Part shown: piece by piece, positions 1 to 64,000 of the stretch
Numbering within the stretch: position 1 is the stretch's first letter
Layout: the number at the start of each line of letters is the position of its first letter
Origin: a virus
Virus record (IMG/VR): IMGVR_UViG_3300032164_000009
Coordinates: 3,004 to 67,003 of that record
Length of the DNA: 64,000 bases
Strand: one strand, 5' to 3'
Position numbers and translations under genes: made by a program
Notes under the pieces: model-generated
What the model saw: the letters and a program-made list of their open reading frames with translations, nothing else
What the model was told of the DNA's origin: nothing
Databases searched by the model: none

Positions 1-2
1 TT

Positions 3-2129
3 GTGAAAGGAGCGGCAATACGTACTGAAGTGCAAACGCTTGCGCTGTCTTCCGGATGTAGCGGAGCGTTCAAGCTCGTGCCGGAAGGCAATATTGCCAA
101 TATGATCCCGGGCAACGCTGGAGGAATTGCGGCTCCCTATCAAGCGGGCGATATTCAGGACATACTGGAAATCTACTACACGGGTTCCAATGGAAGGGCC
201 GACATCGCTTCAGTGACCGGCGACAACGGCGGGCCGTTCACAATCACATGGGACGCCGGGTCTGTGGTTGCGCCGTTGGGATTCAATCACTACGGTTTCT
301 CGGCTCCCCAGCCCACGCTAAATGTAGCGCTGGACGCCAGAGGGTCCAAGGGGACAAATTCGTCTCAATCGGTGACTCTCGCCGCTGAGGCTACGGGCGG
401 AACGTGGACGATTACGGTATTGGGGGCAACGACTTCGGGGCTTGCCTGCAATGCCTCGGCTGCGAGCGTGCAAGACGCGCTGGCCGTTCTTACGCCGGTT
501 GGGTCCACCGGGACGCTCGTGGCGCTTTCTGGCAGAACGTACACGATCACTTTCGTGGGCATCTTGGCCTCAAGGGCACTCGCTCCAATCACCGCGAGTA
601 GTAGAGGTCTCGTGACCGCGGCTTATGCGCCCTTGGTCGCCGTGACTCAGACGGGAATGACGGCCAACAATGAGCAGCAGTTGCTCACGCCGACCCCAAA
701 CATGACCAGCGGCACTTGGACCATCGAGTTCGACGGACAGACCACAGACACTCTTGATTTTGACGCCAGCAATGCGGAGATTCGGTCGGCCCTCGCCCTG
801 TCCCACGGCTTCGGTAACTTTGCGGTTTCTCGCGGCCCGCTCCCCGGAAGCGCTGTTGCCCTTGAGTTCACGGGTGCCTACGCCAAGGCGAACCAGGCGG
901 AGGTTGTGGTTGTCTCCGACGTGTTAGGCATGTTGCCGGTAACGTCGATCGCGGTCGCGCCCACTCGCCTGGGCGAGGTGGCTGGCAATGAGGTCCAGAC
1001 CTTCACGGCTCCAGTGGGGATTCTCGGCGGTGCGTTTCAACTGTACTTTGCCGACACAGATTCCGTCTATCTGCCGTGGAACGCCACGGCGGCACAATTA
1101 CAAGAGGCGATGGTTACGATCATCGGAACGGGGAATTTTGTGGCAGTTGGCGGGCCGCTAAATGTCGCGCCGATCACGGGCACTTTCACGGGGGCGTATG
1201 GAAATCAGGGCCAAGCCTACATTATCGCGCTTGGCGAGGTAGGGGTCCGGCAATCCACGGCGATCACCATTACGCAGACGGCGATTGGAGACGGCGGCAC
1301 GACGATCGTGTTCGAGACGGCCGTTGAGAACCAGGGGCCAAACGACTGGATCGATGGTCTCAACTGGTCGCTTGGTCGCGCGCCCCAGGCCGCCGACGAT
1401 CTGGAATTTTGGCAGACGACAGCACATCTCCGCTGGAACTTGCCCCAGGACAACACCCGCTTCGGCACGATCACCCAATGGAAGTCTGCCACCGGCGACA
1501 TCGGGCTGCCGGATATTGACCGGACCAGGTTCGAGTCTTACGCCCAATACCGCGACACAGTATTGCGAATCTCGGCAGATGAGTGGAGATTTGGCGTCGG
1601 CGAAGGGCGGGGCTCGCAGTTCATGCGGATCGACATTGGCGATTCTCCATTGGTGGTTGTGGAAGGCACAGGCTTGCCGCAGGCAAATCTGCGAGCCCTG
1701 ATGCTATCCGGCGGCGATGATACGGTGGTTCGCTTGGACGGCGGTTCGGTGGGACTCGCGATGCACTCCGAAGAGTTGATGTCGCTCGCCGCGCTCTACA
1801 CGAGTGGCAACGTGAATCTCTACGTTGGCGACGGCGCGGCTCTTGGCAGCGTGGTACTCAACGGCGGCACCGCGCATTTCTATGCCGGCTACACCTCGAT
1901 GATCGTCTGGTCGGGGGTGATCTATCAGTACGACGGCGCGCCCGGCGACGTGACACTGAAATCCAGGACCTATTTCTATTACCTCACCCCAGAGAACGGC
2001 GGCGACTTCGTGGTTGACCCCAAAGCAAAATTCGATTTCCGGCGCGGCACCGAGGCGGTGACGATCGACAGCCTGACAGGCGGGGGCGTCAAGATCGACC
2101 CGCTGGGGCGATGCACGGTGGGGACTTGA
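3..2129 (+). CDS. C-terminal part of a large tail/virion protein (5' truncated)
   Basis: Repeated 'EVQT..GGTWTI.F.G.TT..L.WNA.AA.VQ.AL' modules, the same module type as the ORF running off the window end at 62520; probably two halves of one gene. Confidence 0.7.
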   Translation: MKGAAIRTEVQTLALSSGCSGAFKLVPEGNIANMIPGNAGGIAAPYQAGDIQDILEIYYTGSNGRADIASVTGDNGGPFTITWDAGSVVAPLGFNHYGFSAPQPTLNVALDARGSKGTNSSQSVTLAAEATGGTWTITVLGATTSGLACNASAASVQDALAVLTPVGSTGTLVALSGRTYTITFVGILASRALAPITASSRGLVTAAYAPLVAVTQTGMTANNEQQLLTPTPNMTSGTWTIEFDGQTTDTLDFDASNAEIRSALALSHGFGNFAVSRGPLPGSAVALEFTGAYAKANQAEVVVVSDVLGMLPVTSIAVAPTRLGEVAGNEVQTFTAPVGILGGAFQLYFADTDSVYLPWNATAAQLQEAMVTIIGTGNFVAVGGPLNVAPITGTFTGAYGNQGQAYIIALGEVGVRQSTAITITQTAIGDGGTTIVFETAVENQGPNDWIDGLNWSLGRAPQAADDLEFWQTTAHLRWNLPQDNTRFGTITQWKSATGDIGLPDIDRTRFESYAQYRDTVLRISADEWRFGVGEGRGSQFMRIDIGDSPLVVVEGTGLPQANLRALMLSGGDDTVVRLDGGSVGLAMHSEELMSLAALYTSGNVNLYVGDGAALGSVVLNGGTAHFYAGYTSMIVWSGVIYQYDGAPGDVTLKSRTYFYYLTPENGGDFVVDPKAKFDFRRGTEAVTIDSLTGGGVKIDPLGRCTVGT

Positions 2130-2146
2130 GGACCGGTCGGGCGCGT

Positions 2147-2926
2147 TTACTCCTTTAATTCTACCGTGCAACTCGGCGCGGTCCCCTTCTCCGTAGACCA
2201 CTCCCGACCATCGACCCGTTTTGTCCGCGTGATAGTTATCTTGGCCCTTGCGGTCGTGTCTTGGACGTAAAGGGGCCAGCGTTGAATTAAGGTATCCCCG
2301 GGCTTGATGGTTTCCTGCGAAATACCACCGATGGTTGACCGACCGATGCCGAGGGCCCGTACCGGATCGTTAAATCGATTAAAGCATTTTGCATCGATCT
2401 GAAATGCAACGACCGGCACCGAACATCGGTTTTTGACCTCAATCACAATTTCCGGAGTCCCAATAATCCCCTTAAGAAGGCCGGCCCTCACGATTCGGAG
2501 CGGACAAGCAGCCTCGGCTTTGACCTTTACGTCGCTTCGCCTTTCTGGAACCACGTTGATGGTTTTGGTCTTCCAGACTGAGTTTCCCTTTGGACCTTCT
2601 GAGAGGCGGCGAACCCAAATCGCATAGAGTTCGCCAACCTGAAGGGAGCGGAGTACGCGGCCGAATTTGGGGCCGGTATCGATGGTGTCAGTTCCGATCC
2701 GGTAAATGATGTCTCCCAATTCGAGCCCGGCCTGTTCGGCCGGACCACCCGGCACTAGATCCACAATTACAACCCCGGTGCGTTTGGGAGGAGGGACTGA
2801 GGAAAATGCGGCAAACTTCGCAACTGTCGCCACTTCAGCCACCGTGGCACCGATCGATGGATCATCGGGGGCGTCTGACTTGGCAGGTTGCGCCAGTAAG
2901 GCCAAAAATAGCGCGAGAATTTTCAT
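2147..2926 (-). CDS. Secreted PDZ-domain protein (moron-like)
   Basis: Signal-peptide-like start MKILALFLALLA; PDZ motif GVVIVDLVPGGPAEQAGLELGDIIYRIG; the only convincing minus-strand gene. Confidence 0.75.
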   Translation of the reverse strand: MKILALFLALLAQPAKSDAPDDPSIGATVAEVATVAKFAAFSSVPPPKRTGVVIVDLVPGGPAEQAGLELGDIIYRIGTDTIDTGPKFGRVLRSLQVGELYAIWVRRLSEGPKGNSVWKTKTINVVPERRSDVKVKAEAACPLRIVRAGLLKGIIGTPEIVIEVKNRCSVPVVAFQIDAKCFNRFNDPVRALGIGRSTIGGISQETIKPGDTLIQRWPLYVQDTTARAKITITRTKRVDGREWSTEKGTAPSCTVELKE

Positions 2927-3101
2927 GGTCGATCCCTCCTCCACCTGCCACCCTACCCCCTGCCCCGCTCCGCCGTCAAGGGCCCGCCACGTCGCCGCTG
3001 ACGGCCGTTTCGCCGGACCTCCGATCATACCACCCTGCCCGCGCCGTGCCCGCCACGGGCCTCCTGGTGCGTCGGTTTCGGGGGGAGGGCAGAAAAACCG
3101 C

Positions 3102-3130
3102 TTGATTCTCGCCCCGAGACAATATACTAT
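3102..3130 (+). promoter_or_regulatory. Sigma70-like promoter, probably giving a leaderless mRNA for the HTH gene
   Basis: TTGATT-17bp-TACTAT ending 6 nt before ATG 3137; no Shine-Dalgarno. Confidence 0.45.
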
Positions 3131-3136
3131 TACTGC

Positions 3137-3373
3137 ATGGGAAGCAAAGCCCCCCCTATTAGCGATTGGTTCACGCCGACCGAAGCGGCCGAACGGCTCG
3201 GCATTTCCCGCCCGCGGGTATGGCAGCTCATTAAGGCCGGCCGGCTCCCGTGCGCCCGGGCATGGGGGGCTGCCCTGATCCCCCGTGCCGCCATAGAGCA
3301 ATTCCAGCGGCGATCTACGGGCCGCCCACGCTCCGAGTCCCCTAACGGCAGGGGGAAATCAAGTTCGCCGTAA
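3137..3373 (+). CDS. Helix-turn-helix (excisionase/HTH_17-like) DNA-binding protein
   Basis: WFTPTEAAERLGISRPRVWQLIKAGRLP motif. Confidence 0.8.
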   Translation: MGSKAPPISDWFTPTEAAERLGISRPRVWQLIKAGRLPCARAWGAALIPRAAIEQFQRRSTGRPRSESPNGRGKSSSP

Positions 3374-3478
3374 CTAACTACACCGTAAGGCTTTAGCTTA
3401 CTGGACAGTTAGTATTTTCCGCCCCGGGAAAATCAGAAAGACTTAACCTCAATAGGCGCAATGACTTAGGAAATCTGC

Positions 3479-3506
3479 TTGCAAATGCTTACCCGAGCGG
3501 TATAAT
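3479..3506 (+). promoter_or_regulatory. Sigma70-like early promoter
   Basis: TTGCAA-16bp-TATAAT upstream of the early gene cluster. Confidence 0.65.
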
Positions 3507-3559
3507 AAGGGTATGAGAGGGAAAGAAAACACCAACCCCCTACCCCAACGAGGTGAAAG

Positions 3560-3727
3560 ATGAACGAGACGAAACAAACCGAATGCCTGTATTGTGGCGT
3601 AATGGTCCGCGCCATGAGCGAGGAAGAGCGACCGCCCGCCATCAATGACGACAGCGCGTGGGAGGCACTTGCAGCCGACCATGCCCCCGATTGCGACTGG
3701 GTTCGGACACGAGCGCACCGCATCTGA
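3560..3727 (+). CDS. Small hypothetical protein (MNETKQTECLYCG...)
   Basis: 55 aa ORF not in the track; GAGGTG RBS; CxxC motif. Confidence 0.55.
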   Translation: MNETKQTECLYCGVMVRAMSEEERPPAINDDSAWEALAADHAPDCDWVRTRAHRI

Positions 3728-3818
3728 CGACCCCTCCCCGCGGCCCCTGGTGTGAGCAGGGGCGCACGGGAGCGGCCGACTACCGGACGCCAAACCCCTA
3801 GCCCAATGAGGTGATGAG

Positions 3819-4256
3819 ATGTCCGCTTTTATCGTGTCCCCCGAGACTATGCAGCGCTGTGTTTCGGCCCTGCACCACCGCCACGACCCATGCGCTCAGG
3901 CCGATCAGCTCGGCCGGGAACTGTTCAAGTTGAACGCGCAGGCCGTCGCCCACCGCTATGGCAAATGCGACGAGATTCCCGAGGAGTCGGATTGGACCTG
4001 GCGAGTGGACTGCCCATCGCTTTACTACGACTGCCCCGACGATCTGGGCATCGCGTGTGACCAACTCAAGGCCCTCCACTGCCTTCGCTACCAACTCACT
4101 GAGGGCGATGAGGTGCCAGCCACAAGTCTTTATGGCCAGATCAAGCGCCGCATCCAAGAACTTGAGGGGCACATCGTCACCCGTCTGCCCGAGTACAAGG
4201 CCGCCGCCTGGGATTCCCAGACTCCGCCGTGCGTCGAAGCCAACGCGACAAGATAG
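3819..4256 (+). CDS. Hypothetical early phage protein
   Basis: GAGGTG RBS; motifs MSAFIVS..LFKLNAQAV.HRY and LKALHCLRYQ..EG. Confidence 0.65.
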   Translation: MSAFIVSPETMQRCVSALHHRHDPCAQADQLGRELFKLNAQAVAHRYGKCDEIPEESDWTWRVDCPSLYYDCPDDLGIACDQLKALHCLRYQLTEGDEVPATSLYGQIKRRIQELEGHIVTRLPEYKAAAWDSQTPPCVEANATR

Positions 4257-4384
4257 CCGGCCTAGGCTACGGGGGTAGCCGATCGGGGCGGGCGAGGCAT
4301 CACCTCCTCAGCCCGCCTCTGGCCGGCCCCTGGACCAGACCACCAATTACCCGCCGCCCCAGGCGGCACAACAAGGAGAAAATC

Positions 4385-4663
4385 ATGAGAACCGATGAAT
4401 TGGCGAGTACAGCATTGATCGATGAAGCCCAGCGAAGATTGCCACCGGCAGTCGCCGCCTCGCTGTTTGGCGATGGGGCCGCCTCCACCGAAGAGGAGGC
4501 CAACGCCGAAATCAGCGAAGAATTGTGCGGCCCCGGCAAATTTGGAGTGCATCCCAAGTCAGATGCCGGCTGGGCGGTCGTCAACCTGGAGTCGGGGCGT
4601 GTCTGGGCTGAGTTTGCGGAATGCGGTGAGGCCGTGGATGCCGCGCGCAAACTGAATCAGTAG
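4385..4663 (+). CDS. Hypothetical protein
   Basis: AAGGAG RBS before ATG 4385. Confidence 0.55.
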   Translation: MRTDELASTALIDEAQRRLPPAVAASLFGDGAASTEEEANAEISEELCGPGKFGVHPKSDAGWAVVNLESGRVWAEFAECGEAVDAARKLNQ

Positions 4664-4711
4664 CCGCCCCCAGGCGGCATACAGGCCCGCGAGGGCCGAG
4701 GAGAAAATGAA

Positions 4712-4906
4712 ATGTCCGCGCCAATGACGCTATCGCAAATTGCCGATAGCTACTTAACACTGATCCCAACAAATTTCGAGGCCATGCTGCGGCGGCACGA
4801 GGCCACGGACAAAAATTGCAGCCTTGTCCTCTCAGCACTGCTCGCCGGAACACTGAAGGAGGACTGGGCGCGCGATCATGCCACCCCAGAAGTGCTGACG
4901 CACTAA
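4712..4906 (+). CDS. Hypothetical protein
   Basis: GAGGAG RBS. Confidence 0.5.
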   Translation: MSAPMTLSQIADSYLTLIPTNFEAMLRRHEATDKNCSLVLSALLAGTLKEDWARDHATPEVLTH

Positions 4907-5165
4907 CACCCGCCGCCCCCGGCCGGTTGCCGGCAGTGATCCGGCCCAGCGATAGGCACACCGAGCCGGGCGGCGGAGAAAAACAGGAGGCGGCCCAATG
5001 GGTATAAATCGCCAGAAGGTTTTGGAACCGAGACGGACATTGTTTTGGTGCGAACATTGCGATCGTGCTCGGGTGGCTCCCGGTGGTAGGTGCCCGGTCT
5101 GTCGCCAGCGCGCGAGTAAACGAAGACTGCGGAAATAGATAACAGGAGGCGGCTGAAGGGCCGAC

Positions 5166-5669
5166 GTGACGATGGGATTCGAGCGAACAATCGACTTTAT
5201 GCCAGCGTTCGATGGTCGGCCCGGCGGGCCACCCGAATGGCGCAGGCCAAACATGAAACCGGACGACGGCACACCACATACTGATTACGGCATTGGTGGC
5301 GTCTCGATTCGGTTTTCCCTCCGCGGACCACTGGGGGGCGTCACGTTTTCCCTCCTGACCGATTGGTATCCGCCCCACGTCCAACGCAATGGGAGCCACC
5401 ATGAGGACGTGCGCCCGACAGGTGCGGGAGTAGAATACCATTCTCCAGTGCCACACTTCGAGGGACAGGAAGCGCGCCGGGGGCCCGGTAAGTGCGACAT
5501 GGTTCCCGCCGGTCAATCGTGTTTTTCCGACGGATCGACGTTGCTGGCCGATGAATGGGTCACAAACATCCTGTTGCCGCGTGGGTCTGCCGGTGTTTGG
5601 GCGGAAATGGAAAAGTGGTATCACAAGCAATTTCAACCCGAGGAGGCGGCCACGGCCGCGAAGAAATGA
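5166..5669 (+). CDS. Hypothetical protein
   Basis: Coding-like composition; stop overlaps next ATG. Confidence 0.6.
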   Translation: MTMGFERTIDFMPAFDGRPGGPPEWRRPNMKPDDGTPHTDYGIGGVSIRFSLRGPLGGVTFSLLTDWYPPHVQRNGSHHEDVRPTGAGVEYHSPVPHFEGQEARRGPGKCDMVPAGQSCFSDGSTLLADEWVTNILLPRGSAGVWAEMEKWYHKQFQPEEAATAAKK

Positions 5670-5950
5670 GCCACAGGCCGACACCGTGGGAAACGGGGCA
5701 CACGCATGGCGGTGCTCTCGGAATTTGGTCCGCTGGCTGCAAGGCAGACGAACCGGATATCTGTCGGATCGCATCGGTGGCGTCAGGGATCCACGAGGCG
5801 AACGCCGCTCTGATCGTCCGCGCCGTCAACTCTCACGCGCTCCTGGTCGAGGCGTGCCAGACGGTCCTTGATCTGCTCGACAACCGCGGCCCCGTGGCGG
5901 TGGTATTACTGGAGGCCCTTGGCGCGGCCGGCGAGACGAAAGGAACCTGA
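5666..5950 (+). CDS. Hypothetical phage protein
   Basis: HxPxPW...EANAALIVRAVNSH motif common in phage early genes; ATGA coupling. Confidence 0.6.
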   Translation: MSHRPTPWETGHTHGGALGIWSAGCKADEPDICRIASVASGIHEANAALIVRAVNSHALLVEACQTVLDLLDNRGPVAVVLLEALGAAGETKGT

Positions 5951-5952
5951 AT

Positions 5953-6294
5953 ATGGAACGACCCGAGAGGTGCGCTAGGTGCAAGTGGTGGGTGCGCGAA
6001 TCAGATCTTGGCCTCGCTCCAGACTGGGGTGAGTGCAAGCGCCACGCCCCCGCTCCACGGATGGCGTATATTTTCCGCGATCCGGATGCTGGCGTTGATT
6101 ATTCCGTCGCGTGGCCCGAATTGCATGGCACCGACTTCTGCGGCGAGTTCACACCGATGGACTCCCCCGTGCCTCTGGTTCCGCCAGGCTGCCCGCTCGG
6201 GGAACTCTTGGGCGGCCGTCCGATCGTCAGTGAGCGCGGTCCGTTTGACCTTGAGTTCCGACCCGATGGGGCGGGCGGGGCGACCACGGCCTGA
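5953..6294 (+). CDS. Hypothetical Cys-rich protein
   Basis: CARCKWW...GECKRHAP...WP...DFCGEF motif. Confidence 0.6.
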   Translation: MERPERCARCKWWVRESDLGLAPDWGECKRHAPAPRMAYIFRDPDAGVDYSVAWPELHGTDFCGEFTPMDSPVPLVPPGCPLGELLGGRPIVSERGPFDLEFRPDGAGGATTA

Positions 6295-6348
6295 CGACGC
6301 CCTCCCCTCCGTGTAGTTTCGTGTACAAGGCCCGCTCCGGCGGGATTA

Positions 6349-6377
6349 TTGACAACCGCAGTTGACAAAAATAGAAT
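6349..6377 (+). promoter_or_regulatory. Sigma70-like promoter
   Basis: TTGACA-17bp-TAGAAT. Confidence 0.65.
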
Positions 6378-6959
6378 GACCTCGGCCCGCCGCCCTTGGG
6401 TGTTTCCTGTCAAGGTCCGCTCGGGGGCGCGCGGGTCTTTTTTTTCCTCCGGGAACGTGGTACAATGCCAACAGCCGGAGCGGTCGTCGCTCCGACAGAC
6501 CTTGACAATGGTCGCCGGCCTCTGCCGGCAACGGGTTATGACGCGCCGACCTTTCTCCCGTGAAACGAAAAAGGCCGTAGGGCCGCGCCCTTACAAAGTC
6601 GGGCGTCGGCGAGGTCCAGCGGAAACAGTGCCGCTCTCAAGAGCGATCCGGGCAACGGCGAACTGGTTGATGTTCGATTACTCCCGACGCCCCGGTCCAC
6701 ACGGCAGACGAAACAGCGCTGGTATAAAGCGGACTGCCTGCCAAGCAGTCCAGGACCTCGCCCAAGGCTTGCTCGCTTCGGCGGGCTAGACCATTGCCTA
6801 TCGTGCTCTCACTAGAGCAAAGGGGCCAGCAAGCCCTTATGCCAAGGGACGGGAGTTCACACTCCGCCCCGCTCTGGCGGGCCTTCTCTTTGCGCCCTCT
6901 GCGCGCCGGTATTACATCTTCCGACTTTCGTAACACTTCGGATTCCGTAAACTTTGCTG

Positions 6960-6987
6960 TTGACACCGGCCGGGCGGCTGGTAAATT
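6960..6987 (+). promoter_or_regulatory. Sigma70-like promoter
   Basis: TTGACA-16bp-TAAATT with TGn extended -10. Confidence 0.55.
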
Positions 6988-7412
6988 GACGCGTGAACGT
7001 ACCGAAGTGACCCCGGAATCAGCCGGGGCGGGAGCCAAGGAACGGATATGGCACCGCGAAACTCCAACGATGAAAATCCCCGCCGCGCCCGTCTCGGGCC
7101 CTCTGAGTCACTTCGGTCGCTCGGGGCGGCCGGCGGGATTTTTCTTACACTCCCCTTTCATGTACCACCCCTACGGATAATGTTTCTTATGTTCGGTCGG
7201 CGTGGGGGTTTTTGCTGGGAAAAGGCCGATTTTCGAGCGCGGCGCGCAGAAAAGGTACACGATTCGTCCCGCATCGCGCCCGCGCTTCTCCGCCGACCGG
7301 CAGCTGCGGCTGCCGATCTGACGCTCTCGCGGCACGCTCTCAACGCCCGTCGGATGGTACCACTGCGGTTTCCGCCGCAGGTCCGGCGGGCTTTTTACTT
7401 GGAGGATATGTG

Positions 7413-8417
7413 ATGGCCGTTAATTGGGTTCCGTCCGCTGATCAGGAACGGTTTATGGAGGAGATTGGGATAACATGGGAACTTGTCGAGGCCCCGATTT
7501 CCGCGTTCGACTTAGTGTTGTCACGTCACAACAAGGCCCGTCCGGTTGAGCCGAAACTTCCCGACGTTGTTGCTGGCCTCAGGGAAGACATGGATGCTGG
7601 TTATCCCATTCCGAGAATAATTACCTATCGCTCTCCGACTGGCTACGCGATTGCCGATGGAAACCAGCGTATCTACGCATTCGAGGAGCGTATTGCCGAT
7701 GGCATCGAGCAACCGAACGCAGTAATCGGCATGTACCTAATGACCGGAGAGGACCGCGTTGCACGCGACTATGCGACTCTATTTGCAAACTGCCGGCATG
7801 GCGGAAGGAATCCCACTGAGGAAAAGATTTTGCTTGCAATGCGAGCCGTTAAGGAAATGGGCGAAACGGTTAAGCGGGCTTCCCGTCTGGCCGGTATCTC
7901 GGAATCTACACTCCGGGATCGTCTTGTTGCAGAGGAGGAATATAAAAAACTCTGCCGTGCTGGCCACAAAGCGACCGCCGACGTGCTTAAGCCAGCCGTC
8001 CTGGTTCAGCTTCGCAAAGTAAACCAAAACGATCACGCACGGGAAGCTCTGGCGGGGATTGCGGCACAGCACAATCTTCCGGCGGTTGCCGTGTCGGAAC
8101 TAGCCGCGAGGGTAAAAAAAGCGGGGAGCGACAGGGATCGGCTCAAGATACTAGCGGACGAGCGTGAACGATTGATCGGTATAGCGAATGGAAGGACTAC
8201 CAAAACACGCACTACCAGCAAAGTGCCGACACGAGGATACCGCGATAGGATTTTGCGGCTATCCGGAGCACTCCTGCATTTTCTCAATTCCGGCCGAGGA
8301 GGCGAGGCTTTCAGGTCACTGGATGACTTTGGGGTGTCAGTATCCGACAGAAAAGCGACGGCCAACCAACTGAAGGAACTGTTGAGAATCCTTTCATGTA
8401 TCACAAAAAAAGAATAG
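7413..8417 (+). CDS. ParB/Srx-like N-terminal domain plus HTH protein
   Basis: IPRIITY..TGYAIADGNQRIYA (ParB-like motif), then HTH; GGAGG RBS. Confidence 0.65.
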   Translation: MAVNWVPSADQERFMEEIGITWELVEAPISAFDLVLSRHNKARPVEPKLPDVVAGLREDMDAGYPIPRIITYRSPTGYAIADGNQRIYAFEERIADGIEQPNAVIGMYLMTGEDRVARDYATLFANCRHGGRNPTEEKILLAMRAVKEMGETVKRASRLAGISESTLRDRLVAEEEYKKLCRAGHKATADVLKPAVLVQLRKVNQNDHAREALAGIAAQHNLPAVAVSELAARVKKAGSDRDRLKILADERERLIGIANGRTTKTRTTSKVPTRGYRDRILRLSGALLHFLNSGRGGEAFRSLDDFGVSVSDRKATANQLKELLRILSCITKKE

Positions 8418-8782
8418 ATCACGCAGCGTATGCGCCAGGATATTTTCGCCGTGGCCTATCAAGAGCACAGGTGCGTCACGAAATGCTAGACCTCAAATGG
8501 CATACGGTTCATGAGCTTGCGTGTCGCCTTGACGATGTGATTCCAGCCGAATGCAAGTTGCGGATCGAGAGTTATGATCGAAAGAGTGGCTGGTGCCGCC
8601 CATCCGACATCATGCACGTTCGATTATTTAACGGAACCTGCCGCATCATCTTGCTTCTGTTATCAGTGTTGTTTCGGGATGGGTCCGTTGAAAAGAAGGC
8701 GGCCGGTGATCTGATCGTATATCGCCTAAAAGGGCAAGGTGTTGACCGCGACGGAAACCTTGTGCGAAAGGCCAAAACGTGA
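8396..8782 (+). CDS. Hypothetical protein, possibly winged helix
   Basis: Overlaps the end of the ParB-like gene; same lower-GC block; start uncertain. Confidence 0.45.
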   Translation: MYHKKRIDHAAYAPGYFRRGLSRAQVRHEMLDLKWHTVHELACRLDDVIPAECKLRIESYDRKSGWCRPSDIMHVRLFNGTCRIILLLLSVLFRDGSVEKKAAGDLIVYRLKGQGVDRDGNLVRKAKT

Positions 8783-9507
8783 CTTCCTCCTTCCCCGCCA
8801 CCCTTCCCGGCTTCCCGCTGTGCTGGCCTGGCGAAACAGCGACACGGAGCGGCGGCGGGCTTTTTTCTGCCCCGCCCGCACTTCTCCGCCGACCGGCAGA
8901 GGAGGCCGTCGCATGACCCCCCTGCCCTCTTCGCATCGACACGAGCGATTGAACACGGCGGCGGCGGCTCCGGTGTGGTCCAAACGATCCCACGCCGAAG
9001 GTCGCAAGACAGGCGCGTCGCCGCTGCTTCTCCAATCCGAGTCGCTCCACCGCCTTGAGCACCTCCTCGTGCCGCCGGTCTGGGTCACGGTCCGGCGGTG
9101 TCGAGCGACTCGTTACGCCCGCTCCCCGCCGAACTGGCGCGGGGCGGGCTGTGCGCATTGCTGGGGCGGCGGGGACAGCGACCCGCGGAATGCAAGGGGC
9201 GACCGAGAAACGCATTATGCAATGCAGAAGCGTACTGCTCAGGACCCGTTCGCTGGACCAATCGCCCGTGGTCCAAGTCGGTGCAATTCCGACCCCCAGC
9301 GACTTGCAGCACTTCGGCAAATGGCGGCCGTTCAGCGGTTGCAACGCCAGTGGTGCTGTTCGGACGGCTTGTGCCGTCGGGCGGCGGCGACCTGCTGGGT
9401 CCATGTTCGATGCCCGACTACGCCTGGCTCGCGCGCGCAGCGGGTCAGCTCTGTCAGAATGTCGGGGCCGCCGCTTTTTTTCACTTCACATTCAAGGAGG
9501 AAACACA

Positions 9508-9690
9508 ATGTTGCTGCTCACCAGGATGCGAGCGGAAGGGATCACGATCGATCACCCCGCTGGACTGATCCACGTTGTCGTCGTTGAAATCCGTGGCAAG
9601 ACGGTTCGACTGGGGATCACGGCGCCTCGGGAGGTTGTGGTGGACCGCGACGAGGTAGCCCAACGGAGAAAAATGAACAAGGAGAGCTGA
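9508..9690 (+). CDS. csrA: Carbon storage regulator CsrA-like RNA-binding protein
   Basis: MLLLTR..EGITI..IHVVVVEIRGKTVRLGITAPREVVVDRDEV matches the CsrA consensus; AAGGAGG RBS. Confidence 0.85.
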   Translation: MLLLTRMRAEGITIDHPAGLIHVVVVEIRGKTVRLGITAPREVVVDRDEVAQRRKMNKES

Positions 9691-9702
9691 GGAGAATAAG
9701 CC

Positions 9703-9930
9703 ATGACCGAATCGGGCCAAGAGCAGAGCGCAAGCACCCCCGCCGACCGCGTGGGCGATGGGATCGAACGGGAAATCGACGTACAGGAACTCAATAGACT
9801 CCTAGCAAATGCGCGAATCGCACTTGACGAGAGATACAGTCAGGCCCTCCAAGCGCTTCGGGTAGTCGAACGCTACTTGCGATCATCTTACTTTATCAAG
9901 GGCGACGGCGCGCCGGAGGGGAAGCAATGA
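9703..9930 (+). CDS. Hypothetical protein
   Basis: GAGGAG RBS; ATGA coupling to the next gene. Confidence 0.5.
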   Translation: MTESGQEQSASTPADRVGDGIEREIDVQELNRLLANARIALDERYSQALQALRVVERYLRSSYFIKGDGAPEGKQ

Positions 9931-10208
9931 AGTGCTGCGGACAAGAGCGAACGACGCGGTTCTGCCCGGAGTGCGGAACGCGGGTACAAGAAACGCACGA
10001 CCTATATGGCCTGCTTGGCTATTGTCGAGGAAAGGCAAGCGGCGCCAACAAGTCAGCAGAGACGAATCGCATGCAGGGAGGGTATGGAGCTCCAGACATC
10101 GAATACCAAGAGCGGCAAGAACGCATTGCCAAAAAGTGGACGACGTGGGCGGACGAATTGGAACGGCTGATGAATCAAGCTAAGGGCGACGGCACGCCGG
10201 ACACTTGA
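9927..10208 (+). CDS. Zinc-ribbon hypothetical protein
   Basis: MKCCG..RFCPECG. Confidence 0.55.
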   Translation: MKCCGQERTTRFCPECGTRVQETHDLYGLLGYCRGKASGANKSAETNRMQGGYGAPDIEYQERQERIAKKWTTWADELERLMNQAKGDGTPDT

Positions 10209-10279
10209 GCACGATGCAACCGCCCGGCTGATGCAGGAGCGGAGGCCGGGCATAACACTTTGACACGAGGAGAAAACCA

Positions 10280-10735
10280 GTGGGCGACAAGATGCGATGG
10301 CTTTGGGGCGACACCAATCCGGTGCTTGCGGCCGTGGATAGCGAAACGGTGATCGAGATCGGCGACCTGCTATTCCAGGATACCGACGACGCGAAGCCGG
10401 CCTCGGAGGCGGCCAACCAGGAGCGGTTTGCCGACGCCTTCTTAGGCGTGGCGATGCAACGGAGCCGGGCGGGCGATACCGACCCGATCCGCGTGGCGAC
10501 CACCGGCGTTTTTGAGTTCGACTGCCGGGCGGGCACGTTCGAGCTGGGCGACCTGGTGGGCGGCGACGACAACGGCGCGGGAAGCGACTTGCTGAACCAG
10601 TGGGTGGCCCAAGTCCCCCGCGCAGAGCCGCTCGCCGCCTGTGCGATCGGCCGGGTGGCCCGCCGCGAGCCGCTCGCCACTACGACCGTGCTGGTGGACA
10701 TCCGCTCGCGGGTGATGACGAACGGCGTATTGTAG
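10280..10735 (+). CDS. Capsid-cement/DUF2190-like protein of planctomycete phage-like elements, located in the early region
   Basis: GDTNPV.A.VDS.TVIEIGDLL; FLGVAMQRS..G...IRVATTGVFEFDC; family recognised from memory. Confidence 0.55.
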   Translation: MGDKMRWLWGDTNPVLAAVDSETVIEIGDLLFQDTDDAKPASEAANQERFADAFLGVAMQRSRAGDTDPIRVATTGVFEFDCRAGTFELGDLVGGDDNGAGSDLLNQWVAQVPRAEPLAACAIGRVARREPLATTTVLVDIRSRVMTNGVL

Positions 10736-10782
10736 GCAAGGGAGGCCGGGCAATAACAATCCCTAAACGAGGAGAGTGAGAA

Positions 10783-11136
10783 ATGGCTACTGTAACCGAA
10801 AAGCAGGTGGGTGCAAGCCCCGCCGACACGGCCGACGAGGCCGCGATTGTCCAACACATGAGAGAAAGCGGAACCTTGCCCCAGTGGGAACAGGAGGTGA
10901 ACCCTCCCCCGCTCGAACCGCCCCCACGGAAAGCCCGGCTACGCCTCCCGTGCGGGGCCGTGATCTGGGCCGAGCGGAGTCCCGGGGGCTATTTCTACCA
11001 CGGGGTCAACCTGCTCAAGATCGACTACCCGCGCGGCTTCGACTTCGGCGACGCGCTCCGACGCTTGCCGGCCCAGACGCTGGCCGCGCTCGAAGCGGCC
11101 GTGGCCGACCTCCGACAGATCGTGGGCATCCCCTAG
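10783..11136 (+). CDS. Hypothetical protein
   Basis: GAGGAG RBS. Confidence 0.55.
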   Translation: MATVTEKQVGASPADTADEAAIVQHMRESGTLPQWEQEVNPPPLEPPPRKARLRLPCGAVIWAERSPGGYFYHGVNLLKIDYPRGFDFGDALRRLPAQTLAALEAAVADLRQIVGIP

Positions 11137-11211
11137 ACAGTCTCTCCTCCGCCGGCCCGGTGCGTGTGGGTAGCCGCCCGGGCTGGCGCGAGGGGCTGAC
11201 GGAAAAAGATC

Positions 11212-11460
11212 ATGCCACTTTGCTATCACGGCCACGGCCCCCACCACGGCGAAGAATGCCCTCGATGCCTCACCGACCTGGCTGGACAAACCGAGACGGC
11301 CCAACGGCTACGCGGTGTGGCGGGGGACGTGGAAAACGCAATCCTGGCGATCGAGGAAATGCCAATGGACGCCGGGCGACGGGCACATATTGTCGCATTA
11401 CTCGCCGACAGACAGCGGAGTATTGAGCAGGCCGCCGGCTTGCTCGGAGGAATGCAGTAA
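11212..11460 (+). CDS. Hypothetical protein
   Basis: ORF in operon context. Confidence 0.45.
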   Translation: MPLCYHGHGPHHGEECPRCLTDLAGQTETAQRLRGVAGDVENAILAIEEMPMDAGRRAHIVALLADRQRSIEQAAGLLGGMQ

Positions 11461-11477
11461 CCTTTTTTTCGAGGAGA

Positions 11478-11663
11478 GTGAACATGGACATTTTGTGCAG
11501 GAGAGGCAAGATCACAGTCAAATGGTCCCAAGGCGATCACAACGCGTTGGAGGGAATTATCTCGATCTGTCGGGACCTGGGGAAGCGGGCCGACGATGAT
11601 AAGGCCGCGGCCCTGGTCGCGCCGCTGGAGGAATTGCGAGAGCGGTCCTTCCCGACCAAGTGA
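11478..11663 (+). CDS. Hypothetical protein
   Basis: GAGGAG RBS. Confidence 0.45.
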   Translation: MNMDILCRRGKITVKWSQGDHNALEGIISICRDLGKRADDDKAAALVAPLEELRERSFPTK

Positions 11664-11720
11664 CACACACGACGCGGCCGGCGGCGGGAGGTCCGCTGTT
11701 GGCGGTCGATAAGGAGAATT

Positions 11721-12803
11721 GTGATGCTGACTTTTGGCACGGGCCAAGGCTATCTCAAGGCGGGATTCCTTGGGTTCAACAAGTCCGGCAAAACGCACAC
11801 GGCGATGCTGCTGGCGCTGGAGTTGCGGAAGCGCCTGTCGATCACAACACCCATCGCTATTTTCGACACGGAGGCGGGCGGCGAGGCGATCGCTTCGCGA
11901 GTGCGGAAAGAAACCGGGATGCCATTGATTGGCGAGAAGTCCCGCTCGATGGCAGACCTACTCAAACTCGCCCGCGAGTGCGAGGCGGGGGCCGCCGAGA
12001 TTCTCATTGTCGATTCGATCACGCATCCCTGGCGCGAGTTGTGCCAAGCCTACCTTGCCCAAGTGAACAAGGCGCGGGAAGCGATGGGGCGCGCAAAACG
12101 TACCCGCCTGGAGTTTCAGGATTGGGCCGCGATCAAGGAACGCTGGAGCGAGTGGACCGACTTCTACCTGAACAGTAAGCTCCATATCATTATCTGCGGA
12201 CGTGCCGGCTTCGAGTGGGACTTTGAGGAGACGGAAAACGCCGATGGCACGACGCGAAAAGAACTCGTCAAGACTGGCATCAAGATGAAGGTCGAAAGTG
12301 AGTTCGGTTTTGAGCCGTCGCTACTGGTCGAAATGGAACGGCTTCAAGTTCCCGACTCTTCGCAACCGACGCGGTTCCGAATCGTTCATCGGGCGACGGT
12401 GCTGGGCGACCGCTTCGACGTGATGGACGGCAAGACCATCGACAACCCGACCGGCGAATGGTTCGCCCCGCACCTGGATATGCTCACGCCCGGGGCCACC
12501 AACATCGTTGACGTGGCGGCCAAGACGGATATGCATGTTGACGAGGCCGGCGATGCCGCGTTCCAACGCGAGCGTCGGGACCGAACGAAACTTTGCGAAG
12601 AGATTCAAGGCGAGATCGTCAAGGCATATCCCGGCCAGTCCGCCGTCGAGAAGCGGGCCAAGATGGAACTGCTCGAAAAGTGCTGCGGTACGAAAAGCTG
12701 GACGGCGGTTGAAGGCTTTGGCATCGAGCGGCTGCGCGCTGCCCTTGCCGATGTTCGGGCGTATCTCAAGACGGCTACCGTTGCGGCTGGCAAGGAGGAG
12801 TAG
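11721..12803 (+). CDS. AAA-family ATPase, Sak4-like recombinase
   Basis: Walker A GFNKSGKT; DTE motif; LIVDSITHPW (Walker B). Confidence 0.8.
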   Translation: MMLTFGTGQGYLKAGFLGFNKSGKTHTAMLLALELRKRLSITTPIAIFDTEAGGEAIASRVRKETGMPLIGEKSRSMADLLKLARECEAGAAEILIVDSITHPWRELCQAYLAQVNKAREAMGRAKRTRLEFQDWAAIKERWSEWTDFYLNSKLHIIICGRAGFEWDFEETENADGTTRKELVKTGIKMKVESEFGFEPSLLVEMERLQVPDSSQPTRFRIVHRATVLGDRFDVMDGKTIDNPTGEWFAPHLDMLTPGATNIVDVAAKTDMHVDEAGDAAFQRERRDRTKLCEEIQGEIVKAYPGQSAVEKRAKMELLEKCCGTKSWTAVEGFGIERLRAALADVRAYLKTATVAAGKEE

Positions 12804-12806
12804 CCC

Positions 12807-13328
12807 ATGCTCACCGCCGGAAAATTCAAGGGCCGAGTCGTCTGGCATGGCTGGGTAACGTCTCAGGCCGGAACACCGGGCCTCGCTGTTCGCGTCGGCA
12901 TCATGGACGACTTCGCCGGCGCGGAAGAGGAAATCACCGGCACGATCTGGCTCTCACTCAAGGCGATGGGCATGGCCCGGGGACAACTCAAGGCACTTGG
13001 CTTCGATTGCGACACGCAAGAGCTTTCCGAGATTGGGGTCTCGGTTTCCTTCATCGACCGCGAGTGCGACGTGACGCTGAAGGAGGAGGAATACAAAGGC
13101 AAGGTCAGCATCAAGGTGGATCGGTTCGGGGCCGGGGCACCGCCGCCGACAAAGGACGCCCTGGTGAAGGCCCAGGCTGGGCTTCGCGGCGCGAAGAAAG
13201 CCAGGCCCCCCTACCCCGACCCGAACGCGATGCCGCCGGATGCTGGAGCCGACCTGCCGTTGGAACCGCCAAAGCGACCGCTGCGCGAGGAAGTGACCCC
13301 GCCAGCGGAAGGGGATATTCCGTTCTGA
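12807..13328 (+). CDS. Single-stranded DNA-binding protein (DUF669-like)
   Basis: Follows the Sak4-like gene; acidic C-terminal tail ending DIPF. Confidence 0.7.
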   Translation: MLTAGKFKGRVVWHGWVTSQAGTPGLAVRVGIMDDFAGAEEEITGTIWLSLKAMGMARGQLKALGFDCDTQELSEIGVSVSFIDRECDVTLKEEEYKGKVSIKVDRFGAGAPPPTKDALVKAQAGLRGAKKARPPYPDPNAMPPDAGADLPLEPPKRPLREEVTPPAEGDIPF

Positions 13329-13340
13329 GGAAGAGCCGCA

Positions 13341-14213
13341 ATGGCCAGGCCAGGGCTTAGAAATCACCCTAAATTTTTGCGGCTGGTACACATGCTGCCA
13401 ACCGAGGTGGCTCCCCACGTTTATGGGCATCTCGAATACCTCTGGAGCACGGCATACGAAACGGGAAATCCAGTGATCGGCGATGCGACAAATGTAGAGC
13501 TGGCGGCGCACTGGGAAGGTGAAGCAAACGCATTTTGCTTCGCTTTGCTTCACTGCGGAGGCGATGACAAACCGGGATTTATTGAAGCAAAACCAGATGA
13601 GCCTAACATTTTCATGGTACACGACCTCTACGATCATGCCCCCGAATATGTCCGGCGTCGGATGGAGCGTGAGGATGCCAGAAGTGCAAGCGGCAAAACA
13701 CTTTCCGAATTGAGAGCAGAGGCTGGTCGGGTGGGCGGTAAAGCAAATAAAAGCAAACGAAAGTCACTTGCTTTAAGCAAACGGAAGCAACTGACTAGCA
13801 AACGGAAGCAAACGGCGGCGCGCGAGGTAGCAAACGGCGCAACTCCCGCACCCGCACCCGCACCCGCACCCGCACCCGCACCCGCACCCGCACCCGCACC
13901 CAAAGAAAGAGCGCCGGCTATCGCCGTCACGATTCCCCCGGGGATCGACACGGAACTTTTTCGAGCCACCTGGCAGGAATGGCTCGCCTACCGACGCGAG
14001 CGGAATTTACCAATGACGCCGAGATCCCTCAATGCCCAACTCACGGACTGCCTTGAATGGGGGGAACAAAAGGCAATCGAGGCGATCAAGACGGCGATCA
14101 AGTCAACCTGGAAAGGACTCTTTGAGCCAAAGGAACGTGAACATGGACGAACCACAAAGCCTTGCGGGCCCGGTCAGCGACATCCTGCGGACGCTCAGCG
14201 AACCGCCTTCTGA
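13341..14213 (+). CDS. Replication initiator protein (lambda O-like organisation)
   Basis: N-terminal HPKF motif; internal iterons; Pro-Ala linker; C-terminal W.EW..YR...W.GLF domain; followed by a DnaC-like gene. Confidence 0.75.
   Translation: MARPGLRNHPKFLRLVHMLPTEVAPHVYGHLEYLWSTAYETGNPVIGDATNVELAAHWEGEANAFCFALLHCGGDDKPGFIEAKPDEPNIFMVHDLYDHAPEYVRRRMEREDARSASGKTLSELRAEAGRVGGKANKSKRKSLALSKRKQLTSKRKQTAAREVANGATPAPAPAPAPAPAPAPAPAPKERAPAIAVTIPPGIDTELFRATWQEWLAYRRERNLPMTPRSLNAQLTDCLEWGEQKAIEAIKTAIKSTWKGLFEPKEREHGRTTKPCGPGQRHPADAQRTAF
13740..13838 (+). repeat. Iteron-like AGCAAACG(G) repeats, putative replication origin
   Basis: Several AGCAAA(CGG) copies clustered inside the initiator gene. 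Confidence 0.6.
13845..13901 (+). repeat. (CCCGCA)9 perfect microsatellite encoding a Pro-Ala linker
   Basis: Nine perfect 6-bp units plus CCC. Confidence 0.95.
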
Positions 14214-14967
14214 CGAGCCGTCTCTGGAACAAGACCAGCGGGACTGGGAACTCCGGCATGGTTGGCGATACCAGCATCCATGCGAGGGCCGTGACCCGAC
14301 CGCCGAAGAGTTGGAGAGTTATCGGCAAGACGTAGCCGAGCAAGCCCGCCAGCATCGACAGCGGCAATGCGCCGCCAAACTGGAACGATTCATTGCCAGC
14401 GTGGGCGAGCGATACGATGGCGTGAGTCTAGCAAGCTTTCAGATCGAGCACCCAGGCCAGCAAGCCGTTGTCGATGCCGTCAACGACTACCGCAAAAACG
14501 GTCGGGAGAACATCCAAGCCGGGCGCGGGATCGTCCTTTACGGGCCGAGCGGGACCGGCAAGGATCACCTATTGATCGCTCTTGGAATTGGGGCCATCAA
14601 CGCCGGGTTCGACGTGGTGGCCACGTCAGGGCCGAAACTCGCGTCGGAACTGCGGGACCTAATCGACACGCGGGAGCCCGAAGAGGATTTTTTTCGCCGG
14701 TACACCAAGCCGAGCATTTTGCTTTTGTCGGACCCTCTCCCGCCGGGCGGCATGTTGACCAATTTTCAGGCAGAGGGCCTCTACCAAATCGTCGATGAGC
14801 GCTACCGCCGACGCAAGACCACTTGGGTGAGCCTGAACGTCGCCAGCGGCTCGGAGGCAGACCAACGGCTCGGCTCGCCCATCGTCGATCGACTGCGAGA
14901 CGGGGCGCTCTGTCTCAAGTGCGAGTGGCCGAGTTTTCGGAAGGCATGGGACCCAGAGGCGAAGTAA
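14143..14967 (+). CDS. DnaC/IstB-like ATPase (helicase loader)
   Basis: Walker A GPSGTGKD; IVDERY; IVDRLR. Confidence 0.85.
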   Translation: MDEPQSLAGPVSDILRTLSEPPSDEPSLEQDQRDWELRHGWRYQHPCEGRDPTAEELESYRQDVAEQARQHRQRQCAAKLERFIASVGERYDGVSLASFQIEHPGQQAVVDAVNDYRKNGRENIQAGRGIVLYGPSGTGKDHLLIALGIGAINAGFDVVATSGPKLASELRDLIDTREPEEDFFRRYTKPSILLLSDPLPPGGMLTNFQAEGLYQIVDERYRRRKTTWVSLNVASGSEADQRLGSPIVDRLRDGALCLKCEWPSFRKAWDPEAK

Positions 14968-15001
14968 CGCACGCCCCGCGCACAACGCCCGGGGGTGAAT
15001 T

Positions 15002-15442
15002 TTGACGGAGGTACGAGCGATGGGAAAGGACAGACAAATGGAACTGCTGACTGAGGCCGACGAGCTGCTGACCAAGATCGAAGAGGTCGAGCAGCGATGC
15101 CAATCGTCCGCGGCTGATGTTCAGCTTCGCCAAGAGGAGCTGAAAACGGCCAGGGAGGTTTACGCCGGAGCGGTGGCGGAACTGCGGGCGTTGGCTCGGG
15201 TGCGAAAAGAGGAGCACCCGCTGTTCGATGCGGTGGCCGCTGCGGCATCGCAGGTCCCCGCACGAGGCACGGTAGAACGCCCTGATTTTGAAACCGAGCA
15301 AGAGCCCTCAGCCGACGGCGAGGCCCTGACCAAGAAGATTCGCAAGATGAAGCGCGATGAGCCGAAATGGACCCAGGAGGCCCTTGCGGCGACACTGGGA
15401 ATTTCCCGACGGCAAGTGCGGAAGGCGCTTGAGGCGGAGTGA
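15002..15442 (+). CDS. Coiled-coil plus C-terminal HTH protein
   Basis: WTQEALAATLGISRRQVRKAL. Confidence 0.55.
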   Translation: MTEVRAMGKDRQMELLTEADELLTKIEEVEQRCQSSAADVQLRQEELKTAREVYAGAVAELRALARVRKEEHPLFDAVAAAASQVPARGTVERPDFETEQEPSADGEALTKKIRKMKRDEPKWTQEALAATLGISRRQVRKALEAE

Positions 15443-15455
15443 CTCCGAGAAAACG

Positions 15456-15701
15456 ATGCCGACCCAAGCCGCAAAGCGCGAAGCCCTGAAGATCGCCCGC
15501 GAGGAATGCGCCCGATGCCATGGCCGCGAGTGCGGGGATTGCTCGGACGAGTGCGGCTACTTTCGACGCACTGCGAGCAAGGCAGAGATTGAAGAGGCGG
15601 CGCGAATCGACGCGGACTGCACGAGAAGGGCTGGCGACTATAAACGCCGGCTGCCGAGGAACCACCACGACGACTTCGACACTGGAGAGGACGCCGCATG
15701 A
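15456..15701 (+). CDS. Hypothetical Cys-rich protein
   Basis: ATGA coupling to the next gene. Confidence 0.45.
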   Translation: MPTQAAKREALKIAREECARCHGRECGDCSDECGYFRRTASKAEIEEAARIDADCTRRAGDYKRRLPRNHHDDFDTGEDAA

Positions 15702-16123
15702 AGCGCACTAGACTCCGCCACCAATCCGCCAAGCACCGGCAGCGAGCCGACGAGTGCCGAGACATACGGGCCATCTTGATTGCGAAACACGGCAAGTGCA
15801 TGATCTGCGGGCACGATCCGTTTCACCCGCGACTCGACATTCCAGTTATCTGCTGGAAACTCGATGCGCACGAAATCGCCCGGGGAAAGAACAGATCAAA
15901 GGCACTCGGCAAGCCGTTTGCCACACTGATCGTCTGCCGGCTGTGCCATGAGGAGGAGTTATCGTCGGCCGCCAAATGGCCGGAGGCAAGACAACTCGCG
16001 CTCCTGAAGCTGCAGGCGCCGGAAGATTACGACCTGGCAGCCTACAACGCCTTAGTGAACCCGAAGGCACTAAACCGAATCACTGAAGCCGAAGTTGACG
16101 CTGAACTGGAGGGACTGAAATGA
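15698..16123 (+). CDS. Nin-region HNH-like zinc-binding protein
   Basis: CMICG...DAHEI...VCRLCHE. Confidence 0.55.
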   Translation: MKRTRLRHQSAKHRQRADECRDIRAILIAKHGKCMICGHDPFHPRLDIPVICWKLDAHEIARGKNRSKALGKPFATLIVCRLCHEEELSSAAKWPEARQLALLKLQAPEDYDLAAYNALVNPKALNRITEAEVDAELEGLK

Positions 16124-16533
16124 GCGACGACAGGTGCCCAAAGTGCGGAGCGTCGGCATGGAAAATCGTCGAACTGCGCAATCCGCCCTATCATTATTTC
16201 AACTGCGGATCGAGAGGAGACGCGACGACATTTGGCCAGTCGGCGGTATGTCGTGCCGTCGAACTGGAGCAGGAACTTGCCCGCCGCCGCACCAACACCC
16301 TCCTCGGCCTTCGCGGCATCGAGGCACTGGAAGATGACCCCGATCCGGAGTTTCGCCTTGCCCTGCTGGCCGGCGGGTTGAAGGTGGAGGTCGAGCGGCT
16401 GCGGGCACTGCTCCATGAAGCGTGGGTGGCCGCCGACAAGGGCGAGATCGACGGCGTTGACCTGGGGTGGATGGCCAAGTGCGACAAACTTTTTACGAGT
16501 GCGGCGAGCGAACCGAAGGAGCCGACGCCATGA
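16120..16533 (+). CDS. Hypothetical protein
   Basis: CPKCG motif; translational coupling. Confidence 0.5.
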   Translation: MSDDRCPKCGASAWKIVELRNPPYHYFNCGSRGDATTFGQSAVCRAVELEQELARRRTNTLLGLRGIEALEDDPDPEFRLALLAGGLKVEVERLRALLHEAWVAADKGEIDGVDLGWMAKCDKLFTSAASEPKEPTP

Positions 16534-16730
16534 AAAACCGAATAGCCGACCGTTGGCCCCGCGACCCGCTGAAGCGATGGAAGCGGGCAAACACCGACAA
16601 GGATTTTGTGGCCGTGGTGGTGGAAATCATGGGTGCGGACCTGCCGCTTGAGGAGGCGATCATTTTGGATTCGATCTACGGCCGTGCGGTGGCGAAGGGA
16701 ACCGAGGCAAGGAACGAAATGAGGAATTGA
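16530..16730 (+). CDS. Hypothetical protein
   Basis: AAGGAG RBS; ATGA coupling. Confidence 0.45.
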   Translation: MKNRIADRWPRDPLKRWKRANTDKDFVAVVVEIMGADLPLEEAIILDSIYGRAVAKGTEARNEMRN

Positions 16731-16733
16731 GCG

Positions 16734-17615
16734 ATGGCTGAGACAAAAATCGAATGGACGGACTTTTCCTGGAACCCAGTCACGGGATGCGAGCCGGTAT
16801 CGGCCGGCTGCCAGCACTGCTACGCCGCGCGCATGGCGAAGCGATTAGCAGGCCGCAATGGCTATCCGGCCGACGATCCGTTTCGAGTGATCGTCCATGC
16901 GGACAGGTTGAACGAACCGTGCCACTGGAAGAAGCCGCGGCGGATATTCGTTTGCTCGATGGGCGATCTGTTTCACGAGGATGTCACCGCGCAGGTGCTT
17001 GAGCGAGTATTTGCGACGATGGCCTTTTGCCTCCAGCACACATTTATAGTGCTGACGAAGCGGCCGGAGCGGCTGGCGAAGGCACTACAAATGGTCGACG
17101 CGGTTGGTCACCGACGCGACCACGTCTGGCTGGGCGTGTCGGTTGAGAACCAAGTCACGGCCGACGAGCGGATTCCGTGGCTTCTGAAGTGCCCGGCGGC
17201 GGTGCGTTTCCTCAGCCTGGAGCCGCTGCTGGGGCCGGTGGATCTGAGCGTGTGCCCCAACTGCAAAGGAATGAAAACGGTGAACGAGTCCGGGAAGCCG
17301 GACGGATCACTGGAAAAAATTTGCGGTATGTGTCTCGGCCGTGGCCGGTGGGAATTCGCCCGCGGAATTCACTGGGTCATCGTGGGCGGCGAGAGCGGCC
17401 CGGGTGCGCGGCCGATGCACCCGGATTGGGTTCGCACGATTCGTGACCAGTGCCAGCAGGCGGGCGTGCCCTGGTTTTTCAAGCAGTGGGGAGACGCCAA
17501 GCCGGACGTGATGGAGGTGAGGGCATGGGAGCGGGCAGGCTGCGACTTCAGGGAGAAGAAGGGCGGCCGCCTGCTCGACGGCCGGGAGTGGAACGAGTTT
17601 CCGGAGGTGAAGTGA
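16734..17615 (+). CDS. Phage Gp37/Gp68 (DUF5131) radical-SAM-like protein
   Basis: TKIEWTD..WNPVTGC..VS.GC.HCYA; FVCSMGDLFH; WVIVGGESG; FFKQWG. Confidence 0.92.
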   Translation: MAETKIEWTDFSWNPVTGCEPVSAGCQHCYAARMAKRLAGRNGYPADDPFRVIVHADRLNEPCHWKKPRRIFVCSMGDLFHEDVTAQVLERVFATMAFCLQHTFIVLTKRPERLAKALQMVDAVGHRRDHVWLGVSVENQVTADERIPWLLKCPAAVRFLSLEPLLGPVDLSVCPNCKGMKTVNESGKPDGSLEKICGMCLGRGRWEFARGIHWVIVGGESGPGARPMHPDWVRTIRDQCQQAGVPWFFKQWGDAKPDVMEVRAWERAGCDFREKKGGRLLDGREWNEFPEVK

Positions 17616-18070
17616 TGGGTCTACCCCCGAACCTGCGATTGATAACCAACGTCGGCCCTCCCGGCTCGCTGCAAAAGTTCCCGCCGCTCTCGCACGGCAA
17701 GAAAGGCGTGCTACGAATCATACTGCCGCTGCCGCCGACGATGAACAACTACCGGGCGTGCGTGCTGCTCGGTGGAAAGCCGCGCCTGATTACAAGCAAA
17801 GCCGGCCGTGACTATCACCAAGCCGTCAAGAGCGCCGTCTATGACCAACTTCCAACACAGGCTCCACTGAGCGGGCGCCTGTGCGTGTGGATTCTGTGCT
17901 CGATGGCTCGGAACGGAAAGAGCGACCTCGACAACCGCGTCAAGCCGGCGCTCGATGCGCTGACCGCGGCTGGTGTGTGGCGCGACGATTCGCAGATAGA
18001 TATTTTGCATGTAATGCGGGGCCCAGTCGAGGCACCTGGACGCTTGGACGTGAGAATCGAGGAAACCTAA
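17615..18070 (+). CDS. rusA: RusA-like Holliday junction resolvase
   Basis: LPLPPTMN; DLDNRVKPALDAL; DDSQI. Confidence 0.85.
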   Translation: MGLPPNLRLITNVGPPGSLQKFPPLSHGKKGVLRIILPLPPTMNNYRACVLLGGKPRLITSKAGRDYHQAVKSAVYDQLPTQAPLSGRLCVWILCSMARNGKSDLDNRVKPALDALTAAGVWRDDSQIDILHVMRGPVEAPGRLDVRIEET

Positions 18071-18097
18071 CCGGCCCACGGGCCGGAGGATGAAGCG

Positions 18098-18628
18098 ATG
18101 GTAGACCTGAACGTATTCTGCGATCCGATGACTGACAGACCGGAAAGCCGGTATGACTTATCGACCCCATGGGTGTACGACGGCTGGCGGTACGCAACCG
18201 ACGGCAGGATCTGCGTGAGGGAATTGGCGCCGGGCGAGCCCTCGTCGCCAGACGTGAGGGCCGTTGGCAAAGGCAAGCGCCCGCGAGCGCATGATTACTT
18301 CGCGGCATTCCCCAAGAACGGGTTCACTGGGGACTGGCCGGCAGCGGAATATGGCGAGGAGCCGTGTACGGCCTGCGGCGGCGAGGATAAATGCGAATGC
18401 TCGGGCTGCGGCGCATTGCACGAATGCGAAAAGTGCCACGGCCGGAAGCGCGAGTACAAGGCGTCAATGATCGCCGGCCGGCAAATCGCAGGAAGGCTCG
18501 TGGCCCGAATCGGGCTACTGAATGGCGTGAAGTTCCGGGCTGCCGGGGATGCGGAGGACGCGATTTGCTTTATCGACGCCCACGGGCGCCAGGGGAAAGT
18601 CATGCCGATGGTTCCCATTGACAAGTAG
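18098..18628 (+). CDS. Hypothetical zinc-finger protein
   Basis: YATDGRI motif; CxxC repeats; C-terminal G.VMP. Confidence 0.6.
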   Translation: MVDLNVFCDPMTDRPESRYDLSTPWVYDGWRYATDGRICVRELAPGEPSSPDVRAVGKGKRPRAHDYFAAFPKNGFTGDWPAAEYGEEPCTACGGEDKCECSGCGALHECEKCHGRKREYKASMIAGRQIAGRLVARIGLLNGVKFRAAGDAEDAICFIDAHGRQGKVMPMVPIDK

Positions 18629-18838
18629 AGAGGAGAAAAAAAATGACTCAACTTCCGTTGACTCCAGAACTCTCCGCCAAAGTCCGGCCGGAAGCGCCCC
18701 CCTGCCCTCCTCTGTTTTTTGTCCAGGCATATTCGCGCGCGTGCATGTGCTGGAAACTGATACCATCGACCGGACTTGGTTTTTTAAGCCAGAGAATGGC
18801 GGAGAATAAACAACTGCGACTCGGAACAAATTGGCTCG

Positions 18839-19414
18839 GTGCCCGCGTGGTGCGGATACCCGGGGACGCGGCGACGGCCGCAGAAAAAAAGGTGTGACGT
18901 GACCCATTACGACGGAATGCGAGAGGCCCACGCGAACGCCAACGCTGAAAGGCACAAGGCCGAAAATCGAATCGTGACGGCTCCATGCGGCTGTAGTTGG
19001 ACTTTACCTATGGGGCAAGTTCAATCGCGATGTGCGGAGCATCAAAAACCGTCGCAGCCGTCGCAGCCCGCGTTCGACGCAGAAGCGGCTCGTGGACGAT
19101 TCGTCGGACTGATGCAGTGCCTGGCAACCGGCGGAATCCTGCCTTACACGATAGACACACTTTTGGCGCTGTATGACGCTGCCCTTGATCATATCGCCAC
19201 TCAGGCCGCCCTGATCGAACGGCTCGAAGAGCGCACATGGACACGCCCGAACGTGGAATTGGAGGCCGCTATAGTTATTCAACAAGCCGCCGAAATCGAG
19301 CGGCTGACTGACGAAAACAAACTGCTACGCTCAGCGCCGGAACAAGCAACCTGGATCGGGGCGGCTGGGGCGGAACTGAAACGGCAATTGACGAATCCGG
19401 GAAACTGTCGGTGA
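18839..19414 (+). CDS. Hypothetical protein (start uncertain)
   Basis: Coiled-coil C-terminus typical of phage ead/nin-type genes. Confidence 0.45.
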   Translation: MPAWCGYPGTRRRPQKKRCDVTHYDGMREAHANANAERHKAENRIVTAPCGCSWTLPMGQVQSRCAEHQKPSQPSQPAFDAEAARGRFVGLMQCLATGGILPYTIDTLLALYDAALDHIATQAALIERLEERTWTRPNVELEAAIVIQQAAEIERLTDENKLLRSAPEQATWIGAAGAELKRQLTNPGNCR

Positions 19415-19600
19415 CCACATGATTGAGGGTCGGAAGAACCGGCGAGGATCGAGGCGACCTATCCAGGCGAGGCTACTCGCGTTTTTCTTTCGCCCCTGGG
19501 TTCAGAGCGCTTGGGGCCGGAGGGAAAAGAGCACGAGCCGACACCGTCGGGGGCTGCGGCCCATGCACTCGCCGGACCTGTCGGGCTGGAGGATACGCAG

Positions 19601-19819
19601 ATGAGACCATTCGACCGCGAACATAACCAGCGAGCCCGCCAATCGCTTGCCGAACACGGCATTGAGATGACCCCCGACCAATTGATCGCGGAGCGAAAGG
19701 CCGCGTATGCGGCGATCCGGCATGGATTGCAGGCCAAAGGGTTCCGGGTTCCGGACAGCGACGAGGAATTATTTCTCTTGATCCAAAAGGTCCTAAAAGA
19801 GCGGGGAGAAAAGCGATGA
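19601..19819 (+). CDS. Hypothetical protein
   Basis: GGAGG RBS; coupled to the next gene. Confidence 0.45.
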   Translation: MRPFDREHNQRARQSLAEHGIEMTPDQLIAERKAAYAAIRHGLQAKGFRVPDSDEELFLLIQKVLKERGEKR

Positions 19820-20178
19820 TGCCTGACGCCCTCGCCAGCCCTCGTCACCCGCAACTGCAAGCCTACGCCGAGGCCCACGCCCGCTGGATGGCCGAACACG
19901 AGCGCCAATCGCATGACGAGGGGCAGCGGAGAAGGTGGGGTACGCGATTCCAGGAGATCATGAAAACCACGGGCTTCATGCCCCGCGAGATACTGGCCGA
20001 GTCCTGGGAGTGGCAGCGGGATTACTCCGAGGCTGAGTTGTGGGCGGAGGCGATGAAGTGCTGGGAGCAGAGCAAGGGTCACTGGGCTATCGCGTCGGTC
20101 GCACACCGCTGGGCTGGGGCGGCGCTGGCGAAGAGTGAGCGGGGGATCTGGTACTTTGCGGTGATCGTGGCGGATTGA
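19816..20178 (+). CDS. Hypothetical protein
   Basis: ATGA coupling. Confidence 0.45.
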   Translation: MMPDALASPRHPQLQAYAEAHARWMAEHERQSHDEGQRRRWGTRFQEIMKTTGFMPREILAESWEWQRDYSEAELWAEAMKCWEQSKGHWAIASVAHRWAGAALAKSERGIWYFAVIVAD

Positions 20179-20192
20179 AAGGGAGAAGTGAA

Positions 20193-20345
20193 GTGGGGAA
20201 GTCCGACGACTTGCCGTTGAAGCCGTGGCGCTTCCTCTGCAACCGCTGCAATGCAGAGTACCACCAAGACGTTATCCCGCCGCGCTGTGCCCGTTGCGGC
20301 CACCCGGAATTTCGGATCGAACACGCCGAGAGGAAGCAAGGATGA
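20193..20345 (+). CDS. Small rubredoxin-like zinc-finger protein
   Basis: 50 aa ORF not in the track: WRFLCNRCN...PPRCARCGHPEF; stop overlaps the MTase ATG. Confidence 0.5.
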   Translation: MGKSDDLPLKPWRFLCNRCNAEYHQDVIPPRCARCGHPEFRIEHAERKQG

Positions 20346-21940
20346 ATATGGAAGCGAAGTTGCCGCCCTGCTACCGCTGCGGCAAACAGCCGTGCGCGTG
20401 CCGAGATGCGATGAGCCTTTACTGCGGCAAGTGCGAACTGATTCTGCCTTCTCTTGACGCCGACAGCATCGACGCCGTGGTGACGGACCCACCGGCTGGG
20501 ATCGGCTTCATGGGCAAACACTGGGACAGCAACAAGGGCGGGCGAGATGCTTGGATTGACTGGATGGCCGGGATAGCCGCCGAGTGTCTGCGGGTCTGCA
20601 AACCGGGGGCGCATGCGCTGGTGTGGTCGCTTCCGCGCACGAGCCACTGGACCGCTACGGCGTGGGAGAACGCGGGCTGGCAACCGAGGGATCGGATCGT
20701 GCATTGCTTTGGGTCGGGTTTCCCGAAGTCGCTGGACGTATCGAAGGCCATCGACAAGGCGGCGGGGGCGGAGAGGGAAGTGGTGGGTGCGATGGAATAC
20801 AGCGCACCGGACATTCGCGGAAACGCTTCAAATGGTCGCGGTATTTCCAGCCAAGCAAGCAAGCAAGCAGACCGCCTTAACGTCGCCATTACCGCCCCTG
20901 CGACCGACGCCGCGAAGAAATGGGACGGCTGGGGCAGTGCGCTGAAGCCGGCCGTAGAACAGTGGACTAAATTTCAGAAACCATTGACAGCCGTACCCCT
21001 TTCTGCTACGGTAGAAGAGTCAACCATTTTTTTGGAGGCTCTTTTATGGTTACTGTCACCTGCGAAGTTTGCGGAAAGTGTTTTTCAGTCAAGCCAAAAC
21101 GGCTCCGTCGGGGCGTGCGGTTCTGTTCGGTGGATTGCCGCCGTGTGGTGTATTCCAAAGTGCGGAGATCAATTCGGGCTGATGGATACGTTCAATTCAC
21201 CGGAGGAGGCAAGAACGTTTTGGAGCATCGCGTCGTTATGGAAAGGCATTTGGGACGCCGTTTGCGACGGAGCGAGCACGTACACCACCGAAACGGCGAC
21301 AAGGCTGATAACCGCATTGAGAATCTTGAACTCATTTCTATCGGCAGCCATACCAGAATCCATCATCCTGGTCGCGTTCCGTCAAAATGGGTTACGGTTC
21401 AGTGCGATGCCTGCGGAAAACAATTCCCCAAGCGACGGCTTGCCGCCGAACAACACCCACACCATTTCTGCTCTACGGTCTGTTACGCTCGCCGTGCTCA
21501 GTACACTTGTGAGCGCTGCGGAAAGCGTTTCACTTTCTACCGTTCTAAGCCACGGCGTTATTGTTCCCGCCGATGCTATAACGGTGCCGCAGATTGAGGA
21601 TTGGTGGCTGTTGCGCAAGCCGCTCTGCGGAACGGTTGCCGAGAACGTCCAGCGGTACGGGACCGGGGCCTTGAACATCGAGGGGTGCAGGGTCGAACAC
21701 ATTACAGTGAAGGGCGGAAATCTCGCCGACAATTCGCATCTCCGGTCGTCAATCAAAGGACAGATGGGCGTTTTTAAACGTGATGGAACCGAACGCTTTG
21801 GGGCAATGAGTCCTTCCGGCCGCTGGCCCGCGAACCTGATCCTTTCATATCCAGAGGACGAATACGAATTGCGCGACGACGTGACGCCGGAGCAACTACG
21901 GCAACTTGCGGAGTGGATGGATGCGAACGCAAGAGTCTAG
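20342..21940 (+). CDS. N6/N4 DNA methyltransferase, N-terminal part, carrying an in-frame insertion of about 213 codons
   Basis: VVTDPPAG; FGSGFPKS; GWGSALKPAVE...DWWLLRKPL; GALNI.GCRV; GRWPANLIL. Confidence 0.8.
   Translation: MNMEAKLPPCYRCGKQPCACRDAMSLYCGKCELILPSLDADSIDAVVTDPPAGIGFMGKHWDSNKGGRDAWIDWMAGIAAECLRVCKPGAHALVWSLPRTSHWTATAWENAGWQPRDRIVHCFGSGFPKSLDVSKAIDKAAGAEREVVGAMEYSAPDIRGNASNGRGISSQASKQADRLNVAITAPATDAAKKWDGWGSALKPAVEQWTKFQKPLTAVPLSATVEESTIFLEALLWLLSPAKFAESVFQSSQNGSVGACGSVRWIAAVWCIPKCGDQFGLMDTFNSPEEARTFWSIASLWKGIWDAVCDGASTYTTETATRLITALRILNSFLSAAIPESIILVAFRQNGLRFSAMPAENNSPSDGLPPNNTHTISALRSVTLAVLSTLVSAAESVSLSTVLSHGVIVPADAITVPQIEDWWLLRKPLCGTVAENVQRYGTGALNIEGCRVEHITVKGGNLADNSHLRSSIKGQMGVFKRDGTERFGAMSPSGRWPANLILSYPEDEYELRDDVTPEQLRQLAEWMDANARV
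20984..21012 (+). promoter_or_regulatory. Internal promoter for the nested HNH gene
   Basis: TTGACA-17bp-TACGGT with TGn; GGAGG RBS before ATG 21046. Confidence 0.55.
21046..21597 (+). CDS. HNH homing endonuclease nested out of frame in the MTase
   Basis: EHRVVME.HLGR.L...EHVHHRNGDKADNRIENLEL; zinc-finger repeats. Confidence 0.9.
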   Translation: MVTVTCEVCGKCFSVKPKRLRRGVRFCSVDCRRVVYSKVRRSIRADGYVQFTGGGKNVLEHRVVMERHLGRRLRRSEHVHHRNGDKADNRIENLELISIGSHTRIHHPGRVPSKWVTVQCDACGKQFPKRRLAAEQHPHHFCSTVCYARRAQYTCERCGKRFTFYRSKPRRYCSRRCYNGAAD

Positions 21941-22520
21941 ACAAAAAACGTCAGCGGCACTGAGGGCATGGTGCCTTGCCAACCCCGACAAGGTGCGGGC
22001 GCGTGGCGCAAAGAACAGCGGTCCGAACAATTACCGCTGGAAGGGAGGATCGTCGCGACTGAATTTCGCTGTGCGGAGATTGACGGAACATCGTAAGTGG
22101 ATGGACGCTGTTGTTCGGCGGGACGGGACCTGTGTTCGCTGTGGAGCAACAACAGACCTAGAGGCACACCACAAGACGCCGTTGGCAAAGTTGATTGCGT
22201 TGCACGGAATAACGACCCGCGAGCAAGCCCGAAATTGTGCTCCGCTCTGGGACTTGAACAACGGGGAAACCCTTTGCGAGCGGTGCCACTGTGAGCATCA
22301 CGGCAGGAAGTATACGCCAACCGGGAAAGGGCGGCGCAAAAAGCCTTGCAAGGTTCGCAGGTCAATGGCTGGGTCGGCAAACCCAAAGTGGAAAGGAGGT
22401 CTTGTCGAGATGCGTTGCCCGGTATGCGACGGGGCGTTTTACGTCAAGCCGGTGGAAGTTACCAAGAAAAAGTGCTGTAGCAGGAGGTGCCTCGGTGAGA
22501 GTCAGCGAAAGCGTGTTTAA
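21921..22520 (+). CDS. Second HNH endonuclease, splitting the MTase gene
   Basis: WKGG; RDGTCVRCG..LEAHH...NGETLCERCH. Confidence 0.85.
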   Translation: MRTQESRQKTSAALRAWCLANPDKVRARGAKNSGPNNYRWKGGSSRLNFAVRRLTEHRKWMDAVVRRDGTCVRCGATTDLEAHHKTPLAKLIALHGITTREQARNCAPLWDLNNGETLCERCHCEHHGRKYTPTGKGRRKKPCKVRRSMAGSANPKWKGGLVEMRCPVCDGAFYVKPVEVTKKKCCSRRCLGESQRKRV

Positions 22521-22980
22521 GAAAATGCCCGCCGGGTTGCAGGCCATGTTTTGCAAGCTACCGAATCCCGGCAGCGAGGAAGTGCTGGGGATGTTCCCGG
22601 AGACAGAGACGAACCCGGGACAATATCGGAATGACGGGACTGCCGGCTGTTTTGGCTCCACACGCACGGCGGGAACTCGCGTAAGTGACGGCGACACCGG
22701 CTCGGCCGCGCGCTTTTTCTACTGCGCCAAGGCCGGCCGGGCCGAGCGCGGCGAGGGCAACCATCATCCTACGGTCAAACCGCTGGCCTTGATGGAGTAC
22801 CTTTGCCGCCTACTCTCTCAGCCGGGACACAAGGGCGTATTGCTGGACCCGTTCGCCGGCAGTGGGAGCACCCTGCTCTGCGCGTCCAAGTGGTTTGAGC
22901 GGGCCATCGGAATCGAACAAGACGAGGCGTCGTGCGTCATCGCCGCTTCCCGCCTGCGCCAGGAGGTGCTGCCGATATGA
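22495..22980 (+). CDS. DNA methyltransferase C-terminal part (SAM-binding), separately initiated
   Basis: GSAARFFYCAKA; HPTVKPLALMEYLCRL; LDPFAGSGST; AGGAGG RBS before GTG 22495. Confidence 0.8.
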   Translation: MRVSESVFKKMPAGLQAMFCKLPNPGSEEVLGMFPETETNPGQYRNDGTAGCFGSTRTAGTRVSDGDTGSAARFFYCAKAGRAERGEGNHHPTVKPLALMEYLCRLLSQPGHKGVLLDPFAGSGSTLLCASKWFERAIGIEQDEASCVIAASRLRQEVLPI

Positions 22981-23090
22981 CCCTTCGCAACAACGAGCCG
23001 ATCAAGGACCACGCCGCATCCCTGCCCACCTGCCACCGCTGCGGCAAGCAGCCGTGCGAGTGCCGAGACCACGGCATCGAGGAGGACTGA
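22977..23090 (+). CDS. Stand-alone 37 aa CxxC-CxC leader module
   Basis: MTLRNNEP...CHRCGKQPCECRD; coupled on both sides. Confidence 0.45.
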   Translation: MTLRNNEPIKDHAASLPTCHRCGKQPCECRDHGIEED

Positions 23091-23797
23091 TGGCAGCCAC
23101 ACGCGAGCGACCAATTCTTTTCAGCGGACCAATGGTCCGCGCGATCCTCGACAACCGCAAGACGCAGACGAGGCGGGTGGTGAAGCCGCCAAAGGACCAT
23201 TGCGACGATGGCCGACCCATGCTTTACGATCTGAGCCGAGCTTTTGCAGACAACGGCTATCTCCACGTCCCGTTTGCTCACCCCGGCGACGGATGGCAGA
23301 AGCAACCGATAGACGACACGCGGATTCGGCACTACGCGCCGTGGGACGAAGGTGATTTGCTCTGGGTGCGAGAGACGTGGGCCACCAGCGAAGACATCGA
23401 CGGCCGCCCCGTGATGGTTTACAGAGCCGGTGGGACGCGGCTCATAGGCCCAGACGGAGAATCGGTGCATCACGGCGAGCACCGTTGCACGGCCCTGGTT
23501 ACGACGTGGCGGCCCTCGATCTACATGCCGCGTTGGGCCTCGCGTCTGACGTTGGAGATCACCGCCGTGCGCGTCGAGCGGCTAAAAGAGATCAGCGAAG
23601 CGGACGCGATCGCAGAAGGAATCGTGGTCTCGGACAAATACGCATACTCACCGTCGGGCGTTGCGCGTTTCCGCGACTACGACGGCGCTCGCGTATCCTT
23701 CGCCGAATTGTGGAACGCCATCTATGCAAAGGCTGACCGGGGCTGGGACGCGAATCCATGGGTCTGGGTCTTGGCGTTTCGGAGAATCAAGCCATGA
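23090..23797 (+). CDS. ASCH/PUA-like phage protein
   Basis: ERPILFSGPMVRAIL..RKTQTRR; LWVRETW; WRPSIYMPRWASRLTLEI; WDANPWVWV. Confidence 0.85.
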   Translation: MAATRERPILFSGPMVRAILDNRKTQTRRVVKPPKDHCDDGRPMLYDLSRAFADNGYLHVPFAHPGDGWQKQPIDDTRIRHYAPWDEGDLLWVRETWATSEDIDGRPVMVYRAGGTRLIGPDGESVHHGEHRCTALVTTWRPSIYMPRWASRLTLEITAVRVERLKEISEADAIAEGIVVSDKYAYSPSGVARFRDYDGARVSFAELWNAIYAKADRGWDANPWVWVLAFRRIKP

Positions 23798-24540
23798 CCC
23801 TCCGCAACAACGAGCCGACCTGCTACCGTTGCGGCAAGCAGCCGTGCGAGTGCCGCGATGGTATCTGCTTGATTCACGCCGACTGCCGTTCAATCCTCCC
23901 GCTGCTGGAGCCGGGGAGCGTCGATTGCGTGGTGACGGACCCGCCGTATGGGATCTCGTATGAGAGCGGAATGACCGGGCACCATGGCGGGACCGCATTG
24001 CCGGGCATCGTTGGGGATGACGACACCACGCTACGAGATTTCGTTTTAGCGTGGTGCCGCTCGCTCCCTGCAATAGTGTTTGGGACGTGGCGGGTAGCGC
24101 GCCCCGCTGGCTGCAAGGTTCTCTTGACGTGGGAAAAGGGCGACCATGTAGGCATGGGTGATCTTGCTATGCCGTGGAAGCCGAACACCGAAGAGATTTA
24201 CGTTATCGGTTCTGGATTCGCTGGCCATCGAGGAAGTTCCGTACTGCGCATAAATGCGCCGGTGACGTGGAACTCCACTGGGTTTGGCAGAAAGCACCCC
24301 CATGAAAAGCCTGTCGAATTGATGGCGGACTTGATCGCCAAGTGCCCTCCGGGAACCATCCTCGACCCCTTCGCGGGATCGGGCACGACGCTCCGCGCCG
24401 CGAAGGACTTGGGACGCCGCGCCATCGGGATCGAGATCGAAGAGCGTTACTGTGCCATTGCCGCTCGTCGCCTGGAGCAAGAATGCCTACCGTTCGGCCC
24501 ACCGGACGCACCGACCGAGACGCAGAGGACGATGCTATGA
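23794..24540 (+). CDS. N6/N4 DNA methyltransferase
   Basis: VTDPPYG; HPHEKP; LDPFAGSGTT. Confidence 0.9.
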   Translation: MTLRNNEPTCYRCGKQPCECRDGICLIHADCRSILPLLEPGSVDCVVTDPPYGISYESGMTGHHGGTALPGIVGDDDTTLRDFVLAWCRSLPAIVFGTWRVARPAGCKVLLTWEKGDHVGMGDLAMPWKPNTEEIYVIGSGFAGHRGSSVLRINAPVTWNSTGFGRKHPHEKPVELMADLIAKCPPGTILDPFAGSGTTLRAAKDLGRRAIGIEIEERYCAIAARRLEQECLPFGPPDAPTETQRTML

Positions 24541-26147
24541 CCCTCCGCAACAACGAGCCGACCTGCTACCGTTGCGGCAAGCAGCCCTGCGTGTGCCGAG
24601 ACCGCGGCACGCTCTACCACGGCGATGCGCTCCAAGTGCTGCGAGGGCTGCCGGCGGGGATTATCCAGTGCTGCGTTACGTCACCGCCCTACTTCGCGCT
24701 ACGCTCTTACCTGGCCAAAGACGATCCCCTGAAGCCGCTTGAGATCGGGTCGGAGCCGACGGTCGAGGCGTTTATTCAGGTGATGGTGGAGGTGTTTCGA
24801 GAAGTCAAGCGGGTGCTACGCGATGATGGGACCTTGTTCTTGAATCTCGGCGACAGTTACGATGCGGGAACATCGAGTAAACGGAAGCCGGGGTACGGCA
24901 AGCACGGCTACTGGAACAATGAGAACATCGACCAGCGCGTCACCGCCGGCCTTCCCCCCGGCAACCTCTTGAACATCCCCCACCGCGTCGCCGAGGCCCT
25001 CCGCGCCGACGGCTGGGTCTGGCGGCAGACGATAATTTTCGCCAAGAAATCACCGATGCCAGAAAGCGTGAGCGGGTGGAGGTGGGTGCGGTGTAGGGTG
25101 AAGGTGAATAATGGCGGTGGGGATTTGACTCCAAAGGAAACCGAATTACAGGCTATTGGACTGCATGGAATTGGGAGTGGGCTACATCAACCCGGCTGGC
25201 GAGAGGGCGCATCGTCGAAAAGTGTATTTATCCCCTGCCCCGGCTGCCCGAAGTGCGAGCCCTACAGTGGCTACGTGCTGAGGCGGGGCGCGGGGCGATG
25301 CACGACGGCGCATGAATATGTCTTCGTGTTCGCCAAGTCGGGGAAATATTTTTGGGATGGGGAGGCCAGTAAGGAGAAGGCGCGGTACGGTCGCATGGAG
25401 TGGAAAGGCAATAAATACCAGTGTGTGCGGGAGGCTGATCCGAGGGATAAACGCGGCATTGTAGGTCAGCGTAGCACTGGGACAAAGCACGACCCATCTG
25501 CCGGTCGCAACCCTCGCAATTTTTGGCTTTTGAGTAGCGAGCCAACTTCCGTCCGCCATTTCGCAACCTTCCCGTCCGAGTTGGTCCGTCGCTGTCTCGT
25601 TGCCGGCTGCTCTGCGAGCGGCTGCTGCCCGACGTGCAGGGCGCCGTGGGCCCCGGTGGTGGAGAGCGTCGATACGGGATTGACGCAAAAGATGGCCGAC
25701 GGCTGGGATACCGGCGACGGTGGCCATGGGACCATCCATCGCGCTGGCCGAGAGAAAGGCAAGGCTGGCCTGCCTATCATGGCCACCAAGACGCTCGGCT
25801 ACCGCCCGACCTGCTGCTGCTACACTTGGCATGATGGCACGATCCTCGATCCGAAGACGCTCCAGCCGGCGGGCACCCAGCCGGTGCTGGTCCGCGGCGA
25901 ATACGGCGAGCCGGCCCAGCAACTCGTCCTTGACCCCTTCTGCGGCATCGGTACCACCGGCCAGACGGCCCTTCATCTGGGACACGCCTTCATCGGGATT
26001 GATCTGAACAGCCGCTACCTGGACGTGGCAGCTACGCGCATCGCCGAGACGCCACGCTGGCGACTGCGGCAACTGATACGCGAAGGAAAAAAGGCGAGTG
26101 CGATTCCCGCCGCGAACCGCCTGCGCCAGGGGGTGCTGCCGATATGA
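24537..26147 (+). CDS. N4/N6 DNA methyltransferase with Cys-rich inserts
   Basis: CVTSPPYF; NLGDSY; PMPESV; HFATFP; VLDPFCGIGTT. Confidence 0.9.
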   Translation: MTLRNNEPTCYRCGKQPCVCRDRGTLYHGDALQVLRGLPAGIIQCCVTSPPYFALRSYLAKDDPLKPLEIGSEPTVEAFIQVMVEVFREVKRVLRDDGTLFLNLGDSYDAGTSSKRKPGYGKHGYWNNENIDQRVTAGLPPGNLLNIPHRVAEALRADGWVWRQTIIFAKKSPMPESVSGWRWVRCRVKVNNGGGDLTPKETELQAIGLHGIGSGLHQPGWREGASSKSVFIPCPGCPKCEPYSGYVLRRGAGRCTTAHEYVFVFAKSGKYFWDGEASKEKARYGRMEWKGNKYQCVREADPRDKRGIVGQRSTGTKHDPSAGRNPRNFWLLSSEPTSVRHFATFPSELVRRCLVAGCSASGCCPTCRAPWAPVVESVDTGLTQKMADGWDTGDGGHGTIHRAGREKGKAGLPIMATKTLGYRPTCCCYTWHDGTILDPKTLQPAGTQPVLVRGEYGEPAQQLVLDPFCGIGTTGQTALHLGHAFIGIDLNSRYLDVAATRIAETPRWRLRQLIREGKKASAIPAANRLRQGVLPI

Positions 26148-26392
26148 CCGTCACAGGCAACGCCCCGCCCCCGTACCATTTGCAAGGCTTGCGCCACTGC
26201 TTGGAGCGCATCCGCGCGGCGGCCGATGCGGGAAGGGTGATCTGCTGGGAGCGCGGCTGGCGTTGGACGGGCCTCGTTTTGGCGGTGATCGGGTGGGCGG
26301 CGGAAAGGTGCGAGAGACAATGGAAACTTTCAGAACCAATCGAACACGAGGAGGAAGATCATGGGCATGAAGATTCCGAAACAACAGCGTGA
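26144..26392 (+). CDS. Hypothetical protein
   Basis: ATGA coupling to the MTase. Confidence 0.35.
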   Translation: MTVTGNAPPPYHLQGLRHCLERIRAAADAGRVICWERGWRWTGLVLAVIGWAAERCERQWKLSEPIEHEEEDHGHEDSETTA

Positions 26393-26570
26393 GACGCGGC
26401 AAGTGGAAATGGTCGAGACCTACAACCTGGCACGTAGCCTGAGTCGGGTTGGTGGAGGGTGGGGCGAGCGGCCTCGGATGAAACGCGCATTATACCACGC
26501 ACTCGCGATGACCGGGGCGCTCACTGAAACCGAACTTAAGGGCGTGCGCGAAGTAATGGGGCTGGCGTGA
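26361..26570 (+). CDS. Hypothetical protein
   Basis: GAGGAGG RBS. Confidence 0.45.
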   Translation: MGMKIPKQQRETRQVEMVETYNLARSLSRVGGGWGERPRMKRALYHALAMTGALTETELKGVREVMGLA

Positions 26571-26645
26571 CCGGTGCCCTCGTCCTAGCGGTGATCGGGT
26601 GGGCGGCGAGAACAGCCGCCAATAACGACGGCAAGGAGTGAACCG

Positions 26646-27077
26646 ATGGGCAGGCCGGCGCTAAGCGCTGAAGAGCAGAAGATCATCAGGGCGTTCCTCG
26701 CACAGGGAATCTCGATCGACGAAATCTGCGATGAGCGATACCACCTCTGGTCTACGGTGTCGGATGTGAAGGAGGGGCGGTGCCCCATAGCAGCCCAGCC
26801 GGTCGAATGGCAGCCTCCCAGCCGCCAGCCCGACCCCGCCGGGCCTGAAATCACGGTGGAGCAGCAGGTAGCCGTTGACCAGGCGGCCCGGGAGATTCGC
26901 CCCGCTCCCGGCCGCCGGACCGGCTGCTTCAACCGACTCCGGCAAATCGCAGACCTGGCCAAGACAGACCTCGCGACCGTCTGCCGGCTGCTCGGCCACC
27001 ATTTGCCCGGCCCGATTCCCATCATCGGCAAGGACGGCGACCGGCACTTGTTCTATGCCGACGGGGCGACAATATGA
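26646..27077 (+). CDS. HTH-like hypothetical protein
   Basis: MGRPALSAEEQ..IRAFL.QG.SIDEI; AAGGAG RBS. Confidence 0.5.
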   Translation: MGRPALSAEEQKIIRAFLAQGISIDEICDERYHLWSTVSDVKEGRCPIAAQPVEWQPPSRQPDPAGPEITVEQQVAVDQAAREIRPAPGRRTGCFNRLRQIADLAKTDLATVCRLLGHHLPGPIPIIGKDGDRHLFYADGATI

Positions 27078-27949
27078 CCTCTGCATCCCTACCGAACTGC
27101 TTTCGTTGCGGCAAGCAGCCGTGCGAGTGCCGACAACAAATACTCCCCGGCGTTGACCTTTCGCTCGATGCCTACGTAGCCGACGCGGTGAAGCTGTTGC
27201 GGCAGATGCAGCCGATCGACCAGCCTTACTACGGCTGTTTCAGCGGCGGGAAGGATTCGTGCGTCATCAAGGAGTTGGGCCGGCTGGCCGAAGTCAACGT
27301 GACCTGGCATTACAACGTGACGACCATCGACCCGCCGGAGTTGGTGCGGTTCATACGGAAGGAACATGCAGACGTAGTTTGGCACCGCCCCGAATGCAAC
27401 TTCTTTACCTATGCGATCCGGTACAAAAAAGGATTCCCTACACGCAGAATGCGGTGGTGTTGTGAAAAGTTTAAGGAACAACGGTCGCCAAAAGGGTCGC
27501 GACTAATTCTCGGCGTTCGTGCTGAAGAGTCGCCGAGACGCGCGGCCAACTGGAGGGAAGTGACGTGGCACCACCAGACTGGCGAGTACGCGGTGTGCCC
27601 CATCGTCAAATGGACCAAAGAGCACGTCTGGGCCTTTATTGGCGGAGTTGGCTTACCCTACTGTTCACTCTATGACGAAGGTTTCGACCGACTCGGTTGT
27701 ATTGGCTGCCCGATAGCGAGAACGGCCAACAGACTCAAGGAGTTTGTCCGCTGGCCCGGATATGAGCGAAAGTGGAAGCAACTGTTTCGAGATACGTGGG
27801 ACATGAGGACGGGAAAACCACAACGAAACGGCAAGCAGTGGTTTGGGGATCGGTTTTTTGCCAACTGGGAAGCAATGTGGGAGTGGTGGCTCTCCGACGA
27901 GCCGCTTCCCACCGACAAGTGCCAGGGACTCGTGGAGTTATTTTCGTGA
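27074..27949 (+). CDS. Phosphoadenosine-phosphosulfate (PAPS) reductase family protein
   Basis: FSGGKDS PP-loop; RWCCEKFKE; GVRAEES.RR; RLGCIGCP. Confidence 0.9.
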   Translation: MTSASLPNCFRCGKQPCECRQQILPGVDLSLDAYVADAVKLLRQMQPIDQPYYGCFSGGKDSCVIKELGRLAEVNVTWHYNVTTIDPPELVRFIRKEHADVVWHRPECNFFTYAIRYKKGFPTRRMRWCCEKFKEQRSPKGSRLILGVRAEESPRRAANWREVTWHHQTGEYAVCPIVKWTKEHVWAFIGGVGLPYCSLYDEGFDRLGCIGCPIARTANRLKEFVRWPGYERKWKQLFRDTWDMRTGKPQRNGKQWFGDRFFANWEAMWEWWLSDEPLPTDKCQGLVELFS

Positions 27950-28132
27950 TCGCCGCCGCCCGCCTGCGCCAGGGGGTGCTGCCGATATAGGGCAGAACTT
28001 ACCCTAAACCCCGCAGATTGCCGGCTACGATTTCGCTATTGACAATCCGGCAGCCGAGGTCAAAACTGCGGGAGAAGGCCCTGGCAAGGTACTGAATTAC
28101 TTGACTCACCGTAAACCTGAAAGGAACGAGTT

Positions 28133-28381
28133 ATGCACTACCGAAATGGACGTCCCGCAGCCAACGGGGACAAGGTCGTCCAGCTCAGCACCGAGGGCGG
28201 CAAGATCGTGAGCGTCGGCATCTTGCACGACGCCGTTGCCGGCAATGACTACTGCAACGGCAGCATCGCGCCGATCAGTACGACCCTCGCCGGAGCGTGC
28301 ATCTGCGATTGCCTCCACATGGACGATGTGGCGGCCATGCTCAAGGAAAAAGGGTTTGATAGGCGACCGACTGGCAAATAG
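28133..28381 (+). CDS. Conserved hypothetical protein
   Basis: MHYRNGR.A.NGDKVV...GNDYCNG motif; AAAGGA RBS. Confidence 0.6.
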   Translation: MHYRNGRPAANGDKVVQLSTEGGKIVSVGILHDAVAGNDYCNGSIAPISTTLAGACICDCLHMDDVAAMLKEKGFDRRPTGK

Positions 28382-28456
28382 CCCCCACGCTGGTGAGCCA
28401 AGTAAGTTAGTGCCCCCCGGAAAGGGCGTAACCCGAACCTGAACAAGGAGATTCCA

Positions 28457-28732
28457 ATGGACAAGGCAGAAATCCGCAATCGTTTGGATGCAGTGGCCGC
28501 CCAAGCTGCGGCGGCCGGATTCACGATCGACTGGGCGAAGTTCATCCAGGCGATCATGCTCCTCATCGAGGCGTTCAAGCCGACACCGACGCCCGGCCCG
28601 GTTGTGGTCGCGTCGGCCGAATACGCCGCGGAGGTCCTCTTCGCGCAGGTCGATGCCGGCAAAATAAATTGGGCAAAGCTCTTCGAGTTCATCGAGAAGA
28701 TTCTGCCTTTGATTCTCCCGATCTTCATCTGA
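28457..28732 (+). CDS. Small amphipathic/membrane protein
   Basis: Duplicated IDWAKF/INWAKL helices; AAGGAG RBS. Confidence 0.55.
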   Translation: MDKAEIRNRLDAVAAQAAAAGFTIDWAKFIQAIMLLIEAFKPTPTPGPVVVASAEYAAEVLFAQVDAGKINWAKLFEFIEKILPLILPIFI

Positions 28733-28779
28733 GCCGCGGCACCCTCCCCTTTCCACAACGAAATTCTCGGAGGCTCGCC

Positions 28780-29484
28780 ATGAAGCGACTCATCGCCGCC
28801 GCTCTCCTGTTGGGTGGTAGCCTCGGCCTGGCCCTGGGCCTCGTAGGACCATCACGCGAGGCCCAGGCTGCCAAGCCGCCGGTGTTGGTGCCCGATCCGA
28901 AGCAGGCCCCTGCCCTGCCCCTCACTGTGGTCACGGCCCCCAACCTCAAGATCGCTATCGAGGGGAAGAAGCTCGCCCTCACTCCGCAGTTTGCTACTGC
29001 GACCCCTCACCGCTGGCGTGCCCCGGTTGTCGTTGTCGATGGTAAGGCGCTGGCCACCCTCGACTACTTGGCGGCAGGTGAGATCGAATCGGCGACCTAC
29101 ACGATCACCATCAGCGGAGGCGTCGAGCCCATCCCTCCGCCCCCGCCGCCTCCGCCTCCGCCTCCGCCGCCTCCGCCCGAAAACCTCTGGGGCGTGGTGA
29201 TCTACGAGAGTAGCCAGCAGACGCCGCAACAGGCGATCATCATGCTGAGCGGGAAGGTCCGGGGTCTTTTCCCCAATGAGCAATTTCGTTGCATCGACCA
29301 ATCGCCCGAGACCAAGCCCGCCCCGGATTGGAAGCCCTACGTCGATGCTGCCAAAGGAAAACCGTTGCCTTACCTGTTCATCGTTGACCAGGCGGGCACG
29401 ACTTACCACGAGGCACCATTGCCGGCGACGGTTGACGCGACTGTGGCGGTCATCAAACAGTTTGTGAAAGGCGGTGGACGATGA
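28780..29484 (+). CDS. Secreted Pro-linker protein, possible partner of the peptidase
   Basis: Signal peptide; poly-Pro tract; C-terminal domain with V.IYES...LPYL. Confidence 0.65.
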   Translation: MKRLIAAALLLGGSLGLALGLVGPSREAQAAKPPVLVPDPKQAPALPLTVVTAPNLKIAIEGKKLALTPQFATATPHRWRAPVVVVDGKALATLDYLAAGEIESATYTITISGGVEPIPPPPPPPPPPPPPPPENLWGVVIYESSQQTPQQAIIMLSGKVRGLFPNEQFRCIDQSPETKPAPDWKPYVDAAKGKPLPYLFIVDQAGTTYHEAPLPATVDATVAVIKQFVKGGGR

Positions 29485-30197
29485 CGAATCTACTTTTCCC
29501 CAACACTGCCCTCGTTCTCCCGTCCGACCGGCCTTCATGGGGCTGCTTGCCGCGTGCATCGAAGCCCGGCCAATGGTGTCCAATGGCCTCGGAGCATATC
29601 AAGCTGGTGCCCCGCAACCAATGGGATGAATTGGCCGACCAGATCAGTACCCGCCCAATGGTCAAGAGTATGCTTGACCAAGATTCGGTGGGCAGTTGTG
29701 CTACTGAGAGCACGACGCAGGGCGTAATGATGGGCCGTGCATTTGCCGGTCTACCTCACGTCCTGCTCAACCCGTGGTTCATCTACCACACAACCTCGCA
29801 CGGGCGCGACCAGGGCTCCAGCATCGACGAAAATCTTGCCTTCGCCCGTGACAAGGGCATCGCCCCCATGTCCATCTGGCCACGTTCCAAGGGGTGGGAG
29901 GCGGAACCCTCGGAGGAGGCGAAAGAGGCCGCCAAGGCGTTTAAGATCGTCGAGTTTTTTGACGTGGCGAACATCGACGAAATGGTGTCCTGCTTGCTCA
30001 CCGGCTGGCCGGTGGTCTACGGTGCCAAAGGGCACAGCGTCATCAAAGTCCAGCACCTCAATGATCGGGAGGGGCTCGACTGCAACTCCTGGGGCGAAGA
30101 TTGGAGCGACTCTGGTTTTGGTGTATGGGCCAGATACAATCAGATTGACTTCGGCTACGGTATGTTCGCCGTGCGGACCACGACGGAGACACGGTAA
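29481..30197 (+). CDS. Papain-like (C1) cysteine peptidase
   Basis: DQDSVGSC (catalytic Q/C); GHSV; NSWG.DW...GFG. Confidence 0.85.
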   Translation: MTNLLFPNTALVLPSDRPSWGCLPRASKPGQWCPMASEHIKLVPRNQWDELADQISTRPMVKSMLDQDSVGSCATESTTQGVMMGRAFAGLPHVLLNPWFIYHTTSHGRDQGSSIDENLAFARDKGIAPMSIWPRSKGWEAEPSEEAKEAAKAFKIVEFFDVANIDEMVSCLLTGWPVVYGAKGHSVIKVQHLNDREGLDCNSWGEDWSDSGFGVWARYNQIDFGYGMFAVRTTTETR

Positions 30198-30664
30198 TGG
30201 GGTTCACAGCGATCCTGGCAGCCGCCCTTGCCCTCCCGCCTCCCCATGCGGCAAAGTCTCTACCGGCACTCCGAAGGCTACCGCCCGCCGTGGTGGCCCA
30301 CCTGGAGCCCGTCTTGCCCATGACCGCCGCCGAAGCCAAGGCCATCGACCGGCGATTCTGGCAGGCGAATCGCTGGCGGCTCTGCCCGGCCTCCTGCGGC
30401 ATGATCTGCGCCAAACATGGAAGCGAGTGGCTGCTGGAGCGGGGTGAAGCGGACCCCGATGACTCCAACCAGCGACCGGCCGAGCCGACTGAGATCAAGC
30501 CGGCAGAGGCTGAATCTAGTACCAGGGCGGCCAGCGGCCACTGGGAGCGGCAATGCGGCCCTGCTGGCTGCTCGCAGGTGTGGATAAACGCACCCCCTGA
30601 ACGGGAGGATGCGTCAGCCGACAATTCGAGTTCCCAGCCTCGATTCCGGCTCAGACGTCGATGA
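30197..30664 (+). CDS. Secreted hypothetical protein
   Basis: Hydrophobic N-terminus; CGPAGC motif. Confidence 0.5.
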   Translation: MGFTAILAAALALPPPHAAKSLPALRRLPPAVVAHLEPVLPMTAAEAKAIDRRFWQANRWRLCPASCGMICAKHGSEWLLERGEADPDDSNQRPAEPTEIKPAEAESSTRAASGHWERQCGPAGCSQVWINAPPEREDASADNSSSQPRFRLRRR

Positions 30665-30891
30665 CTATGAGAACGGACGCCTTCCTAATTTCTGCGAGCG
30701 AAATGAAACGCCATGGGAACGGCAATTTTTACCCCGCGACCATCAGTTGTGGGGTGGTGGCGACGAGTATCGAGGATGCCATTGCGACGTTTAAGGCCGA
30801 GCATCCCGACGCCACACTTTGGACGGTGAGCCACCGTGGAAAGATCGAGATCATTACGCCAAGTGCTGTTTCACGTTTCGGTTCTGTTTGA
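30661..30891 (+). CDS. Hypothetical protein
   Basis: Translational coupling. Confidence 0.4.
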   Translation: MTMRTDAFLISASEMKRHGNGNFYPATISCGVVATSIEDAIATFKAEHPDATLWTVSHRGKIEIITPSAVSRFGSV

Positions 30892-30902
30892 GGAGATCCC
30901 TG

Positions 30903-31085
30903 ATGAGATTGTTCGCTGTTGTCGCCCTGATCCTATCACTGTTCGCGTGCGTGCCCGCCCAAGCCGGCCCGGTCCGCGGTGCCGTCAAGCTGGCGGCCAA
31001 GAGCGCGAAGGTCGCCAAGGTGGTGAAGGTGGTCCGGCCGCTGAAGCTGGTGGGCAAAGTCCTACCGCCGTTTCGAGGCAAATAG
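30903..31085 (+). CDS. Small secreted basic peptide
   Basis: Signal peptide ending AQA, then a Lys/Val-rich amphipathic segment; GAGGAG RBS. Confidence 0.5.
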   Translation: MRLFAVVALILSLFACVPAQAGPVRGAVKLAAKSAKVAKVVKVVRPLKLVGKVLPPFRGK

Positions 31086-31086
31086 C

Positions 31087-31314
31087 GTGTCCATGTTCAA
31101 CCGTGTCACCGCGCCACCGCCGACCAATACGCAATGGGAGGGCGCCGAAAAAGAGCATCCTGCCATCGTCGCCGAAGGCTACGCGGCATGGAACCAATGG
31201 GAGGCCGACGGCGAGGCAACGTGCCAGTATCGGGGCGACAAGCGGGTGGCGTGGCTGATTGGCTTCTACAACGCGCGGACCGCAAGCCGCGGATATATGG
31301 CGAGTGAAACTTGA
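31087..31314 (+). CDS. Small protein with an Rmf-like motif
   Basis: EGYAA...CQY....AWLIGF. Confidence 0.45.
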   Translation: MSMFNRVTAPPPTNTQWEGAEKEHPAIVAEGYAAWNQWEADGEATCQYRGDKRVAWLIGFYNARTASRGYMASET

Positions 31315-31383
31315 GCATCGCCCGGGCGTTGGCGCGTCATCCCGCCCGCGCCCGGGCCGGGTGGGAAAATCAGGAGACGAGAG

Positions 31384-31680
31384 ATGAGCCCGTTAGATCA
31401 CATAAAGAACCATTCCTGGGCCGACACGATCCAGAAATTCGGGGTCGCGGGCCTCGCCTGTCTGGTCCTGTATTGGGTCGGCGTCTCGATTCTCAAGCCG
31501 ATGTCTGACGATGCGATGGAAACGCAGAAGGTCTTGCGGACCGAGATTCCCAAGCAGACGGAAGTCTCCCGGCAGGTGCTCGAAATTCTCAACCGCTTCA
31601 GCGGCGAGAGCAAGGCCGACCACAAGGCCGCCGCAGAGAAACTCGACGGGATAGACAGGAAGCTGCCGGCGAAACCGTAG
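31384..31680 (+). CDS. Single-transmembrane protein, possible holin
   Basis: One TM helix plus coiled coil; located in the lysis-like region. Confidence 0.45.
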   Translation: MSPLDHIKNHSWADTIQKFGVAGLACLVLYWVGVSILKPMSDDAMETQKVLRTEIPKQTEVSRQVLEILNRFSGESKADHKAAAEKLDGIDRKLPAKP

Positions 31681-32095
31681 GAGGCGATTCGTGCCCCAGG
31701 AACGCAACGATCTCCGAACTCTCCGCAAACTAGCTCGCCAGCAGCGGAGGGAGATCGAACTGCTGTTGCGGGCCCTTGACAACGAGCGATTACTGGCGGC
31801 GAGGCAGGAGGATCGGGCGAGGTGGATGATGTACGCGAGAAGCGAGAACTGAGAGCAGGAACCAAGTGCGACTTTGACACAACTCGACCGGGCGACGTTC
31901 TGGCGTAATTAACCGGAGCGAAACCAGCGCAACTAAAGGCGATGTGGCAGCCACAGCTACATCGCCTTTTTTGTTGCGCTCGCCCGGAAACGAGATTTTG
32001 CAGGAGCTACGACGATGGCGGGCGGGACAATCGCCCTGGTTTCGGCCGCCGCCGGGGCGGTCGCATCCTGGCTAGCGAAGTGAAGGGCGTAACGC

Positions 32096-32428
32096 ATGAA
32101 AATCCTTCTCCAATCCCAAACCGGCGACGGCTACGACGTGATCGTCCAACAATCCGACGGGAGCACTCGCACACTACATTTTGCCACTTGCCCGAAGGAC
32201 GTGCAGAAGTCGGTCGATGCCGCAACGGTTGATTGGAAGATCGTCGATCCGAACGACCCGCTTGTCATCGCTCAGGCCAAAAAGACAGCGGAGCTGGACG
32301 CGGCGGCGGACGTTGTTCGCGGGGCATATCAAAGCGCGAAGGACGCGGTGGCGAAGGCGGTCACGGTGAAGGATGTTGAGGGTGTGGTTTCGCCCGTGAC
32401 TGTGGCTGCAACGGCGGGGGTGAAGTAA
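32096..32428 (+). CDS. Hypothetical protein, tail-fibre-assembly-like
   Basis: C-terminus AKDAV.KA.TV.DVE.V; precedes the large virion gene. Confidence 0.45.
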   Translation: MKILLQSQTGDGYDVIVQQSDGSTRTLHFATCPKDVQKSVDAATVDWKIVDPNDPLVIAQAKKTAELDAAADVVRGAYQSAKDAVAKAVTVKDVEGVVSPVTVAATAGVK

Positions 32429-32742
32429 TGTCCCATCTAAGCCCTAGAGATCACCAGTGTATCAAGATTGCCAAGCAATACAGGCTCTATTGCCATTGTC
32501 TGCTCTGTGCCAACAACGGGGAAGAGACGCCAATCAAAGGTGATGTTGACAGCTTCGTAGCTGCCCGGGCCGCAGTGAGGACTGGCGTTGCCACCATCCG
32601 TTGGCACGTCCCATGTGGGGAAAGCGACCCCGGGGCAGTCTACGACTTGAACACTGCCGAGGCGGTTCTGCGGGGTCTGATTCATCCGAACGCAGCGAAG
32701 GCTCACGGTGATGCTTACGCCTCCACTGCGGAGGTGAAGTAA
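32428..32742 (+). CDS. Hypothetical protein
   Basis: Coupled on both sides. Confidence 0.5.
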   Translation: MSHLSPRDHQCIKIAKQYRLYCHCLLCANNGEETPIKGDVDSFVAARAAVRTGVATIRWHVPCGESDPGAVYDLNTAEAVLRGLIHPNAAKAHGDAYASTAEVK

Positions 32743-35700
32743 ATGCCTACATGCACAACAAACGCCTCCGGGTTATGGTCGGCCGATGCCATTTGGTCAG
32801 TCACCGGGGCCGGCACGACGATGGGCGGGACCGATGGCGTGCTGGTTGATGGCACGTTGACGCCTACAGTTTCCCCGGTATGGACGGTATCTGCTCTGGT
32901 TGGACGGAGAATGAAATTAGGCAGTACCTGGTATTCCATTTCTGCCAACACTGCCACGGCGGCGACGATTACCAGTCCTCCCGCCAATGCCACATACACC
33001 TATCTGGTCGGCGGTCCCCCGATCGACAATGACGCGGTTGTTCTTGCCGCCCAATTTTCCATTACGATGGACGTGTCGCACTCGGGATGGACCAATGGAA
33101 TGGCCGGGGTGGTTATAACGGGCCACGCCACAACTCCCGCGATGCTTGAATTCCATGCCGCAACGACTGGTTATCTATTACTGAAGACCGGGACGACGTT
33201 ATCGGGGACGACGGTCACGAATCGCGGCCGGCTCTGGGCAAGTTCTGTTGGGTTGTGGATCGCGCCGGCGGATCGGTCTGGCGCGGCGAGTGCGGTTAGC
33301 GCGGGCGGGGTTTTCACCCCCGGCACCGCTCCAGCGTGGGGAGCGGGAAGCCTGGTCGGATCGTCGATCACGATAGCGGCGGGCACCTACGTTATCCTCA
33401 CTCACGACGCCACGAGCGTGCTGACGTGGACCGGCACTGTTCCCTCGGAGAACGCCACGGCGGGGGCATGGACGCTGAACGTGTTGCCGCTCCCGTTTGC
33501 CGATAAGGCGACGTTGGAATTCGCGGGTACGGCGGGCACTGCGAAGCTCCTCGCGAGCGACCTCGACATCGCTCTGTACTGCACGCAGCCGACGCTCGGG
33601 TCCGTGCGGACCTACGGCACGACCTTTTCGTTTACGACAAATTATGCGGTCGATAACAACCTCACGACCCCCGTGGCTCACGGTTGGGCGACTAACGGAA
33701 ACAAACCCGTCCGAGTTTCGACTTCGGGTACGCTTCCTGCTGGGCTGACGGCAGGGACGCAGTATTATGTCCGCACGGTGGGATCGACAACGACTCTATT
33801 GCTGTCAACAACGGCCTCGGATGTTGGGCTCGTAACGCTCACCGGCAACGGCACGGGCACGCATTACATTACCGAGGGGAGAATCAACGTCAGCAGTATC
33901 GCCACCAACACGATCACCCTGGCCGCCACTCACGGATGGGCGAACGCCACGGCGATCATGTTCACGTCGAGCGGTACATACCCTACCGGCATCGTCGCCA
34001 ATACGATGTACTGGGTCATCGGGGCCAGCGGTGCCACGTTGCAGTTGGCTGCTTATTCCGGCGGAACGGCGTTGACGCTAGGCACGTCATGGACCGGCAC
34101 CCTGGAAGCCTACATTGGTGGGGCAACCGCAAACGCTACAGCCGTATTAGCCGTGCTGGATGATGTATTCACCGCTGAACCAACGTGGGTGACGACGGCT
34201 GGACACAACCGCGTGGTCTTGGCCGATGCGGGGCCGGCTGATTATGACCAGCAACGGTTGACGTTGGCGACGATTACGGCGACCACGATTACACTTTCGG
34301 CTAACGTGCTTTTGGCTAAATACCCGAATGCTCGAATTTATCTGGTCGCCCGCAACATCCTCATCAAGAGCAACACGACTGCCGCGACCAATATCATCGA
34401 CTGGGTGTCCTCGACGTTCACGGGGTCGGTGTTGCAGTGTGAGATTTGGTCGGCCGCAGGAGCTGGAGTTGGCGTTACTACGTTCTACGGCTATGGCACC
34501 GGGGCCGGCACGTCGCACACGATCTCGGGCACGATCAGCGGGTGCAGCAGCGGCGTCAACGCCGGCACGTCGCACACGATCTCGGGCACGATCAGCGGGT
34601 GCAGCAGCGGCATCCGCGACAGCACGTCGAACACGTTATCCGGCACGATCAGCGGGTGCACCTACGGCGTCAGCTACGGCACGTCGCACACGGTCTCTGG
34701 CACGATCAGCGGGTGCACCTACGGCATCCGCGACAGCACGTCGAACACGTTATCCGGCACGATCAGCGGGTGCAACAACGGCACCAACGCCGGCACGTCG
34801 CACACGGTCTCTGGCACGATCAGCGGGTGCTACAACGGCATCAGCGCCGGCACGTCGCACACGGTCTCTGGCACGATCAGCGGGTGCAACAACGGCATCA
34901 GCGGCGGCACGTCGCACACGATCTCCGGCACGATCAGCGGGTGCAGCTACGGCATCTACGCCGGCACTGGCTGCCTCAAGGGCTGCCAGTTCACCGGCAA
35001 CACACAGGACATTTACCTCAACGGCGGTTGCTGGGAGGGTTGGGGCGCTGGGCTGCGGTCAACGACGCAAGTTGCCTATTACAAGCACTCCGATCTAGCC
35101 GTGGCCGACCTTCCGATCTACGTTGGAATCACGGACATCTGCGACGCGGCCGGCGCAATTCAGCTCGGCTACGTCGGCTGGTGGTGCCCTGGAGGCTATA
35201 CGAAGACGACGGCCTGGGTTTCTGGCACGCATGGTACACCGCCGATTACGCTTGCCGCTGTCCACGTCTCGACCGCCGAAGACTCCGACCGGGATTTCTG
35301 GGTCGAATTCCCGATTCTCGGCAAGTCGGGCTCCCCGATCACGGTCACGGTCTACCACAAGACCCACAACTACGTGTTTACCGTTACGGCCGCCACCGCT
35401 GCCGTAGGGGACACGTACACAAACAACGGTCAGACGTTTACGGTGTTTGCCGCAATAGCAGGCGGCACGACGTTATTGATGGCGGGCACAGGGGCTCCCG
35501 CTGCGAGTGGAAACTTGGTAAGAGTTACCGGCTCTGGTACAAATCCTATTGTATTTTCTGCTGCTTACTTAGCTTGGACGACGGCCCCGCTGATTGAGAT
35601 TTGCGATCCGAACAAGGCGTGGAAGGCCAGCGGCGAAGTGCTTGCCTCCAGTTCGGCGTTCTCCGTGGCCGATACCGATTGGCACACCGACACGGCCACC

Positions 35701-36240
35701 TACACGCCGACCTACGACCGACCGATAACGGTGCGCGTGCGGGGGTGCGGTGGTGTAGCTGCGGGGAGTGGCACGGGGCAAATGTATTGGTGGCAGGTGA
35801 TAGAGGTCGGCATGGTTCCTGGGGCTACGACCGGCCCAGCGGTGTTGCTCAAGACGACTGGGGCCGCCGCTCGTGGTGGGTCGGGGACGTGTGCCAAGTT
35901 GACGCCGACTTCGGCGATCAATTATGGCTACTGGGATTTCTACATTCCCGTTACCGCCGCCGGGACCACGATGACGTTCTACTGGGCGAAGTCCGCTGCC
36001 GGGTTTGACGGCCTGCTGAAAGTCTCGGTGTGGGACAGCGACGATCCGTTCAACGCTACACCCGGACTGATCGCAAGCGAAGCTGTGGACATCACGGCGG
36101 CCGACACCACCTACCACGCGGCGGCGATTGATTTTGCCGCCCCAGCGGCGGATGGACTCTGCCGAGTGCGAATCGAATTGAAGGACGGGGCGACTTCGGG
36201 CTTCCTTTACATCGACGATGTTTCTGTGGTTTTGACATGA
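32743..36240 (+). CDS. Large beta-rich virion/receptor-binding protein with a beta-helix repeat block
   Basis: 1165 aa, Thr/Gly-rich; 19-aa repeats. Confidence 0.7.
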   Translation: MPTCTTNASGLWSADAIWSVTGAGTTMGGTDGVLVDGTLTPTVSPVWTVSALVGRRMKLGSTWYSISANTATAATITSPPANATYTYLVGGPPIDNDAVVLAAQFSITMDVSHSGWTNGMAGVVITGHATTPAMLEFHAATTGYLLLKTGTTLSGTTVTNRGRLWASSVGLWIAPADRSGAASAVSAGGVFTPGTAPAWGAGSLVGSSITIAAGTYVILTHDATSVLTWTGTVPSENATAGAWTLNVLPLPFADKATLEFAGTAGTAKLLASDLDIALYCTQPTLGSVRTYGTTFSFTTNYAVDNNLTTPVAHGWATNGNKPVRVSTSGTLPAGLTAGTQYYVRTVGSTTTLLLSTTASDVGLVTLTGNGTGTHYITEGRINVSSIATNTITLAATHGWANATAIMFTSSGTYPTGIVANTMYWVIGASGATLQLAAYSGGTALTLGTSWTGTLEAYIGGATANATAVLAVLDDVFTAEPTWVTTAGHNRVVLADAGPADYDQQRLTLATITATTITLSANVLLAKYPNARIYLVARNILIKSNTTAATNIIDWVSSTFTGSVLQCEIWSAAGAGVGVTTFYGYGTGAGTSHTISGTISGCSSGVNAGTSHTISGTISGCSSGIRDSTSNTLSGTISGCTYGVSYGTSHTVSGTISGCTYGIRDSTSNTLSGTISGCNNGTNAGTSHTVSGTISGCYNGISAGTSHTVSGTISGCNNGISGGTSHTISGTISGCSYGIYAGTGCLKGCQFTGNTQDIYLNGGCWEGWGAGLRSTTQVAYYKHSDLAVADLPIYVGITDICDAAGAIQLGYVGWWCPGGYTKTTAWVSGTHGTPPITLAAVHVSTAEDSDRDFWVEFPILGKSGSPITVTVYHKTHNYVFTVTAATAAVGDTYTNNGQTFTVFAAIAGGTTLLMAGTGAPAASGNLVRVTGSGTNPIVFSAAYLAWTTAPLIEICDPNKAWKASGEVLASSSAFSVADTDWHTDTATYTPTYDRPITVRVRGCGGVAAGSGTGQMYWWQVIEVGMVPGATTGPAVLLKTTGAAARGGSGTCAKLTPTSAINYGYWDFYIPVTAAGTTMTFYWAKSAAGFDGLLKVSVWDSDDPFNATPGLIASEAVDITAADTTYHAAAIDFAAPAADGLCRVRIELKDGATSGFLYIDDVSVVLT
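34507..34962 (+). repeat. Eight tandem 57-bp repeats (GTSHTISGTISGCxxGxxx)
   Basis: Units start at 34507, 34564, 34621, 34678, 34735, 34792, 34849 and 34906. Confidence 0.95.
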
Positions 36241-37412
36241 GCCTAGGTACGCTGGACAACTGGGTATCCACGGCCATCGGCCCGCCGGTTATCGGTGAGA
36301 CGATTGATCTGGATTCATGGGTGTCGAGTGCCATCAGCGCTGGACTGGTGGCGGTGAGTGGGGCCGCATCACTAATCGTTCAGAATTCGGCGTGTCTTGT
36401 CGAATCCGGAAACGTCGCACTCACCCAACATCAGGTCCTCGCAGTTCAGGCATCCAACTGCCTCATCACTTCGGGCAACGTCGTACTGGCTCAACACTAC
36501 GGGCCACTGACCGTTCAGGCCTCGGAGTGCGTAGTCGAGTCGGGCAATGTCGCCCTGGTTCAGCATCAAGCCATTGCCGTTCAGGCCTCGGAGTGCGTAG
36601 TCGAGTCGGGCAATGTCGCCCTGGTTCAGCATCAAGCGCTCGCTGTCGCGGGTGCGGAATCTGTTGTCGAATCGGAGAATGTCGGACTCATTCAGCATCA
36701 GGTCTTGGCGGTTGGCGATGCGGACTCGGCCGTCGAATCCGGTGCTCCTGTCCTTGTGCAACACTACGGGCCGTTGAGCGTCGGGGGCTGCGAATGCCTT
36801 GTCGAGTCGGGCGGTGTCATCCTGACCCAGCACCAGACTCTTTCCGCCGACAATGCGGAATCCATCTGCGAATCGCAGGGTGTCGCCCTGACACAACACC
36901 AGGCGCTCGTCATCGGTGGCGCGGAAATCGTCGTCGCCTCCAGTGCCTGCGAGTTGACCCAACACCAGACGTTGAGCGTCGATGATTCGGCTGCTGTGGT
37001 CGAGTCAGAGAGTCCCGCCTTGACGCAGCATCAGGTTTTGGCAGCGACCGATTCAGAGTCGGTTATCGAGTCAGAGTCTCCGGCGCTCACGCAACACCAG
37101 CTATTGGCGGTTGCTGATTCAGAATCCGGCGTCGAATCTGGCGAAGCGGCCCTGATCCAGCACCATGCGCTCGCGGTTCAGAATAGCGCGGTGGTTGTCG
37201 AGTCGGGCGACATTGCGCTCGTCTATCATCCAGTCTCTCTCAGCGTGCAGAATTGCCAGTGCGGCATAACTTCGGATTTAATCGCGCTGGTGCAGCATCA
37301 ATCGTTGACGGTTTCAGATGCGGACTGCCTCGTCACTTCAGGCAACGTCGTGCTTGGATTCGGCGGGCAAGGTATTGTGTTTCAACATCAATCACTTTTA
37401 CTTGCGATTTAG
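36237..37412 (+). CDS. Repetitive virion protein (about 22-aa LTQHQ.L.V...ES..V repeats)
   Basis: Many degenerate repeats, including a near-exact 66-bp tandem duplication around 36511-36637. Confidence 0.65.
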   Translation: MSLGTLDNWVSTAIGPPVIGETIDLDSWVSSAISAGLVAVSGAASLIVQNSACLVESGNVALTQHQVLAVQASNCLITSGNVVLAQHYGPLTVQASECVVESGNVALVQHQAIAVQASECVVESGNVALVQHQALAVAGAESVVESENVGLIQHQVLAVGDADSAVESGAPVLVQHYGPLSVGGCECLVESGGVILTQHQTLSADNAESICESQGVALTQHQALVIGGAEIVVASSACELTQHQTLSVDDSAAVVESESPALTQHQVLAATDSESVIESESPALTQHQLLAVADSESGVESGEAALIQHHALAVQNSAVVVESGDIALVYHPVSLSVQNCQCGITSDLIALVQHQSLTVSDADCLVTSGNVVLGFGGQGIVFQHQSLLLAI

Positions 37413-37421
37413 GAGTATACC

Positions 37422-37808
37422 ATGGCACAAGCACGATGGGCGACCGCTGACGTTCTGGACGATGGACTCGATGCGATGGATGCGGCGGTTGACGTAATGA
37501 TCGTCTGTTCGGGTGCAAGCCCGCCAGCAGACTATGCCGCCGCGGCGGCTGCGGCACTGGCGACGAAGACAAGTCCGACCCTGACTGTGGCGGCGTCGGG
37601 AACTGATCGTAAATGCACGATCAGCGAAGCCTTGGGCCTCACGATTGATGCCGGTGGGGATGCGACGCATATCGCCTTGGCGAAGTCAACCGCGACTACC
37701 AAACTCTGGTTCGTCACGACCTGCACCCAACAGACGTTGGTTCTCGGCGGGACCGTCGATGTTCCCGAGTGGGTCATTACCGTCAAGCAGCCGACGGCCC
37801 CTGCGTAA
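37422..37808 (+). CDS. Putative minor virion protein
   Basis: AGGAG RBS; G.ATH.AL motif. Confidence 0.55.
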   Translation: MAQARWATADVLDDGLDAMDAAVDVMIVCSGASPPADYAAAAAAALATKTSPTLTVAASGTDRKCTISEALGLTIDAGGDATHIALAKSTATTKLWFVTTCTQQTLVLGGTVDVPEWVITVKQPTAPA

Positions 37809-37820
37809 CGGAGAGACGCC

Positions 37821-40133
37821 ATGCAGATCGTGGCTGGGACAACCGATATTTCGATTGCGATCTACGCCAGAGCGACGAGCGGGACGGCGCTGACCGGGAA
37901 AACGTCGGGCGATTTCGTCCTCACCTATCGCCGGGCCGGTGCGAACGTGCCGATCTCACTCTCGGACTTGGCGGAGTTGACGACGCCTCACGCCGATGGG
38001 GGAATCAAGGAGGTGGGCAACGGGGAATATCGACTCGACTTGCCCGACGCCGCATGTGCGGCCGGGGCAAGCCAAGTCACCGTCGGGGGCACCGTTGACG
38101 GCGGTGTAGTGATCGGGTATCCGGTTAGCCTAATTGGCGTGCTCCCGGCCGACGTGCAGAAATACCTCGGCGAGACGGCCCCGAGCCTCAAAAACGACGC
38201 CTACCCCGCGATACTGGTGGAAGGTGGTCCGCCGACCAGCGGCTCTTGGACGATCACCTACAATGGCACCGAAACGACATCCGGCCTGAACTGGAACGCC
38301 ACCGCGGCCGAAGTTCAGACGGCCTTGCGTGCCCTGGCCTCGCTGACTCCCGACAAGGTGGCGGTGACCGGCGACACGTGGCCGGTGAATGGCGGGGTGT
38401 TCACACTGACCTATACGGACCTCGGCAGTGACCCGCCGGAAGTGACGATCAACAGCTATCTGACGGGCGGCGATCCGACGATCACACCGGACACGACGCA
38501 AGAGTGGGTTGCTGCCATTGTAGGCCAGAAAGAGATCGTGGTTGTCAGTTCGGGTGGGGCGACGGAAGGGGCGTTCTGTCTAAACGGGTACGGTGCTTAT
38601 CCGATTGGGTGGAATGCTAGCGCTAGTGAAGTGGCACAAGTCATTACAAACGTGTGCTGGCCGTCCAATACAGGTGAGGGTGGACCACTGGACGAGGGCG
38701 CCGTGACCGTCACGGCCTCTTATGACGGTGCCCAGGACGACACTTATGTCGTGACGAACAACACGACCGGTGTCAATCCCACCGTGACCGTTCAACAGCA
38801 GGGCATTACTGCCGCCGCCTTCACCCCTGAGGTCCAGACGATCACGCTCGGCTACTACACGCTGAACACGGCGATTCTCATTCTCCAAACCGTCGAGGCT
38901 CTCAGCCAGATTCTCACATCCGCCCGCGGCGGCTACATCGACAATCTCGCCGCCGGACCAGTGGCCCTTGCCTCGGTTTGGACGCCAACGATCGGCGCTT
39001 ACTTGGACGCCGCGGTTTCGAGCAGAGCGGCCAAGACCGACTGGAGCACGACGCGCGGCGGCTACATCGACAATCTGAATGTCGGCGGGACGGTGCCGAC
39101 GCTGGCACAATTCAACGCCCGTTCACTGCCGACCGCCGACTACGCGACGGCTGGCACGCAATCTCAGATTCTCGGAGCCATCAGCGCGAATGCCGCGAAC
39201 AATGCCGGGATCGCACAGGCGCTCGAGGATATTGAGACTCTCGCGGGCGACGTGGCGGTGATCCCGACGCAACCGGCCCTGGCCAGCAACACGCCGACGA
39301 TGGGAGCCTTGGTCGCTCAATTTGGTTCCCCGATGCAGTCCACTTACAACGTGGCGACGGGAACTCAGGGTGCCTCGATTCTGACAGCTATCGGCACGCC
39401 AGCGCAAGCCTCGGTTCTTGCCAATGCGAACACACATATCGGGCAGGTCAAAACGGTTGTAGATAGCATCGGGACTGTTGCGAATAAGCAGGACACGACC
39501 CTAGAGGCCGACGGTGAGGATTGGAAGTTTACCGCGGCGGCCTTGATCGAATCGCCGGTTGGCACGGGTGGCTTCACGAGCGAAGATCGGACGCTGCTTG
39601 AGACGGCGGCAGAAGGCGGAACTGGCTTGACCGCCCAAGAGACGCGCGATGCCATGAAGCTCGCTCCATCAAGGGGGACGCCGGCCGCCGGGTCGCTTGA
39701 CAAGCAGGTTGACGATATTCAAACCAAGACGGACTCAATAACGGCGGGCAAGGTCACCGTCTATTCTGTATTGACAGCAACCGGGGAGATCAAAACTCTT
39801 GTCGTCGGAGATGCTTTTGACGCCACCAATTCTCGGGCGATTCTATTCGTAGACGAGGGGGATGACTGGCCGACACTCTCCGGTACGGTTCATTTTTCAA
39901 TCGCGAAAGTTGCCCCCAATGTCGCCGATAGCCTTGAATTGACCATCGCGGGAACAATTACGACTTCAGCCGGGCACGTCGCCGTGTTGGTCCCGCTAAT
40001 CGGAACTGATACTTCCGGCCTGACATCCGGACAGCACGTCTATGATCTGCGACACAAACGGGCGGACGGGGAATGGGAAACGCTCGTGAGTAGAACGCAT
40101 TGCGGGATCGTCTTGCCGGTGACGCCGACTTGA
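37821..40133 (+). CDS. Large virion/tail-associated protein
   Basis: Contains the same GSWTITY.G..T..LNWNATAAEVQ.AL module as the terminal tail ORFs. Confidence 0.6.
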   Translation: MQIVAGTTDISIAIYARATSGTALTGKTSGDFVLTYRRAGANVPISLSDLAELTTPHADGGIKEVGNGEYRLDLPDAACAAGASQVTVGGTVDGGVVIGYPVSLIGVLPADVQKYLGETAPSLKNDAYPAILVEGGPPTSGSWTITYNGTETTSGLNWNATAAEVQTALRALASLTPDKVAVTGDTWPVNGGVFTLTYTDLGSDPPEVTINSYLTGGDPTITPDTTQEWVAAIVGQKEIVVVSSGGATEGAFCLNGYGAYPIGWNASASEVAQVITNVCWPSNTGEGGPLDEGAVTVTASYDGAQDDTYVVTNNTTGVNPTVTVQQQGITAAAFTPEVQTITLGYYTLNTAILILQTVEALSQILTSARGGYIDNLAAGPVALASVWTPTIGAYLDAAVSSRAAKTDWSTTRGGYIDNLNVGGTVPTLAQFNARSLPTADYATAGTQSQILGAISANAANNAGIAQALEDIETLAGDVAVIPTQPALASNTPTMGALVAQFGSPMQSTYNVATGTQGASILTAIGTPAQASVLANANTHIGQVKTVVDSIGTVANKQDTTLEADGEDWKFTAAALIESPVGTGGFTSEDRTLLETAAEGGTGLTAQETRDAMKLAPSRGTPAAGSLDKQVDDIQTKTDSITAGKVTVYSVLTATGEIKTLVVGDAFDATNSRAILFVDEGDDWPTLSGTVHFSIAKVAPNVADSLELTIAGTITTSAGHVAVLVPLIGTDTSGLTSGQHVYDLRHKRADGEWETLVSRTHCGIVLPVTPT

Positions 40134-40178
40134 TTAGGACGGCGTCATGCGATTGACGCCGATAAGGGGGTGCAGACC

Positions 40179-40751
40179 ATGCGAGTTAATTTCTCAATTC
40201 GATTGCAAGCCGTTCCCGGAAGCGATGTCCGCGAGGCAATTTTAGACGCGAAAAGAATTGCCGGGCTTCTCGCCGCAGACGTTTGTTTCGACTGCAATGG
40301 AATTCACGTTTATGTCAAACCCGGGAGCGACGTTCAAACGGTGCTGGATATGTATCTCTCAGCGTTAGCGCGGGGATTGATTGCGCCAACACCGCCCGTG
40401 CTCGTCGAGGACGAATTGAAAGAGGCCGCAAGGGTCTACGTCAACCAGAATCCGTCCCACGATCTGATCTGCCGTGCCGAGGCCGAACTTCGGCGGCTAC
40501 GGAAGGAAGTTTCCGTTCAGGAAAGTCGAGCGGACAGTTGGCGAGAAGATTGCCGCAGGACTTCCAATGAATGCACTCGTCTCAAGGCCGAGATCGAGGA
40601 GAAGGTGCGGACGTTTATGGACGGTCCACCGCCGAAGCCGCGGAAGGTACGGATATTTTGGAAAGCCGGGGACATTCACAAATTCTTTGATGTTCCGACT
40701 AAGAGGGAGATGTCGATGGTTGACGCCACAATCGAAGAAATAGGGGACTAG
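40179..40751 (+). CDS. Hypothetical protein
   Basis: ORF with coiled coil. Confidence 0.5.
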   Translation: MRVNFSIRLQAVPGSDVREAILDAKRIAGLLAADVCFDCNGIHVYVKPGSDVQTVLDMYLSALARGLIAPTPPVLVEDELKEAARVYVNQNPSHDLICRAEAELRRLRKEVSVQESRADSWREDCRRTSNECTRLKAEIEEKVRTFMDGPPPKPRKVRIFWKAGDIHKFFDVPTKREMSMVDATIEEIGD

Positions 40752-40755
40752 GGCG

Positions 40756-41061
40756 ATGTTCTACGTACTCAACGCTCTCTGCCTCTTCATCCTCTCCGGC
40801 TGGATCGCCGGGGCAGGATGGTTCGCCGTGGCGTGGCAGGAACACCTGAAGCCGCGTAGCTGGTCTCAGATCATCTACGTCGCCCTGGCTGCCCTGCTGT
40901 GGCCATGGTGGCTGCCAGCGGCTACGGCGTGGAAGGCGGTGGTAGGTGAGCGTAGGAGACGTGAGGCATGGGAGAAAACGATGCGGGCATTCAGGGGCAA
41001 GACCAATGGATCAACGAAGGCGGGGGCAGAAAAAGGCACGACAGAGGAGCAAGGGAAGTGA
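40756..41061 (+). CDS. Membrane protein (2 TM helices)
   Basis: Hydrophobic helices; LLWPWW motif. Confidence 0.5.
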   Translation: MFYVLNALCLFILSGWIAGAGWFAVAWQEHLKPRSWSQIIYVALAALLWPWWLPAATAWKAVVGERRRREAWEKTMRAFRGKTNGSTKAGAEKGTTEEQGK

Positions 41062-41087
41062 GGTTGAGCGGTGGCCCCCCCAGCGGC

Positions 41088-41129
41088 GGGTCCTTCCAGG
41101 ACGTTGGCGCGCCGGTAGGGCGGTGGGAA
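41088..41129 (+). other. Putative lambda-type cos site (cosQ plus cosN-like)
   Basis: GGGTCCT, then 23 nt, then GGGCGG...; same motif and spacing as lambda cosQ/cosN; immediately upstream of the terminase. Confidence 0.6.
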
Positions 41130-41169
41130 CTCTCCCCCCAGTTTACTTACTTACTACCAGAGTGATCCA

Positions 41170-43275
41170 CTGAGCGACCAGCACGAATATGACCGGGAAC
41201 GCTCGCGCCGGAGACAGCAGGAATCGTCAACAAGCGGTCGAGATATCGGCCCCACGCCCCCGATTGCCGATGTTCGCCGTCGCAACCGATGCCGGCGGCT
41301 GGCCGTTTTCTGCACGACCTACAACCCGGTGGCGTTCTATTGGCATTGGAGCAATGAGCATCGCCGGGTGATTGCGGCTATCGAGCGGAGCGTCAAGGAG
41401 GGTTTGATTTTGGCGTTTGCGATGCCTAGGGGAAGCGGGAAAACGGCGATCTGCCGAATGGCGGTATTGTGGGCCGCGTCGTGGGGCCTGAGTTACTACG
41501 TCTACCTGATCGGTGCGAATGAACCGGCCGCCTTAAAAAACCTCGAAGCCGTCAAGGGCTGGATGCGAGCCCTCCATCCCTACGTCGATGACTTTCCAGA
41601 GATTTCTTGTGCGGTGGTGAAGCTCGGCAAGATCGCGCAGCGCGCCGCTGGCCAGCTTCAGAACGGCCAGCCGACCGACATTGTTTGGGAGACGAACCGA
41701 ATCGTCCTGCCCCGTGTCCAGGCCCCGCCCAATCTTCCAAAATGCGATCAGCGACCCGATGGAATGGCCGCGAGTTCGCAGGTAGTTATTGCCGTATCTG
41801 GTCTCACCGGGGAGGGCATCCGCGGCAGTTTATTTGCCGATTCGATTACAGGGGCCCTGCGGCGGCCAGACCTTATCCTGCTCGACGATCCGCAGACCGA
41901 TGAGTCGGCTAAATCGCTCCAACAGAATGCGGACCGCGAAGAGTTGATTGCGGGAGCCGTGCTCGGATTGGCTAATCCTGATAGACCGTCGGCCGTGGTG
42001 ATGCCTTGCACGGTCATTCGGCGAGGCGATATGGTTGATCGGATTCTCGATCGAAAGCGCAACCCGACGTGGCGTGGAATCCGGACGGCTTTTTTCAAGT
42101 CCATGCCTACCGACAAGGCAGCGTGGGAAGCGTATGAAGCCGAGTACCGGGAGGCCCTGGGACAGGACGTACCGGATCGGGCCCGGCTGAACCGCTACTA
42201 CCGAGAGCATCGGGCGGAACTGGATAAGGGGGCCGAAGTCTCATGGATTCAGCGCAAGACGTGGGAAGTGTCGGGGGTTCAGCATGGGATGCACCTCTTT
42301 TTTCAGAAGCGCTCGACATTTTTTGCGGAGTACCAGAACGATCCGCAAGAAGAGCGGAGCCCCCATTCCGTTTTGACGGCTGCTATCGTAATGAGTAAGG
42401 CGGCTGGATTGCCGTGCGGTACTATGCCACTCAATTGCGAGCACGTCGCGGCTTATTGTGACGTTCACGGGCGAGTACTCTACTGGCTGGTATCGGCGTG
42501 GTCGCAAAATTTTGGCGGTGGAGTGATCGACTACGGCACCTGGCCGCGACAGAACCGTGCATACTTTTCCCAGGAGTCGGCCCCGGTCGTCTTGGAAGAC
42601 ATCTATCCCGGTTTAGTCGATGATGCCCGAATCACGGCTGGCCTTCAGGCCGTGGCAGACGTATTGCTGGCGCGAAAGTTCACTCGTGAAGATGGGGCGG
42701 AATTCAAGATTGGAAAACTTTTGTTTGATGCCAAGTGGGGCGAGAAAAATGCCCTGGTCAAAGCATTCTGTCGGCGGCACCCCGCCTATCCGGAAATAGT
42801 TTTCCCCGCGCAGGGCTTAGGGATTGGGGCAAGCTCGAAGCCTTTCAATGAATACCGGCCGGAGCATGGGGCACGGATTGGCGAGCATTGGCGTATCCCG
42901 CCAGCAGTGAAGGGCGACCGTTGGGTGACCATTGACACGAATTGGTGGAAGAGTATCGCCGCGAGCCGGTTAGCGATGGCCATCGGCACGCCCGGCGGCT
43001 GGCAACTGTTCGGGCGAGACCCGCAAGAACACGAACTATTCGCGGACCATTGCATCGCTGAGGAGCCTGTCGAAACTACGGCAAAGGGCCGGACTGTTGA
43101 CGAATGGAAGTGGAAACCGGGGCGGCCGGACAATCATTGGTGGGACTGTTTAGTGGGGTCTGCGGTGGCTGGGTCGATGCTTGGCGTGCCGATGGCCGGG
43201 GGGAAGGTACGGAAGGCCATAGCCGATCCGATGCAGCGACCTTCGGCGGCGGACGTGGCGAGAGGGGGAAAGTGA
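41170..43275 (+). CDS. Terminase large subunit (GpA-like); probable CTG start at 41170
   Basis: MPRGSGKT (Walker A); RPDLILLDDPQT; EYQN.P; DNHWWDC; frame open upstream of the called start 41329, giving SGRDIGP.PP.AD..RR. Confidence 0.85.
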   Translation: MSDQHEYDRERSRRRQQESSTSGRDIGPTPPIADVRRRNRCRRLAVFCTTYNPVAFYWHWSNEHRRVIAAIERSVKEGLILAFAMPRGSGKTAICRMAVLWAASWGLSYYVYLIGANEPAALKNLEAVKGWMRALHPYVDDFPEISCAVVKLGKIAQRAAGQLQNGQPTDIVWETNRIVLPRVQAPPNLPKCDQRPDGMAASSQVVIAVSGLTGEGIRGSLFADSITGALRRPDLILLDDPQTDESAKSLQQNADREELIAGAVLGLANPDRPSAVVMPCTVIRRGDMVDRILDRKRNPTWRGIRTAFFKSMPTDKAAWEAYEAEYREALGQDVPDRARLNRYYREHRAELDKGAEVSWIQRKTWEVSGVQHGMHLFFQKRSTFFAEYQNDPQEERSPHSVLTAAIVMSKAAGLPCGTMPLNCEHVAAYCDVHGRVLYWLVSAWSQNFGGGVIDYGTWPRQNRAYFSQESAPVVLEDIYPGLVDDARITAGLQAVADVLLARKFTREDGAEFKIGKLLFDAKWGEKNALVKAFCRRHPAYPEIVFPAQGLGIGASSKPFNEYRPEHGARIGEHWRIPPAVKGDRWVTIDTNWWKSIAASRLAMAIGTPGGWQLFGRDPQEHELFADHCIAEEPVETTAKGRTVDEWKWKPGRPDNHWWDCLVGSAVAGSMLGVPMAGGKVRKAIADPMQRPSAADVARGGK

Positions 43276-43276
43276 G

Positions 43277-43768
43277 TTGAAGAAAGGCGGTGAAGAAATG
43301 GCGGGAGGCGAAACCGTGGTGATTGTTGGCGGTGGAGAGGCAATAGGTTGCTGCACGATCAGGCGAGAGAAGGTGAACTATGGCCCTTGCTCACTGTGCG
43401 AGCAGGACATCATCGGTGATCCGTTGACGGAAATGCCGTTTACCATTGGCTTCGCATCAGGTGAGCGGATCAAGATGCACCCCGCGTGCATCGACCGGGC
43501 GGCGATGATCCTACTCAGTATGGTTAAGGCACAAGTCAAGGCAGAGGGAGCGCAGACGGTCACGCCGCCGAAACGGAGGGCTTACCTCACAACCGGAACT
43601 CTCCTCTACTACCACGATGATGGAAATGTGTACTGCCCTGGGTGCGGGGCGGTTATGGACGTGAAGAACACAGGTACGTTTATGCTGGTGCGGTGTGATG
43701 CCTGCGATACCCGCGATAAGAAACCGGGGGTTGCGAAAGAGGCGGAAGGGGCAAGGGTGACCCGGTGA
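43277..43768 (+). CDS. Zinc-finger hypothetical protein
   Basis: CSLC, CPGCG and CDAC motifs. Confidence 0.5.
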   Translation: MKKGGEEMAGGETVVIVGGGEAIGCCTIRREKVNYGPCSLCEQDIIGDPLTEMPFTIGFASGERIKMHPACIDRAAMILLSMVKAQVKAEGAQTVTPPKRRAYLTTGTLLYYHDDGNVYCPGCGAVMDVKNTGTFMLVRCDACDTRDKKPGVAKEAEGARVTR

Positions 43769-44667
43769 TTGTCAACATCGACACGCGAAATCACCCCTGT
43801 GCCGGCTATGTAGGCGACTACGTTATCCTTCTAAAGCTACTGGTCGAGGCGGCGGGGCATCAGGTGGGCAGTGCCGAGACAAGTAGTTGTCATGTTTTCA
43901 TCGAAGGATTCGGTTCGGGCTTCGGTGACAAGATGAAGGCGATCAAGGGCCGGGGAGACGTGATCCTGGTGACCTCGGAGATCGTGACCGGCGGCACGTT
44001 CAACGGCTTCCCCGACTACACCCACGCAACCGGCCAGAACTGGCAGAGGCGCTTCGATAACTTCAGGGCGTGTGCCAAACACGCCCGGGCGGTGTGGTGT
44101 GGCGTTGACGACCCGGAACAGATCGGGGCCTATCAGGCGATCGTTGACTGTCCGGTGATACCGCTGCCGTTCTTTTACTTCCCGGCGTATCCTCGATTCG
44201 CCCACGTGCCAAACCAAAACGTCGATGTGTTTTTCTGGGGCCAGCACGTTCCGTATCGCGACAAGTTGATCTCGGGACTGAGGCATGATCTGAAGGGGTC
44301 CACCATTGAGTATCCATCGTTTATGCCCGGCAAGGAGCGGGACGAACTGGCGGCGCGGAGCAAGATCGCGCTGAACCTGAAGCAAAGCGCCCAGTGGGCT
44401 TATCCGTCAATCGTGCGGTATTGGTATCACCTCAGCAACGCTTCGTTCATCTTGGGCGAGGAATGCGAGAAGCGATGCAAGCTGAACGACTATGTGCTCG
44501 CGGTGCCTTCCGAGCAACTGGGCGAGACGTGCGTGGAACTGCTTGGCAGCGGTCGATGGAAGCGATTGGCGACTGACTCATACGAACGTTTTGCGGCCGA
44601 GTTGCCGGGCGGGCTGGCGGCGGAGGAATTGTTTGATCGGAGTTTCAGCGGAGTGCCCAAACTATGA
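43765..44667 (+). CDS. Glycosyltransferase-like protein (GT-B C-terminal type)
   Basis: DVFFWG....R..L; RDEL.ARSKIALNL; FILGE. Confidence 0.55.
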   Translation: MIVNIDTRNHPCAGYVGDYVILLKLLVEAAGHQVGSAETSSCHVFIEGFGSGFGDKMKAIKGRGDVILVTSEIVTGGTFNGFPDYTHATGQNWQRRFDNFRACAKHARAVWCGVDDPEQIGAYQAIVDCPVIPLPFFYFPAYPRFAHVPNQNVDVFFWGQHVPYRDKLISGLRHDLKGSTIEYPSFMPGKERDELAARSKIALNLKQSAQWAYPSIVRYWYHLSNASFILGEECEKRCKLNDYVLAVPSEQLGETCVELLGSGRWKRLATDSYERFAAELPGGLAAEELFDRSFSGVPKL

Positions 44668-44927
44668 CAGAAACGGGAACGATCAAGACAGTGGAGGAGA
44701 TTCTCGGTGAATCGCAAACGCCCGATGTGCTGAACCTATATCAGGCGATTGGAGACGCTGGTTTCGGTCTGGAGTTGAGCCCGGATCGGACCAACCCCAA
44801 ACTCTGGTCCGGACACTTCTGGTTCGACGGGACGCCTCGCGTGATTGCGGCAGACACGCCCGCCGCAGTTATTATGAGGGTATCTCAAGCGATCATCGAA
44901 GGGCGATTAGTAAAGAAGAAGCCATGA
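44664..44927 (+). CDS. Hypothetical protein
   Basis: ATGA coupling. Confidence 0.5.
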   Translation: MTETGTIKTVEEILGESQTPDVLNLYQAIGDAGFGLELSPDRTNPKLWSGHFWFDGTPRVIAADTPAAVIMRVSQAIIEGRLVKKKP

Positions 44928-45106
44928 AGTGTGAAATTTGCGGCGGGCGGTGTGTCCTTGATGCCCACACGGCGGATTGTACGGCGTGTGGTCAGCACTA
45001 TGAGCAGCCGGGATCATTTGTCTATCGGATTGTCCTGACCAATGAGCAGCGGGCCTTGCTCCAAAAGGCAGCGCGGCCGAGCGAAGCAAAGGAGATCAAG
45101 ACATGA
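44924..45106 (+). CDS. Small zinc-ribbon protein
   Basis: CEICGG..CTACG. Confidence 0.5.
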   Translation: MKCEICGGRCVLDAHTADCTACGQHYEQPGSFVYRIVLTNEQRALLQKAARPSEAKEIKT

Positions 45107-45564
45107 CAGACGGGCGAGAACCGGAGACTCCGATTGATCCAATAGAGAAGGCTTTCTTCAGGTGTATCAACTGCGGTCTTGAACGGTCCACGATTGAAGA
45201 GTTCACATATAGGTGGGACAGTACGCTTGGCACCCGGGATTGCCGAGAGCGTTTGGCCCAGGATGACGTGGGCGAATATCGTCCTTCGCCGTGCGGAGCG
45301 GAACCGGCTCATGTGATACTACTAGACGATTCCAATCCTTCTCGGTACTTAGTCGCCTTCATCGACTACCGACCCTTCACCATCAATACAGATGCGCTTG
45401 CAGTCAAGGGACTGCCAGAAATCGGTGCTAGTCGGAAGTCGGGAGGCGGAGTTGAACTGCTCAGTCTCCGTGCGCCTATACTCATTTCCCGCCAGATGTC
45501 TGAAGTAAGGTGCTATTGGGAAAGCATAACAAGGAGCGCAACAAATTGTGCCCTGGGTAGGTGA
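45103..45564 (+). CDS. Hypothetical protein
   Basis: AAGGAG RBS; ATGA coupling. Confidence 0.4.
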   Translation: MTDGREPETPIDPIEKAFFRCINCGLERSTIEEFTYRWDSTLGTRDCRERLAQDDVGEYRPSPCGAEPAHVILLDDSNPSRYLVAFIDYRPFTINTDALAVKGLPEIGASRKSGGGVELLSLRAPILISRQMSEVRCYWESITRSATNCALGR

Positions 45565-45652
45565 CTACGTGAATGATGCCGTCGCGGTTGGTTTTGCCGG
45601 GGCGGATCGAGGCGGTGTGTGAAGTGTTTCTAACCTAAAGGAGTGCAGTCTA

Positions 45653-46303
45653 ATGATGTACGAAGCGAAGTTTTCCCTGACCGGCGACATGCCCCTCATT
45701 ATGCACCAGGACGATGTTGAGGCGTCCGATACCTTAATGGCCTGGCGCAAGGCCCCCGAGAACAAAAACCTGAGCGTGGCTGGCGATGATCGCAGCCCGC
45801 CCTGGACGTGGCAGACCTACCTCTATTCGGACGGAGAGAACGTCACGATCCCCGCCCAAAATCTTATGGTTGCCATCCGGCAGGCCGGCACTCAGATTAT
45901 CCTGAAGAAACAGAAGACCTACAAGGAGATCAGCCAGAGTGGGTTGTTGATTCCGACTGAGTATCTGGACTTCAGCACGGCCGGGCGGAAGGTCGAGATT
46001 GGCGAGATTGAGGCGGTGCGAGATTTGCCGTTTCAAGAGCAATCGGAGGCGGCCCGCAAACTCGGCTTTCGACTATTCATCAAGCGCGCCGTCATCGGCA
46101 AGGCCAAGCACGTTCGGGTCCGGCCCCGCTTCGATGTGTGGGAACTGGCTGGCACGATTCGCGTTTTGGTCCCTGAGATCACTTGGGACGTGCTTGGCAA
46201 GTTGTTTGAACTGGCCGGGCGGGTCGGGCTTTGCGACTGGCGGCCGGGGTGTAAGACGCCGGGGCCCTACGGGATGTTCACGGCGAAAGTGACAAAATGC
46301 TAG
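45653..46303 (+). CDS. Stand-alone RAMP/Cas7-like RNA-binding protein (effector candidate of the GGY-NN array)
   Basis: N-terminal beta strand LTG..PLIMH; IPAQNL...IR.A; R.RPRF..W; C-terminal Gly-rich loop GRVGLCDWRPG...GPYGMF; AAAGGAG RBS; no other cas genes nearby. Confidence 0.75.
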   Translation: MMYEAKFSLTGDMPLIMHQDDVEASDTLMAWRKAPENKNLSVAGDDRSPPWTWQTYLYSDGENVTIPAQNLMVAIRQAGTQIILKKQKTYKEISQSGLLIPTEYLDFSTAGRKVEIGEIEAVRDLPFQEQSEAARKLGFRLFIKRAVIGKAKHVRVRPRFDVWELAGTIRVLVPEITWDVLGKLFELAGRVGLCDWRPGCKTPGPYGMFTAKVTKC

Positions 46304-47024
46304 GGTTCGGCATTGTTGGGTCAGGTACGGCCCGGTATGGCTCGGTAGAGCAAGGTCCGGTCTGGCAAGGCTGGGCACGGCCCGGCAGAGCGTGGTGAGG
46401 TAAGGTTCGGCGTGGCAAGGGCGCAGAGCGCAGGGAATAGGGAGAATTAAACCAATCTCGGCTCGGTAGGGCAAGGCGTGGCGTTGTCAGGCAAGGCATG
46501 GTCGGGCTTGGTAGTGTGCGGCCGGGTCCGGCGCGGTCCGGTCGGGCGCGGCAAGGCGAGGGCGCAGAGCACACGGAACGAGAAACGAAATAAGTTATGT
46601 ACGGTGCGGTTCGGTCCGGCGTGGTCTGGCAGAGCACGGTGCGGTGCGGCCGGGTGGGGTTCGGCACGGCAGAGCCTGGTGAGGTCCGGCAAGCCTCGGC
46701 TGAGCTAGGCATGGCCGGGCCAGGCAAGGCAAGGGCACAGAGTGCAAGGAGCGGAGAAAACGAAACAACTATGGTTCGGTACGGTTCGGCCTGGCTGGCC
46801 TCGGCATGGCATGGTGGGGTCCGGTTCGGTAGGGTCCGGCTTGGCAGAGCAAGGCGCGGCACGGCACGGCAAGGCGGGGCGAGGGTGCAGAGCACACGGA
46901 ACGAGAAACCAAATAAGCTAAGGTCGGGCAGGGCTTGGTCCGGCTTGGTCCGGCAAGGTTAGGCATGGCATGGTCGAGCGCGGTGCGGCGCGGCAGAGCA
47001 TGGTTTGGCGAGGGTACTGAGTAC
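46304..47024 (+). ncRNA. Array of five GGY-NN pentamer guide units, each ending in a small hairpin, joined by A-rich linkers
   Basis: Tracts 46304-46418 (23 pentamers), 46460-46559 (20), 46598-46732 (27), 46773-46882 (22), 46922-47011 (18). Confidence 0.85.
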
Positions 47025-47053
47025 AAAACTTTAACCAGTGCAGAGGAGTGAAA

Positions 47054-47548
47054 ATGTTCAAGTCAGATTCGGAAAGCAGAGCGGCGGGCGAGCGACTTTG
47101 GCGGACGTTCGGCGACAAGTCGCGGGGCGAGACGATCACTTGGTCGAACCTTGAGGCGGTCATGGGCCGGACCCGGATTGAACCGGGCGGTTGGCATATC
47201 ATCCGGCGTTTTCGTAAGCGGCTTCTCCGAGAGCGCCGGATTGTCACGCTTCCGGCCGATACCGTGGGCTTGCGCTTGTTGACTCACCAGGAGACAGCCC
47301 GAGAGGTGCCGGCGTTGCGACAACGGCGGGCATATCGACAGATCAACCGATGCCTAAAGGAAACCGCAACCGTCGATGGAACCGGCTTGACGGATCACGA
47401 GCGGAAGGTACTGGCGGTGCAACGGCACAATCTCGCCTTTCAGCGGCTTCAGATCGGGCGGTCGCGCCGGCAGTTGGTGCAGGGGACGAAGAAAACCGAG
47501 GTCAATCCGTTACGGAAAGAGAAGGCCGCCGAATTAGTGGGAGCATAA
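47054..47548 (+). CDS. Basic accessory protein embedded in the guide array (winged-helix-like)
   Basis: GAGGAG RBS; Arg-rich; lies between guide units 5 and 6. Confidence 0.65.
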   Translation: MFKSDSESRAAGERLWRTFGDKSRGETITWSNLEAVMGRTRIEPGGWHIIRRFRKRLLRERRIVTLPADTVGLRLLTHQETAREVPALRQRRAYRQINRCLKETATVDGTGLTDHERKVLAVQRHNLAFQRLQIGRSRRQLVQGTKKTEVNPLRKEKAAELVGA

Positions 47549-47557
47549 CTGCGATTG

Positions 47558-47660
47558 GGCTGGGCAAGGCTAGGCGCGGCAGGGCCCGGCTTGGCAGAGC
47601 GTGGCAGGGTTCGGCGGGGCCGGGTGCGGTTCGGCTACGCATGGCAAGGGGACTGAGTCC
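47558..47660 (+). ncRNA. Sixth GGY-NN guide unit
   Basis: 18 pentamers followed by GG-GGAC-TGA-GTCC hairpin. Confidence 0.8.
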
Positions 47661-47741
47661 ATGGTGACTTGATATTGAAAACAATCTGACCAGCAACACA
47701 CCTGGGGTCCGCGAGCCCTGGGACCGTGGGGCGTAACGGAG

Positions 47742-47776
47742 CGGCGCGTCGGAGCCGACACCGACGCGCCGTTTTT
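47742..47776 (+). terminator. Terminator-like hairpin with U-tract
   Basis: CGGCGCGTCGG/CCGACGCGCCG stem plus TTTTT. Confidence 0.6.
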
Positions 47777-47810
47777 GTTGCGCCTGCTGGTCGGTCTTGA
47801 GAAACGAAAC

Positions 47811-48059
47811 ATGAAACCCGAAGACCGCCCATCGGCGAGCGAAGTGGCAGGCCCGGCTCAGCGGGGCATCCGCTGCCCGGAGTGCCATGCCGCCGGGGAG
47901 TGGTCCGTCAATTACGGTCGCCACATTCCAGGGGGCTATCGGCGGGTACGGGTTTGCCGCAAGTGCGGCCACCGAACAGTCACGCTTGAGCGGCTCGCGG
48001 GGGATCGGTCCACCGGTGGAACTTCCCCGCCGGTAAGCGGTGATTCGGCATTGGAATGA
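47811..48059 (+). CDS. Zinc-ribbon protein (NrdR N-terminal/Ogr-like)
   Basis: GIRCPEC...RRVRVCRKCGHRTVT.E. Confidence 0.65.
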   Translation: MKPEDRPSASEVAGPAQRGIRCPECHAAGEWSVNYGRHIPGGYRRVRVCRKCGHRTVTLERLAGDRSTGGTSPPVSGDSALE

Positions 48060-48143
48060 CCGGAGAGTAGCCCTATCCTGAAATAGACAACCCAACCGGG
48101 CGACGCTCCGGGCCGATCCCCCAGAGCGAACCTAGCGCAGCAC

Positions 48144-48182
48144 AAGGCTGTATGGAGCCATACCTCCATGCGGCCTTTTTTG
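48144..48182 (+). terminator. Terminator-like hairpin upstream of the head genes
   Basis: AAGGCTGTATGGAG/CTCCATGCGGCCTT stem plus T-run. Confidence 0.6.
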
Positions 48183-48218
48183 TTGCGCTCGCCCGAGTTG
48201 TGGCTGTCGGGAGCAGCC

Positions 48219-48416
48219 ATGGCAGATGACCTCTCCGACCTGATTGAAACCGCCGTCGAGGCCCCGCAGTCCGTGACTGTGGCCGGCGGCAGCGTTGCAT
48301 CTCGCCCCCTCCCCGAGTTGATCGAGGCGGATAAGTATCTGGCTGCCAAGCGGGCCCGCACCAAGAACCACTGCGGCCTCATCTTCCGCACCCTTGAACC
48401 CGGAGGTTGCGGGTGA
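48219..48416 (+). CDS. Head-tail joining protein (gpW-like)
   Basis: Small gene directly before the portal; P.SVTV.G.SV...L.ELIEADKYL. Confidence 0.7.
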   Translation: MADDLSDLIETAVEAPQSVTVAGGSVASRPLPELIEADKYLAAKRARTKNHCGLIFRTLEPGGCG

Positions 48417-49945
48417 ACCTGTTTGGTCGAATTCGCCGTGCATTCTCCCGGGCCCCGGCAGTCCGTCCCTCGCCTGAGATAGGCCGCCCCGTTCGCGGAC
48501 GCTATGACGCCGCGGGCTATGGGACCGAGACCAAGAATATCTGGCTCAACGCGGACGCCCTCGATGCTGACGCCGCGAATTCTCTGGCCGTGCGAAAGAA
48601 CCTTCGCCAGCGCTCACGATACGAGCGGACCAACAACGGGCACGCATCGGGGATTGTCGGGACGCAGGCAAACTACGTCATCGGAACCGGGCCGAAGTTG
48701 CGGATGCAGACCGGTTCAACCGGGTTCAATCGGATGATTGAGGCGAGGTGGGGCAGTTGGTGTGCGGCCACCCACTTCATGCGGAAACTCCGCACTCTCA
48801 ATAAGGCCAAGACCGGCGACGGCGAAGCGTTTGGTCATTTTCGCACCAACCCTGGTCTAGCCGATCCGGTGAAGTTGGATCTCCGCACCTTGGAGTGCGA
48901 CCAGATTACGGCACCGGCGTTGACCGCGATCAACGATGAAAACTACATCGACGGTATCCGCTTCGATGAATGGGGCAACGTCATCAGTTATGAGGTGCTC
49001 GACTGCCATCCTGGGGCCCTCTGGTCTTGGATCGGGGCCCGCGACGGATACCAGACGATCCCCGCCAAGTTCATGGCCCATTGGTTCAACGAAGATCGCA
49101 GCGGGCAGCATCGCGGGGTTCCTGAGATCACGCCGACTCTGAATTTGTTCGGCACGGGTCGGCGATACCGCGAAGCGGTTGTTGCGGCGGCTGAGACGGC
49201 GGCCGACTTCTCGGCGATTGTCAACATGGGCTCGCCGGATGATACCGGCCCTGATCAACTCCGACCATTCAGTACCTTTCCAATCGACAAGCGGACGTTG
49301 ATGGTCAGTCCGGCCGGATCGACCACCACTCAACTCAAGCCCGAGCAGCCGGCGACTAGCTACGTTGACTTCACACGCTCGATGCTTTGCGAAGAGGCCC
49401 GACCGCTGAACATGCCGTACAACATCGCGGCGTGCGATTCCAGCGACTACAGCTTCAGCGGCGGGCGGCTGGATCACCTGACCTATTACGTGAGCGTGGG
49501 CGTCGAGCGACAAGATTGCGAAACCCTCGTCTTGGAGAAAGCCTTCGCGCTCTGGTTTGCCGAGGCAATTCTCCGCTACGGCTGGACAGTTCCGGCCGAA
49601 CCCGCCCCCCGGCACTCATGGGGCTGGCCGGCAATGCCGCAGATCGACCAGGAAAAGACGGCGAACGCTCGCAAGACCTCTATGGGCCTGGGCATTCAAT
49701 CTCCCAGCCGCGTTGGCGACGAAGACGGCTACGACGATGAGGACGAGTTGGAAGTGCTGGCCACGGATCATGGCGTAACCGTCGAGGAGATGCGGGAGAT
49801 TCGCCGCGAGTCGATCTTCGCCCAGTCCGCGGCCCCTCCGGTCAAGACGAATACCGACGGAGATCAACCCGCCTCAGACAAGAGCCTGCCGCCGTCCAAG
49901 GTCGCACCCAAACGCAATGGTGCCACACGAGGAGCGTTCGTATGA
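48413..49945 (+). CDS. Portal protein, lambda family
   Basis: YDAA; LR.RSRYE..NN; DGEAF; IDGI.FDEWG; GQHRGVP; D.SDYSFSGGRLD. Confidence 0.9.
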   Translation: MNLFGRIRRAFSRAPAVRPSPEIGRPVRGRYDAAGYGTETKNIWLNADALDADAANSLAVRKNLRQRSRYERTNNGHASGIVGTQANYVIGTGPKLRMQTGSTGFNRMIEARWGSWCAATHFMRKLRTLNKAKTGDGEAFGHFRTNPGLADPVKLDLRTLECDQITAPALTAINDENYIDGIRFDEWGNVISYEVLDCHPGALWSWIGARDGYQTIPAKFMAHWFNEDRSGQHRGVPEITPTLNLFGTGRRYREAVVAAAETAADFSAIVNMGSPDDTGPDQLRPFSTFPIDKRTLMVSPAGSTTTQLKPEQPATSYVDFTRSMLCEEARPLNMPYNIAACDSSDYSFSGGRLDHLTYYVSVGVERQDCETLVLEKAFALWFAEAILRYGWTVPAEPAPRHSWGWPAMPQIDQEKTANARKTSMGLGIQSPSRVGDEDGYDDEDELEVLATDHGVTVEEMREIRRESIFAQSAAPPVKTNTDGDQPASDKSLPPSKVAPKRNGATRGAFV

Positions 49946-52101
49946 AAAAGCACGCGGCACGCCACGTCAAGGCCCGCATGATTCGAGCCGCCCAAAAATG
50001 CGGAATGATCCAGGCCGAAGCCGTCGCCGTCGAGTGGATTCAAGCCGCCGAAGGCGAATCCGCCGACAAGCCGATTCGCTTCACCATGACGGCCTACACC
50101 GGCGGGCCGATGCGAGTGGACGGTTACTACGATCCGGTCGTTATCGATCTGGAAGGTCTGGAAGCCAAGCCGCCTTTCCCGAGTCTTCGTGACCATGACA
50201 TGGGGCAGATCGTCGGGCACATCGACGAGGCCGAGATCGGGTCGGTGGTCAAGGTTGGCGGCATCATCTCCGGGGCCAATGAATTCGCCGCTCAGGTTGT
50301 GAGCAGTTCCAAAGCCGGCTTCCCCTGGAAAGCCTCGATCGGCGCGATGCCCGCCGCGAACGGGTTGGAGTTCATCGGCGACGGTATCAGTACGAAAGTC
50401 AATGGCAAGTCGTTTAAGGGACCGCTCATCATCGCCCGCAAGGCCACGGTGCGTGAAGTCTCATTTGTGGCGATTGGTGCAGACGCCAAAACCTCAGTCA
50501 AAGTTGCGGCGTCCGCCGCGAATTCCAAGGAGATCGAAAACATGAAACCCGAACTGCAAACGTACATCGAGGCGATGGGACTGGTCGTGAGCGAACTTCG
50601 CGACGACACGATCGCCAAGATCAAGACCAAGTACGATGCCGACCTGAAGGCCGCAACGGAGGCCGCCGCAATCAAGGCGAAGGCCACGGAAAAGCCGCCG
50701 GAGGCGGTCAAGGTCGAACCCCCGGCGTTCGATCTGCGATCGACGATCCTCTGCTACGAGAAGCACGTCGCCATCATCCAGGCCAAGGCCGCCGAGTATG
50801 CCGGCAAGATCGACGCCGCCGCGCTGGCTCCGGTCATGGCCAAGGCCCAACAGGACGCGGCGCAGTTGAAACTCCAGGCGCTCAAGGAAGAGTGGTCGCC
50901 GGTCAAACTCGAAGCGGCTTACGTCATGCCCGCGGCGATCTTCGCTGCGGACCTGATGGGCCTGGAGCGACCCAAGGGTCCGGCCATTCACGGGAGTCCG
51001 CGGGACTTGCAACCGCAGGTTATCGAGGCGGCCTTTGCTCAGTCCTGCGGACTCAAGCAACCCGAAAAGCATTACAAGCCGGAGATTCTCGAAGCGGCTG
51101 ACAAGCACTTCCGCAACATCGGCATCCAAGAGGTGCTCCTGATCCACGCCCAGGCCGCCGGCTATGCAGGCCGCCAGAAGATCACCGTCGGCAATCTCCG
51201 CGAGGTTATGAATGCCGCCTTTTCGACACACACCCTCACCACGCTGCTGACGACTACGGGCAACAAGATTCTGCTCGAAGGGTTCAACCAGATCCCGCAG
51301 TCATGGCGGGAGATTGCCGAGATCGGAAACGTCGTGGATTTCAAGACCGTGACGCGCTTCCGCCTGACGGCCGACATGCAATACGAAGAGGTTGGCGCGG
51401 CTGGCGAACTCAAGCACGGCACGGTCGGCCAAGAGACCTACACGATGGCCGCGAAGACCTACGGCAAGATGGCGGCCTTCACTCGCCAAGACATTATCAA
51501 CGATGACTTGGGTGCGCTGAACGCGGTCCGAAGCCGTCTTGGTCTCGGCGGTGCGATCAAGTTGCAGAATGTCTTCTGGACGGTCTGGATCGATAACACC
51601 GCCTTCTTTACTGGAGCCCGGGCGAATCTCGTTACGGGAAGCACCCTGGGCGACACGGGACTCGCAACCGCCATCGCAGCCTTCCGCAACATGGCGGGAC
51701 CGGATGGGAACAAGTTGAACCTGGAGCCGGCCGTCTTGCTCGTTCCGCCTTCCTTGGAAGCCACGGCCCGGAAGTTCTACGTCAGCCAGGAACTCCGCGA
51801 CACGAGCGCAAGCACGCGACTGGCGACGGCGAACATCTACTACAACCGCTTCCGCCCGGTCGTGGTGCCTGAGTTGGAAACAGCGTCCTTCGGCGGTGCC
51901 TACAGCGCCTCGACCTGGTATCTGCTCGCCGCTCCGACGGTTCTTGCGACCGCCGTGATGTGCTTCCTCGACGGCCAACAGGCTCCGACGATCGAGAGCA
52001 GTGACGCGGACTTCGATACGCTCGGAATCCAGTTCCGGGCGTATCACGACTTCGGGGCGGCGTTCTCCGAGTATCGTGCCGGCGTCAAGGCGACGGCATG
52101 A
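49942..52101 (+). CDS. Prohead protease-scaffold-major capsid fusion protein
   Basis: AYTGG...DH...GFPWKASIG...EVSFV protease domain; DFK, GELKHG, KTYG, IINDDLGA and YHDFG capsid motifs. Confidence 0.9.
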   Translation: MKKHAARHVKARMIRAAQKCGMIQAEAVAVEWIQAAEGESADKPIRFTMTAYTGGPMRVDGYYDPVVIDLEGLEAKPPFPSLRDHDMGQIVGHIDEAEIGSVVKVGGIISGANEFAAQVVSSSKAGFPWKASIGAMPAANGLEFIGDGISTKVNGKSFKGPLIIARKATVREVSFVAIGADAKTSVKVAASAANSKEIENMKPELQTYIEAMGLVVSELRDDTIAKIKTKYDADLKAATEAAAIKAKATEKPPEAVKVEPPAFDLRSTILCYEKHVAIIQAKAAEYAGKIDAAALAPVMAKAQQDAAQLKLQALKEEWSPVKLEAAYVMPAAIFAADLMGLERPKGPAIHGSPRDLQPQVIEAAFAQSCGLKQPEKHYKPEILEAADKHFRNIGIQEVLLIHAQAAGYAGRQKITVGNLREVMNAAFSTHTLTTLLTTTGNKILLEGFNQIPQSWREIAEIGNVVDFKTVTRFRLTADMQYEEVGAAGELKHGTVGQETYTMAAKTYGKMAAFTRQDIINDDLGALNAVRSRLGLGGAIKLQNVFWTVWIDNTAFFTGARANLVTGSTLGDTGLATAIAAFRNMAGPDGNKLNLEPAVLLVPPSLEATARKFYVSQELRDTSASTRLATANIYYNRFRPVVVPELETASFGGAYSASTWYLLAAPTVLATAVMCFLDGQQAPTIESSDADFDTLGIQFRAYHDFGAAFSEYRAGVKATA

Positions 52102-52162
52102 CCATAGGCGGGCCAGATGCCCGAAACATTACCCGCAACTAGTTTTTTGAGGAGACTTGAAA

Positions 52163-53560
52163 ATGGCTCAGACCCCTTGCCTTTTCTTCGCAAAAGGTCA
52201 CGTGATCGACTACACGCCCGACGCGGCTGTTGCCGCGGGGGCCGTAGTGTTGCTTGGCACCAGCCCCCTGATCGCGCCCTCGGCGATTCCGGCCGCCACA
52301 AAGGGCGTCCTTAGTTGCTCCGGCATTTGGAAAGTGCCGCAGGTGAACGCGGTTTTCACGGCCGGTGATGCGGTGTACTGGGACGTGGACGGCTCGCCTT
52401 ATGGCGGGACGGCCCTTTCCGGTGCCGCGACTGGCACGTCCAGCGCTGGCTACTTGTTGGGTCGGGTGGTCTTCACCACAACCGCAACCGACACCTATGT
52501 CTATGTCCAACTGACGGCGATCAAGCTGACTGCCACGACTGCCGGGGCTGTGGACGCTACCGATATTACGGGCTCCGATTCGTCCCTCGGCATCAACGGA
52601 AAGGCCGGAACCAGCGGGGCCGGCGGTGATGTTGTAATGACCGGTGGCGCCGCGGCGACCGGAGGCGGTGGCGTACTCACTTTCGCCGGTGGTGCCGGTG
52701 CGGCTGGAGTCGGCGGAGCCATCAGCGCGACCGGAGGTGCTGGAAACGGTGCCTATGCCGGCGGTGCCTTTACGGTGGTCGCTGGGGCCGGTGGAGCGGC
52801 CGGGGCCGGCGGTGCCGTTAGCCTGACCGGTGGCGCACCCGCGAGCGGGAACGCTGTTGGCGGCAACTCCAGCATCATCGCTGGCCGCGGAAGCGGGAAC
52901 GCCGTCGGTGGGTCCGTGATCTGCACCGGTGGAGCCGGTGGGGCCTCTGGGACCGGGGCCGGTGGGCCGGTGAACGTCACCGGCGGAGTCGGTGGAACGA
53001 GTGGAACCGGGGCCGGCGGGGCGATTGCGATCGCCGCTGGCGCTGGTGGTGGTGGAACCGCCAACGGCGGAGCCCTCACGATCTATTCGGGTGCGCCCTA
53101 CAGCACGGGGACGGCCGGAGACGTGACGATCGACACCGGAAATCAGGGCTCGGGTACTGCTGGCGCGTTGTCGATCGGTGCCGCCTATGCCGGGTCGATG
53201 ACCATCGGTCGCACGGCAGCGGCTATCGCCGTTGCGGGCCGTCCGACCTTTGCCCTGATGCCCCGCTTGACGCCGGCAACCGTTGCCGCCGCCAACTCGG
53301 CCCAGAACAACGGGGGCCTGATACTGGAAGGGTTCACGCTCGTGACGGCGGCCGATGGGACGAAGGCCGTTGTGCTCCCGTCCGCTGTGGCCGGGATGTG
53401 CGTCATTCTCCACAACGTCGTTGACAATATCCTCAAGGTGTTCCCGGCGGCTAGCGACAAGATCAACGGTGCCGCCGCCAACGCGGTCTTCAATCAGACG
53501 AATCTGACGTTGCGGAGTTATTACGCATACGACGCTACCGACTGGTATGTCAGTCCTTGA
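52163..53560 (+). CDS. DUF2190-like capsid cement protein with a long Gly-rich extension
   Basis: IDYTP.AAVAAG.VV...G.AVYWD N-terminal domain; Gly/Ala-rich repeats. Confidence 0.7.
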   Translation: MAQTPCLFFAKGHVIDYTPDAAVAAGAVVLLGTSPLIAPSAIPAATKGVLSCSGIWKVPQVNAVFTAGDAVYWDVDGSPYGGTALSGAATGTSSAGYLLGRVVFTTTATDTYVYVQLTAIKLTATTAGAVDATDITGSDSSLGINGKAGTSGAGGDVVMTGGAAATGGGGVLTFAGGAGAAGVGGAISATGGAGNGAYAGGAFTVVAGAGGAAGAGGAVSLTGGAPASGNAVGGNSSIIAGRGSGNAVGGSVICTGGAGGASGTGAGGPVNVTGGVGGTSGTGAGGAIAIAAGAGGGGTANGGALTIYSGAPYSTGTAGDVTIDTGNQGSGTAGALSIGAAYAGSMTIGRTAAAIAVAGRPTFALMPRLTPATVAAANSAQNNGGLILEGFTLVTAADGTKAVVLPSAVAGMCVILHNVVDNILKVFPAASDKINGAAANAVFNQTNLTLRSYYAYDATDWYVSP

Positions 53561-53631
53561 CCTTCCTCCTTGCTACCGGGGGCGGGTTTTGCTTCCAACC
53601 CGCCCCCGGCCGCTCTTTTTTTGGAAACAAC

Positions 53632-54939
53632 ATGGCAACCGCTACGATTGACGTGCAGGCTATCCGCGGCTGGCTCTCTGAAGAGGAGGCGGTCGAGTTG
53701 GGCCGTCTCGCCACTGGCGAAAAGGTCCTGGAGGTTGGGTCATATTGCGGACGATCCACCGCAATCATGGCGAAGGTTGCCCGCCATGTAATCGCCATCG
53801 ACGATTTCCGCGGCCTCACGTCCGACGATTCTCCGGATGACCTACGGGAGGAATTCTTCCGTAACCTCACCGCCGCCGGGGTCCAGTCCAAGGTGACGGT
53901 GCTTATCGGCTCGCTCCAGGAGATTCTTCCGACGCAAAGCCTTTCTTCGATTAGCATGGTCTTCTATGATGCAGACCATTCTTTCGCCTCTACGCTGTGC
54001 GGGTTGCGATCACTGATCGCCGCGGGACTTTCGCCGTCTGCAAGGATTGTCTGCCACGACTACGCGGAGGTGGACCACGGCGTTATCGAGGCCGTGGATG
54101 CGTTTGCCCGCGAAACCGGCCGGACCTTCCGGTGCGTCGATTCGCTGGCAATCTTCGATCCGGCCGAAACCCTTTCTGCCCCGCCTTCTTATCGGGTCAT
54201 GCTCGGGGCACCAGGGCCGACGATTTCCTGGGGCACCGTCTGCGGGATGCTCCTGCTGGCCGAGAGTCATCACGAGATTCAAGTCACCAACTCGGATAAC
54301 GGCTGGGATGACTTCAATGAGGTCTGGTGCCGAGCCCTGAACGCGGCAAGGGAAGGCAAGGCCACGCATTTCGTCCAGTGTCATTCCGACATAACGCCGC
54401 AAGGCCCGTGGCTTGATACGCTGATTGGCGAACTGGACGCCCACGATCTGGATTTCGTGTCGGCGGTCTGTCCGATCAAAGATGGCCGCGGCGTGACATC
54501 GAGCGGTATCGGCGATCCGGGCAATCGCTGGCAGCCTTGGCGGCGTTTCACGATGCAGGAGGTCTGCGGATTCCCGGAGACGTTCACTGCGGCCGATGTC
54601 GGCTATGCAAACTGGCCCTTGCTCCACAATACCGGCTGCTGGGCCGCCGACCTGCGGAAGCCGGTTTTCTTCGAGACCGATTGCGGCGATACGCTCAAGG
54701 CTTTTTTCCAATTCGACACGCGAATCTATCGCGCGGCCGACGGTTCGTGGAAGACGGCCCGCGAATCGGAAGACTGGTACTTCTCGCGATGCCTTTGGCA
54801 ACTCGGCGCAAAGACGGCTATTACCCGCAAGGTCCGTCTGAGTCACCGTGGCGTGATGGAATACAACAACTATGAGCCTTGGGGCAAGTATCGCGACGGC
54901 GACCAAGACACGAAACACAAGTGGGGCCGCAAGGAATGA
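53632..54939 (+). CDS. Class I SAM methyltransferase fused to a GT-A-like domain
   Basis: VLEVGSYCGRST; FYDADH; HDY; then THFV..HSD and ESEDWYFSR. Confidence 0.7.
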   Translation: MATATIDVQAIRGWLSEEEAVELGRLATGEKVLEVGSYCGRSTAIMAKVARHVIAIDDFRGLTSDDSPDDLREEFFRNLTAAGVQSKVTVLIGSLQEILPTQSLSSISMVFYDADHSFASTLCGLRSLIAAGLSPSARIVCHDYAEVDHGVIEAVDAFARETGRTFRCVDSLAIFDPAETLSAPPSYRVMLGAPGPTISWGTVCGMLLLAESHHEIQVTNSDNGWDDFNEVWCRALNAAREGKATHFVQCHSDITPQGPWLDTLIGELDAHDLDFVSAVCPIKDGRGVTSSGIGDPGNRWQPWRRFTMQEVCGFPETFTAADVGYANWPLLHNTGCWAADLRKPVFFETDCGDTLKAFFQFDTRIYRAADGSWKTARESEDWYFSRCLWQLGAKTAITRKVRLSHRGVMEYNNYEPWGKYRDGDQDTKHKWGRKE

Positions 54940-55310
54940 CCACGCTTCTTCAATCCGGTGCCGCATGGCTGGCGGGTCAACTGAAGACCCACGCCGCGAT
55001 TGACGTTTCGTATGAGCGAAGCGGCGACGTGTGCGAGGTGTCGGCCGTTCAGGGCTCGACGCCGTGGGACGTGATTGATTCGGGCGGTGCCGCAGTGCGA
55101 TTCGTTTCCTGCGATTGGCGACTGACCGCGGCGGACCTCGTTTTGGCCGGATTGATCGCGACTCCCGAGGCCGGGGATAAGATCGTTGACCGGAACGGCG
55201 AGCAAGTTTTGACCTACGAGGTCTTGCCTCCCGACGGAAAGAATTGCTTCGAGCGACTGCCGCAAGGTGTCGAGTTGATCGTCTACAGCAAACTAATTTC
55301 GTCCGAATGA
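54936..55310 (+). CDS. Head-tail adaptor/closure protein
   Basis: Position; LL..GAAWL; P.AGD.I motif. Confidence 0.6.
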   Translation: MTTLLQSGAAWLAGQLKTHAAIDVSYERSGDVCEVSAVQGSTPWDVIDSGGAAVRFVSCDWRLTAADLVLAGLIATPEAGDKIVDRNGEQVLTYEVLPPDGKNCFERLPQGVELIVYSKLISSE

Positions 55311-55323
55311 ACGAGGAAAACCC

Positions 55324-55707
55324 ATGCCGACCTACAACCTAATCCGCGGAGTGAGAATCGGGAGCGAGACCTTTACGCACAGGGAGCCGGTGACCGAAGA
55401 GGAGGAAGTGAAACTTGACGTGGAGCTGGCGGAATCCGCGGCTCTCGAAGAGCACATCATTCAGCTTGACATCAGCGAAATGAAGGCCCTCTACTGCGGG
55501 GTCGATCAACTCGGCTTGCTTCGGATCAATTCCAACGTGGCCGAGCCGATCGCACTCAACCCGGAGTTGCCGCTCATCTGGTCCGACGGAAGCGGCGAAG
55601 ACAACCCGCTCGGTGTTGCGGACCTGACTTCGATCTTCATTACCAACTCGTCAAGCTCTGGTGCAATGATCCTACATTTTCGGGCCCTGCTCAACTCGGA
55701 AGCGTAA
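55324..55707 (+). CDS. Hypothetical virion protein
   Basis: GAGG RBS; position in the structural operon. Confidence 0.5.
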   Translation: MPTYNLIRGVRIGSETFTHREPVTEEEEVKLDVELAESAALEEHIIQLDISEMKALYCGVDQLGLLRINSNVAEPIALNPELPLIWSDGSGEDNPLGVADLTSIFITNSSSSGAMILHFRALLNSEA

Positions 55708-55713
55708 CCGCCC

Positions 55714-56163
55714 ATGAGCCTGATAACCGACATCGCCGACGCCATTGTTGCTGACCTGAATCTCCAGACCTTCAGCAAGGCGTTGGTGGCAGTGCGCCTT
55801 TACGATCCGGAGGTCGGGCTAGAGGAATTGGTTGGCGGCCGTGTCGTGGTCGTGCCAAAGGATAAGGTGCGGACGGCTACCGTGACTCGGAGTCTTGACC
55901 AGCGGGATTCGTCAATTGACGTTGCGGTGCAGGCTAAGATCGTGGCGAGGCCCGGCGAGGACACGGCTGAGATCGACGGCTGGATGGATTATACCGACGA
56001 AATCGAGGACTTCTTGGTGCGACTCAAGCCGAGCCAGATGCCGGACGTGCTGGTGACCGGAGTTCAGAACTCGCCCGTGTTCTCCTGGGACCACCTGCAC
56101 AAGTTGCGGGTCTTTACATCGCTGCTCACCGTCACCGTCGCGGTGGCCTGGAGGCGCGAATGA
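55714..56163 (+). CDS. Tail terminator-like protein
   Basis: DIADA.V..LN; IDVAVQ.K; position. Confidence 0.55.
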   Translation: MSLITDIADAIVADLNLQTFSKALVAVRLYDPEVGLEELVGGRVVVVPKDKVRTATVTRSLDQRDSSIDVAVQAKIVARPGEDTAEIDGWMDYTDEIEDFLVRLKPSQMPDVLVTGVQNSPVFSWDHLHKLRVFTSLLTVTVAVAWRRE

Positions 56164-56606
56164 TCGGAGTCAAGTTTCTCGGCTCGATGTTTGACGCCAA
56201 AGCCATTTTGGCCGCGGTCGATAAGGCCGAACGGACCGTCTTGAAGATATTCGGCTTCAATGTCCGCAAGGAGGCGATGGGGTCGATCAAGGAGACCCCG
56301 GAAGGCGTCGCGGCACCGGCTGGAGGTCCCCCGCATGCGCACGTGCGAGCAACGAAGAAGGCTGCAAAAAAGGGCGGGAAAAAATACGGCGGGCCGCCGG
56401 GTGGGCTCCGCTTCATCCAATACTTCGTTGAGGGTTCGCGCTCGGTCATCATCGGCCCGGCATCGAATCGCACCCGCTCCATCACGATCCCCGAGATTCT
56501 TGAAGAGGGGAAACTCCGCGTACCCCAGCACCCCTTCATGGGCCCCGCGTTCCAGCGAACCTTACCGCGATTGCCCGCGATGTGGGCCGGCTCAGTGAAA
56601 CGATAA
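56160..56606 (+). CDS. Tail completion protein (HK97 gp10-like)
   Basis: SVIIGP...LE.G...HPFMGPA. Confidence 0.65.
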   Translation: MIGVKFLGSMFDAKAILAAVDKAERTVLKIFGFNVRKEAMGSIKETPEGVAAPAGGPPHAHVRATKKAAKKGGKKYGGPPGGLRFIQYFVEGSRSVIIGPASNRTRSITIPEILEEGKLRVPQHPFMGPAFQRTLPRLPAMWAGSVKR

Positions 56607-56679
56607 CGCGGCCCGCGAGCCGCATGACCACAACTTGAAACTGGCATCTGGCGAAGGGCGGCCACCCGATGCCAGCTAT

Positions 56680-56738
56680 GGGCCGCAAACGACAGCCGTG
56701 CAGGGCTGCACCCTTGCACGGCTTGTTTTTTGCGGCCC
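56680..56738 (+). terminator. Structured hairpin with U-tract before the major tail gene
   Basis: AGCCGTGCAGGG/CCTTGCACGGCT stem nested inside GGGCCGCAAA/TTTGCGGCCC. Confidence 0.5.
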
Positions 56739-56766
56739 GCCTTTTTGACAAGGGAGAAAGAAAACC

Positions 56767-57189
56767 ATGCCCACTGAAAAAATCCAACTCGGGGCCGATG
56801 CTGTACTGAAGATCGACGGGACCGAGGTCGATGACGCCACCGATGTGAACGTGAACATCGGCGGATCGATGCTGAAACTTCCGACGCGCAAGACTGCGAA
56901 GCACGGCTTTTCATCGAGTTCTCCCGGCCTATCGGAACTCAGCATCGACTTCACCTTGCTGAAGCGCGAAGGCTCGACGATGCCCGACATATTGCGGGCG
57001 GCCAAGACAGAGAGAACCATCCTGGAAGTGGAGGCCCTTGATTGCGAGGGCGGCGAGGGCCCGTCGGGTGACTTCTACGTCGCCGAGTTTGGACGAGGTG
57101 AGCCGCTCCAGGACGGCATCGCCTTCAAGGTCAAACTCGAATGGACCTCCGACGGCGGCCAAGAGCAGCCGGAATGGTCCGGCGCATAA
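56767..57189 (+). CDS. Major tail (tube) protein
   Basis: Size and position; G.DF.V..F.R.EPL.D motif. Confidence 0.7.
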   Translation: MPTEKIQLGADAVLKIDGTEVDDATDVNVNIGGSMLKLPTRKTAKHGFSSSSPGLSELSIDFTLLKREGSTMPDILRAAKTERTILEVEALDCEGGEGPSGDFYVAEFGRGEPLQDGIAFKVKLEWTSDGGQEQPEWSGA

Positions 57190-57236
57190 ACCCAATCCAG
57201 TACGGCTTTTCATTCACCATTCAATAGGGTGCAGCC

Positions 57237-57770
57237 ATGCGAGCATTCAAGGATTCGGCGGGCAGGGAGTGGGAAATCTCAATTACCGTTAGTTCACTCC
57301 GTCGCGTTCGCGACAATCTGAAGATCGACTTGCTCGACCCGATGAGCGGCGAGTCACCCCTCCTGACGCAACTCTTCCTCGACGTGATTCTGCTGGGCGA
57401 TGTACTTTACTGGCTGTGCTATCCGCAGATTCAGTCGCGGGACCTGAACCCCGATAGCTTTGGAGAGAAAATCGGAGGCGGGGAAGGCCGGCTGGCATAT
57501 GAAGCCTTCTTTGAGGAGCTAAAGGATTTTTTCCGCTTGCGCGGTCGCTCGGAACTAGTCCGAGTGATCGACGCAAATCTCGGCATGGTCCGAAAGGGGA
57601 TCGAGGCGGCCTCCAGGATGATGGAAAGCAGGCTGGAGCCAGAGATCGACCGGCTGTTGGCGGAGGCGGTGGCGAAGATGGAAGGCGACCTATCGGCCCT
57701 ATCAATCGGTGGACCTGGGACGACATCGACGAACTCGCCGGCATCGTCGGAATCGACCCCGCCCCGTTGA
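57237..57770 (+). CDS. Tail assembly chaperone
   Basis: Lies between the tail tube and tape measure genes; MR.FKD..GREW; DFF. Confidence 0.7.
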   Translation: MRAFKDSAGREWEISITVSSLRRVRDNLKIDLLDPMSGESPLLTQLFLDVILLGDVLYWLCYPQIQSRDLNPDSFGEKIGGGEGRLAYEAFFEELKDFFRLRGRSELVRVIDANLGMVRKGIEAASRMMESRLEPEIDRLLAEAVAKMEGDLSALSIGGPGTTSTNSPASSESTPPR

Positions 57771-57973
57771 CGCTCCGATCGTTGGTCGTGATGGTCAGAG
57801 CAAAGCAACGGGAGGAATGGAATCGCCTGCGGATTTTGCTGGTCAAAATTCACAACTGCCATTGCACAGAGCCGATCGGCCTGAGTGACATCCCGAATCC
57901 CTTTGACGTAGAGAAGGAAGTAGGCGACATCCGAACCATCAAACACTACTTCAGGTCGAAAAAGAGCGATTGA
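57767..57973 (+). CDS. Tail assembly chaperone extension (probable -1 frameshift product)
   Basis: -1 frame open from 57512; slippery T-TTT-TTC at 57527-57533. Confidence 0.55.
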   Translation: MTLRSLVVMVRAKQREEWNRLRILLVKIHNCHCTEPIGLSDIPNPFDVEKEVGDIRTIKHYFRSKKSD

Positions 57974-57977
57974 AGAA

Positions 57978-59999
57978 ATGAGCGCTGGAGCAATCAAAGC
58001 CGGCCGAGCCTTCGTTGAACTCTTTCTCAACGACGGCCTGCTTATCAAGGGACTTGCAAGGGCCCAAGCGTTGGTGGCTGCCTTCGGCAAGAAAATCTCT
58101 TCGATGGGGGCCGCGTTCGGATCGTGGGGAAGCGCGATTAGCGGATTCGGGACGAAACTTGCCGCGATTGGGACGGCCGCGCTCGGCGGGCTGTTCGCCG
58201 CCTCCAAAGTCTTTGCCGACATGAGCGGTAGTCTCACTGATATGGCGGCGCGCACTGGATTGGGCGTTGAGGCGATCCAGGAACTCGGCTACGCGGCCAA
58301 AATGGTTGGAGTATCAATCGAAGATTTGGAATTGGGCATCAAACGGATGCAAAGGAAACTCTTTGAGGGAGCCGACGGGTCGAAGAGTGCGAACGAAGCG
58401 TTAGCACTTCTAGGTTTGACTATTGAACAACTTGCCGGAATGAACCCCGAACAGCAGTTTACGGCCATTGGTGATGCCCTATCGAAGATCGGCGATCCAG
58501 ATATGAGGGCGGGAATTGCTATCGAAATCTTCGGCAAATCGGGAACTAAAATGTTGGGGATGTTTGCCCGCGGGGCGGCCGGCATGGAGGAGTTTCGGAA
58601 GAAGGCCCGGGAGCTGGGAATCGTGTTATCGGCTGAAGATGTGGCCGCCGGAGACAAGTTCGGCGATACGCTCGATACGCTTTGGCAATCGATCAAGGTT
58701 GGCATCGCCCGGCTTGGCGCTGGACTCGCGCCGGCCCTGACAGAACTCTCAATCAAGGTAATGTCCTACATCAAGATCGCGAGCGACTGGATCTCTAAAA
58801 ATAGCGGGCTGGTCGTTTCCATCGCTCAACTTGCGGTCGGAATTACCGCCGGTGGGTTCGCTTTGCTTGCTTTAGGCAAGGGACTCGCCGTCGGCGGCGG
58901 CGGACTGAGCGCTATCGGGGCCATTGTCTCAGCAGCAGCCACGGGTTTCGGCGTGATTCTTTCTCTTGCCGGTGCCCTGCTTTCGCCTATTGGTCTGGTG
59001 GTCGGGGCAATCATCGCCGGTGCTGGCGCGTTTCTGTATTTTTCCGGTATCGGTGGCCAAGTCATCAACTGGCTGATGGGTGCATTTAACACGCTCAAAA
59101 AGGACGCCATCGAATCATTTGGGGCCATCGGCAAGGCCCTTGCTGCCGGTGATCTGGCCGCTGCCGCCAAGGTGGTTTGGGCCCTTATCAAAATGGAGTG
59201 GGTTCGCGGCGTCGGGTTCATTATGGAAAAGTGGGCCGAGGCGAAAGAGGGTTTTCTGAATCTCTGGGCCGATGCGTCGATGGGAATGGCTCGGATGATG
59301 ATTAAGAGTTGGGCACTTGCTCAATCCGCTTGGATCAGTACAACCGCCGCAATGAGCGAAGCATGGACGATCTTCACGTCATGGGTTGGCGACACCTGGG
59401 ACAGTCTAGCGGGGTGGGTGCAAAAACGCTGGATCGATATTAAGGGCCTTGTAGACGAATCGATTGACACGGCCTCGGAGAAAGCCAAGATCGATGTCAA
59501 GACCGGAGAAAGCAAACAGAAGCGAGAAGAGGCGACCGGCAAGGCCCTAGCCGAGACTGAGACTCAGGCCAGGGCCCAAGAGGAAACGGTTGGCAAGGCC
59601 GAGCGAGAAATGCTTGGTGGAATCGACGAGGAGCAAGCCCGCCAGAGGAAAAAACGGGCAACTGCAAGGGAAGCCGAAATCGCATCGGCGAAAGCTGATG
59701 CGGAGGCGGCTAAAAAGGAGTGGGTCGCCGCAGTGGACGCCGCCGGAAAAGCGTCATCGAAAGGGCCGGCTGGGCTTGCCGCTTTCACACCGGAAGGAAT
59801 AGCGCCCGGTGGCGGACTTGATCTGACCGGAGCGGCAAAACAGGCTACAACCGTTGCCGGCACATTCTCCGGCTACGGTGCCCGTGGTCTCGGAGCGGGC
59901 GGCCCTATGGCTGAAATTGCACTCTCGACCAAGGAGTCTGCTCGTATTCTCGGATTGATCGAACGAAAGAATCTCGTCTGGGGGGGAGCGGGTGACTGA
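57978..59999 (+). CDS. Tape measure protein
   Basis: IKAGRAFVEL; DM.ARTG; EIFGKSG; Ala/Gly-rich helices; position. Confidence 0.9.
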   Translation: MSAGAIKAGRAFVELFLNDGLLIKGLARAQALVAAFGKKISSMGAAFGSWGSAISGFGTKLAAIGTAALGGLFAASKVFADMSGSLTDMAARTGLGVEAIQELGYAAKMVGVSIEDLELGIKRMQRKLFEGADGSKSANEALALLGLTIEQLAGMNPEQQFTAIGDALSKIGDPDMRAGIAIEIFGKSGTKMLGMFARGAAGMEEFRKKARELGIVLSAEDVAAGDKFGDTLDTLWQSIKVGIARLGAGLAPALTELSIKVMSYIKIASDWISKNSGLVVSIAQLAVGITAGGFALLALGKGLAVGGGGLSAIGAIVSAAATGFGVILSLAGALLSPIGLVVGAIIAGAGAFLYFSGIGGQVINWLMGAFNTLKKDAIESFGAIGKALAAGDLAAAAKVVWALIKMEWVRGVGFIMEKWAEAKEGFLNLWADASMGMARMMIKSWALAQSAWISTTAAMSEAWTIFTSWVGDTWDSLAGWVQKRWIDIKGLVDESIDTASEKAKIDVKTGESKQKREEATGKALAETETQARAQEETVGKAEREMLGGIDEEQARQRKKRATAREAEIASAKADAEAAKKEWVAAVDAAGKASSKGPAGLAAFTPEGIAPGGGLDLTGAAKQATTVAGTFSGYGARGLGAGGPMAEIALSTKESARILGLIERKNLVWGGAGD

Positions 60000-60808
60000 T
60001 GCCTCCGCCAATCTGTGAAGAGCAGTTTGAGTCGCGTGATCGGACCGAGGGGGCGAACCCGACCGCCACGCTCCGCTACTGGGCGAAGTTCTATGAGGAT
60101 GACACCGACGCCCTGGCAGCGGTCATCGCAGAGAGCCCAACTGAACACGACGGTCTGCTACGCCGCGAAGTCGGGCTCAAGATCGTTGGGCCGGACATCT
60201 GGTCTGGCGATGTGTCCTATGGAAAAGCCTCTTTAGAAGAGGGTTCGTGGGATTTCACCTTTGATGGATCGGGCGGGACGCAAAAGTTTACGCAATCACT
60301 CCGAACGCGATCCAGGACAGCGATTTTTGGTGAGGCCATAGACTTTGAGGGTGCGATTGGAGTTACGGATTCCGGCCCCCAGGGCTGCGACATTCCGATT
60401 CCGAAGTATTCCTTCACCATCGCCTATCGTTTCCCCAGTCGTTTCGTGAATCGGGCCTACGGTGTTGTCTGCGGTAGTTTGGTCGGGATGACGAACGCCC
60501 AACCCTTCTGGGGCTACGCGGCGAATACGCTACTCTACATGGGTCCGACCGGAAAGTTTTCGGGATCGATGAGCGCTGGCAGTCGCCCCATGGCCGTGGA
60601 GATTGGCCACCGATTTGACTTTTCACGGCACATGCAGGTCACGGTCGCAGGGAAGACCGTGACGAAATACGGCTGGGATTATCTCTGGGTCCACTCCATC
60701 GAAAAAAAGGACCCGTCGGGCAAATCGCGGGGCCCAAGGCCCCAGGCGATCTACTGCGAACAGCTTTGCGAGGAAACTAACTTCGCAGCCCTTGGAATAG
60801 GGGTCTAG
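59999..60808 (+). CDS. Distal tail/baseplate protein
   Basis: Follows the tape measure gene; K.GWDYLWV motif. Confidence 0.6.
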   Translation: MPPPICEEQFESRDRTEGANPTATLRYWAKFYEDDTDALAAVIAESPTEHDGLLRREVGLKIVGPDIWSGDVSYGKASLEEGSWDFTFDGSGGTQKFTQSLRTRSRTAIFGEAIDFEGAIGVTDSGPQGCDIPIPKYSFTIAYRFPSRFVNRAYGVVCGSLVGMTNAQPFWGYAANTLLYMGPTGKFSGSMSAGSRPMAVEIGHRFDFSRHMQVTVAGKTVTKYGWDYLWVHSIEKKDPSGKSRGPRPQAIYCEQLCEETNFAALGIGV

Positions 60809-60810
60809 CC

Positions 60811-61563
60811 ATGCCCGATTCCGAAAAGGTCTACCCCGGTGACCCCATCCGATACGATGCCCATCAGCATAACCGGGCCGTCGATGCTGTGCGGGCGGGG
60901 CTCCGGCACGAGCACGATCTTTCCGCACAGCCGGGTCGATACGGCCGGAAGTGCTCCGGCACGATCCCCGTCTTGAACAGCACCGGCAAGGCGCTTGACC
61001 CATTCTCGATTGTGGCCCTTACGGTCCCGATCGTCGGGCCGGATGCGGATGATGATGAATTCAAGCGCGAGCCTGCCCTGACGGGCGTGGTGCCGACCGC
61101 GACAAATCGCGACGTTTTTGCGATTCTCCAGAACGGGGCGGTTGTCGATCAGATTGTGGACGGCATGTTGGTCGGCGTGTCCTTGGTGCAGGTCAAGGTC
61201 AACGACGCGGAGCACGAATACGCAAAGGCCATCACGGGCGAGACGGAACATCTTGAGAGTGATAGCGCCGGGCCTGCGCGCATTCTCTGGAAGGCCGGAA
61301 ACACGGGTGTCGTTGGGGCCGTCGTGCGACTTGGCGCGGCCCCCACCTATGTCTACGCGGTTCAGATGCAAACGGAATTGACCGCGGACACACCCGCGCA
61401 GGGCGACCTGTACACCGACAAGAACGGGCGAAACCTAAACCGCGAGGTGGAAGTCCACGGCAAATTGCTCGGTAGTCAAACTCTTGCGGCTGAGAAGTGG
61501 GGATACGTCATGGAAAACGAGGACGGTGATTGGCTATTGATCGCTGCGGAGTGCCCGGACTAA
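60811..61563 (+). CDS. Tail protein
   Basis: KV.PGDP....A..HN; GPARILW; position. Confidence 0.55.
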   Translation: MPDSEKVYPGDPIRYDAHQHNRAVDAVRAGLRHEHDLSAQPGRYGRKCSGTIPVLNSTGKALDPFSIVALTVPIVGPDADDDEFKREPALTGVVPTATNRDVFAILQNGAVVDQIVDGMLVGVSLVQVKVNDAEHEYAKAITGETEHLESDSAGPARILWKAGNTGVVGAVVRLGAAPTYVYAVQMQTELTADTPAQGDLYTDKNGRNLNREVEVHGKLLGSQTLAAEKWGYVMENEDGDWLLIAAECPD

Positions 61564-62171
61564 TGTTGCTCAACCCCAATGATTGTTGTGCTGGGTGCCT
61601 GCCTTGCAAGGATGGTTTGGAAGGCAGGATATTCCGGATCAACACTGATGGGTTTACGTCAACTCCAGCACCGGGAGAGGGCGATGAATCGCCCTACTTC
61701 CGCGATACCGACGTGGAAAATCTCAACGCCGAACTCGTTTTCAACAGTGAAGACTTTATTTCGGATTACGTGCCAGGGCTAGAGCCCGGTATGGACGATG
61801 ACGGACATTCCGTCTGCGGGCGGGAAACCGGACTTGGGGTTTCTTCTCCGGTCGTGCTTGGAACATTTCAGCGGCAGGAATTTCGGCTTATCGAGGGTGA
61901 ATGGGTTGAGTGGGGAGACCCTTGGCCAATCGAGGTTTCCTGCGGTGCCCTGATCGTGCTCGACAAAACGGCGGACGTTTGGCGATTCCGCCTGACCTTT
62001 GATCCAATTCATGGACTCGCCACCAATTTGATGGTCACGGAAGAGAACATTACGGGCAATTCTTTTGAGTGCGAGGATTACACGGGCGAGATGGAGAAGC
62101 ATGGGGAATGGGACTGGCCGGGAGATACTTCGGCCTTGACCGGAACGCTGGCGATTGAGACAGAGGAATGA
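61563..62171 (+). CDS. Hypothetical tail-region protein
   Basis: NPNDCC start; coupled to neighbours. Confidence 0.5.
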   Translation: MLLNPNDCCAGCLPCKDGLEGRIFRINTDGFTSTPAPGEGDESPYFRDTDVENLNAELVFNSEDFISDYVPGLEPGMDDDGHSVCGRETGLGVSSPVVLGTFQRQEFRLIEGEWVEWGDPWPIEVSCGALIVLDKTADVWRFRLTFDPIHGLATNLMVTEENITGNSFECEDYTGEMEKHGEWDWPGDTSALTGTLAIETEE

Positions 62172-62518
62172 ACTGCCAACTCTCACCGATCGACGCCAAC
62201 GAGCGGGGCGTCCTCTACGGGTGCGAAACCTGCCTGAAGCGGGTTCGCTCGCGCCAATCGCCTGATCGGATCAAGATGCACTGCCGCGGCACCCCGGAAC
62301 AGTGGCGGCAGTCGGTGCGGGCAAGCGTGGTGGCGTGCATCGCCGAAGACGTGTTGCCGGCGGCTCTGGAGCAAGTCGATCGCTGCCTCGCCTGCCCCCA
62401 GTTCCGCGGATGCTGGTGCCCGCTCGTGCCGGGCAAGTGCCGAGAAGATAGTTGGCTGGAGTGGATTCAGCGGGGCCCGTGCGGATTGGCAGAGGCGATA
62501 ATCGAGAAGGAAAACTGA
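62168..62518 (+). CDS. Cys-rich hypothetical protein
   Basis: Multiple CxxC motifs; coupled to neighbours. Confidence 0.5.
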   Translation: MNCQLSPIDANERGVLYGCETCLKRVRSRQSPDRIKMHCRGTPEQWRQSVRASVVACIAEDVLPAALEQVDRCLACPQFRGCWCPLVPGKCREDSWLEWIQRGPCGLAEAIIEKEN

Positions 62519-62519
62519 C

Positions 62520-64000
62520 ATGCCCACGAACCGATTCACTGGCGGAGCCCCCGAGGTCGCGCAAGTTGAGCACGGCACGCCCGTCTACATCGCAGCCGGC
62601 ACGATTCTGCGCGTTTACTTCCGCGATGCCCCCAGCCACTACATCGAATACACCTGCCAGTCTGCCAGCCTCCCTGATTGCGTGACGGCCCTTGCCGCGC
62701 TGTGGAACGCGAGCACCGACCCGCTCTTCATGGAGGTCACGGCGTCGGTTTCCGGCAATCTGCTGATCCTGACAGCGATTACCCCCGGCAAGCCATTCGG
62801 GCCGGTGCTCGTGCACGCATCAGGAACGGTTGACCGGACTCACGCCAAAAATGCCGTCCAAACTGTGGGTCTTCCGCATACGTCAACGGGCGGAACTTTC
62901 GTGCTGACGTTTGAAAATCGAGCAACTGCGCCGCTCTCGTGCTATGCCAGTGCGGGCGAAATTGAAACCGCTCTGGAGGTGGCCACCGGACCGGACTCTG
63001 TGAATGTGCTGGACTTGGGGGACAATACTTTCCGAATTGAGTTTGTCAATACCCTTGGGTTTCAATACGTGAGCCCGCTTACTGCGATCGGCAGTTTGAT
63101 TACATCCGGCGCGATTGTTGTCGGGCGGTTTCAAGCCGGCTCCGCTGGCGTCTCGGCTATTCACACGGTCACGCACCCGACTACAGCGGTTGGCGGAACA
63201 TGGCGACTCTCTCTCGGCGGGCAGGTGACCACGGCCATTCCGTGGGACGCCAACGCGGCTACCGTCGAGGCGGCCTTAATCGCTCTGCCAAACATCGGCC
63301 CGTCTGACGTGACGGTTGCCGGGTCGGGTCCCTACGTGCTCAACTGGCAAGGCAACATGGCGTGCCAGCCCCTTGACCCCTCCACGATCAGTATGCTCTC
63401 GGGCATAGGCTCCATTACCCCAAGCACGATCCGTCAGGGGATCAGCGGAGGTGACGAGACTCAGAGCTACAGGATCAGCCCTCCCGCGACTCAGGGCACC
63501 TATACCGTGGCGTTTCGCGGTTCCACGTCAGAGAGTATTGATTGGGACGCCAATGCGGCCACCGTGCAGACCATCCTGGAAGCCGTCCCGACGATTGATC
63601 TTAATAATGTCGTGGTGACTGTCACTTCAGGGAAATACTGGCTCGCGTTTCAGGGTGACCTCGGGTCTTGCGATCTGCCGGATGTTGTCATCAATTCCAG
63701 CATGACCGGGGCTATGCTGATAGACGTGACGACGCCGATTCCGGGATACGGGGCGAATGAAGTACAAACGATGGTGTTTTCAGGTGCGAACGGAGGCACC
63801 TACACGTTGTCTTTCGGCGGCTATACCACGCCGGTTCTGGAATTGCCCGACCTCTACGCCGGCACGATAATCGGGATACGACTCAGAAATCTCCCGAGCA
63901 TCGGTAATTCCCCTTCAGTGAGGCTTTCCTGCGACGCGCTTCTTACGGAGGGCATGTACACGCTCTCATTCGCCGGGAGCATGGGTGGACGGCCCTGGCC
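62520..64000 (+). CDS. Large tail/virion protein, N-terminal part (runs off the window)
   Basis: ATG 62520 with AAGGA RBS; MPTNRFTGGAPEVAQV; repeated GGT..L...G..T..I.WDA.AA.V..AL modules. Confidence 0.7.
   Translation, partial: MPTNRFTGGAPEVAQVEHGTPVYIAAGTILRVYFRDAPSHYIEYTCQSASLPDCVTALAALWNASTDPLFMEVTASVSGNLLILTAITPGKPFGPVLVHASGTVDRTHAKNAVQTVGLPHTSTGGTFVLTFENRATAPLSCYASAGEIETALEVATGPDSVNVLDLGDNTFRIEFVNTLGFQYVSPLTAIGSLITSGAIVVGRFQAGSAGVSAIHTVTHPTTAVGGTWRLSLGGQVTTAIPWDANAATVEAALIALPNIGPSDVTVAGSGPYVLNWQGNMACQPLDPSTISMLSGIGSITPSTIRQGISGGDETQSYRISPPATQGTYTVAFRGSTSESIDWDANAATVQTILEAVPTIDLNNVVVTVTSGKYWLAFQGDLGSCDLPDVVINSSMTGAMLIDVTTPIPGYGANEVQTMVFSGANGGTYTLSFGGYTTPVLELPDLYAGTIIGIRLRNLPSIGNSPSVRLSCDALLTEGMYTLSFAGSMGGRPW

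Follow-up and report, generated by a model that had tools for sequence, protein, structure and literature searches.

The analysed stretch of phage DNA (64,000 nucleotides, here called the window) carries a locus that almost certainly belongs to the VIPR family. The best explanation of the locus as a whole, which we hold with good confidence, is a phage-borne VIPR with guides 1-4 directed at the capsid genes of rival phages. VIPR systems silence DNA under the guidance of RNA, are related to CRISPR and were first reported in 2026 (bioRxiv 10.64898/2026.04.26.720920; 10.64898/2026.04.26.720927; 2026.10.15.759431). The anatomy of the locus, the homology and predicted fold of its protein, the co-occurrence of gene and tracts, the covariation of the tails and the code matches are observed here. 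New are the capsid-gene matches of guides 1-4; the architecture itself is already published.

Organization of the locus and its guide tracts

The source phage genome, of sediment origin, comprises 67,003 bases and is complete, with direct terminal repeats. Genes for terminase, portal and protease-capsid flank the vipr locus, whose features are listed in Table 1. On the plus strand, vipr would be followed by five vrRNAs, the candidate vap gene, a sixth vrRNA and a terminator-like hairpin. Contigs of four other sediment runs covered the locus partially, as short fragments.

Table 1. Coordinates of the features at the vipr locus and of the homologous capsid stretch within the window.
Feature	Position	Strand	Basis
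vipr, 216-aa minimal RAMP protein (predicted Cas7-like)	45653..46303, stop included	+	homology, fold
vrRNA1, 23 units (46304-46418) and tail with GCGC/AGA/GCGC hairpin	predicted 46304..46459	+	
vrRNA2, 20 units (46460-46559) and tail, hairpin with one C.A mismatch	predicted 46460..46602	+	
vrRNA3, 26 units (46603-46732) and tail	predicted 46603..46772	+	
vrRNA4, 22 units (46773-46882) and tail	predicted 46773..46921	+	
vrRNA5, 18 units (46922-47011) and tail	predicted 46922..47047	+	
vap candidate, 164-aa accessory protein	47054..47548	+	position, weak fold hints
vrRNA6, 18 units (47558-47647) and tail with GGAC/TGA/GTCC hairpin	predicted 47558..47670	+	
Terminator-like strong hairpin with U-run	47729..47785	+	folding energy
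Stretch of the own capsid gene with homology to the sites that vrRNA4, 1 and 3 match in the rival (context, no target)	51946..52104	-	

The first-pass annotation had described a 216-aa reading frame with a glycine-rich loop and, from the first base after its stop codon, an array of 128 pentamers in six tracts, 112 of them GGY followed by two freely variable bases, each tract closing with GGCRA, GG and a hairpin. Apart from the total, which is 127 and thus one fewer, this description was reproduced. The loop motif GLCDWRPG lies at residues 192-199 and GPYGMF at 204-209, and the first tract starts at 46304, directly behind the vipr stop. A phase-aware window scan found six tracts on the plus strand and none on the minus strand or elsewhere. 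From tract 1 to tract 6, GGY accounts for 20 of 23, 18 of 20, 22 of 26, 20 of 22, 16 of 18 and 16 of 18 units; the 112 GGY units divide into 68 GGC and 44 GGT, and the 15 other units are AGC (9), TGT (3), GCC (2) and CGC (1). All 16 dinucleotides are used at the NN positions. No other tract with at least five GGY in phase occurs anywhere in the 67,003 bases of the genome, and none with at least six GGY was obtained in base-shuffled genomes (n=20). Long open frames span the tracts on both strands.

Every tract closes with a GGCAA or GGCGA unit, behind which come GGG and a hairpin whose stem has 4 bp and whose loop is AGA or TGA; of the six hairpins, that of unit 2 has a C.A mismatch. The tail hairpin covaries both within the window and across loci. 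Among 19 tail sequences, 98.7% of cells are paired with 12 double changes, and 40 tails of the sister class are 100% paired with 42 double changes, values reached by 0/500 shuffles in either case; these counts omit 6 of 65 tails, whose loop lengths differ. The stability of the tail hairpins does not exceed that of shuffled sequences (z -0.9 to +1.5); the support for the hairpin is its covariation.

Downstream of the last tail, the region 47700-47785 folds at -55.6 kcal/mol (z -5.1), and none of 200 shuffles was equally stable. The terminator-like hairpin within it probably ends the vipr-vrRNA-vap-vrRNA unit; a simple terminator scanner made no call at this hairpin. A simple promoter scan of 45000-48000 returned no sigma-70-like site, and Rfam, hammerhead ribozymes included, gave nothing at E<=1 in 45000-48200.

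The Vipr protein and the candidate accessory gene

When a profile of 67 homologues (A5) was compared with 177,635 PDB sequences, the sole match was 36pp_D, 'SUSP1 Vipr protein', at an E value of 4.7e-15; the same chain was matched with E 0.088 from the single sequence and 3.9e-8 from a 27-sequence profile. Vipr is also matched by phrog_4652 (E 2.5e-10), and Pfam holds no family for either Vipr or Vap. Searches of GenBank phages by tblastn with Vipr, and with the terminase, gave nothing at strict thresholds, and the relatives of Vipr in cultured phages have an identity of about 25% or less. In SUSP1 Vipr, cryo-EM places H17, R138, D177, W178 and R179 in contact with GGY (G1, G2, Y3), as described in the main text of that study (bioRxiv 10.64898/2026.04.26.720927). 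HMMER alignments pair these residues with H18, R157, D195, W196 and R197 of the window's protein, all five of which are invariant among 27 close homologues.

The AlphaFold model of Vipr (pLDDT 96.5, pTM 0.90) points to a Cas7-like minimal RAMP as the predicted fold. Foldseek returned 59 matches at E<=1e-3, with entries from CRISPR effector complexes throughout among the matches listed; the best are subunits of type VII, Csm and Cmr complexes (E 4e-6 to 6e-4), and the named chains include 6ifn_E, the Cas7 query of the VIPR paper, and 6nbt_A (Csm3). The library runs to 2026-04-08 and has no Vipr structure among its entries. TM-scores against Cas7-family structures are about 0.5 at an identity of 8-16%. 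In the model, R157 falls within a predicted beta-hairpin (E140-148/E151-160), which would be the position equivalent to the thumb.

Further proposals of the first-pass annotation concerned function. Its solo RAMP/Cas7-like protein, for which a structure check had been suggested, is in line with the SUSP1 homology and with the predicted fold. Its idea that each protomer grips GGY and presents NN agrees, by homology with SUSP1, with the conserved contact residues. It had also proposed looking for homologues beside GGYNN tracts in other genomes, and same-strand tracts were found near the gene in 75 of 76 homologue loci, opposite-strand tracts in none. Its mention of VIPR, with the caution that the architecture might not be new, proved justified, VIPR being already in print. 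Finally, it had seen no cas1/cas2 and no repeat-spacer array, and we likewise found neither: Pfam matches to Cas1 (PF01867) and Cas2 (PF09827) were obtained in control genomes but nowhere in the complete phage genome, and Rfam, CRISPR repeat families included, recognized no family in the window. No other cas genes were found either, and PADLOC had no match.

The open reading frame at 47054..47548 is a candidate for the vap accessory gene. Its ATG at 47054 is preceded by GGAG, and the predicted tail of vrRNA5 extends into this ribosome-binding site; the longest reading frame begins with GTG at 47048. The protein is matched by phrog_5926 (E 4.5e-5), and in 14 of 76 loci tblastn finds a relative, a conserved small gene within the array that lies downstream of vipr and in its orientation. 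Its model (pLDDT 88.7) has an H-b-H-H-b-b topology, winged-helix-like, and then a two-helix hairpin. Fold searches revealed no clear relative. Foldseek gave no match at E<=1e-3, the weak rows being mostly winged-helix regulators; in the fold search the VIA rows were taken up by the helical hairpin and the winged-helix matches were all weak.

Matches of guides 1-4 to capsid genes

VIPR targets are read with a 1-nt skip, as given in the main text of the VIPR paper (bioRxiv 10.64898/2026.04.26.720920). With this code vrRNA1 scored 37/46 on a rival capsid gene (loci L101/L125), 12 consecutive units being perfect, and vrRNA4 scored 34/44 on a rival capsid gene, 60 nt from the vrRNA1 site. Five whole rival contigs gave 34-37/46 for vrRNA1 and 32-34/44 for vrRNA4 at adjacent sites, compared with at most 27 for shuffled guides. 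Both sites lie at the 3' end of the protease-capsid gene, which in this distantly related phage lineage shares 35% identity with the window's own. These loci came from a scan with a vrRNA1 seed, which yielded 13 loci; six related ones reach 18-21/30 outside the seed and the other seven 3-11. vrRNA4 had no part in retrieving the loci in which it matched; the vrRNA1 seed alone had selected them.

In a collection of 42 capsid loci assembled by protein homology alone, the best match fell on one homologous capsid site in 36 loci for vrRNA1, 19 for vrRNA2, 31 for vrRNA3 and 35 for vrRNA4. The corresponding convergence in a set of 47 loci was 36-41 loci for vrRNA1, 3 and 4, against at most 10-13 for shuffled guides. 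The modal site of vrRNA2 is a footprint from codon -193 of the capsid gene (best 28/40), and that of vrRNA3 comprises the gene's final 26 codons (best 34/52). In every locus at the modal site, NN coincides with the first two positions of a codon and the skipped base with the wobble position, which would allow one guide to cover many diverged rivals. Skips of 0, 2 or 3 bases gave nothing above chance. The best natural identities are 80% for vrRNA1, 77% for vrRNA4, 70% for vrRNA2 and 65% for vrRNA3; with the NN match threshold of 80% stated in the main text of the VIPR paper (bioRxiv 10.64898/2026.04.26.720920), vrRNA1 and vrRNA4 are at or just below it. From these sequence matches, rival capsid genes are probably the targets of guides 1-4. 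The rivals are apparently related phages and prophages of Planctomycetota, a host phylum that we infer because genomes of one MAG's phylum carry prophage-like capsid genes.

A perfect target was found for none of the guides in the scans made. Exact 1-nt-skip seeds searched in viral contigs gave no match for vrRNA5 (units 2-11) and, for the other guides, matches that outside the seed stayed at chance level: 11 for vrRNA4 (units 7-14; 5-11/28), 12 for vrRNA6 (units 1-8; 1-8/20), four for vrRNA3 (units 16-23; 7-13/36) and 28 for vrRNA2 (units 2-9; 1-9/24). The metagenome seed of vrRNA5 (units 2-10) gave at least 120 loci, of which 117 scored 1-5/18 and three lay at contig edges. No target was found for vrRNA5 in its own genome, the 76 homologue loci, viral contigs, rival contigs or capsid loci, and none above the null for vrRNA6 in viral contigs, rival contigs or capsid loci. 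Scans for self-targeting and for targeting of the relatives' vipr loci (67-kb genome and 76 loci; full length and 10-unit windows) also gave nothing above shuffles. One 18/20 window match in L030/L066 was dropped, with 2/20 outside it.

If the VIPR served to control the phage's own capsid gene, for example the timing of late expression, rather than rivals, one would point to vrRNA1, 3 and 4, whose best matches within the phage's own genome all lie in the 3' end of that gene. However, these matches (28/46, 29/52 and 29/44, that is 56-66%) are no better than the medians over the 42 homologous loci (30 for vrRNA1, 30 for vrRNA3 and 28 for vrRNA4), and vrRNA1 and vrRNA4 fit the rival lineage clearly better (37/46 and 34/44). 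Moreover, according to the main text of the VIPR paper, self-targeting at 80% or more does not occur in its sets (bioRxiv 10.64898/2026.04.26.720920). We regard such control as quite improbable. It is also unlikely that the real targets lie elsewhere, in host genes, satellites or regulators, and that the capsid matches merely mirror composition and protein conservation. The lack of a capsid match for vrRNA5 and vrRNA6 and of any perfect target would fit this explanation, and the search consisted of seven exact-seed scans, the metagenome one with at least 120 loci. Against it, shuffled guides of the same composition score 27-28 at most, where the natural ones score 34-37, and rarely converge on one site, vrRNA4 matched the rival in loci that the vrRNA1 seed had brought in, and the frame is always aligned to the wobble position.

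That the tracts are coding or structural DNA, such as a repeat protein (a minus-strand frame at 46278..46895 has 205 aa), a satellite rich in G or a signal for packaging or replication, draws on the open frames that cross them on both strands. A 5-nt period in which three bases are fixed and two vary freely is nevertheless unfit for codon constraint, and in all but one of the homologue loci the tracts keep to the strand of vipr. They end in a covarying hairpin and spell capsid codons in the 1-nt-skip register only. This reading is extremely improbable, and a VIPR directed at rival capsid genes remains the one that we prefer.

Comparison with known systems and possible role

Seven types of VIPR have been published, with 667 systems tabulated, the per-type criteria in the main text being classes of vap (bioRxiv 10.64898/2026.04.26.720920). 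The locus shares several features with type II, known from Escherichia phage SUSP1 and a Pseudomonas fulva prophage (PDB 36pp): a small single-RRM RAMP with the GGY-contact residues kept, separate GGY-NN vrRNAs with their own 3' tails around a small gene (here a candidate accessory gene), a phage-borne location, and natural matches that follow the 1-nt-skip code and leave out the wobble base. It differs in tract length, with 18-26 units here and 9-16 in the main-text accounts of the studied clades, and in the tail, which is a GGG-capped 4-bp hairpin instead of the pseudoknot of the SUSP1 clade. The predicted targets differ as well: capsid genes of related phages here, whereas the natural targets in the main texts are a satellite recombinase, lysis-lysogeny regulators of prophages and other vipr genes, and the word 'capsid' does not occur in the main text of the first VIPR paper (bioRxiv 10.64898/2026.04.26.720920).

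A further relative is found in Pseudomonas phage vB_Pae_LESphi2 (OQ594955.1), whose protein P21_9 is matched by the profile with a probability of 99.4% (E 4e-21). It also has same-strand GGYNN tracts, three in number and each ending in GGCAA or GGCGA, GGG and a hairpin, and a 163-aa gene directly downstream of P21_9, as a small gene lies downstream here. In contrast to the window, the tracts are located upstream of the vipr homologue and the G-loop reads DYRP instead of DWRP. The 163-aa protein and the window's Vap were not linked by BLASTP, and hhalign gave a probability of 11%. Among CRISPR proteins, the Cas7 family (Csm3, Cmr4, type VII Cas7) resembles Vipr in the best-matching predicted fold, and Vipr also has a Gly-rich loop and, at residues 140-160, a beta-hairpin with R157 in a predicted thumb-equivalent position. 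Class 1 CRISPR-Cas systems differ in their guide period of 6 nt with one base flipped, compared with 5 nt and three bases sequestered here; CRISPR-Cas requires a repeat-spacer array and cas1/cas2, neither of which was found here.

We infer that the tracts are transcribed and processed and that filaments assemble and silence their targets, with an ecological role in phage competition. By analogy with SUSP1, where one protomer per unit was demonstrated as described in the main text (bioRxiv 10.64898/2026.04.26.720927), each Vipr protomer would bind one 5-nt unit, holding GGY and exposing the two variable bases. Such a filament would read double-stranded DNA, skipping every third target base, and block transcription. 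Four of the six guides probably aim at the major capsid gene of related phages or prophages, three of them tiling its last approximately 50 codons. The own capsid gene differs at several codons and is matched far more poorly. In a host cell shared with a competitor, the system would probably serve to silence that competitor's capsid gene. With some reserve, we lean towards a capsid-directed form of VIPR in this clade, in which several long guides (18-26 units, AGC-type units tolerated) would tile the capsid gene at its conserved 3' end, skipping of the wobble base would extend their reach to diverged rival phages and prophages across the family, and the carrier would escape by a few non-synonymous codon differences.

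The locus leaves the VIPR concept unchanged. Natural VIPR targets are known for few clades, and for four of the guides here the class of target can be read and tested. The picture of inter-phage conflict would extend to an environmental group remote from those Escherichia and Pseudomonas phages that have been studied, and the guide-target pairs are concrete enough for reporter assays, in a system with longer guides and a simpler tail than in the VIPRs studied. If the capsid-directed form is true, some phage groups would have late structural genes, and not regulators or recombinases, as the favoured targets of their VIPRs.

Organisation of the locus

The 5-nt periodicity of the plus strand begins at position 46304, the base after the stop codon of vipr, as the first-pass annotation had stated. 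The six tracts with freely variable NN described there were recovered by a phase-aware scan, all 16 dinucleotides being used over the six tracts; no further GGYNN tract was found in the window, on the minus strand or anywhere else. Of the earlier unit counts, 112 GGY-NN units (68 GGC and 44 GGT) stand, whereas the total of 128 has to be corrected to 127; the 15 non-GGY units comprise 9 AGC, 3 TGT, 2 GCC and 1 CGC. Over all 67,003 bases of the genome, which has direct terminal repeats and a CheckV completeness of 100, no other GGYNN tract occurs, and 20 shuffled genomes yielded none with at least six GGY in phase. The reported GGCRA-GG-hairpin ending was seen at each tract as GGCAA or GGCGA, followed by GGG and a 4-bp hairpin, and the spacing from each tract to the following one is about 40 nt. 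At the hairpin downstream of tract 6, a simple terminator scanner made no call.

Features of the VIPR locus and its flanks (window coordinates)
Feature	Position	Strand	Remark
terminase	41329-43275		flanks VIPR locus
vipr (216 aa)	45653-46303	+	ORF; stop directly before tract 1
tract 1	46304-46418	+	phase-aware scan
tract 2	46460-46559	+	phase-aware scan
tract 3	46603-46732	+	phase-aware scan
tract 4	46773-46882	+	phase-aware scan
tract 5	46922-47011	+	phase-aware scan
vap candidate (164 aa)	47054-47548	+	between tracts 5 and 6
tract 6	47558-47647	+	phase-aware scan
hairpin and U-run	47729-47785	+	after tract 6; very stable, folding z -5.1
portal	48407-49945		flanks VIPR locus
protease-capsid fusion	49942-52101		flanks VIPR locus

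Seven of the nine AGC units follow an NN of AG (GGCAG-AGCNN; one GGTAG), which creates the string GCAGAGC, a string that also forms the tail hairpin in units 1, 2 and 4. AG followed by AGC is the commonest irregular pair over 379 tracts (n=16, 7 from the window); it may be degeneracy that the system tolerates, or may mark internal processing or capping. ORFs of up to 205 aa traverse the arrays on both strands (e.g. 46278-46895, minus strand) and would probably be annotated as hypothetical proteins by gene callers. Between the locus and the portal gene, a 94-aa zinc-ribbon protein (47775-48059, plus strand) resembles the NrdR-like N-terminal ribbon (E 4e-5, under the Pfam cut-off).

Vipr, its relatives and the candidate accessory gene

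VIPR systems, phage-borne for the most part, are described in bioRxiv preprints of 2026 as combining Vipr, a minimal RAMP protein, with an accessory gene (vap) and with vrRNAs in which 9-16 GGY-NN repeats precede a structured 3' tail. Each Vipr protomer takes one repeat and grips its GGY, the NN pair with double-stranded DNA, skipping every third target base, and competing elements are transcriptionally silenced (10.64898/2026.04.26.720920; 10.64898/2026.04.26.720927; 10.64898/2026.10.15.759431). The tracts of the window, in contrast, are longer than the published ones.

The likeness to VIPR raised in the first-pass annotation was borne out by the PDB sequence search, whose sole match was 36pp_D, the 'SUSP1 Vipr protein' of an Escherichia phage, with E falling from 0.088 for the single query to 3.9e-8 and 4.7e-15 for profiles of 27 and 67 sequences. 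In these alignments H18, R157, D195, W196 and R197, unvarying across 27 homologues, coincide with the published GGY contacts. There is no Pfam family for the protein, and it matches one PHROG of unknown function; relatives numbered 899 at E<=1e-3 among 1,203 candidates, and 462 among cluster representatives. In agreement with the proposed RAMP/Cas7-like nature, the best fold matches of the AlphaFold model (pLDDT 96.5) were subunits of CRISPR effector complexes (type VII, Csm and Cmr), found in a structure library which predates any Vipr entry. Fifty-nine matches reached E<=1e-3 (TM ~0.5), among them 6ifn_E, the Cas7 query of the published study. The suggested check for GGYNN tracts beside homologues elsewhere gave same-strand tracts close to vipr in 75 of 76 loci (72 from viral contigs, 4 from genomes) and opposite-strand tracts in none. 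We consider it very probable that the window locus belongs to the VIPR family.

The sole locus without a GGYNN tract within 4 kb (L058, 4001-4786) has a Vipr match of 786 nt, compared with the usual ~640 nt. For more distant homologues in viral contigs (L035, L046, L052, L060, L061), short tracts downstream of vipr are spaced exactly 8 nt and are devoid of the 40-nt tail; perhaps these are the 'staggered' arrays of the published work. The cultured P. aeruginosa LES prophage vB_Pae_LESphi2 (L088, OQ594955.1, 2084-3573) encodes the Vipr homologue P21_9, annotated as hypothetical (hhalign probability 99.4%), with three GGYNN tracts upstream that end in GGCAA/GGCGA-GGG-hairpin; this VIPR-like locus adjoins cI/cro. 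Gp41 of Gordonia phage Trine (L089, MH271318.1, 2498-3299) is a weak full-length relative (25.6% identity, E 1e-3). Since a perfect 12-unit GGYNN tract (3131-3190) lies within the annotated gp40 CDS of this phage, gp40 is possibly a mis-called ORF.

GGG directly follows 74 of 120 tracts in the 25 closest loci. Of 65 distinct tails aligned, 6 with other loop lengths were excluded from both class counts. The class of the window (19 sequences, 4 bp, NGA loop) showed 98.7% of cells paired with 12 double changes, and a sister class (40 sequences, 5 bp) 100% with 42 double changes; in both, none of 500 shuffles equalled the observed values, and slid registers dropped to 4-60%. The argument for the hairpin is its covariation; its stability was not above that of shuffles. 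Short contigs from other sediment metagenomes (runs X3-X5) match the vrRNA4 tail (46849-46931) and continue 5' of it as different GGYNN strings, as would be expected if the tails are constant and the guides attached to them vary (short fragments, matched at 85% likeness).

By tblastn, 14 of the 76 loci have a relative of the 164-aa protein downstream of vipr; neither Pfam nor the PDB sequence search gave a match for this protein. Its model (pLDDT 88.7) comprises a helix-strand-helix-helix-strand-strand unit and, after it, two long helices. Foldseek returned zero matches at E<=1e-3, the weak rows being winged-helix regulators for the most part, and a wider fold search was dominated by the helical hairpin. 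The Vap of some published types is winged-helix (10.64898/2026.04.26.720920), and a winged-helix Vap is plausible here.

Predicted targets

Targets were searched by the published rule, with one free base in place of each GGY. Neither the genome of the phage itself nor the 76 vipr loci yielded a match above shuffles. In viral contigs the exact vrRNA1 seed (units 11-18) occurred in 13 loci; in six mutually related ones the match extended beyond the seed to 18-21 of the 30 remaining bases and was perfect over units 11-21 (10-21 in L101), in the other seven to only 3-11 of 30. The site in the six lies at the end of a protease-capsid gene, antisense to the codons ...DFSTLGVQFRGF..., and the NN fall on codon positions 1-2. 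In this distantly related rival lineage, the protease-capsid gene is 35% and the adjacent portal 40% identical to those of the window. VrRNA4, which played no part in fetching the rival loci, matches 60 nt from the vrRNA1 site (32-34 of 44); shuffled guides reached at most 27 on five whole rival contigs. No Vipr homologue was found in the rival fragments, which are 23-44% complete. Exact seeds of guides 2, 3, 5 and 6 gave chance-level matches only, among the matches listed, and no guide had a perfect target in the own genome, viral contigs or capsid loci scanned.

By protein homology alone, 42 capsid loci were gathered, 8 from viral contigs and 34 from genomes, 30 of the latter loci coming from 401 genomes sampled within the phylum to which a MAG titled Planctomycetaceae belongs. 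This capsid type is present in 51 of the 401 and is as much as 80% identical to that of the rival. The genome-borne fusions (L160-L193; G006, G007 and 30 other genomes), of which one Victivallales chromosome carries three copies, are presumably prophages. For each guide, the best match was scored at one homologous, antisense, wobble-aligned site of its own, where it fell for vrRNA1 in 36, vrRNA2 in 19, vrRNA3 in 31, vrRNA4 in 35, vrRNA5 in 2 and vrRNA6 in 7 of the 42 loci. Inclusion of the five seeded contigs, for 47 loci in all, brought these numbers to 41, 19, 36, 40, 2 and 9, and the one-site maximum of 100 shuffled guides was 10-15; vrRNA5 and vrRNA6 had no target above the null. Guides 4, 1 and 3 tile the last ~53 capsid codons, guide 2 lying ~190 codons upstream. 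Best identities in the homology-only set were 72%, 70%, 65% and 75% for guides 1-4; on the phage's own capsid gene, guides 1, 3 and 4 reach 61%, 56% and 66%.

The published main texts name other classes of target, namely the recombinase of a satellite, regulators of prophages and vipr genes. The word 'capsid' has no occurrence in the main text of 10.64898/2026.04.26.720920, whose target tables are in supplements, and stands in other contexts only among 12 of 17 passages of 10.64898/2026.10.15.759431. As predicted from sequence, the locus would most likely act by silencing the capsid gene in related phages or prophages that share its host.

What the first reader, a model, noticed from the sequence alone, without database searches (positions are those of the whole stretch)
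46304..46882. Four guide units decode to major-capsid gene segments of related phages, skipping every codon wobble base
Seen (hand decoding): I reverse-complemented each tract's NN series and read each dinucleotide as codon positions 1-2, choosing among two-fold ambiguous residues. Unit 1 gives xTDFSTLGVQFRGFLDIGVCQMD versus own capsid DADFDTLGIQFRAYHDFGAAFSE (52003-52071; 10/23 dinucleotides identical). Unit 2 gives xLARGAGRALNRIFWTTFLD versus RLGLGGAIKLQNVFWTVWID (51535-51594; 5/20). Unit 3 gives xxWRIYHDFGSSLVDPRAAVLSTG versus IQFRAYHDFGAAFSEYRAGVKATA (52027-52098; 11/24). Unit 4 gives xPFVVAFLNGLEGPIIEQSEVD versus ATAVMCFLDGQQAPTIESSDAD (51946-52011; 10/22). All four land ungapped, in codon phase and on the same strand of one gene. 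Inference: the guides pair NN-skip-1 with the sense strand or mRNA of capsid genes of competing relatives. This would make them insensitive to third-position synonymous escape, while mismatches protect this phage's own capsid gene. Units 1 and 3 overlap in target position but differ, implying at least two different target phages.
Basis: partly seen in the sequence, partly recalled or inferred. Interest (0 to 1): 0.98.

Follow-up and report, generated by a model that had tools for sequence, protein, structure and literature searches.

The report
Phage VIPR guide RNAs aimed at capsid genes
This phage carries a recently described VIPR system, in which a small Cas7-like protein uses guide RNAs made of GGY-NN repeats, and four of its six guides spell out, two bases per codon, pieces of the major capsid gene of other phages.

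Summary
Unit 2's own-gene match (5/20) is at chance level, but the homologous site is its best hit in relatives. In 355 related capsid genes the four units land at one fixed offset in 283, 175, 283 and 281 genes. Skips 0, 2 and 3, shuffled orders and another register give background only.

The locus is a VIPR system, described in three 2026 bioRxiv preprints. The upstream ORF folds as a Cas7-type RAMP and is homologous to the gene I take to be phage SUSP1's vipr. There are six GGY/NN units with hairpin tails and an embedded accessory gene. The 1-nt skip, the wobble rationale and competing phages as targets are all published.

New here are a Planctomycetota-phage clade, long guides (18-26 repeats) and convergence on a protease-capsid gene. 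No target with at least 80% NN match was found among 334 distinct capsid sequences (best 61-65%). Verdict: new member of a known kind.

The parts
45653..46303 (+). vipr gene: a 216-aa Cas7-like RAMP protein. Its stop codon directly abuts vrRNA unit 1.
   Evidence: No Pfam family; PHROG 4652, unknown function. 899 homologues at E<=0.001. AlphaFold2 model on the 50-sequence alignment A1: pLDDT 89.9, pTM 0.85. Best-ranked Foldseek PDB hits are CRISPR effector complexes (Csm, type VII), E 7e-6, TM about 0.5. In VIA-align the top 19 rows are all CRISPR effector-complex entries, several named Csm3, Cmr4 or Cas7-11, Z 8.1-10.4. hhalign of A1 against SUSP1 agp039: probability 97.1%, E 5.4e-11, 185 columns.
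46304..46459 (+). vrRNA unit 1: 23 GGYNN pentamers (46304-46418), then the tail GG-GCGC-AGA-GCGC and an A-rich stretch.
   Evidence: The rc(NN) series hits 52003 at 10/23. Best elsewhere 14/23, in L116, L403, L405 and L406.
46460..46602 (+). vrRNA unit 2: 20 pentamers (46460-46559) plus tail. Its hairpin carries one C.A mismatch.
   Evidence: Own gene 5/20 at 51535. Best 13/20, in L149, L144, L148 and L261-L263 at the homologous site.
46603..46772 (+). vrRNA unit 3: 26 pentamers (46603-46732) plus tail GCAC-AGA-GTGC.
   Evidence: 11/26 at 52027. Best 16/26, in L160, L181, L314, L316 and L328.
46773..46921 (+). vrRNA unit 4: 22 pentamers (46773-46882) plus tail GTGC-AGA-GCAC.
   Evidence: 10/22 at 51946. 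Best 14/22, in L381 and L385.
46922..47047 (+). vrRNA unit 5: 18 pentamers (46922-47011) plus tail GTAC-TGA-GTAC. Target unknown.
   Evidence: Only background matches anywhere: at most 9/18.
47048..47548 (+). Candidate vap (vipr-accessory) gene, 166 aa, embedded between units 5 and 6.
   Evidence: No Pfam family; PHROG 5926, unknown function. The Atlas structure search gives winged-helix-type families only at TM 0.32-0.46, which is a lead and not a result. No BLASTP similarity to SUSP1 agp038.
47558..47690 (+). vrRNA unit 6: 18 pentamers (47558-47647) plus tail GGAC-TGA-GTCC. Target unknown.
   Evidence: Background matches only: at most 9/18.
49942..52101 (+). The phage's own head-maturation protease / major capsid protein fusion gene. 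It is the homologue of the guides' targets, not itself a target.
   Evidence: Pfam Phage_capsid_4 1.7e-37 and Mu-like_gpT; PHROG 4523 'major head and protease protein' 3.8e-63.
51535..51594 (+). Own-gene segment homologous to the unit 2 target.
   Evidence: 5/20 NN. The homologous site is the best hit in 175 of 355 relatives.
51946..52011 (+). Own-gene segment homologous to the unit 4 target.
   Evidence: 10/22 NN, the window-wide best hit. Same offset in 281 of 355 relatives.
52003..52071 (+). Own-gene segment homologous to the unit 1 target.
   Evidence: 10/23 NN, the window-wide best hit. Same offset in 283 of 355 relatives.
52027..52104 (+). Own-gene segment homologous to the unit 3 target. 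It runs through the stop codon.
   Evidence: 11/26 NN, the window-wide best hit. Same offset in 283 of 355 relatives.

Best explanation
Window 45653-47690 is a VIPR (Viral Interference Programmable Repeat) locus of a 67-kb phage. The phage's capsid family is found mainly in Planctomycetota MAG contigs (genomes binned from metagenomes).

Proposed mechanism:
- The 216-aa Vipr protein, a minimal Cas7-like RAMP, is expected to polymerise along each of six vrRNAs.
- It sequesters the GGY of every pentamer and presents the NN dinucleotides.
- The NN series pairs with double-stranded DNA, two bases paired and one skipped. In a coding target the skipped base is the codon wobble base.
- vrRNAs 1-4 are written against four segments of the major-capsid part of a protease-capsid fusion gene: three overlapping segments in the last 53 codons and one about 190 codons from the end.
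- They fit the phage's own gene at only 25-45% of NN and fit other lineages of the same capsid family better. The intended targets are therefore capsid genes of competing phages or resident prophages, and binding would silence them.

Shown here: the anatomy; the RAMP fold and the homology to the candidate SUSP1 vipr gene; the skip-1, wobble-phased, order-dependent relation to capsid genes; the absence of a self-target.

Taken from the preprints, not tested here: filament formation, DNA binding and repression.

Inferred: that capsid-gene silencing of competitors is the function here, and which phages are hit.
For: Skip rule and phase.
- Whole-window scan and shuffles.
- Fixed homologous offsets in 283, 175, 283 and 281 of 355 capsid genes.
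- Signal at skip 1 only, with background at other skips, in shuffles and in another register.

Protein.
- Model pLDDT 89.9.
- Best-ranked Foldseek matches are Csm and type VII CRISPR effector complexes, E 7e-6.
- VIA-align Z up to 10.4; the top 19 rows are CRISPR effector-complex entries.
- hhalign to the SUSP1 gene that lies between two GGYNN tracts: probability 97.1%, E 5.4e-11.

Family context.
- 14 of 15 viral contigs encoding a Vipr homologue carry GGYNN units beside the gene.
- 44 of 56 distinct tails form a hairpin of at least 4 bp right after the tract, with 23 distinct stem sequences.

Target reading.
- Own gene: at most 11/26.
- Other capsids: up to 14/23, 13/20, 16/26 and 14/22.
- Units 2-4 match better in the 40-55% identity classes than in closer relatives.
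- A relative's vrRNA (L028) matches this phage's protease-capsid gene on the antisense strand at 13/17, in wobble phase, with 0/100 shuffles reaching that.

Literature.
- VIPR rule, assays and phage-versus-phage role: 10.64898/2026.04.26.720920 (Results, Discussion and two Methods sections read).
- Filament and triplex: abstract of 10.64898/2026.04.26.720927.
- Codon periodicity blocking escape: abstract of 10.64898/2026.10.15.759431.
Against: No natural target reaches the 80% NN threshold that the first preprint uses.
- Among 334 distinct capsid C-domains, the best are 61%, 65%, 62% and 64%.
- At protein level, the best compatibility among 235 homologues is 14/23, 14/20, 15/26 and 14/22.
- Exact gapped patterns of unit 3 gave 0 hits in IMG/VR (18 dinucleotides) and 0 in the JGI metagenome contigs (12 dinucleotides).

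Other points against or untested.
- Units 5 and 6 have no identifiable target.
- Expression of the units is untested; no RNA run was listed.
- The vap candidate has no detectable similarity to SUSP1's neighbouring gene.
- The guides are longer (18-26 repeats) than the 9-16 the preprint reports, and each tail is a short hairpin, not the pseudoknot described for the SUSP1 clade.
- All four capsid guides are complementary to the sense strand, which an mRNA-targeting model would also predict.
Confidence: 0.85

Rival explanations
1. The guides act on RNA. The Vipr-vrRNA complex pairs with capsid mRNA, of competitors or of the phage itself, and blocks translation or triggers decay. It does not bind DNA.
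For: All four capsid-directed units of this window are complementary to the sense strand, which equals the mRNA. The nearest structural relatives of the protein are backbone subunits of RNA-targeting type III and type VII complexes.
Against: In the studied VIPR systems, binding is to double-stranded DNA and both strands are targeted and silenced (10.64898/2026.04.26.720920, Results; abstract of 10.64898/2026.04.26.720927). In this clade, guides of relatives map to the antisense strand of the same gene family: L028 at 13/17 and L039 at 12/16. Four guides on one strand is a small sample, about 1 in 8 by chance.
Confidence: 0.06
2. The guides are relics. They were written against capsid genes of phages that have since diverged or vanished. 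The 61-65% matches are what is left, and units 1-4 no longer silence anything.
For: No match of 80% or more in any collection searched. Each tract holds degenerate pentamers such as AGC, TGT or GCC.
Against: GGY is kept in most pentamers of every unit. The tails keep their hairpins through compensatory changes. The vipr gene is intact and well conserved. The collections sample phages of Planctomycetota thinly: each search returned only the best 80 of more than 530-600 relatives. A low-depth variant contig changes NN and Y but restores a GG, which looks like a maintained scaffold.
Confidence: 0.07
3. Self-regulation. The partial complementarity to the phage's own capsid gene is the point, for example to time or dampen late gene expression.
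For: Units 1, 3 and 4 have their best match in the whole window in the phage's own capsid gene, and together they tile its last 53 codons.
Against: The own gene is matched less well (10/23, 5/20, 11/26, 10/22) than many foreign capsid genes. A guide selected to pair with its own gene should match it best. The first preprint found no self-target at 80% or more in any clade it examined (Methods).
Confidence: 0.02

Closest known systems
VIPR systems (Vipr + vap + vrRNAs), as described for Escherichia phage SUSP1 and a Pseudomonas fulva prophage (bioRxiv 10.64898/2026.04.26.720920; structures in 10.64898/2026.04.26.720927; satellite conflict in 10.64898/2026.10.15.759431)
   Same: - A phage-borne, small RAMP protein homologous to the candidate SUSP1 vipr gene.
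- Tandem GGY/NN pentamer RNA units on both sides of the accessory gene.
- A conserved 3' tail.
- A 1-nt skip with the wobble base skipped.
- No self-target.
- Guides that point to genes of other mobile elements which have homologues in the carrier phage.
   Different: - 18-26 repeats per guide, against the reported 9-16.
- The tail is a 4-bp hairpin with a triloop plus an A-rich stretch, not the pseudoknot reported for the SUSP1 clade.
- The accessory gene shows no similarity to SUSP1's neighbouring gene.
- The host range is Planctomycetota-associated phages.
- Four of six guides converge on the major capsid gene. The texts I read name recombinase, lysis-lysogeny regulators and other VIPR loci as targets. 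'Capsid' occurs 0 times in the first paper's main text, and in the third paper it is never named as a vrRNA target in the 12 passages shown. Supplementary target tables were not visible.
- The VIPR type (I-VII) could not be assigned.
Class 1 CRISPR-Cas backbone filaments (Cas7/Csm3/Cmr4 on crRNA; Cascade, Csm, type VII)
   Same: A RAMP fold. Protein subunits bind a guide RNA at a fixed period and interrupt pairing periodically. The period-6 comparison is drawn in the first preprint's Results.
   Different: No CRISPR repeat-spacer array, and no other cas gene among the 10 ORFs I scanned around the locus. The guide information is 2 of every 5 nt, against 5 of every 6. The target is read 2 of every 3 nt. 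A single small protein does the job instead of a multi-subunit effector.
TRAP (trp RNA-binding attenuation protein) bound to GAG/UAG triplets separated by 2-3 nt (recalled from general knowledge, no call)
   Same: A protein oligomer grips a conserved triplet at a 5-nt period and leaves the 2-nt spacers free.
   Different: TRAP is a closed ring with an unrelated fold. Its spacers carry no guide information, and it regulates its own operon's RNA. This was my first idea on seeing the sequence. I dropped it once the NN series proved to be informative and the protein proved to be a RAMP.

Membership tests
VIPR | A Vipr protein: a small, single-RRM RAMP related to Cas5/6/7 | tested here: met
   Model pLDDT 89.9. 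The best-ranked Foldseek PDB hits are Csm and type VII CRISPR effector complexes, E 7e-6. The VIA-align top 19 rows are CRISPR effector-complex entries, Z 8.1-10.4.
VIPR | Homology to an experimentally studied Vipr (phage SUSP1) | tested here: met
   hhalign of A1 against SUSP1 agp039: probability 97.1%, E 5.4e-11, 185 columns, with a shared C-terminal GDWRP...G.F motif. I took agp039 to be vipr because it lies between two GGYNN tracts in NC_028808.2. The paper's own gene labels were not visible to me. The accession number was recalled, and the record's title confirmed it.
VIPR | vrRNAs made of tandem GGY/NN (YNNGG) pentamers flanking the genes | tested here: met
   Six units of 18-26 pentamers. 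The same is seen in 14 of 15 viral contigs that encode a Vipr homologue.
VIPR | A conserved structured 3' tail after each repeat tract | tested here: met
   GG plus a 4-bp stem and a triloop in 5 of the 6 window units; unit 2 has one mismatch. The stems covary (GCGC, GCAC/GTGC, GTGC/GCAC, GTAC, GGAC/GTCC). In all, 44 of 56 distinct tails form such a hairpin, with 23 distinct stems. The hairpin is thermodynamically weak on its own: it is in the MFE structure of 4 of 6 tails, and no z-score is significant. Its shape differs from the SUSP1 pseudoknot.
VIPR | 1-nt skip rule, with the skip base on the codon wobble position | tested here: met
   Signal at skip 1 only. All four sites start at codon position 1 (coordinates; phase).
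VIPR | No self-target at 80% NN or more | tested here: met
   The best self-match outside the array is 11/26, or 42%.
VIPR | Identifiable natural target with at least 80% NN match (the preprint's criterion for calling a target, not a criterion for membership) | tested here: not met
   Best matches are 14/23, 13/20, 16/26 and 14/22 among 334 distinct capsid sequences. Exact patterns gave 0 hits. Each search returned only the best 80 of several hundred relatives, so the sampling is incomplete.
VIPR | A vap accessory gene with a DNA-related function | tested here: inconclusive
   A 166-aa ORF sits inside the array. It has no Pfam family and falls in a PHROG of unknown function. Winged-helix leads reach only TM 0.32-0.46. 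No similarity to SUSP1 agp038.
VIPR | vrRNAs are expressed and co-purify with Vipr; the complex binds dsDNA and represses transcription | not testable with these tools
   No RNA run was listed for the locus. These points need bench work.
VIPR | Assignment to one of the seven VIPR types | not testable with these tools
   Types rest on a Vipr phylogeny and on supplementary data (Methods) that I could not see.
CRISPR-Cas | A repeat-spacer array with identical direct repeats of about 25-40 nt, plus adaptation genes | tested here: not met
   Tandem Repeats Finder shows only period-5, -10, -20 and -25 rows here. No Rfam CRISPR repeat family reached a meaningful score. None of the 10 neighbouring ORFs matches a cas family. 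The rest of the window was not scanned for cas genes.

The most novel reading that the evidence does not exclude
The long guides of this clade (18-26 repeats) may not be aimed at one perfectly matching rival. They may be mismatch-tolerant, near-consensus guides that silence a whole family of capsid genes. Those genes are carried by phages and prophages found in Planctomycetota MAG contigs. This would explain three observations:
- each guide matches hundreds of divergent capsid genes at about 45-65%;
- no guide matches any gene at 80% or more;
- the phage's own gene sits at the low end.

If true, VIPR filaments would tolerate far more NN mismatch than the 80% rule of thumb suggests, and guide length would trade specificity for breadth.
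Probability: 0.1. Interest if true: 0.6.

Novelty: new member of a known kind. Interest (0 to 1): 0.35.

Why it matters
This is an independent, purely computational confirmation of the VIPR code (2 of 5 guide bases reading 2 of 3 target bases). The confirmation comes from a phage lineage far from the Escherichia and Pseudomonas systems in which the code was worked out.

It extends the known target repertoire to an essential structural gene, the major capsid protein. It shows guides about twice as long as those reported. It also points to a large, untapped VIPR clade: 899 Vipr homologues at E<=0.001.

It does not open a new kind of biology. The mechanism, the wobble logic and the phage-versus-phage role are already in print as preprints.

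Tried and rejected
Ideas dropped.
- TRAP-like triplet-binding ring or G-quadruplex repeats. These were my first ideas from the GGY period of 5. I dropped them when the NN order proved informative and the protein proved to be a RAMP.
- Coding on the minus strand (ORF 46278-46895). This ORF is open only because GGYNN rarely makes stop codons; it was not pursued.
- Rfam: only a chance-level hit (SOX2OT, E 0.35, 14.5 bits against a gathering score of 70).

Steps that failed or added little.
- The single-sequence AlphaFold model of the Vipr candidate failed (pLDDT 34.5). It was repeated with alignment A1.
- The six closest capsid relatives in IMG/VR carry no pentamer arrays.
- tblastn of Vipr against 50,697 phage records found only Gordonia phage Trine (2 records of the same phage; 25.6% identity, E 1e-3) and not SUSP1. 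Profile comparison was needed to link SUSP1.

Target hunt, all negative at the 80% level.
- 12-dinucleotide core in metagenome contigs: 0 hits.
- All 56 units against 21 loci plus the window: one hit of 10/15 only.
- 70 called units against 374 sources (3.55 Mb): top hit 13/17.
- Hill-climbing from the best-matching capsids L160, L149, L164 and L116 raised only unit 4, from 13 to 14 of 22.
- Unfused capsid proteins of 158-506 aa: at most 14/20 at protein level.

Expression and read laying.
- No RNA holder was listed for the locus.
- Laying Logan contigs of four DNA runs gave mostly short pieces that cross-map between repeat tracts. Only two long pieces were usable.

Not used: the search of protein representatives, complex prediction.

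Not seen: supplementary tables of the three preprints were closed. They may list capsid targets or this clade's type.
Full report
What is there. Between the large terminase (41329-43275) and the portal gene (48407-49945) of a 67,003-base single-contig virus record lies a 216-codon ORF (45653-46303). Its stop codon abuts a run of pentamers of the form GGYNN. The run is organised in five units of 23, 20, 26, 22 and 18 pentamers (46304-47011). Each unit ends in GG, a 4-bp hairpin with a 3-nt loop and an A-rich stretch. A 166-codon ORF follows (47048-47548), and then a sixth unit of 18 pentamers (47558-47647) with the same kind of tail. A few pentamers deviate from GGY (AGC, TGT, GCC, CGC). All six units end in GGC[AG]A just before the tail.

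Checking the observation. I extracted the NN of every pentamer, reverse-complemented each series and slid it over the whole window, on both strands, with 0, 1, 2 or 3 skipped target bases. These hits appear only at skip 1 and only on the + strand. All three lie in the last 160 bases of ORF 49942-52101, and all start at codon position 1. Order-shuffled series reached these window-wide maxima in 10, 4 and 21 of 300 trials. That three independent best hits fall into one 160-base stretch, in one frame and on one strand, is far beyond chance. This last statement is my estimate from the number of positions scanned, not a computed p-value. Unit 2's claimed site (51535, 5/20) is not above chance in this window, where its best hit is 9/20 at 53567.

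Relatives settle it. ORF 49942-52101 is a head-protease/major-capsid fusion (Pfam Phage_capsid_4 1.7e-37; PHROG 4523 3.8e-63). I fetched related capsid genes from IMG/VR, JGI metagenome contigs and GTDB genomes. In 355 of them, the best hit per gene of units 1, 2, 3 and 4 falls at one fixed offset from the gene end in 283, 175, 283 and 281 genes. One shuffled series each gave 32, 14, 13 and 27. The mean best match per gene is 10.8, 8.7, 12.3 and 10.8 at skip 1. Skips 0, 2 and 3, 20 shuffles and a control that reads YN in place of NN give 6.5-8.0. Units 5 and 6 never rise above background.

What it is. A literature search for pentanucleotide repeats and guide RNA led to bioRxiv 10.64898/2026.04.26.720920. 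I read its Results, Discussion and two Methods sections. The paper describes VIPR systems with these features:
- a small, ancestral RAMP protein (Vipr);
- an accessory gene (vap);
- vrRNAs made of 9-16 YNNGG repeats plus a structured tail;
- recognition of double-stranded DNA by the NN dinucleotides, with one target base skipped;
- the skipped base usually being the codon wobble base;
- natural targets in competing phages and satellites.
A second preprint reports the filament and an R-loop triplex (abstract only). A third shows that codon periodicity blocks escape in a phage-satellite conflict (abstract, one Methods section and passages).

Membership, tested here.
- The 216-aa protein has no Pfam family, but it has 899 homologues at E<=0.001.
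- Folded with a 50-sequence alignment, it gives a confident model (pLDDT 89.9). The single-sequence attempt had failed.
- Its best-ranked Foldseek matches in the PDB are Csm and type VII CRISPR effector complexes (E 7e-6). The 19 best VIA-align rows are all CRISPR effector-complex entries (Z 8.1-10.4).
- In the SUSP1 genome (NC_028808.2) I found GGYNN tracts on either side of genes agp039 and agp038. The profile of my family aligns to agp039 with probability 97.1% and E 5.4e-11 over 185 columns.
- Of 15 IMG/VR contigs that encode a homologue, 14 carry GGYNN units next to the gene.
- 44 of 56 distinct tails can form the hairpin, with 23 different stem sequences. This is compensatory variation.
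- The accessory ORF remains uncharacterised.

The targets. The phage's own capsid gene matches at 43%, 25%, 42% and 45% of NN. Among 334 distinct capsid C-domains the best matches are 14/23, 13/20, 16/26 and 14/22, that is 61-65%. Different units prefer different lineages: unit 1 L116, unit 2 L149, unit 3 L160, unit 4 L381/L385. Units 1 and 3 overlap on the target but differ. For units 2-4 the match is better in capsids that are 40-55% identical to the phage's own capsid domain than in closer relatives. Such capsids are common in contigs of Planctomycetota MAGs. In every alignment I printed, the one to three positions next to the tail never match. They may belong to the handle, not to the guide. 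Leaving them out raises the best fractions to about 67-76%; that range is my own arithmetic.

No target reaches the 80% used in the preprint. Exact gapped patterns of unit 3 found nothing. Protein-level compatibility peaks at 14/20. Each collection search returned only the best 80 of more than 530-600 relatives, so this absence is weak evidence.

Support from the other side. A vrRNA of a related contig (L028, 17 pentamers) matches this phage's protease-capsid gene on the antisense strand at 13/17, with nine consecutive matches and the skip base on the wobble position. None of 100 shuffles reached that. Another (L039, 16 pentamers) matches the antisense strand of four capsid genes at 12/16. So this gene family is a recurrent VIPR target in the clade, and both strands are used. 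That fits DNA targeting better than mRNA targeting.

Verdict. The phenomenon is the VIPR system, already described in 2026 preprints, including the wobble-skip rationale. What this window adds is a new, large clade in phages associated with Planctomycetota, guides of 18-26 repeats, a simpler tail, and convergence of four guides on the major capsid gene. The actual target phages remain unidentified.

Noticed in passing
L028:2327-2411 (metagenome contig, capsid 54% identical) against window 50454-50504, minus strand: A vrRNA of a related phage matches this phage's protease-capsid gene on the antisense strand at 13/17 NN. Nine of the matches are consecutive and the skip base is on the wobble position. 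0 of 100 shuffles reached this. It is the best match of any foreign unit to the window, and this window is that unit's best match among 374 sources.
   Followed up: partly
L028:2258-3263: This contig's pentamer tracts lack hairpin tails. They are separated by a recurring GGAAA-GGCTG-GC junction and follow each other directly. This is a different array architecture, possibly the 'staggered' kind mentioned in the first preprint.
   Followed up: no
L039:1085-1164: A 16-pentamer unit matches the antisense strand of capsid genes in L317, L305, L089 and L053 at 12/16. It sits at one fixed offset in 189 of 355 capsid genes, although one shuffle also gave 100 genes.
   Followed up: partly
L375:2498-3190 (Gordonia phage Trine, MH271318.1): Trine gp41 is 25.6% identical to the window's Vipr (E 1e-3). 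A 12-pentamer GGYNN tract starts 58 bases after it, inside what the record annotates as CDS gp40. This is a probable VIPR locus in an actinophage, with the guide annotated as coding.
   Followed up: partly
window 46338-46367 (unit 1, pentamers 7-13): A 298-base contig from another sediment run (X3, depth 4.5) differs from the window at 7 places, all inside unit 1. Four are at NN positions, two are C/T exchanges at the Y position, and one is A to G, which turns the degenerate AGC pentamer into GGC. There are no differences in the vipr 3' end, the tail or the start of unit 2. It is a single low-depth contig, so this is tentative (positions worked out by hand).
   Followed up: partly
window, units 1, 3, 4, 5, 6: All nine AGC pentamers follow an NN that ends in G (AG seven times, TG once, CG once). 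This gives GGCAGAGC, which resembles the GCAGAGC of the tail hairpins of units 1-4. The meaning is unknown.
   Followed up: no
L190:1360, L191:1288, L193:1360, L195:1276: Phages of the L160-like capsid clade carry a short, imperfect pentamer tract (11-12 units) about 1.6 kb upstream of the capsid gene. Its NN series matches many relatives at 8/11 at one homologous place. It may be a coding region that merely resembles the repeat, or an orphan vrRNA.
   Followed up: no
window 47742-47780: A GC-rich inverted repeat followed by a run of T, about 50 bases after the tail of unit 6. It looks like the terminator of the VIPR transcription unit (read).
   Followed up: no
window 34504-34967 and 36471-36700: Tandem repeats of 57 bases (8.1 copies, 87% matches) and 66 bases (2.5-2.9 copies) elsewhere in the phage.
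   Followed up: no

What the first reader, a model, noticed from the sequence alone, without database searches (positions are those of the whole stretch)
46419..47660. Covarying 4-bp hairpin closes every guide unit
Seen: after each tract, GG is followed by GCGC-AGA-GCGC (46421), GCGC-AGA-GCAC (46562, one mismatch), GCAC-AGA-GTGC (46735), GTGC-AGA-GCAC (46885), GTAC-TGA-GTAC (47014) and GGAC-TGA-GTCC (47650). The sequence changes but pairing and the WGA loop are kept. Inference: compensatory change indicates a functional RNA element, such as a processing or 3' capping handle analogous to a CRISPR repeat stem.
Basis: seen in the sequence. Interest (0 to 1): 0.8.

Follow-up and report, generated by a model that had tools for sequence, protein, structure and literature searches.

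The report
Hairpin tails of phage VIPR guide RNAs

Summary
Observation confirmed. Six in-phase (GGY-NN)n tracts (18-26 units) each end in GG followed at once by an 11-nt hairpin: a 4-bp stem with a WGA loop. Five are perfect and one has a C.A mismatch.

The gene just upstream (45653-46303, 216 aa) folds as a minimal Cas7-type RAMP. It is a profile-level homologue of the Vipr protein of Escherichia phage SUSP1 (hhalign 97%, E 7.7e-11). So the locus is a VIPR system: Vipr plus vrRNAs (bioRxiv 10.64898/2026.04.26.720920.720927 and 10.64898/2026.10.15.759431). The hairpin is this clade's form of the published structured vrRNA 3' "tail".

In 77 viral loci with a Vipr homologue, 75 carry tracts on the gene's strand and 0 on the other strand. 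Of 160 tract ends followed by GGG, 133 have a hairpin starting exactly at the third G, against 7.3 in shuffled tails. The two middle base pairs covary, while the outer G-C pair, the closing C-G pair and the loop are kept.

No RNA data exist for this phage, so the RNA ends remain inferred. The same scan has already met VIPR loci in at least 7 other genomes. Verdict: a real, functional element that is a new member of a known kind.

The parts
45653..46303 (+). vipr gene: 216-aa minimal Cas7-type RAMP (Vipr homologue)
   Evidence: AF2 model with pLDDT 86 and pTM 0.83. Every Foldseek row listed among 48 hits at E<=1e-3 is a chain of a type VII or type III-A (Csm) CRISPR effector complex. VIA-align Z is 10.2, 10.1 and 10.0 to a Cmr-beta complex chain, a Csm complex chain and Csm3. 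hhalign of family profile A1 against the SUSP1 195-aa protein gives probability 97%, E 7.7e-11 over 184 columns. H18, R157 and D195-W196-R197 are invariant. In the alignment H18 and D195-W196-R197 lie opposite the SUSP1 contact residues H17 and D177-W178-R179 named in the paper. R157 opposite R138 is my own count of the printed alignment.
46304..46420 (+). vrRNA 1 repeat tract: 23 GGY-NN units plus the terminal GG
   Evidence: It starts directly after the vipr stop codon. The NN positions align in frame to the major capsid gene's 3' end at 52003.
46421..46431 (+). tail hairpin 1, GCGC-AGA-GCGC
46460..46561 (+). vrRNA 2 repeat tract: 20 units plus GG
46562..46572 (+). tail hairpin 2, GCGC-AGA-GCAC (one C.A mismatch)
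   Evidence: RNAfold keeps only 2 pairs.
46603..46734 (+). vrRNA 3 repeat tract: 26 units plus GG
   Evidence: The NN positions align in frame to the capsid gene's 3' end at 52027.
46735..46745 (+). tail hairpin 3, GCAC-AGA-GTGC
46773..46884 (+). vrRNA 4 repeat tract: 22 units plus GG
   Evidence: The NN positions align in frame to the capsid gene at 51946.
46885..46895 (+). tail hairpin 4, GTGC-AGA-GCAC
46922..47013 (+). vrRNA 5 repeat tract: 18 units plus GG
   Evidence: No significant in-window match.
47014..47024 (+). tail hairpin 5, GTAC-TGA-GTAC
   Evidence: The RNAfold minimum-energy fold prefers a longer alternative pairing with sequence upstream of the next gene's ribosome-binding site.
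47054..47548 (+). 164-aa gene inside the array: candidate vipr-accessory (vap) gene, assigned by position only
   Evidence: phrog_5926, unknown function. No Pfam, PADLOC or NCBIfam family. Homologues lie downstream of vipr in 13 of 77 loci. No similarity to the SUSP1 146-aa neighbour gene (BLASTP E 25).
47558..47649 (+). vrRNA 6 repeat tract: 18 units plus GG
   Evidence: No significant in-window match.
47650..47660 (+). tail hairpin 6, GGAC-TGA-GTCC
47743..47779 (+). terminator-like GC-rich stem plus U-run that closes the cassette
   Evidence: RNAfold -29 kcal/mol, z -4.2, 0 of 200 shuffles as stable. The consensus terminator scan did not list it.
51946..52101 (+). 3' end of this phage's own protease/major-capsid gene: the self homologue of the region that vrRNAs 1, 3 and 4 are written against
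   Evidence: The window-wide best scores of tracts 1, 3 and 4 all fall here, on codon positions 1-2. Shuffled tracts put their top hit here in 0, 1 and 0 of 300.

Best explanation
The six hairpins are the 3' tails of six vrRNAs of a phage-encoded VIPR (Viral Interference Programmable Repeat) system. The 216-aa Vipr protein is a minimal Cas7-like RAMP. By homology to the published SUSP1 system, one protomer binds each pentamer, holds the GGY bases in protein pockets, and presents the NN dinucleotides. These pair with DNA while every third target base is skipped, which gives transcriptional silencing of competing phages.

The repeat register ends where a G replaces the obligatory pyrimidine (GG-G). 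That G opens a 4-bp stem with a WGA triloop, followed by an A. [quoted passage not shown] My inference is that it marks the end of the filament register, shields the 3' end, and gives the terminal protomer or an accessory protein a fixed feature. That feature would be the outer G-C pair, the closing C-G pair and the loop. The two middle pairs need only pair, and therefore covary.

Shown here: the anatomy, the fold and homology of Vipr, co-orientation, positional conservation and covariation. Taken from the papers: filament formation, the 1-nt skip rule, and tail capping in SUSP1. Inferred: the RNA ends in this phage and the exact job of the hairpin.
For: - Tract anatomy: 127 of 127 units have a pyrimidine at position 3, and 125 have G at position 2.
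- Vipr identity: Cas7-type fold. hhalign to the SUSP1 195-aa protein that lies between that phage's GGYNN tracts gives 97%, E 7.7e-11. In that alignment the SUSP1 GGY-contact residues H17 and D177-W178-R179 (named in 10.64898/2026.04.26.720927, section 5) lie opposite H18 and D195-W196-R197, which are invariant in the family. R138 opposite invariant R157 is my own count.
- Association: 75 of 77 viral loci with a Vipr homologue carry tracts of at least 7 units on the gene's strand, and 0 of 77 on the other strand.
- Position-specific hairpin: 133 of 160 GGG-ended tracts, against 7.3 in shuffled tails.
- Covariation in alignment A2 (23 rows): score 0.823 against 0.135 shuffled, 31 cells changed on both sides, 0 of 500 shuffles as high, and slid controls at most 0.142.
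- Covariation in alignment A3 (48 rows): score 0.659 against 0.109, with 60 double-change cells.
- Within a locus the loop plus closing pair are nearly uniform while stems differ. The base after the hairpin is A in 102 of 133.
- SUSP1 tails begin in the same way: GG, then a G-started 4-bp helix closed by C, then A.
- Literature: the tail is described as a structurally conserved cap that parallels the crRNA handle, and the pseudoknot caps the 3' end.
- Target logic fits VIPR. The NN positions of tracts 1, 3 and 4 align in frame to codon positions 1-2 of the capsid gene's 3' end. Across 1.78 Mb of loci, all six top hits of tract 1 are the 3' ends of the six related capsid genes.
Against: - No RNA evidence exists for this phage. 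No listed run is RNA, so the unit ends are inferred.
- The hairpins are weak. Fold z-scores run from -1.2 to +1.1. The exact stem is in the minimum-energy fold for only 4 of 6 tails. Tail 2 has a mismatch, and tail 5 prefers another pairing.
- Alignments A2 and A3 were built from rows already selected for pairing, except window tail 2. Their percent-paired figures are therefore true by construction, and only the diversity of pairs and the separate unselected test carry weight.
- 27 of the 160 GGG-ended tracts lack the hairpin, and 13 of 55 loci have none.
- Many other tract-bearing viral loci have different 3' flanks or none, so the hairpin is specific to this clade and not universal.
- No target with 80% or more of NN bases matched was found. 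The best figures are 31/46 at DNA level and 34/46, 36/52 and 32/44 against 120 capsid homologues read at protein level.
- The 164-aa gene shows no similarity to SUSP1 vap1.
Confidence: 0.85

Rival explanations
1. The hairpin is mainly a cleavage signal. A host or phage endoribonuclease would recognise it and cut the long array transcript into units, and the hairpin would have no role in the mature ribonucleoprotein.
For: The units are arranged head to tail with no detected promoter between them: 0 sigma-70-like sites in 45000-48200. So processing of a long transcript is plausible. Other VIPR types use hammerhead ribozymes between vrRNAs (paper passage), which shows that inter-unit processing elements exist in the family.
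Against: In SUSP1 the tail stays on the mature vrRNA and is seen capping the filament. Solo vrRNAs that share the consensus tail are described as competent for complex formation. No nuclease gene is evident in the cassette. The promoter scan covers only the sigma-70 consensus and proves little for this unknown host.
Confidence: 0.1
2. The hairpins are weak intrinsic terminators or attenuators that set the relative dosage of the units and of the downstream gene.
For: They sit at the 3' end of each unit. Tail 5 can pair alternatively with sequence upstream of the ribosome-binding site of the 164-aa gene.
Against: No U-run follows any of them; the next base is A in 102 of 133 cases and the spacers are A/C/G-rich. 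Stems of 4 bp at about -2 to -4 kcal/mol are far below terminator strength. A genuine terminator-like structure (-29 kcal/mol with a U-run) stands only at the end of the cassette.
Confidence: 0.03
3. The hairpins are not a selected RNA structure. They would be short palindromes inherited through unit duplication, or a DNA-level protein-binding site.
For: The units are clearly paralogous. Spacers 2 and 4 are nearly identical over about 25 nt, so shared descent explains part of the similarity.
Against: Descent alone does not explain pairs changed on both sides in 31 and 60 cells. Nor does it explain the exact placement at offset 2 in 133 of 160 ends across 42 of the 55 loci that have such ends. 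The strand-specific association with vipr, 75 of 77 against 0 of 77, points to an RNA.
Confidence: 0.02

Closest known systems
vrRNA 3' tail of the type II VIPR system of Escherichia phage SUSP1 (bioRxiv 10.64898/2026.04.26.720920; 10.64898/2026.04.26.720927; 10.64898/2026.10.15.759431)
   Same: A structured element directly 3' of the last YNNGG repeat, on the strand of a homologous Vipr gene. In both it starts right after GG with a G-opened 4-bp helix closed by C and followed by A. It is present on every unit of the array, and it is read as a cap that parallels the crRNA handle.
   Different: The SUSP1 tail is about 40 nt and forms a pseudoknot through a roughly 10-nt loop. Here the loop is 3 nt, so no pseudoknot is possible and the tail is an 11-nt hairpin. 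Tracts here have 18-26 units, against the published 9-16. The Vipr proteins are related only at profile level: tblastn against 50,697 GenBank phage records found nothing. The accessory gene is unrelated in sequence.
crRNA repeat-derived 3' hairpin handle of class 1 CRISPR systems (for example type I-E/I-F, bound by Cas6). This comparison rests on established knowledge, not on a call.
   Same: A short GC-rich stem-loop at the 3' end of each guide, repeated along an array, with a Cas7-fold backbone protein coating the guide.
   Different: There is no CRISPR array with spacers of unrelated sequence between identical repeats. No Cas6, Cas5 or other cas HMM matches the two cassette proteins. The guide is a 5-nt periodic GGY-NN code, not a contiguous spacer. 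The stems differ between units of one locus, whereas CRISPR repeats are near-identical.
Other vrRNA array architectures in the same family: staggered overlapping arrays and hammerhead-interspersed arrays (legends of figs S18 and S19, seen as passages)
   Same: The same GGY-NN code and the same association with Vipr. Viral loci with junctions that shift phase and have no tail appear in my own scan (for example L004, L006, L009).
   Different: Those arrays delimit units by a 1-nt overlap or by ribozymes. This locus delimits each unit by a hairpin plus a 26-39-nt A-rich spacer.

Membership tests
VIPR system | Vipr protein: a small stand-alone RAMP (RRM core, G-loop, thumb) homologous to characterised Vipr | tested here: met
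   AF2 pLDDT 86. Every Foldseek row listed among 48 hits at E<=1e-3 is a chain of a type VII or type III-A (Csm) CRISPR effector complex. VIA-align Z about 10 to a Cmr-beta chain, a Csm chain and Csm3. hhalign to the SUSP1 195-aa protein: 97%, E 7.7e-11, 184 columns.
VIPR system | Residues that read G1, G2 and Y3 of the repeat (SUSP1 H17, R138, D177, W178, R179) | tested here: met
   In the alignment H17 and D177-W178-R179 lie opposite H18 and D195-W196-R197. R138 opposite R157 is my own count of that alignment. All five are invariant in the 32-sequence alignment A1. The SUSP1 residue roles come from section 5 of 10.64898/2026.04.26.720927.
VIPR system | vrRNAs made of tandem GGY-NN (YNNGG) pentamers next to vipr, on the same strand | tested here: met
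   Six tracts with 127 units: pyrimidine at position 3 in 127 of 127, and positions 4-5 close to random. In 77 homologous loci, 75 have tracts on the gene's strand and 0 on the other.
VIPR system | A structurally conserved 3' tail after the repeat tract | tested here: met
   A hairpin after all 6 tracts. 133 of 160 in the clade against 7.3 in shuffled tails. Covariation. The shape differs from the SUSP1 pseudoknot.
VIPR system | NN dinucleotides match natural DNA targets by the 1-nt skip rule, with the skipped base at the codon wobble position | tested here: inconclusive
   Tracts 1, 3 and 4 align in frame, on codon positions 1-2, to the capsid gene's 3' end. The matches are only 61-67% at DNA level and 69-74% against 120 homologues read as proteins. 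No target at 80% or more is in hand. Tracts 2, 5 and 6 have no match.
VIPR system | An accessory vap gene in the operon | tested here: inconclusive
   A 164-aa gene sits inside the array, with homologues in 13 of 77 loci. It has no similarity to SUSP1 vap1 and no family hit. The six vap families are defined in supplements that I could not see.
VIPR system | vrRNAs are expressed as discrete small RNAs and co-purify with Vipr | not testable with these tools
   No RNA run holds the stretch. Laying DNA contigs cannot show RNA ends.
VIPR system | Type assignment (I-VII) | not testable with these tools
   Types are defined by the Vipr phylogeny, vrRNA architecture and vap genes in fig. 5, fig. S16 and data S4 (methods). 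Figures and supplements are not held.
CRISPR-Cas (class 1) | A CRISPR array of near-identical repeats with unique spacers, plus other cas genes (Cas5, Cas6, large subunit or adaptation genes) | tested here: not met
   The repeat structure is a 5-nt periodic tract, not repeat-spacer. The 10 ORFs from 41329 to 52101 give only phage head and packaging families or none. The two cassette proteins hit no PADLOC model. Only the fold of one protein is shared.
Rfam RNA families | A match to any curated covariance model | tested here: not met
   0 matches at E<=1 over 44000-50000 on both strands.

The most novel reading that the evidence does not exclude
In this clade the vrRNA tail has shrunk to an 11-13-nt triloop hairpin. 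Its loop plus closing pair (C-WGA-G here, C-AAT-G or C-TAY-G in sister loci) would be a lineage-specific identity tag read by the cognate Vipr or its accessory protein. That would keep the guide sets of co-infecting VIPR phages orthogonal. The same C-AGA-G core recurs inside the unusually long 18-26-unit tracts, as G|AGC units. These echoes would then mark internal sub-guide boundaries, which would make a compound vrRNA architecture that the preprints do not describe.
Probability: 0.12. Interest if true: 0.5.

Novelty: new member of a known kind. Interest (0 to 1): 0.25.

Why it matters
The finding confirms, on independent sequence data, that the structured 3' cap of VIPR guide RNAs is under selection for pairing. 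It also shows that the cap can be as small as a 4-bp triloop hairpin, in contrast to the 40-nt pseudoknot of the one system solved so far.

It gives a simple rule for this clade: GG, then a G-opened stem, a C-G closing pair, a 3-nt loop, and an A after the stem. That rule could help annotate vrRNA ends and design minimal guides.

It also adds a natural case in which several guides of one phage are written against the 3' end of the major capsid gene of its own relatives. The system itself, its code and the existence of a tail are already published, so the gain is incremental.

Tried and rejected
**What I tried that led nowhere or was rejected**

- Before finding the papers I considered several readings and dropped them once Vipr homology was shown: a TRAP-like ring protein binding a 5-nt register, 2-tier G-quadruplex arrays, Chi-like or packaging sites, pentapeptide-repeat coding, and a type III toxin-antitoxin repeat RNA.
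- Rfam: no match. Tandem Repeats Finder sees only fragments of the tracts.
- A search for a near-perfect natural target failed. A 12-base spaced-seed search of 302 tracts against 120 loci gave 674 seed hits against 639 for shuffled tracts, and none reached 70% over the full length.
- An own-locus scan of the 302 tracts gave 17 real maxima above 10 shuffles, against about 27 expected by chance. So there is no general self-similarity signal in loci of 15 kb or less.
- Six loci of capsid-gene relatives carry no tracts.
- Expression: no RNA holder is listed.
- Laying the contigs of 4 sediment DNA runs gave only fragmentary cross-mapping pieces, many with GGYNN-like loose ends. I draw no conclusion from it.
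- T-arm-like sequences after tracts in L027 and L033: ARAGORN finds no tRNA.
- tblastn of the 216-aa protein against GenBank phages: no match.
- PADLOC: none. NCBIfam: only a sub-threshold GroES hit (E 0.02, 15 bits against a cut-off of 122).
- The crude any-offset hairpin test (214 of 345 against 1018 of 3000 random places) was too permissive. I replaced it with the fixed-offset test.
- I did not build a covariance model. The fixed-geometry alignments and the unselected count answered the question.
- I did not align or count the 18 unique 4-bp/4-nt-loop tails.
Figs S9 and S16-S19 and data S3/S4 may already show hairpin-type tails, the type of this clade, or capsid-gene targets. I also did not see the papers' figures.
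Full report
**What is in the sequence.** Between 46304 and 47660 the + strand carries six tracts of strictly in-phase pentamers. They have 23, 20, 26, 22, 18 and 18 units. Over the 127 units, position 1 is G in 114, position 2 is G in 125, position 3 is a pyrimidine in all 127, and positions 4-5 are close to random. This is the only period-5 GG signal in the 64-kb window, and the opposite strand has none. Five stems are perfect and one (46562) has a C.A mismatch. The outer G-C pair, the loop-closing C-G pair, the WGA loop and the following A are constant. The two middle pairs differ between units yet still pair. A 26-39-nt A/C/G-rich spacer, or a ribosome-binding site plus ATG, follows.

**Context.** The assembly is a single 67,003-bp contig. 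It carries a gpA-like large terminase (41329-43275), a lambda-type portal (48407-49945) and a protease/major-capsid fusion (49942-52101). It is therefore a phage, and the tract cassette sits inside the head module. The gene that ends one base before tract 1 (45653-46303, 216 aa) has no Pfam family but belongs to PHROG 4652. It has 899 homologues at E<=1e-3. A 164-aa gene (47054-47548, PHROG 5926) lies between units 5 and 6. A strong terminator-like stem with a U-run closes the cassette at 47743-47779, although the consensus scan did not list it.

**The protein.** An AlphaFold2 model from a 32-sequence alignment has pLDDT 86 and pTM 0.83. Foldseek against the PDB gives 48 hits at E<=1e-3. Every listed row is a chain of a type VII or type III-A (Csm) CRISPR effector complex. 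The independent VIA-align search gives Z 10.2, 10.1 and 10.0 to a Cmr-beta complex chain, a Csm complex chain and Csm3, and Z 9.3-9.4 to Cas7-11/gRAMP. No Cas HMM matches it.

**How widespread it is.** These contain 302 tracts of at least 10 units, with very varied 3' flanks. A search with the protein family found 77 viral loci. Of these, 75 carry tracts of at least 7 units on the gene's strand and none on the other strand. Protein and tracts are thus one co-oriented unit.

**Identity.** A full-text search found three 2026 preprints on VIPR systems. I read the Results, Discussion and one methods section of 10.64898/2026.04.26.720920, plus passages. I read section 5 and passages of 10.64898/2026.04.26.720927. 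I read section 7 and passages of 10.64898/2026.10.15.759431.

The preprints describe a phage-encoded minimal RAMP, Vipr, and vrRNAs of 9-16 YNNGG repeats followed by a structurally conserved 3' tail. The NN dinucleotides pair with DNA while every third target base is skipped, usually the codon wobble base. The targets lie in competing phages and satellites.

I fetched the SUSP1 record. It has three GGYNN tracts with tails flanking a 195-aa and a 146-aa gene. The profile of the window's protein family matches the 195-aa protein with hhalign probability 97% and E 7.7e-11 over 184 columns. In that alignment the published GGY-contact residues H17 and D177-W178-R179 lie opposite H18 and D195-W196-R197. 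By my own count R138 lies opposite R157. All five are invariant in the family. The locus is therefore a VIPR system, and the hairpins are its vrRNA tails.

**Testing the hairpin.** I took every tract end in the window plus the 77 loci (345 ends called). I kept the 160 followed by GGG, a criterion that does not involve pairing.
- 133 have a hairpin of 4/3, 5/3 or 4/4 (stem bp/loop nt) geometry starting exactly at the third G.
- Shuffled tails give a mean of 7.3 of 160.
- Other start offsets give 1-9, except offset 3 (84, the nested inner stem of 5-bp hairpins) and offset 7 (23).

The 185 other 'ends' are mostly premature calls at degenerate internal units, or belong to clades with other junctions. 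Of 55 loci with GGG ends, 38 have the hairpin at all such ends and 13 at none.

For pair statistics I aligned the unique 4-bp/3-nt tails. These were 22 rows picked by the pairing filter, plus the mismatched window tail 2 (alignment A2). I also aligned the unique 5-bp/3-nt tails: 48 of 49 rows, with one dropped because it ran off its locus (alignment A3).
- A2: covariation score 0.823 against 0.135 in shuffles, 31 cells changed on both sides, 0 of 500 shuffles as high, slid controls at most 0.142.
- A3: 0.659 against 0.109, 60 double-change cells, slid controls at most 0.098.

These rows were chosen for pairing, so the near-100% paired figures are true by construction. The informative points are that the second and third pairs take four to five pair types, and that the outer G-C and closing C-G pairs hardly vary. 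Within a locus the loop plus closing pair is nearly uniform while stems differ. The window has five different stems among its five perfect hairpins.

**Limits.** The hairpins are thermodynamically weak. RNAfold recovers the exact stem in 4 of 6 isolated tails, with z-scores from -1.2 to +1.1. Tail 2 is mismatched, and tail 5 prefers a longer pairing. No RNA run holds the phage, so the ends of the RNAs are not known. Laying DNA contigs was uninformative.

**Comparison with the known tail.** SUSP1 tails also begin right after GG, with a G-opened 4-bp helix closed by C and followed by A. Their roughly 10-nt loop pairs downstream to form the published pseudoknot. Here the 3-nt loop excludes a pseudoknot. 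So the hairpin corresponds in position to the first helix of the SUSP1 tail and is a minimal version of it.

The cryo-EM paper reports the pseudoknot capping the 3' end. It also reports that the protomers nearest the pseudoknot are the ones always resolved during DNA engagement. The third paper treats a shared tail as what makes a solo vrRNA competent for complex formation. From this I infer that the hairpin stops the repeat register, caps and protects the 3' end, and offers a fixed feature to the terminal protomer or an accessory protein. Whether it also directs cleavage of an array transcript is open.

**Targets.** This follows a lead from another first-reader note. I read the NN positions antisense with one base skipped. 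The best-scoring places in the whole window for tracts 1, 3 and 4 are then 52003, 52027 and 51946. All three are in the last 160 nt of the phage's own capsid gene and all fall on codon positions 1-2 (28/46, 29/52 and 29/44 bases).
- Shuffling unit order puts the top hit in that region in 0, 1 and 0 of 300 trials. It reaches the local score in 0 of 300 each, though the window-wide score is reached in 2, 93 and 1 of 300.
- Against 120 capsid homologues read at protein level, the matches rise to 34/46, 36/52 and 32/44. The maxima over 100 shuffles are 28, 33 and 30.
- Across 1.78 Mb of fetched loci, the six best hits of tract 1 are the 3' ends of the six related capsid genes, with a maximum of 31/46.
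- Tracts 2, 5 and 6 have no significant match.

This fits the published picture of guides written against relatives with lower self-match. However, no target at 80% or more is in hand, so the target assignment is suggestive only.

**Verdict.** The element is the tail of VIPR guide RNAs, a kind of system published in 2026. This scan has already met VIPR loci in at least 7 other genomes, including one follow-up on covarying tail hairpins. What is specific here is the minimal triloop form of the tail, the long tracts, and the apparent aim at the capsid gene's 3' end.

Noticed in passing
window 46304-46884 versus 51946-52101: The NN positions of tracts 1, 3 and 4, read antisense with one base skipped, align in frame to codon positions 1-2 of the last 160 nt of the phage's own capsid gene. 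They match related capsid genes better. No target at 80% or more was found.
   Followed up: partly
window 46304-47647: The tracts have 18-26 units, longer than the 9-16 given in the discovery preprint. In the 77 related loci my caller gives a median of 11 and a maximum of 26, and the maximum is this window.
   Followed up: partly
window, e.g. 46344-46353, 46384-46393, 46628-46637, 46668-46677, 46843-46852: All 9 units that start AG instead of GG are AGC and follow a unit ending in G, most often as GGCAG-AGC. This repeats the C-AGA-G core of the tail hairpin inside the tracts. In the wider clade G|AGC is the commonest single combination, but it accounts for only 25 of 280 degenerate units.
   Followed up: partly
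window 47743-47779: A strong terminator-like hairpin with a U-run (-29 kcal/mol, z -4.2) lies 83 nt after the last vrRNA tail. The consensus terminator scan missed it.
   Followed up: partly
window 47012-47053: Tail 5's 5' arm can pair alternatively with a CAGUGC stretch just upstream of the ribosome-binding site of the 164-aa gene. This fold is preferred by RNAfold (-6.9 kcal/mol) and might couple the tail to expression of the accessory gene.
   Followed up: no
L001-L120 (e.g. L002, L008, L018, L028, L046; L004, L006, L009; L010, L019): Tract-bearing viral contigs show many other 3' flanks: longer hairpins, junctions that shift phase and have no tail, and tracts that run straight into a ribosome-binding site and ATG. 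Tail architecture is therefore specific to each clade.
   Followed up: no
L027 rc 4424-4470 and 4551-4600; L033 5468-5512: Sequences resembling a tRNA T-arm (GGTTCGAnnCC) follow tracts directly, but ARAGORN calls no tRNA in either locus.
   Followed up: partly
window 43277-45564: Five ORFs between the terminase and vipr (163, 300, 87, 60 and 153 aa) have no family hit. They have no tblastn homologue in any of the 204 fetched loci. The whole 5-kb stretch between terminase and portal looks like an accessory insert.
   Followed up: no
sediment metagenome runs X1-X4 laid on window 45653-47800: Many short contigs cross-map at 80-90% to the tracts, and their unmatched ends are themselves GGYNN-like. 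This suggests that numerous other vrRNA arrays occur in the same kind of sample. The pieces are too fragmentary for any count.
   Followed up: no
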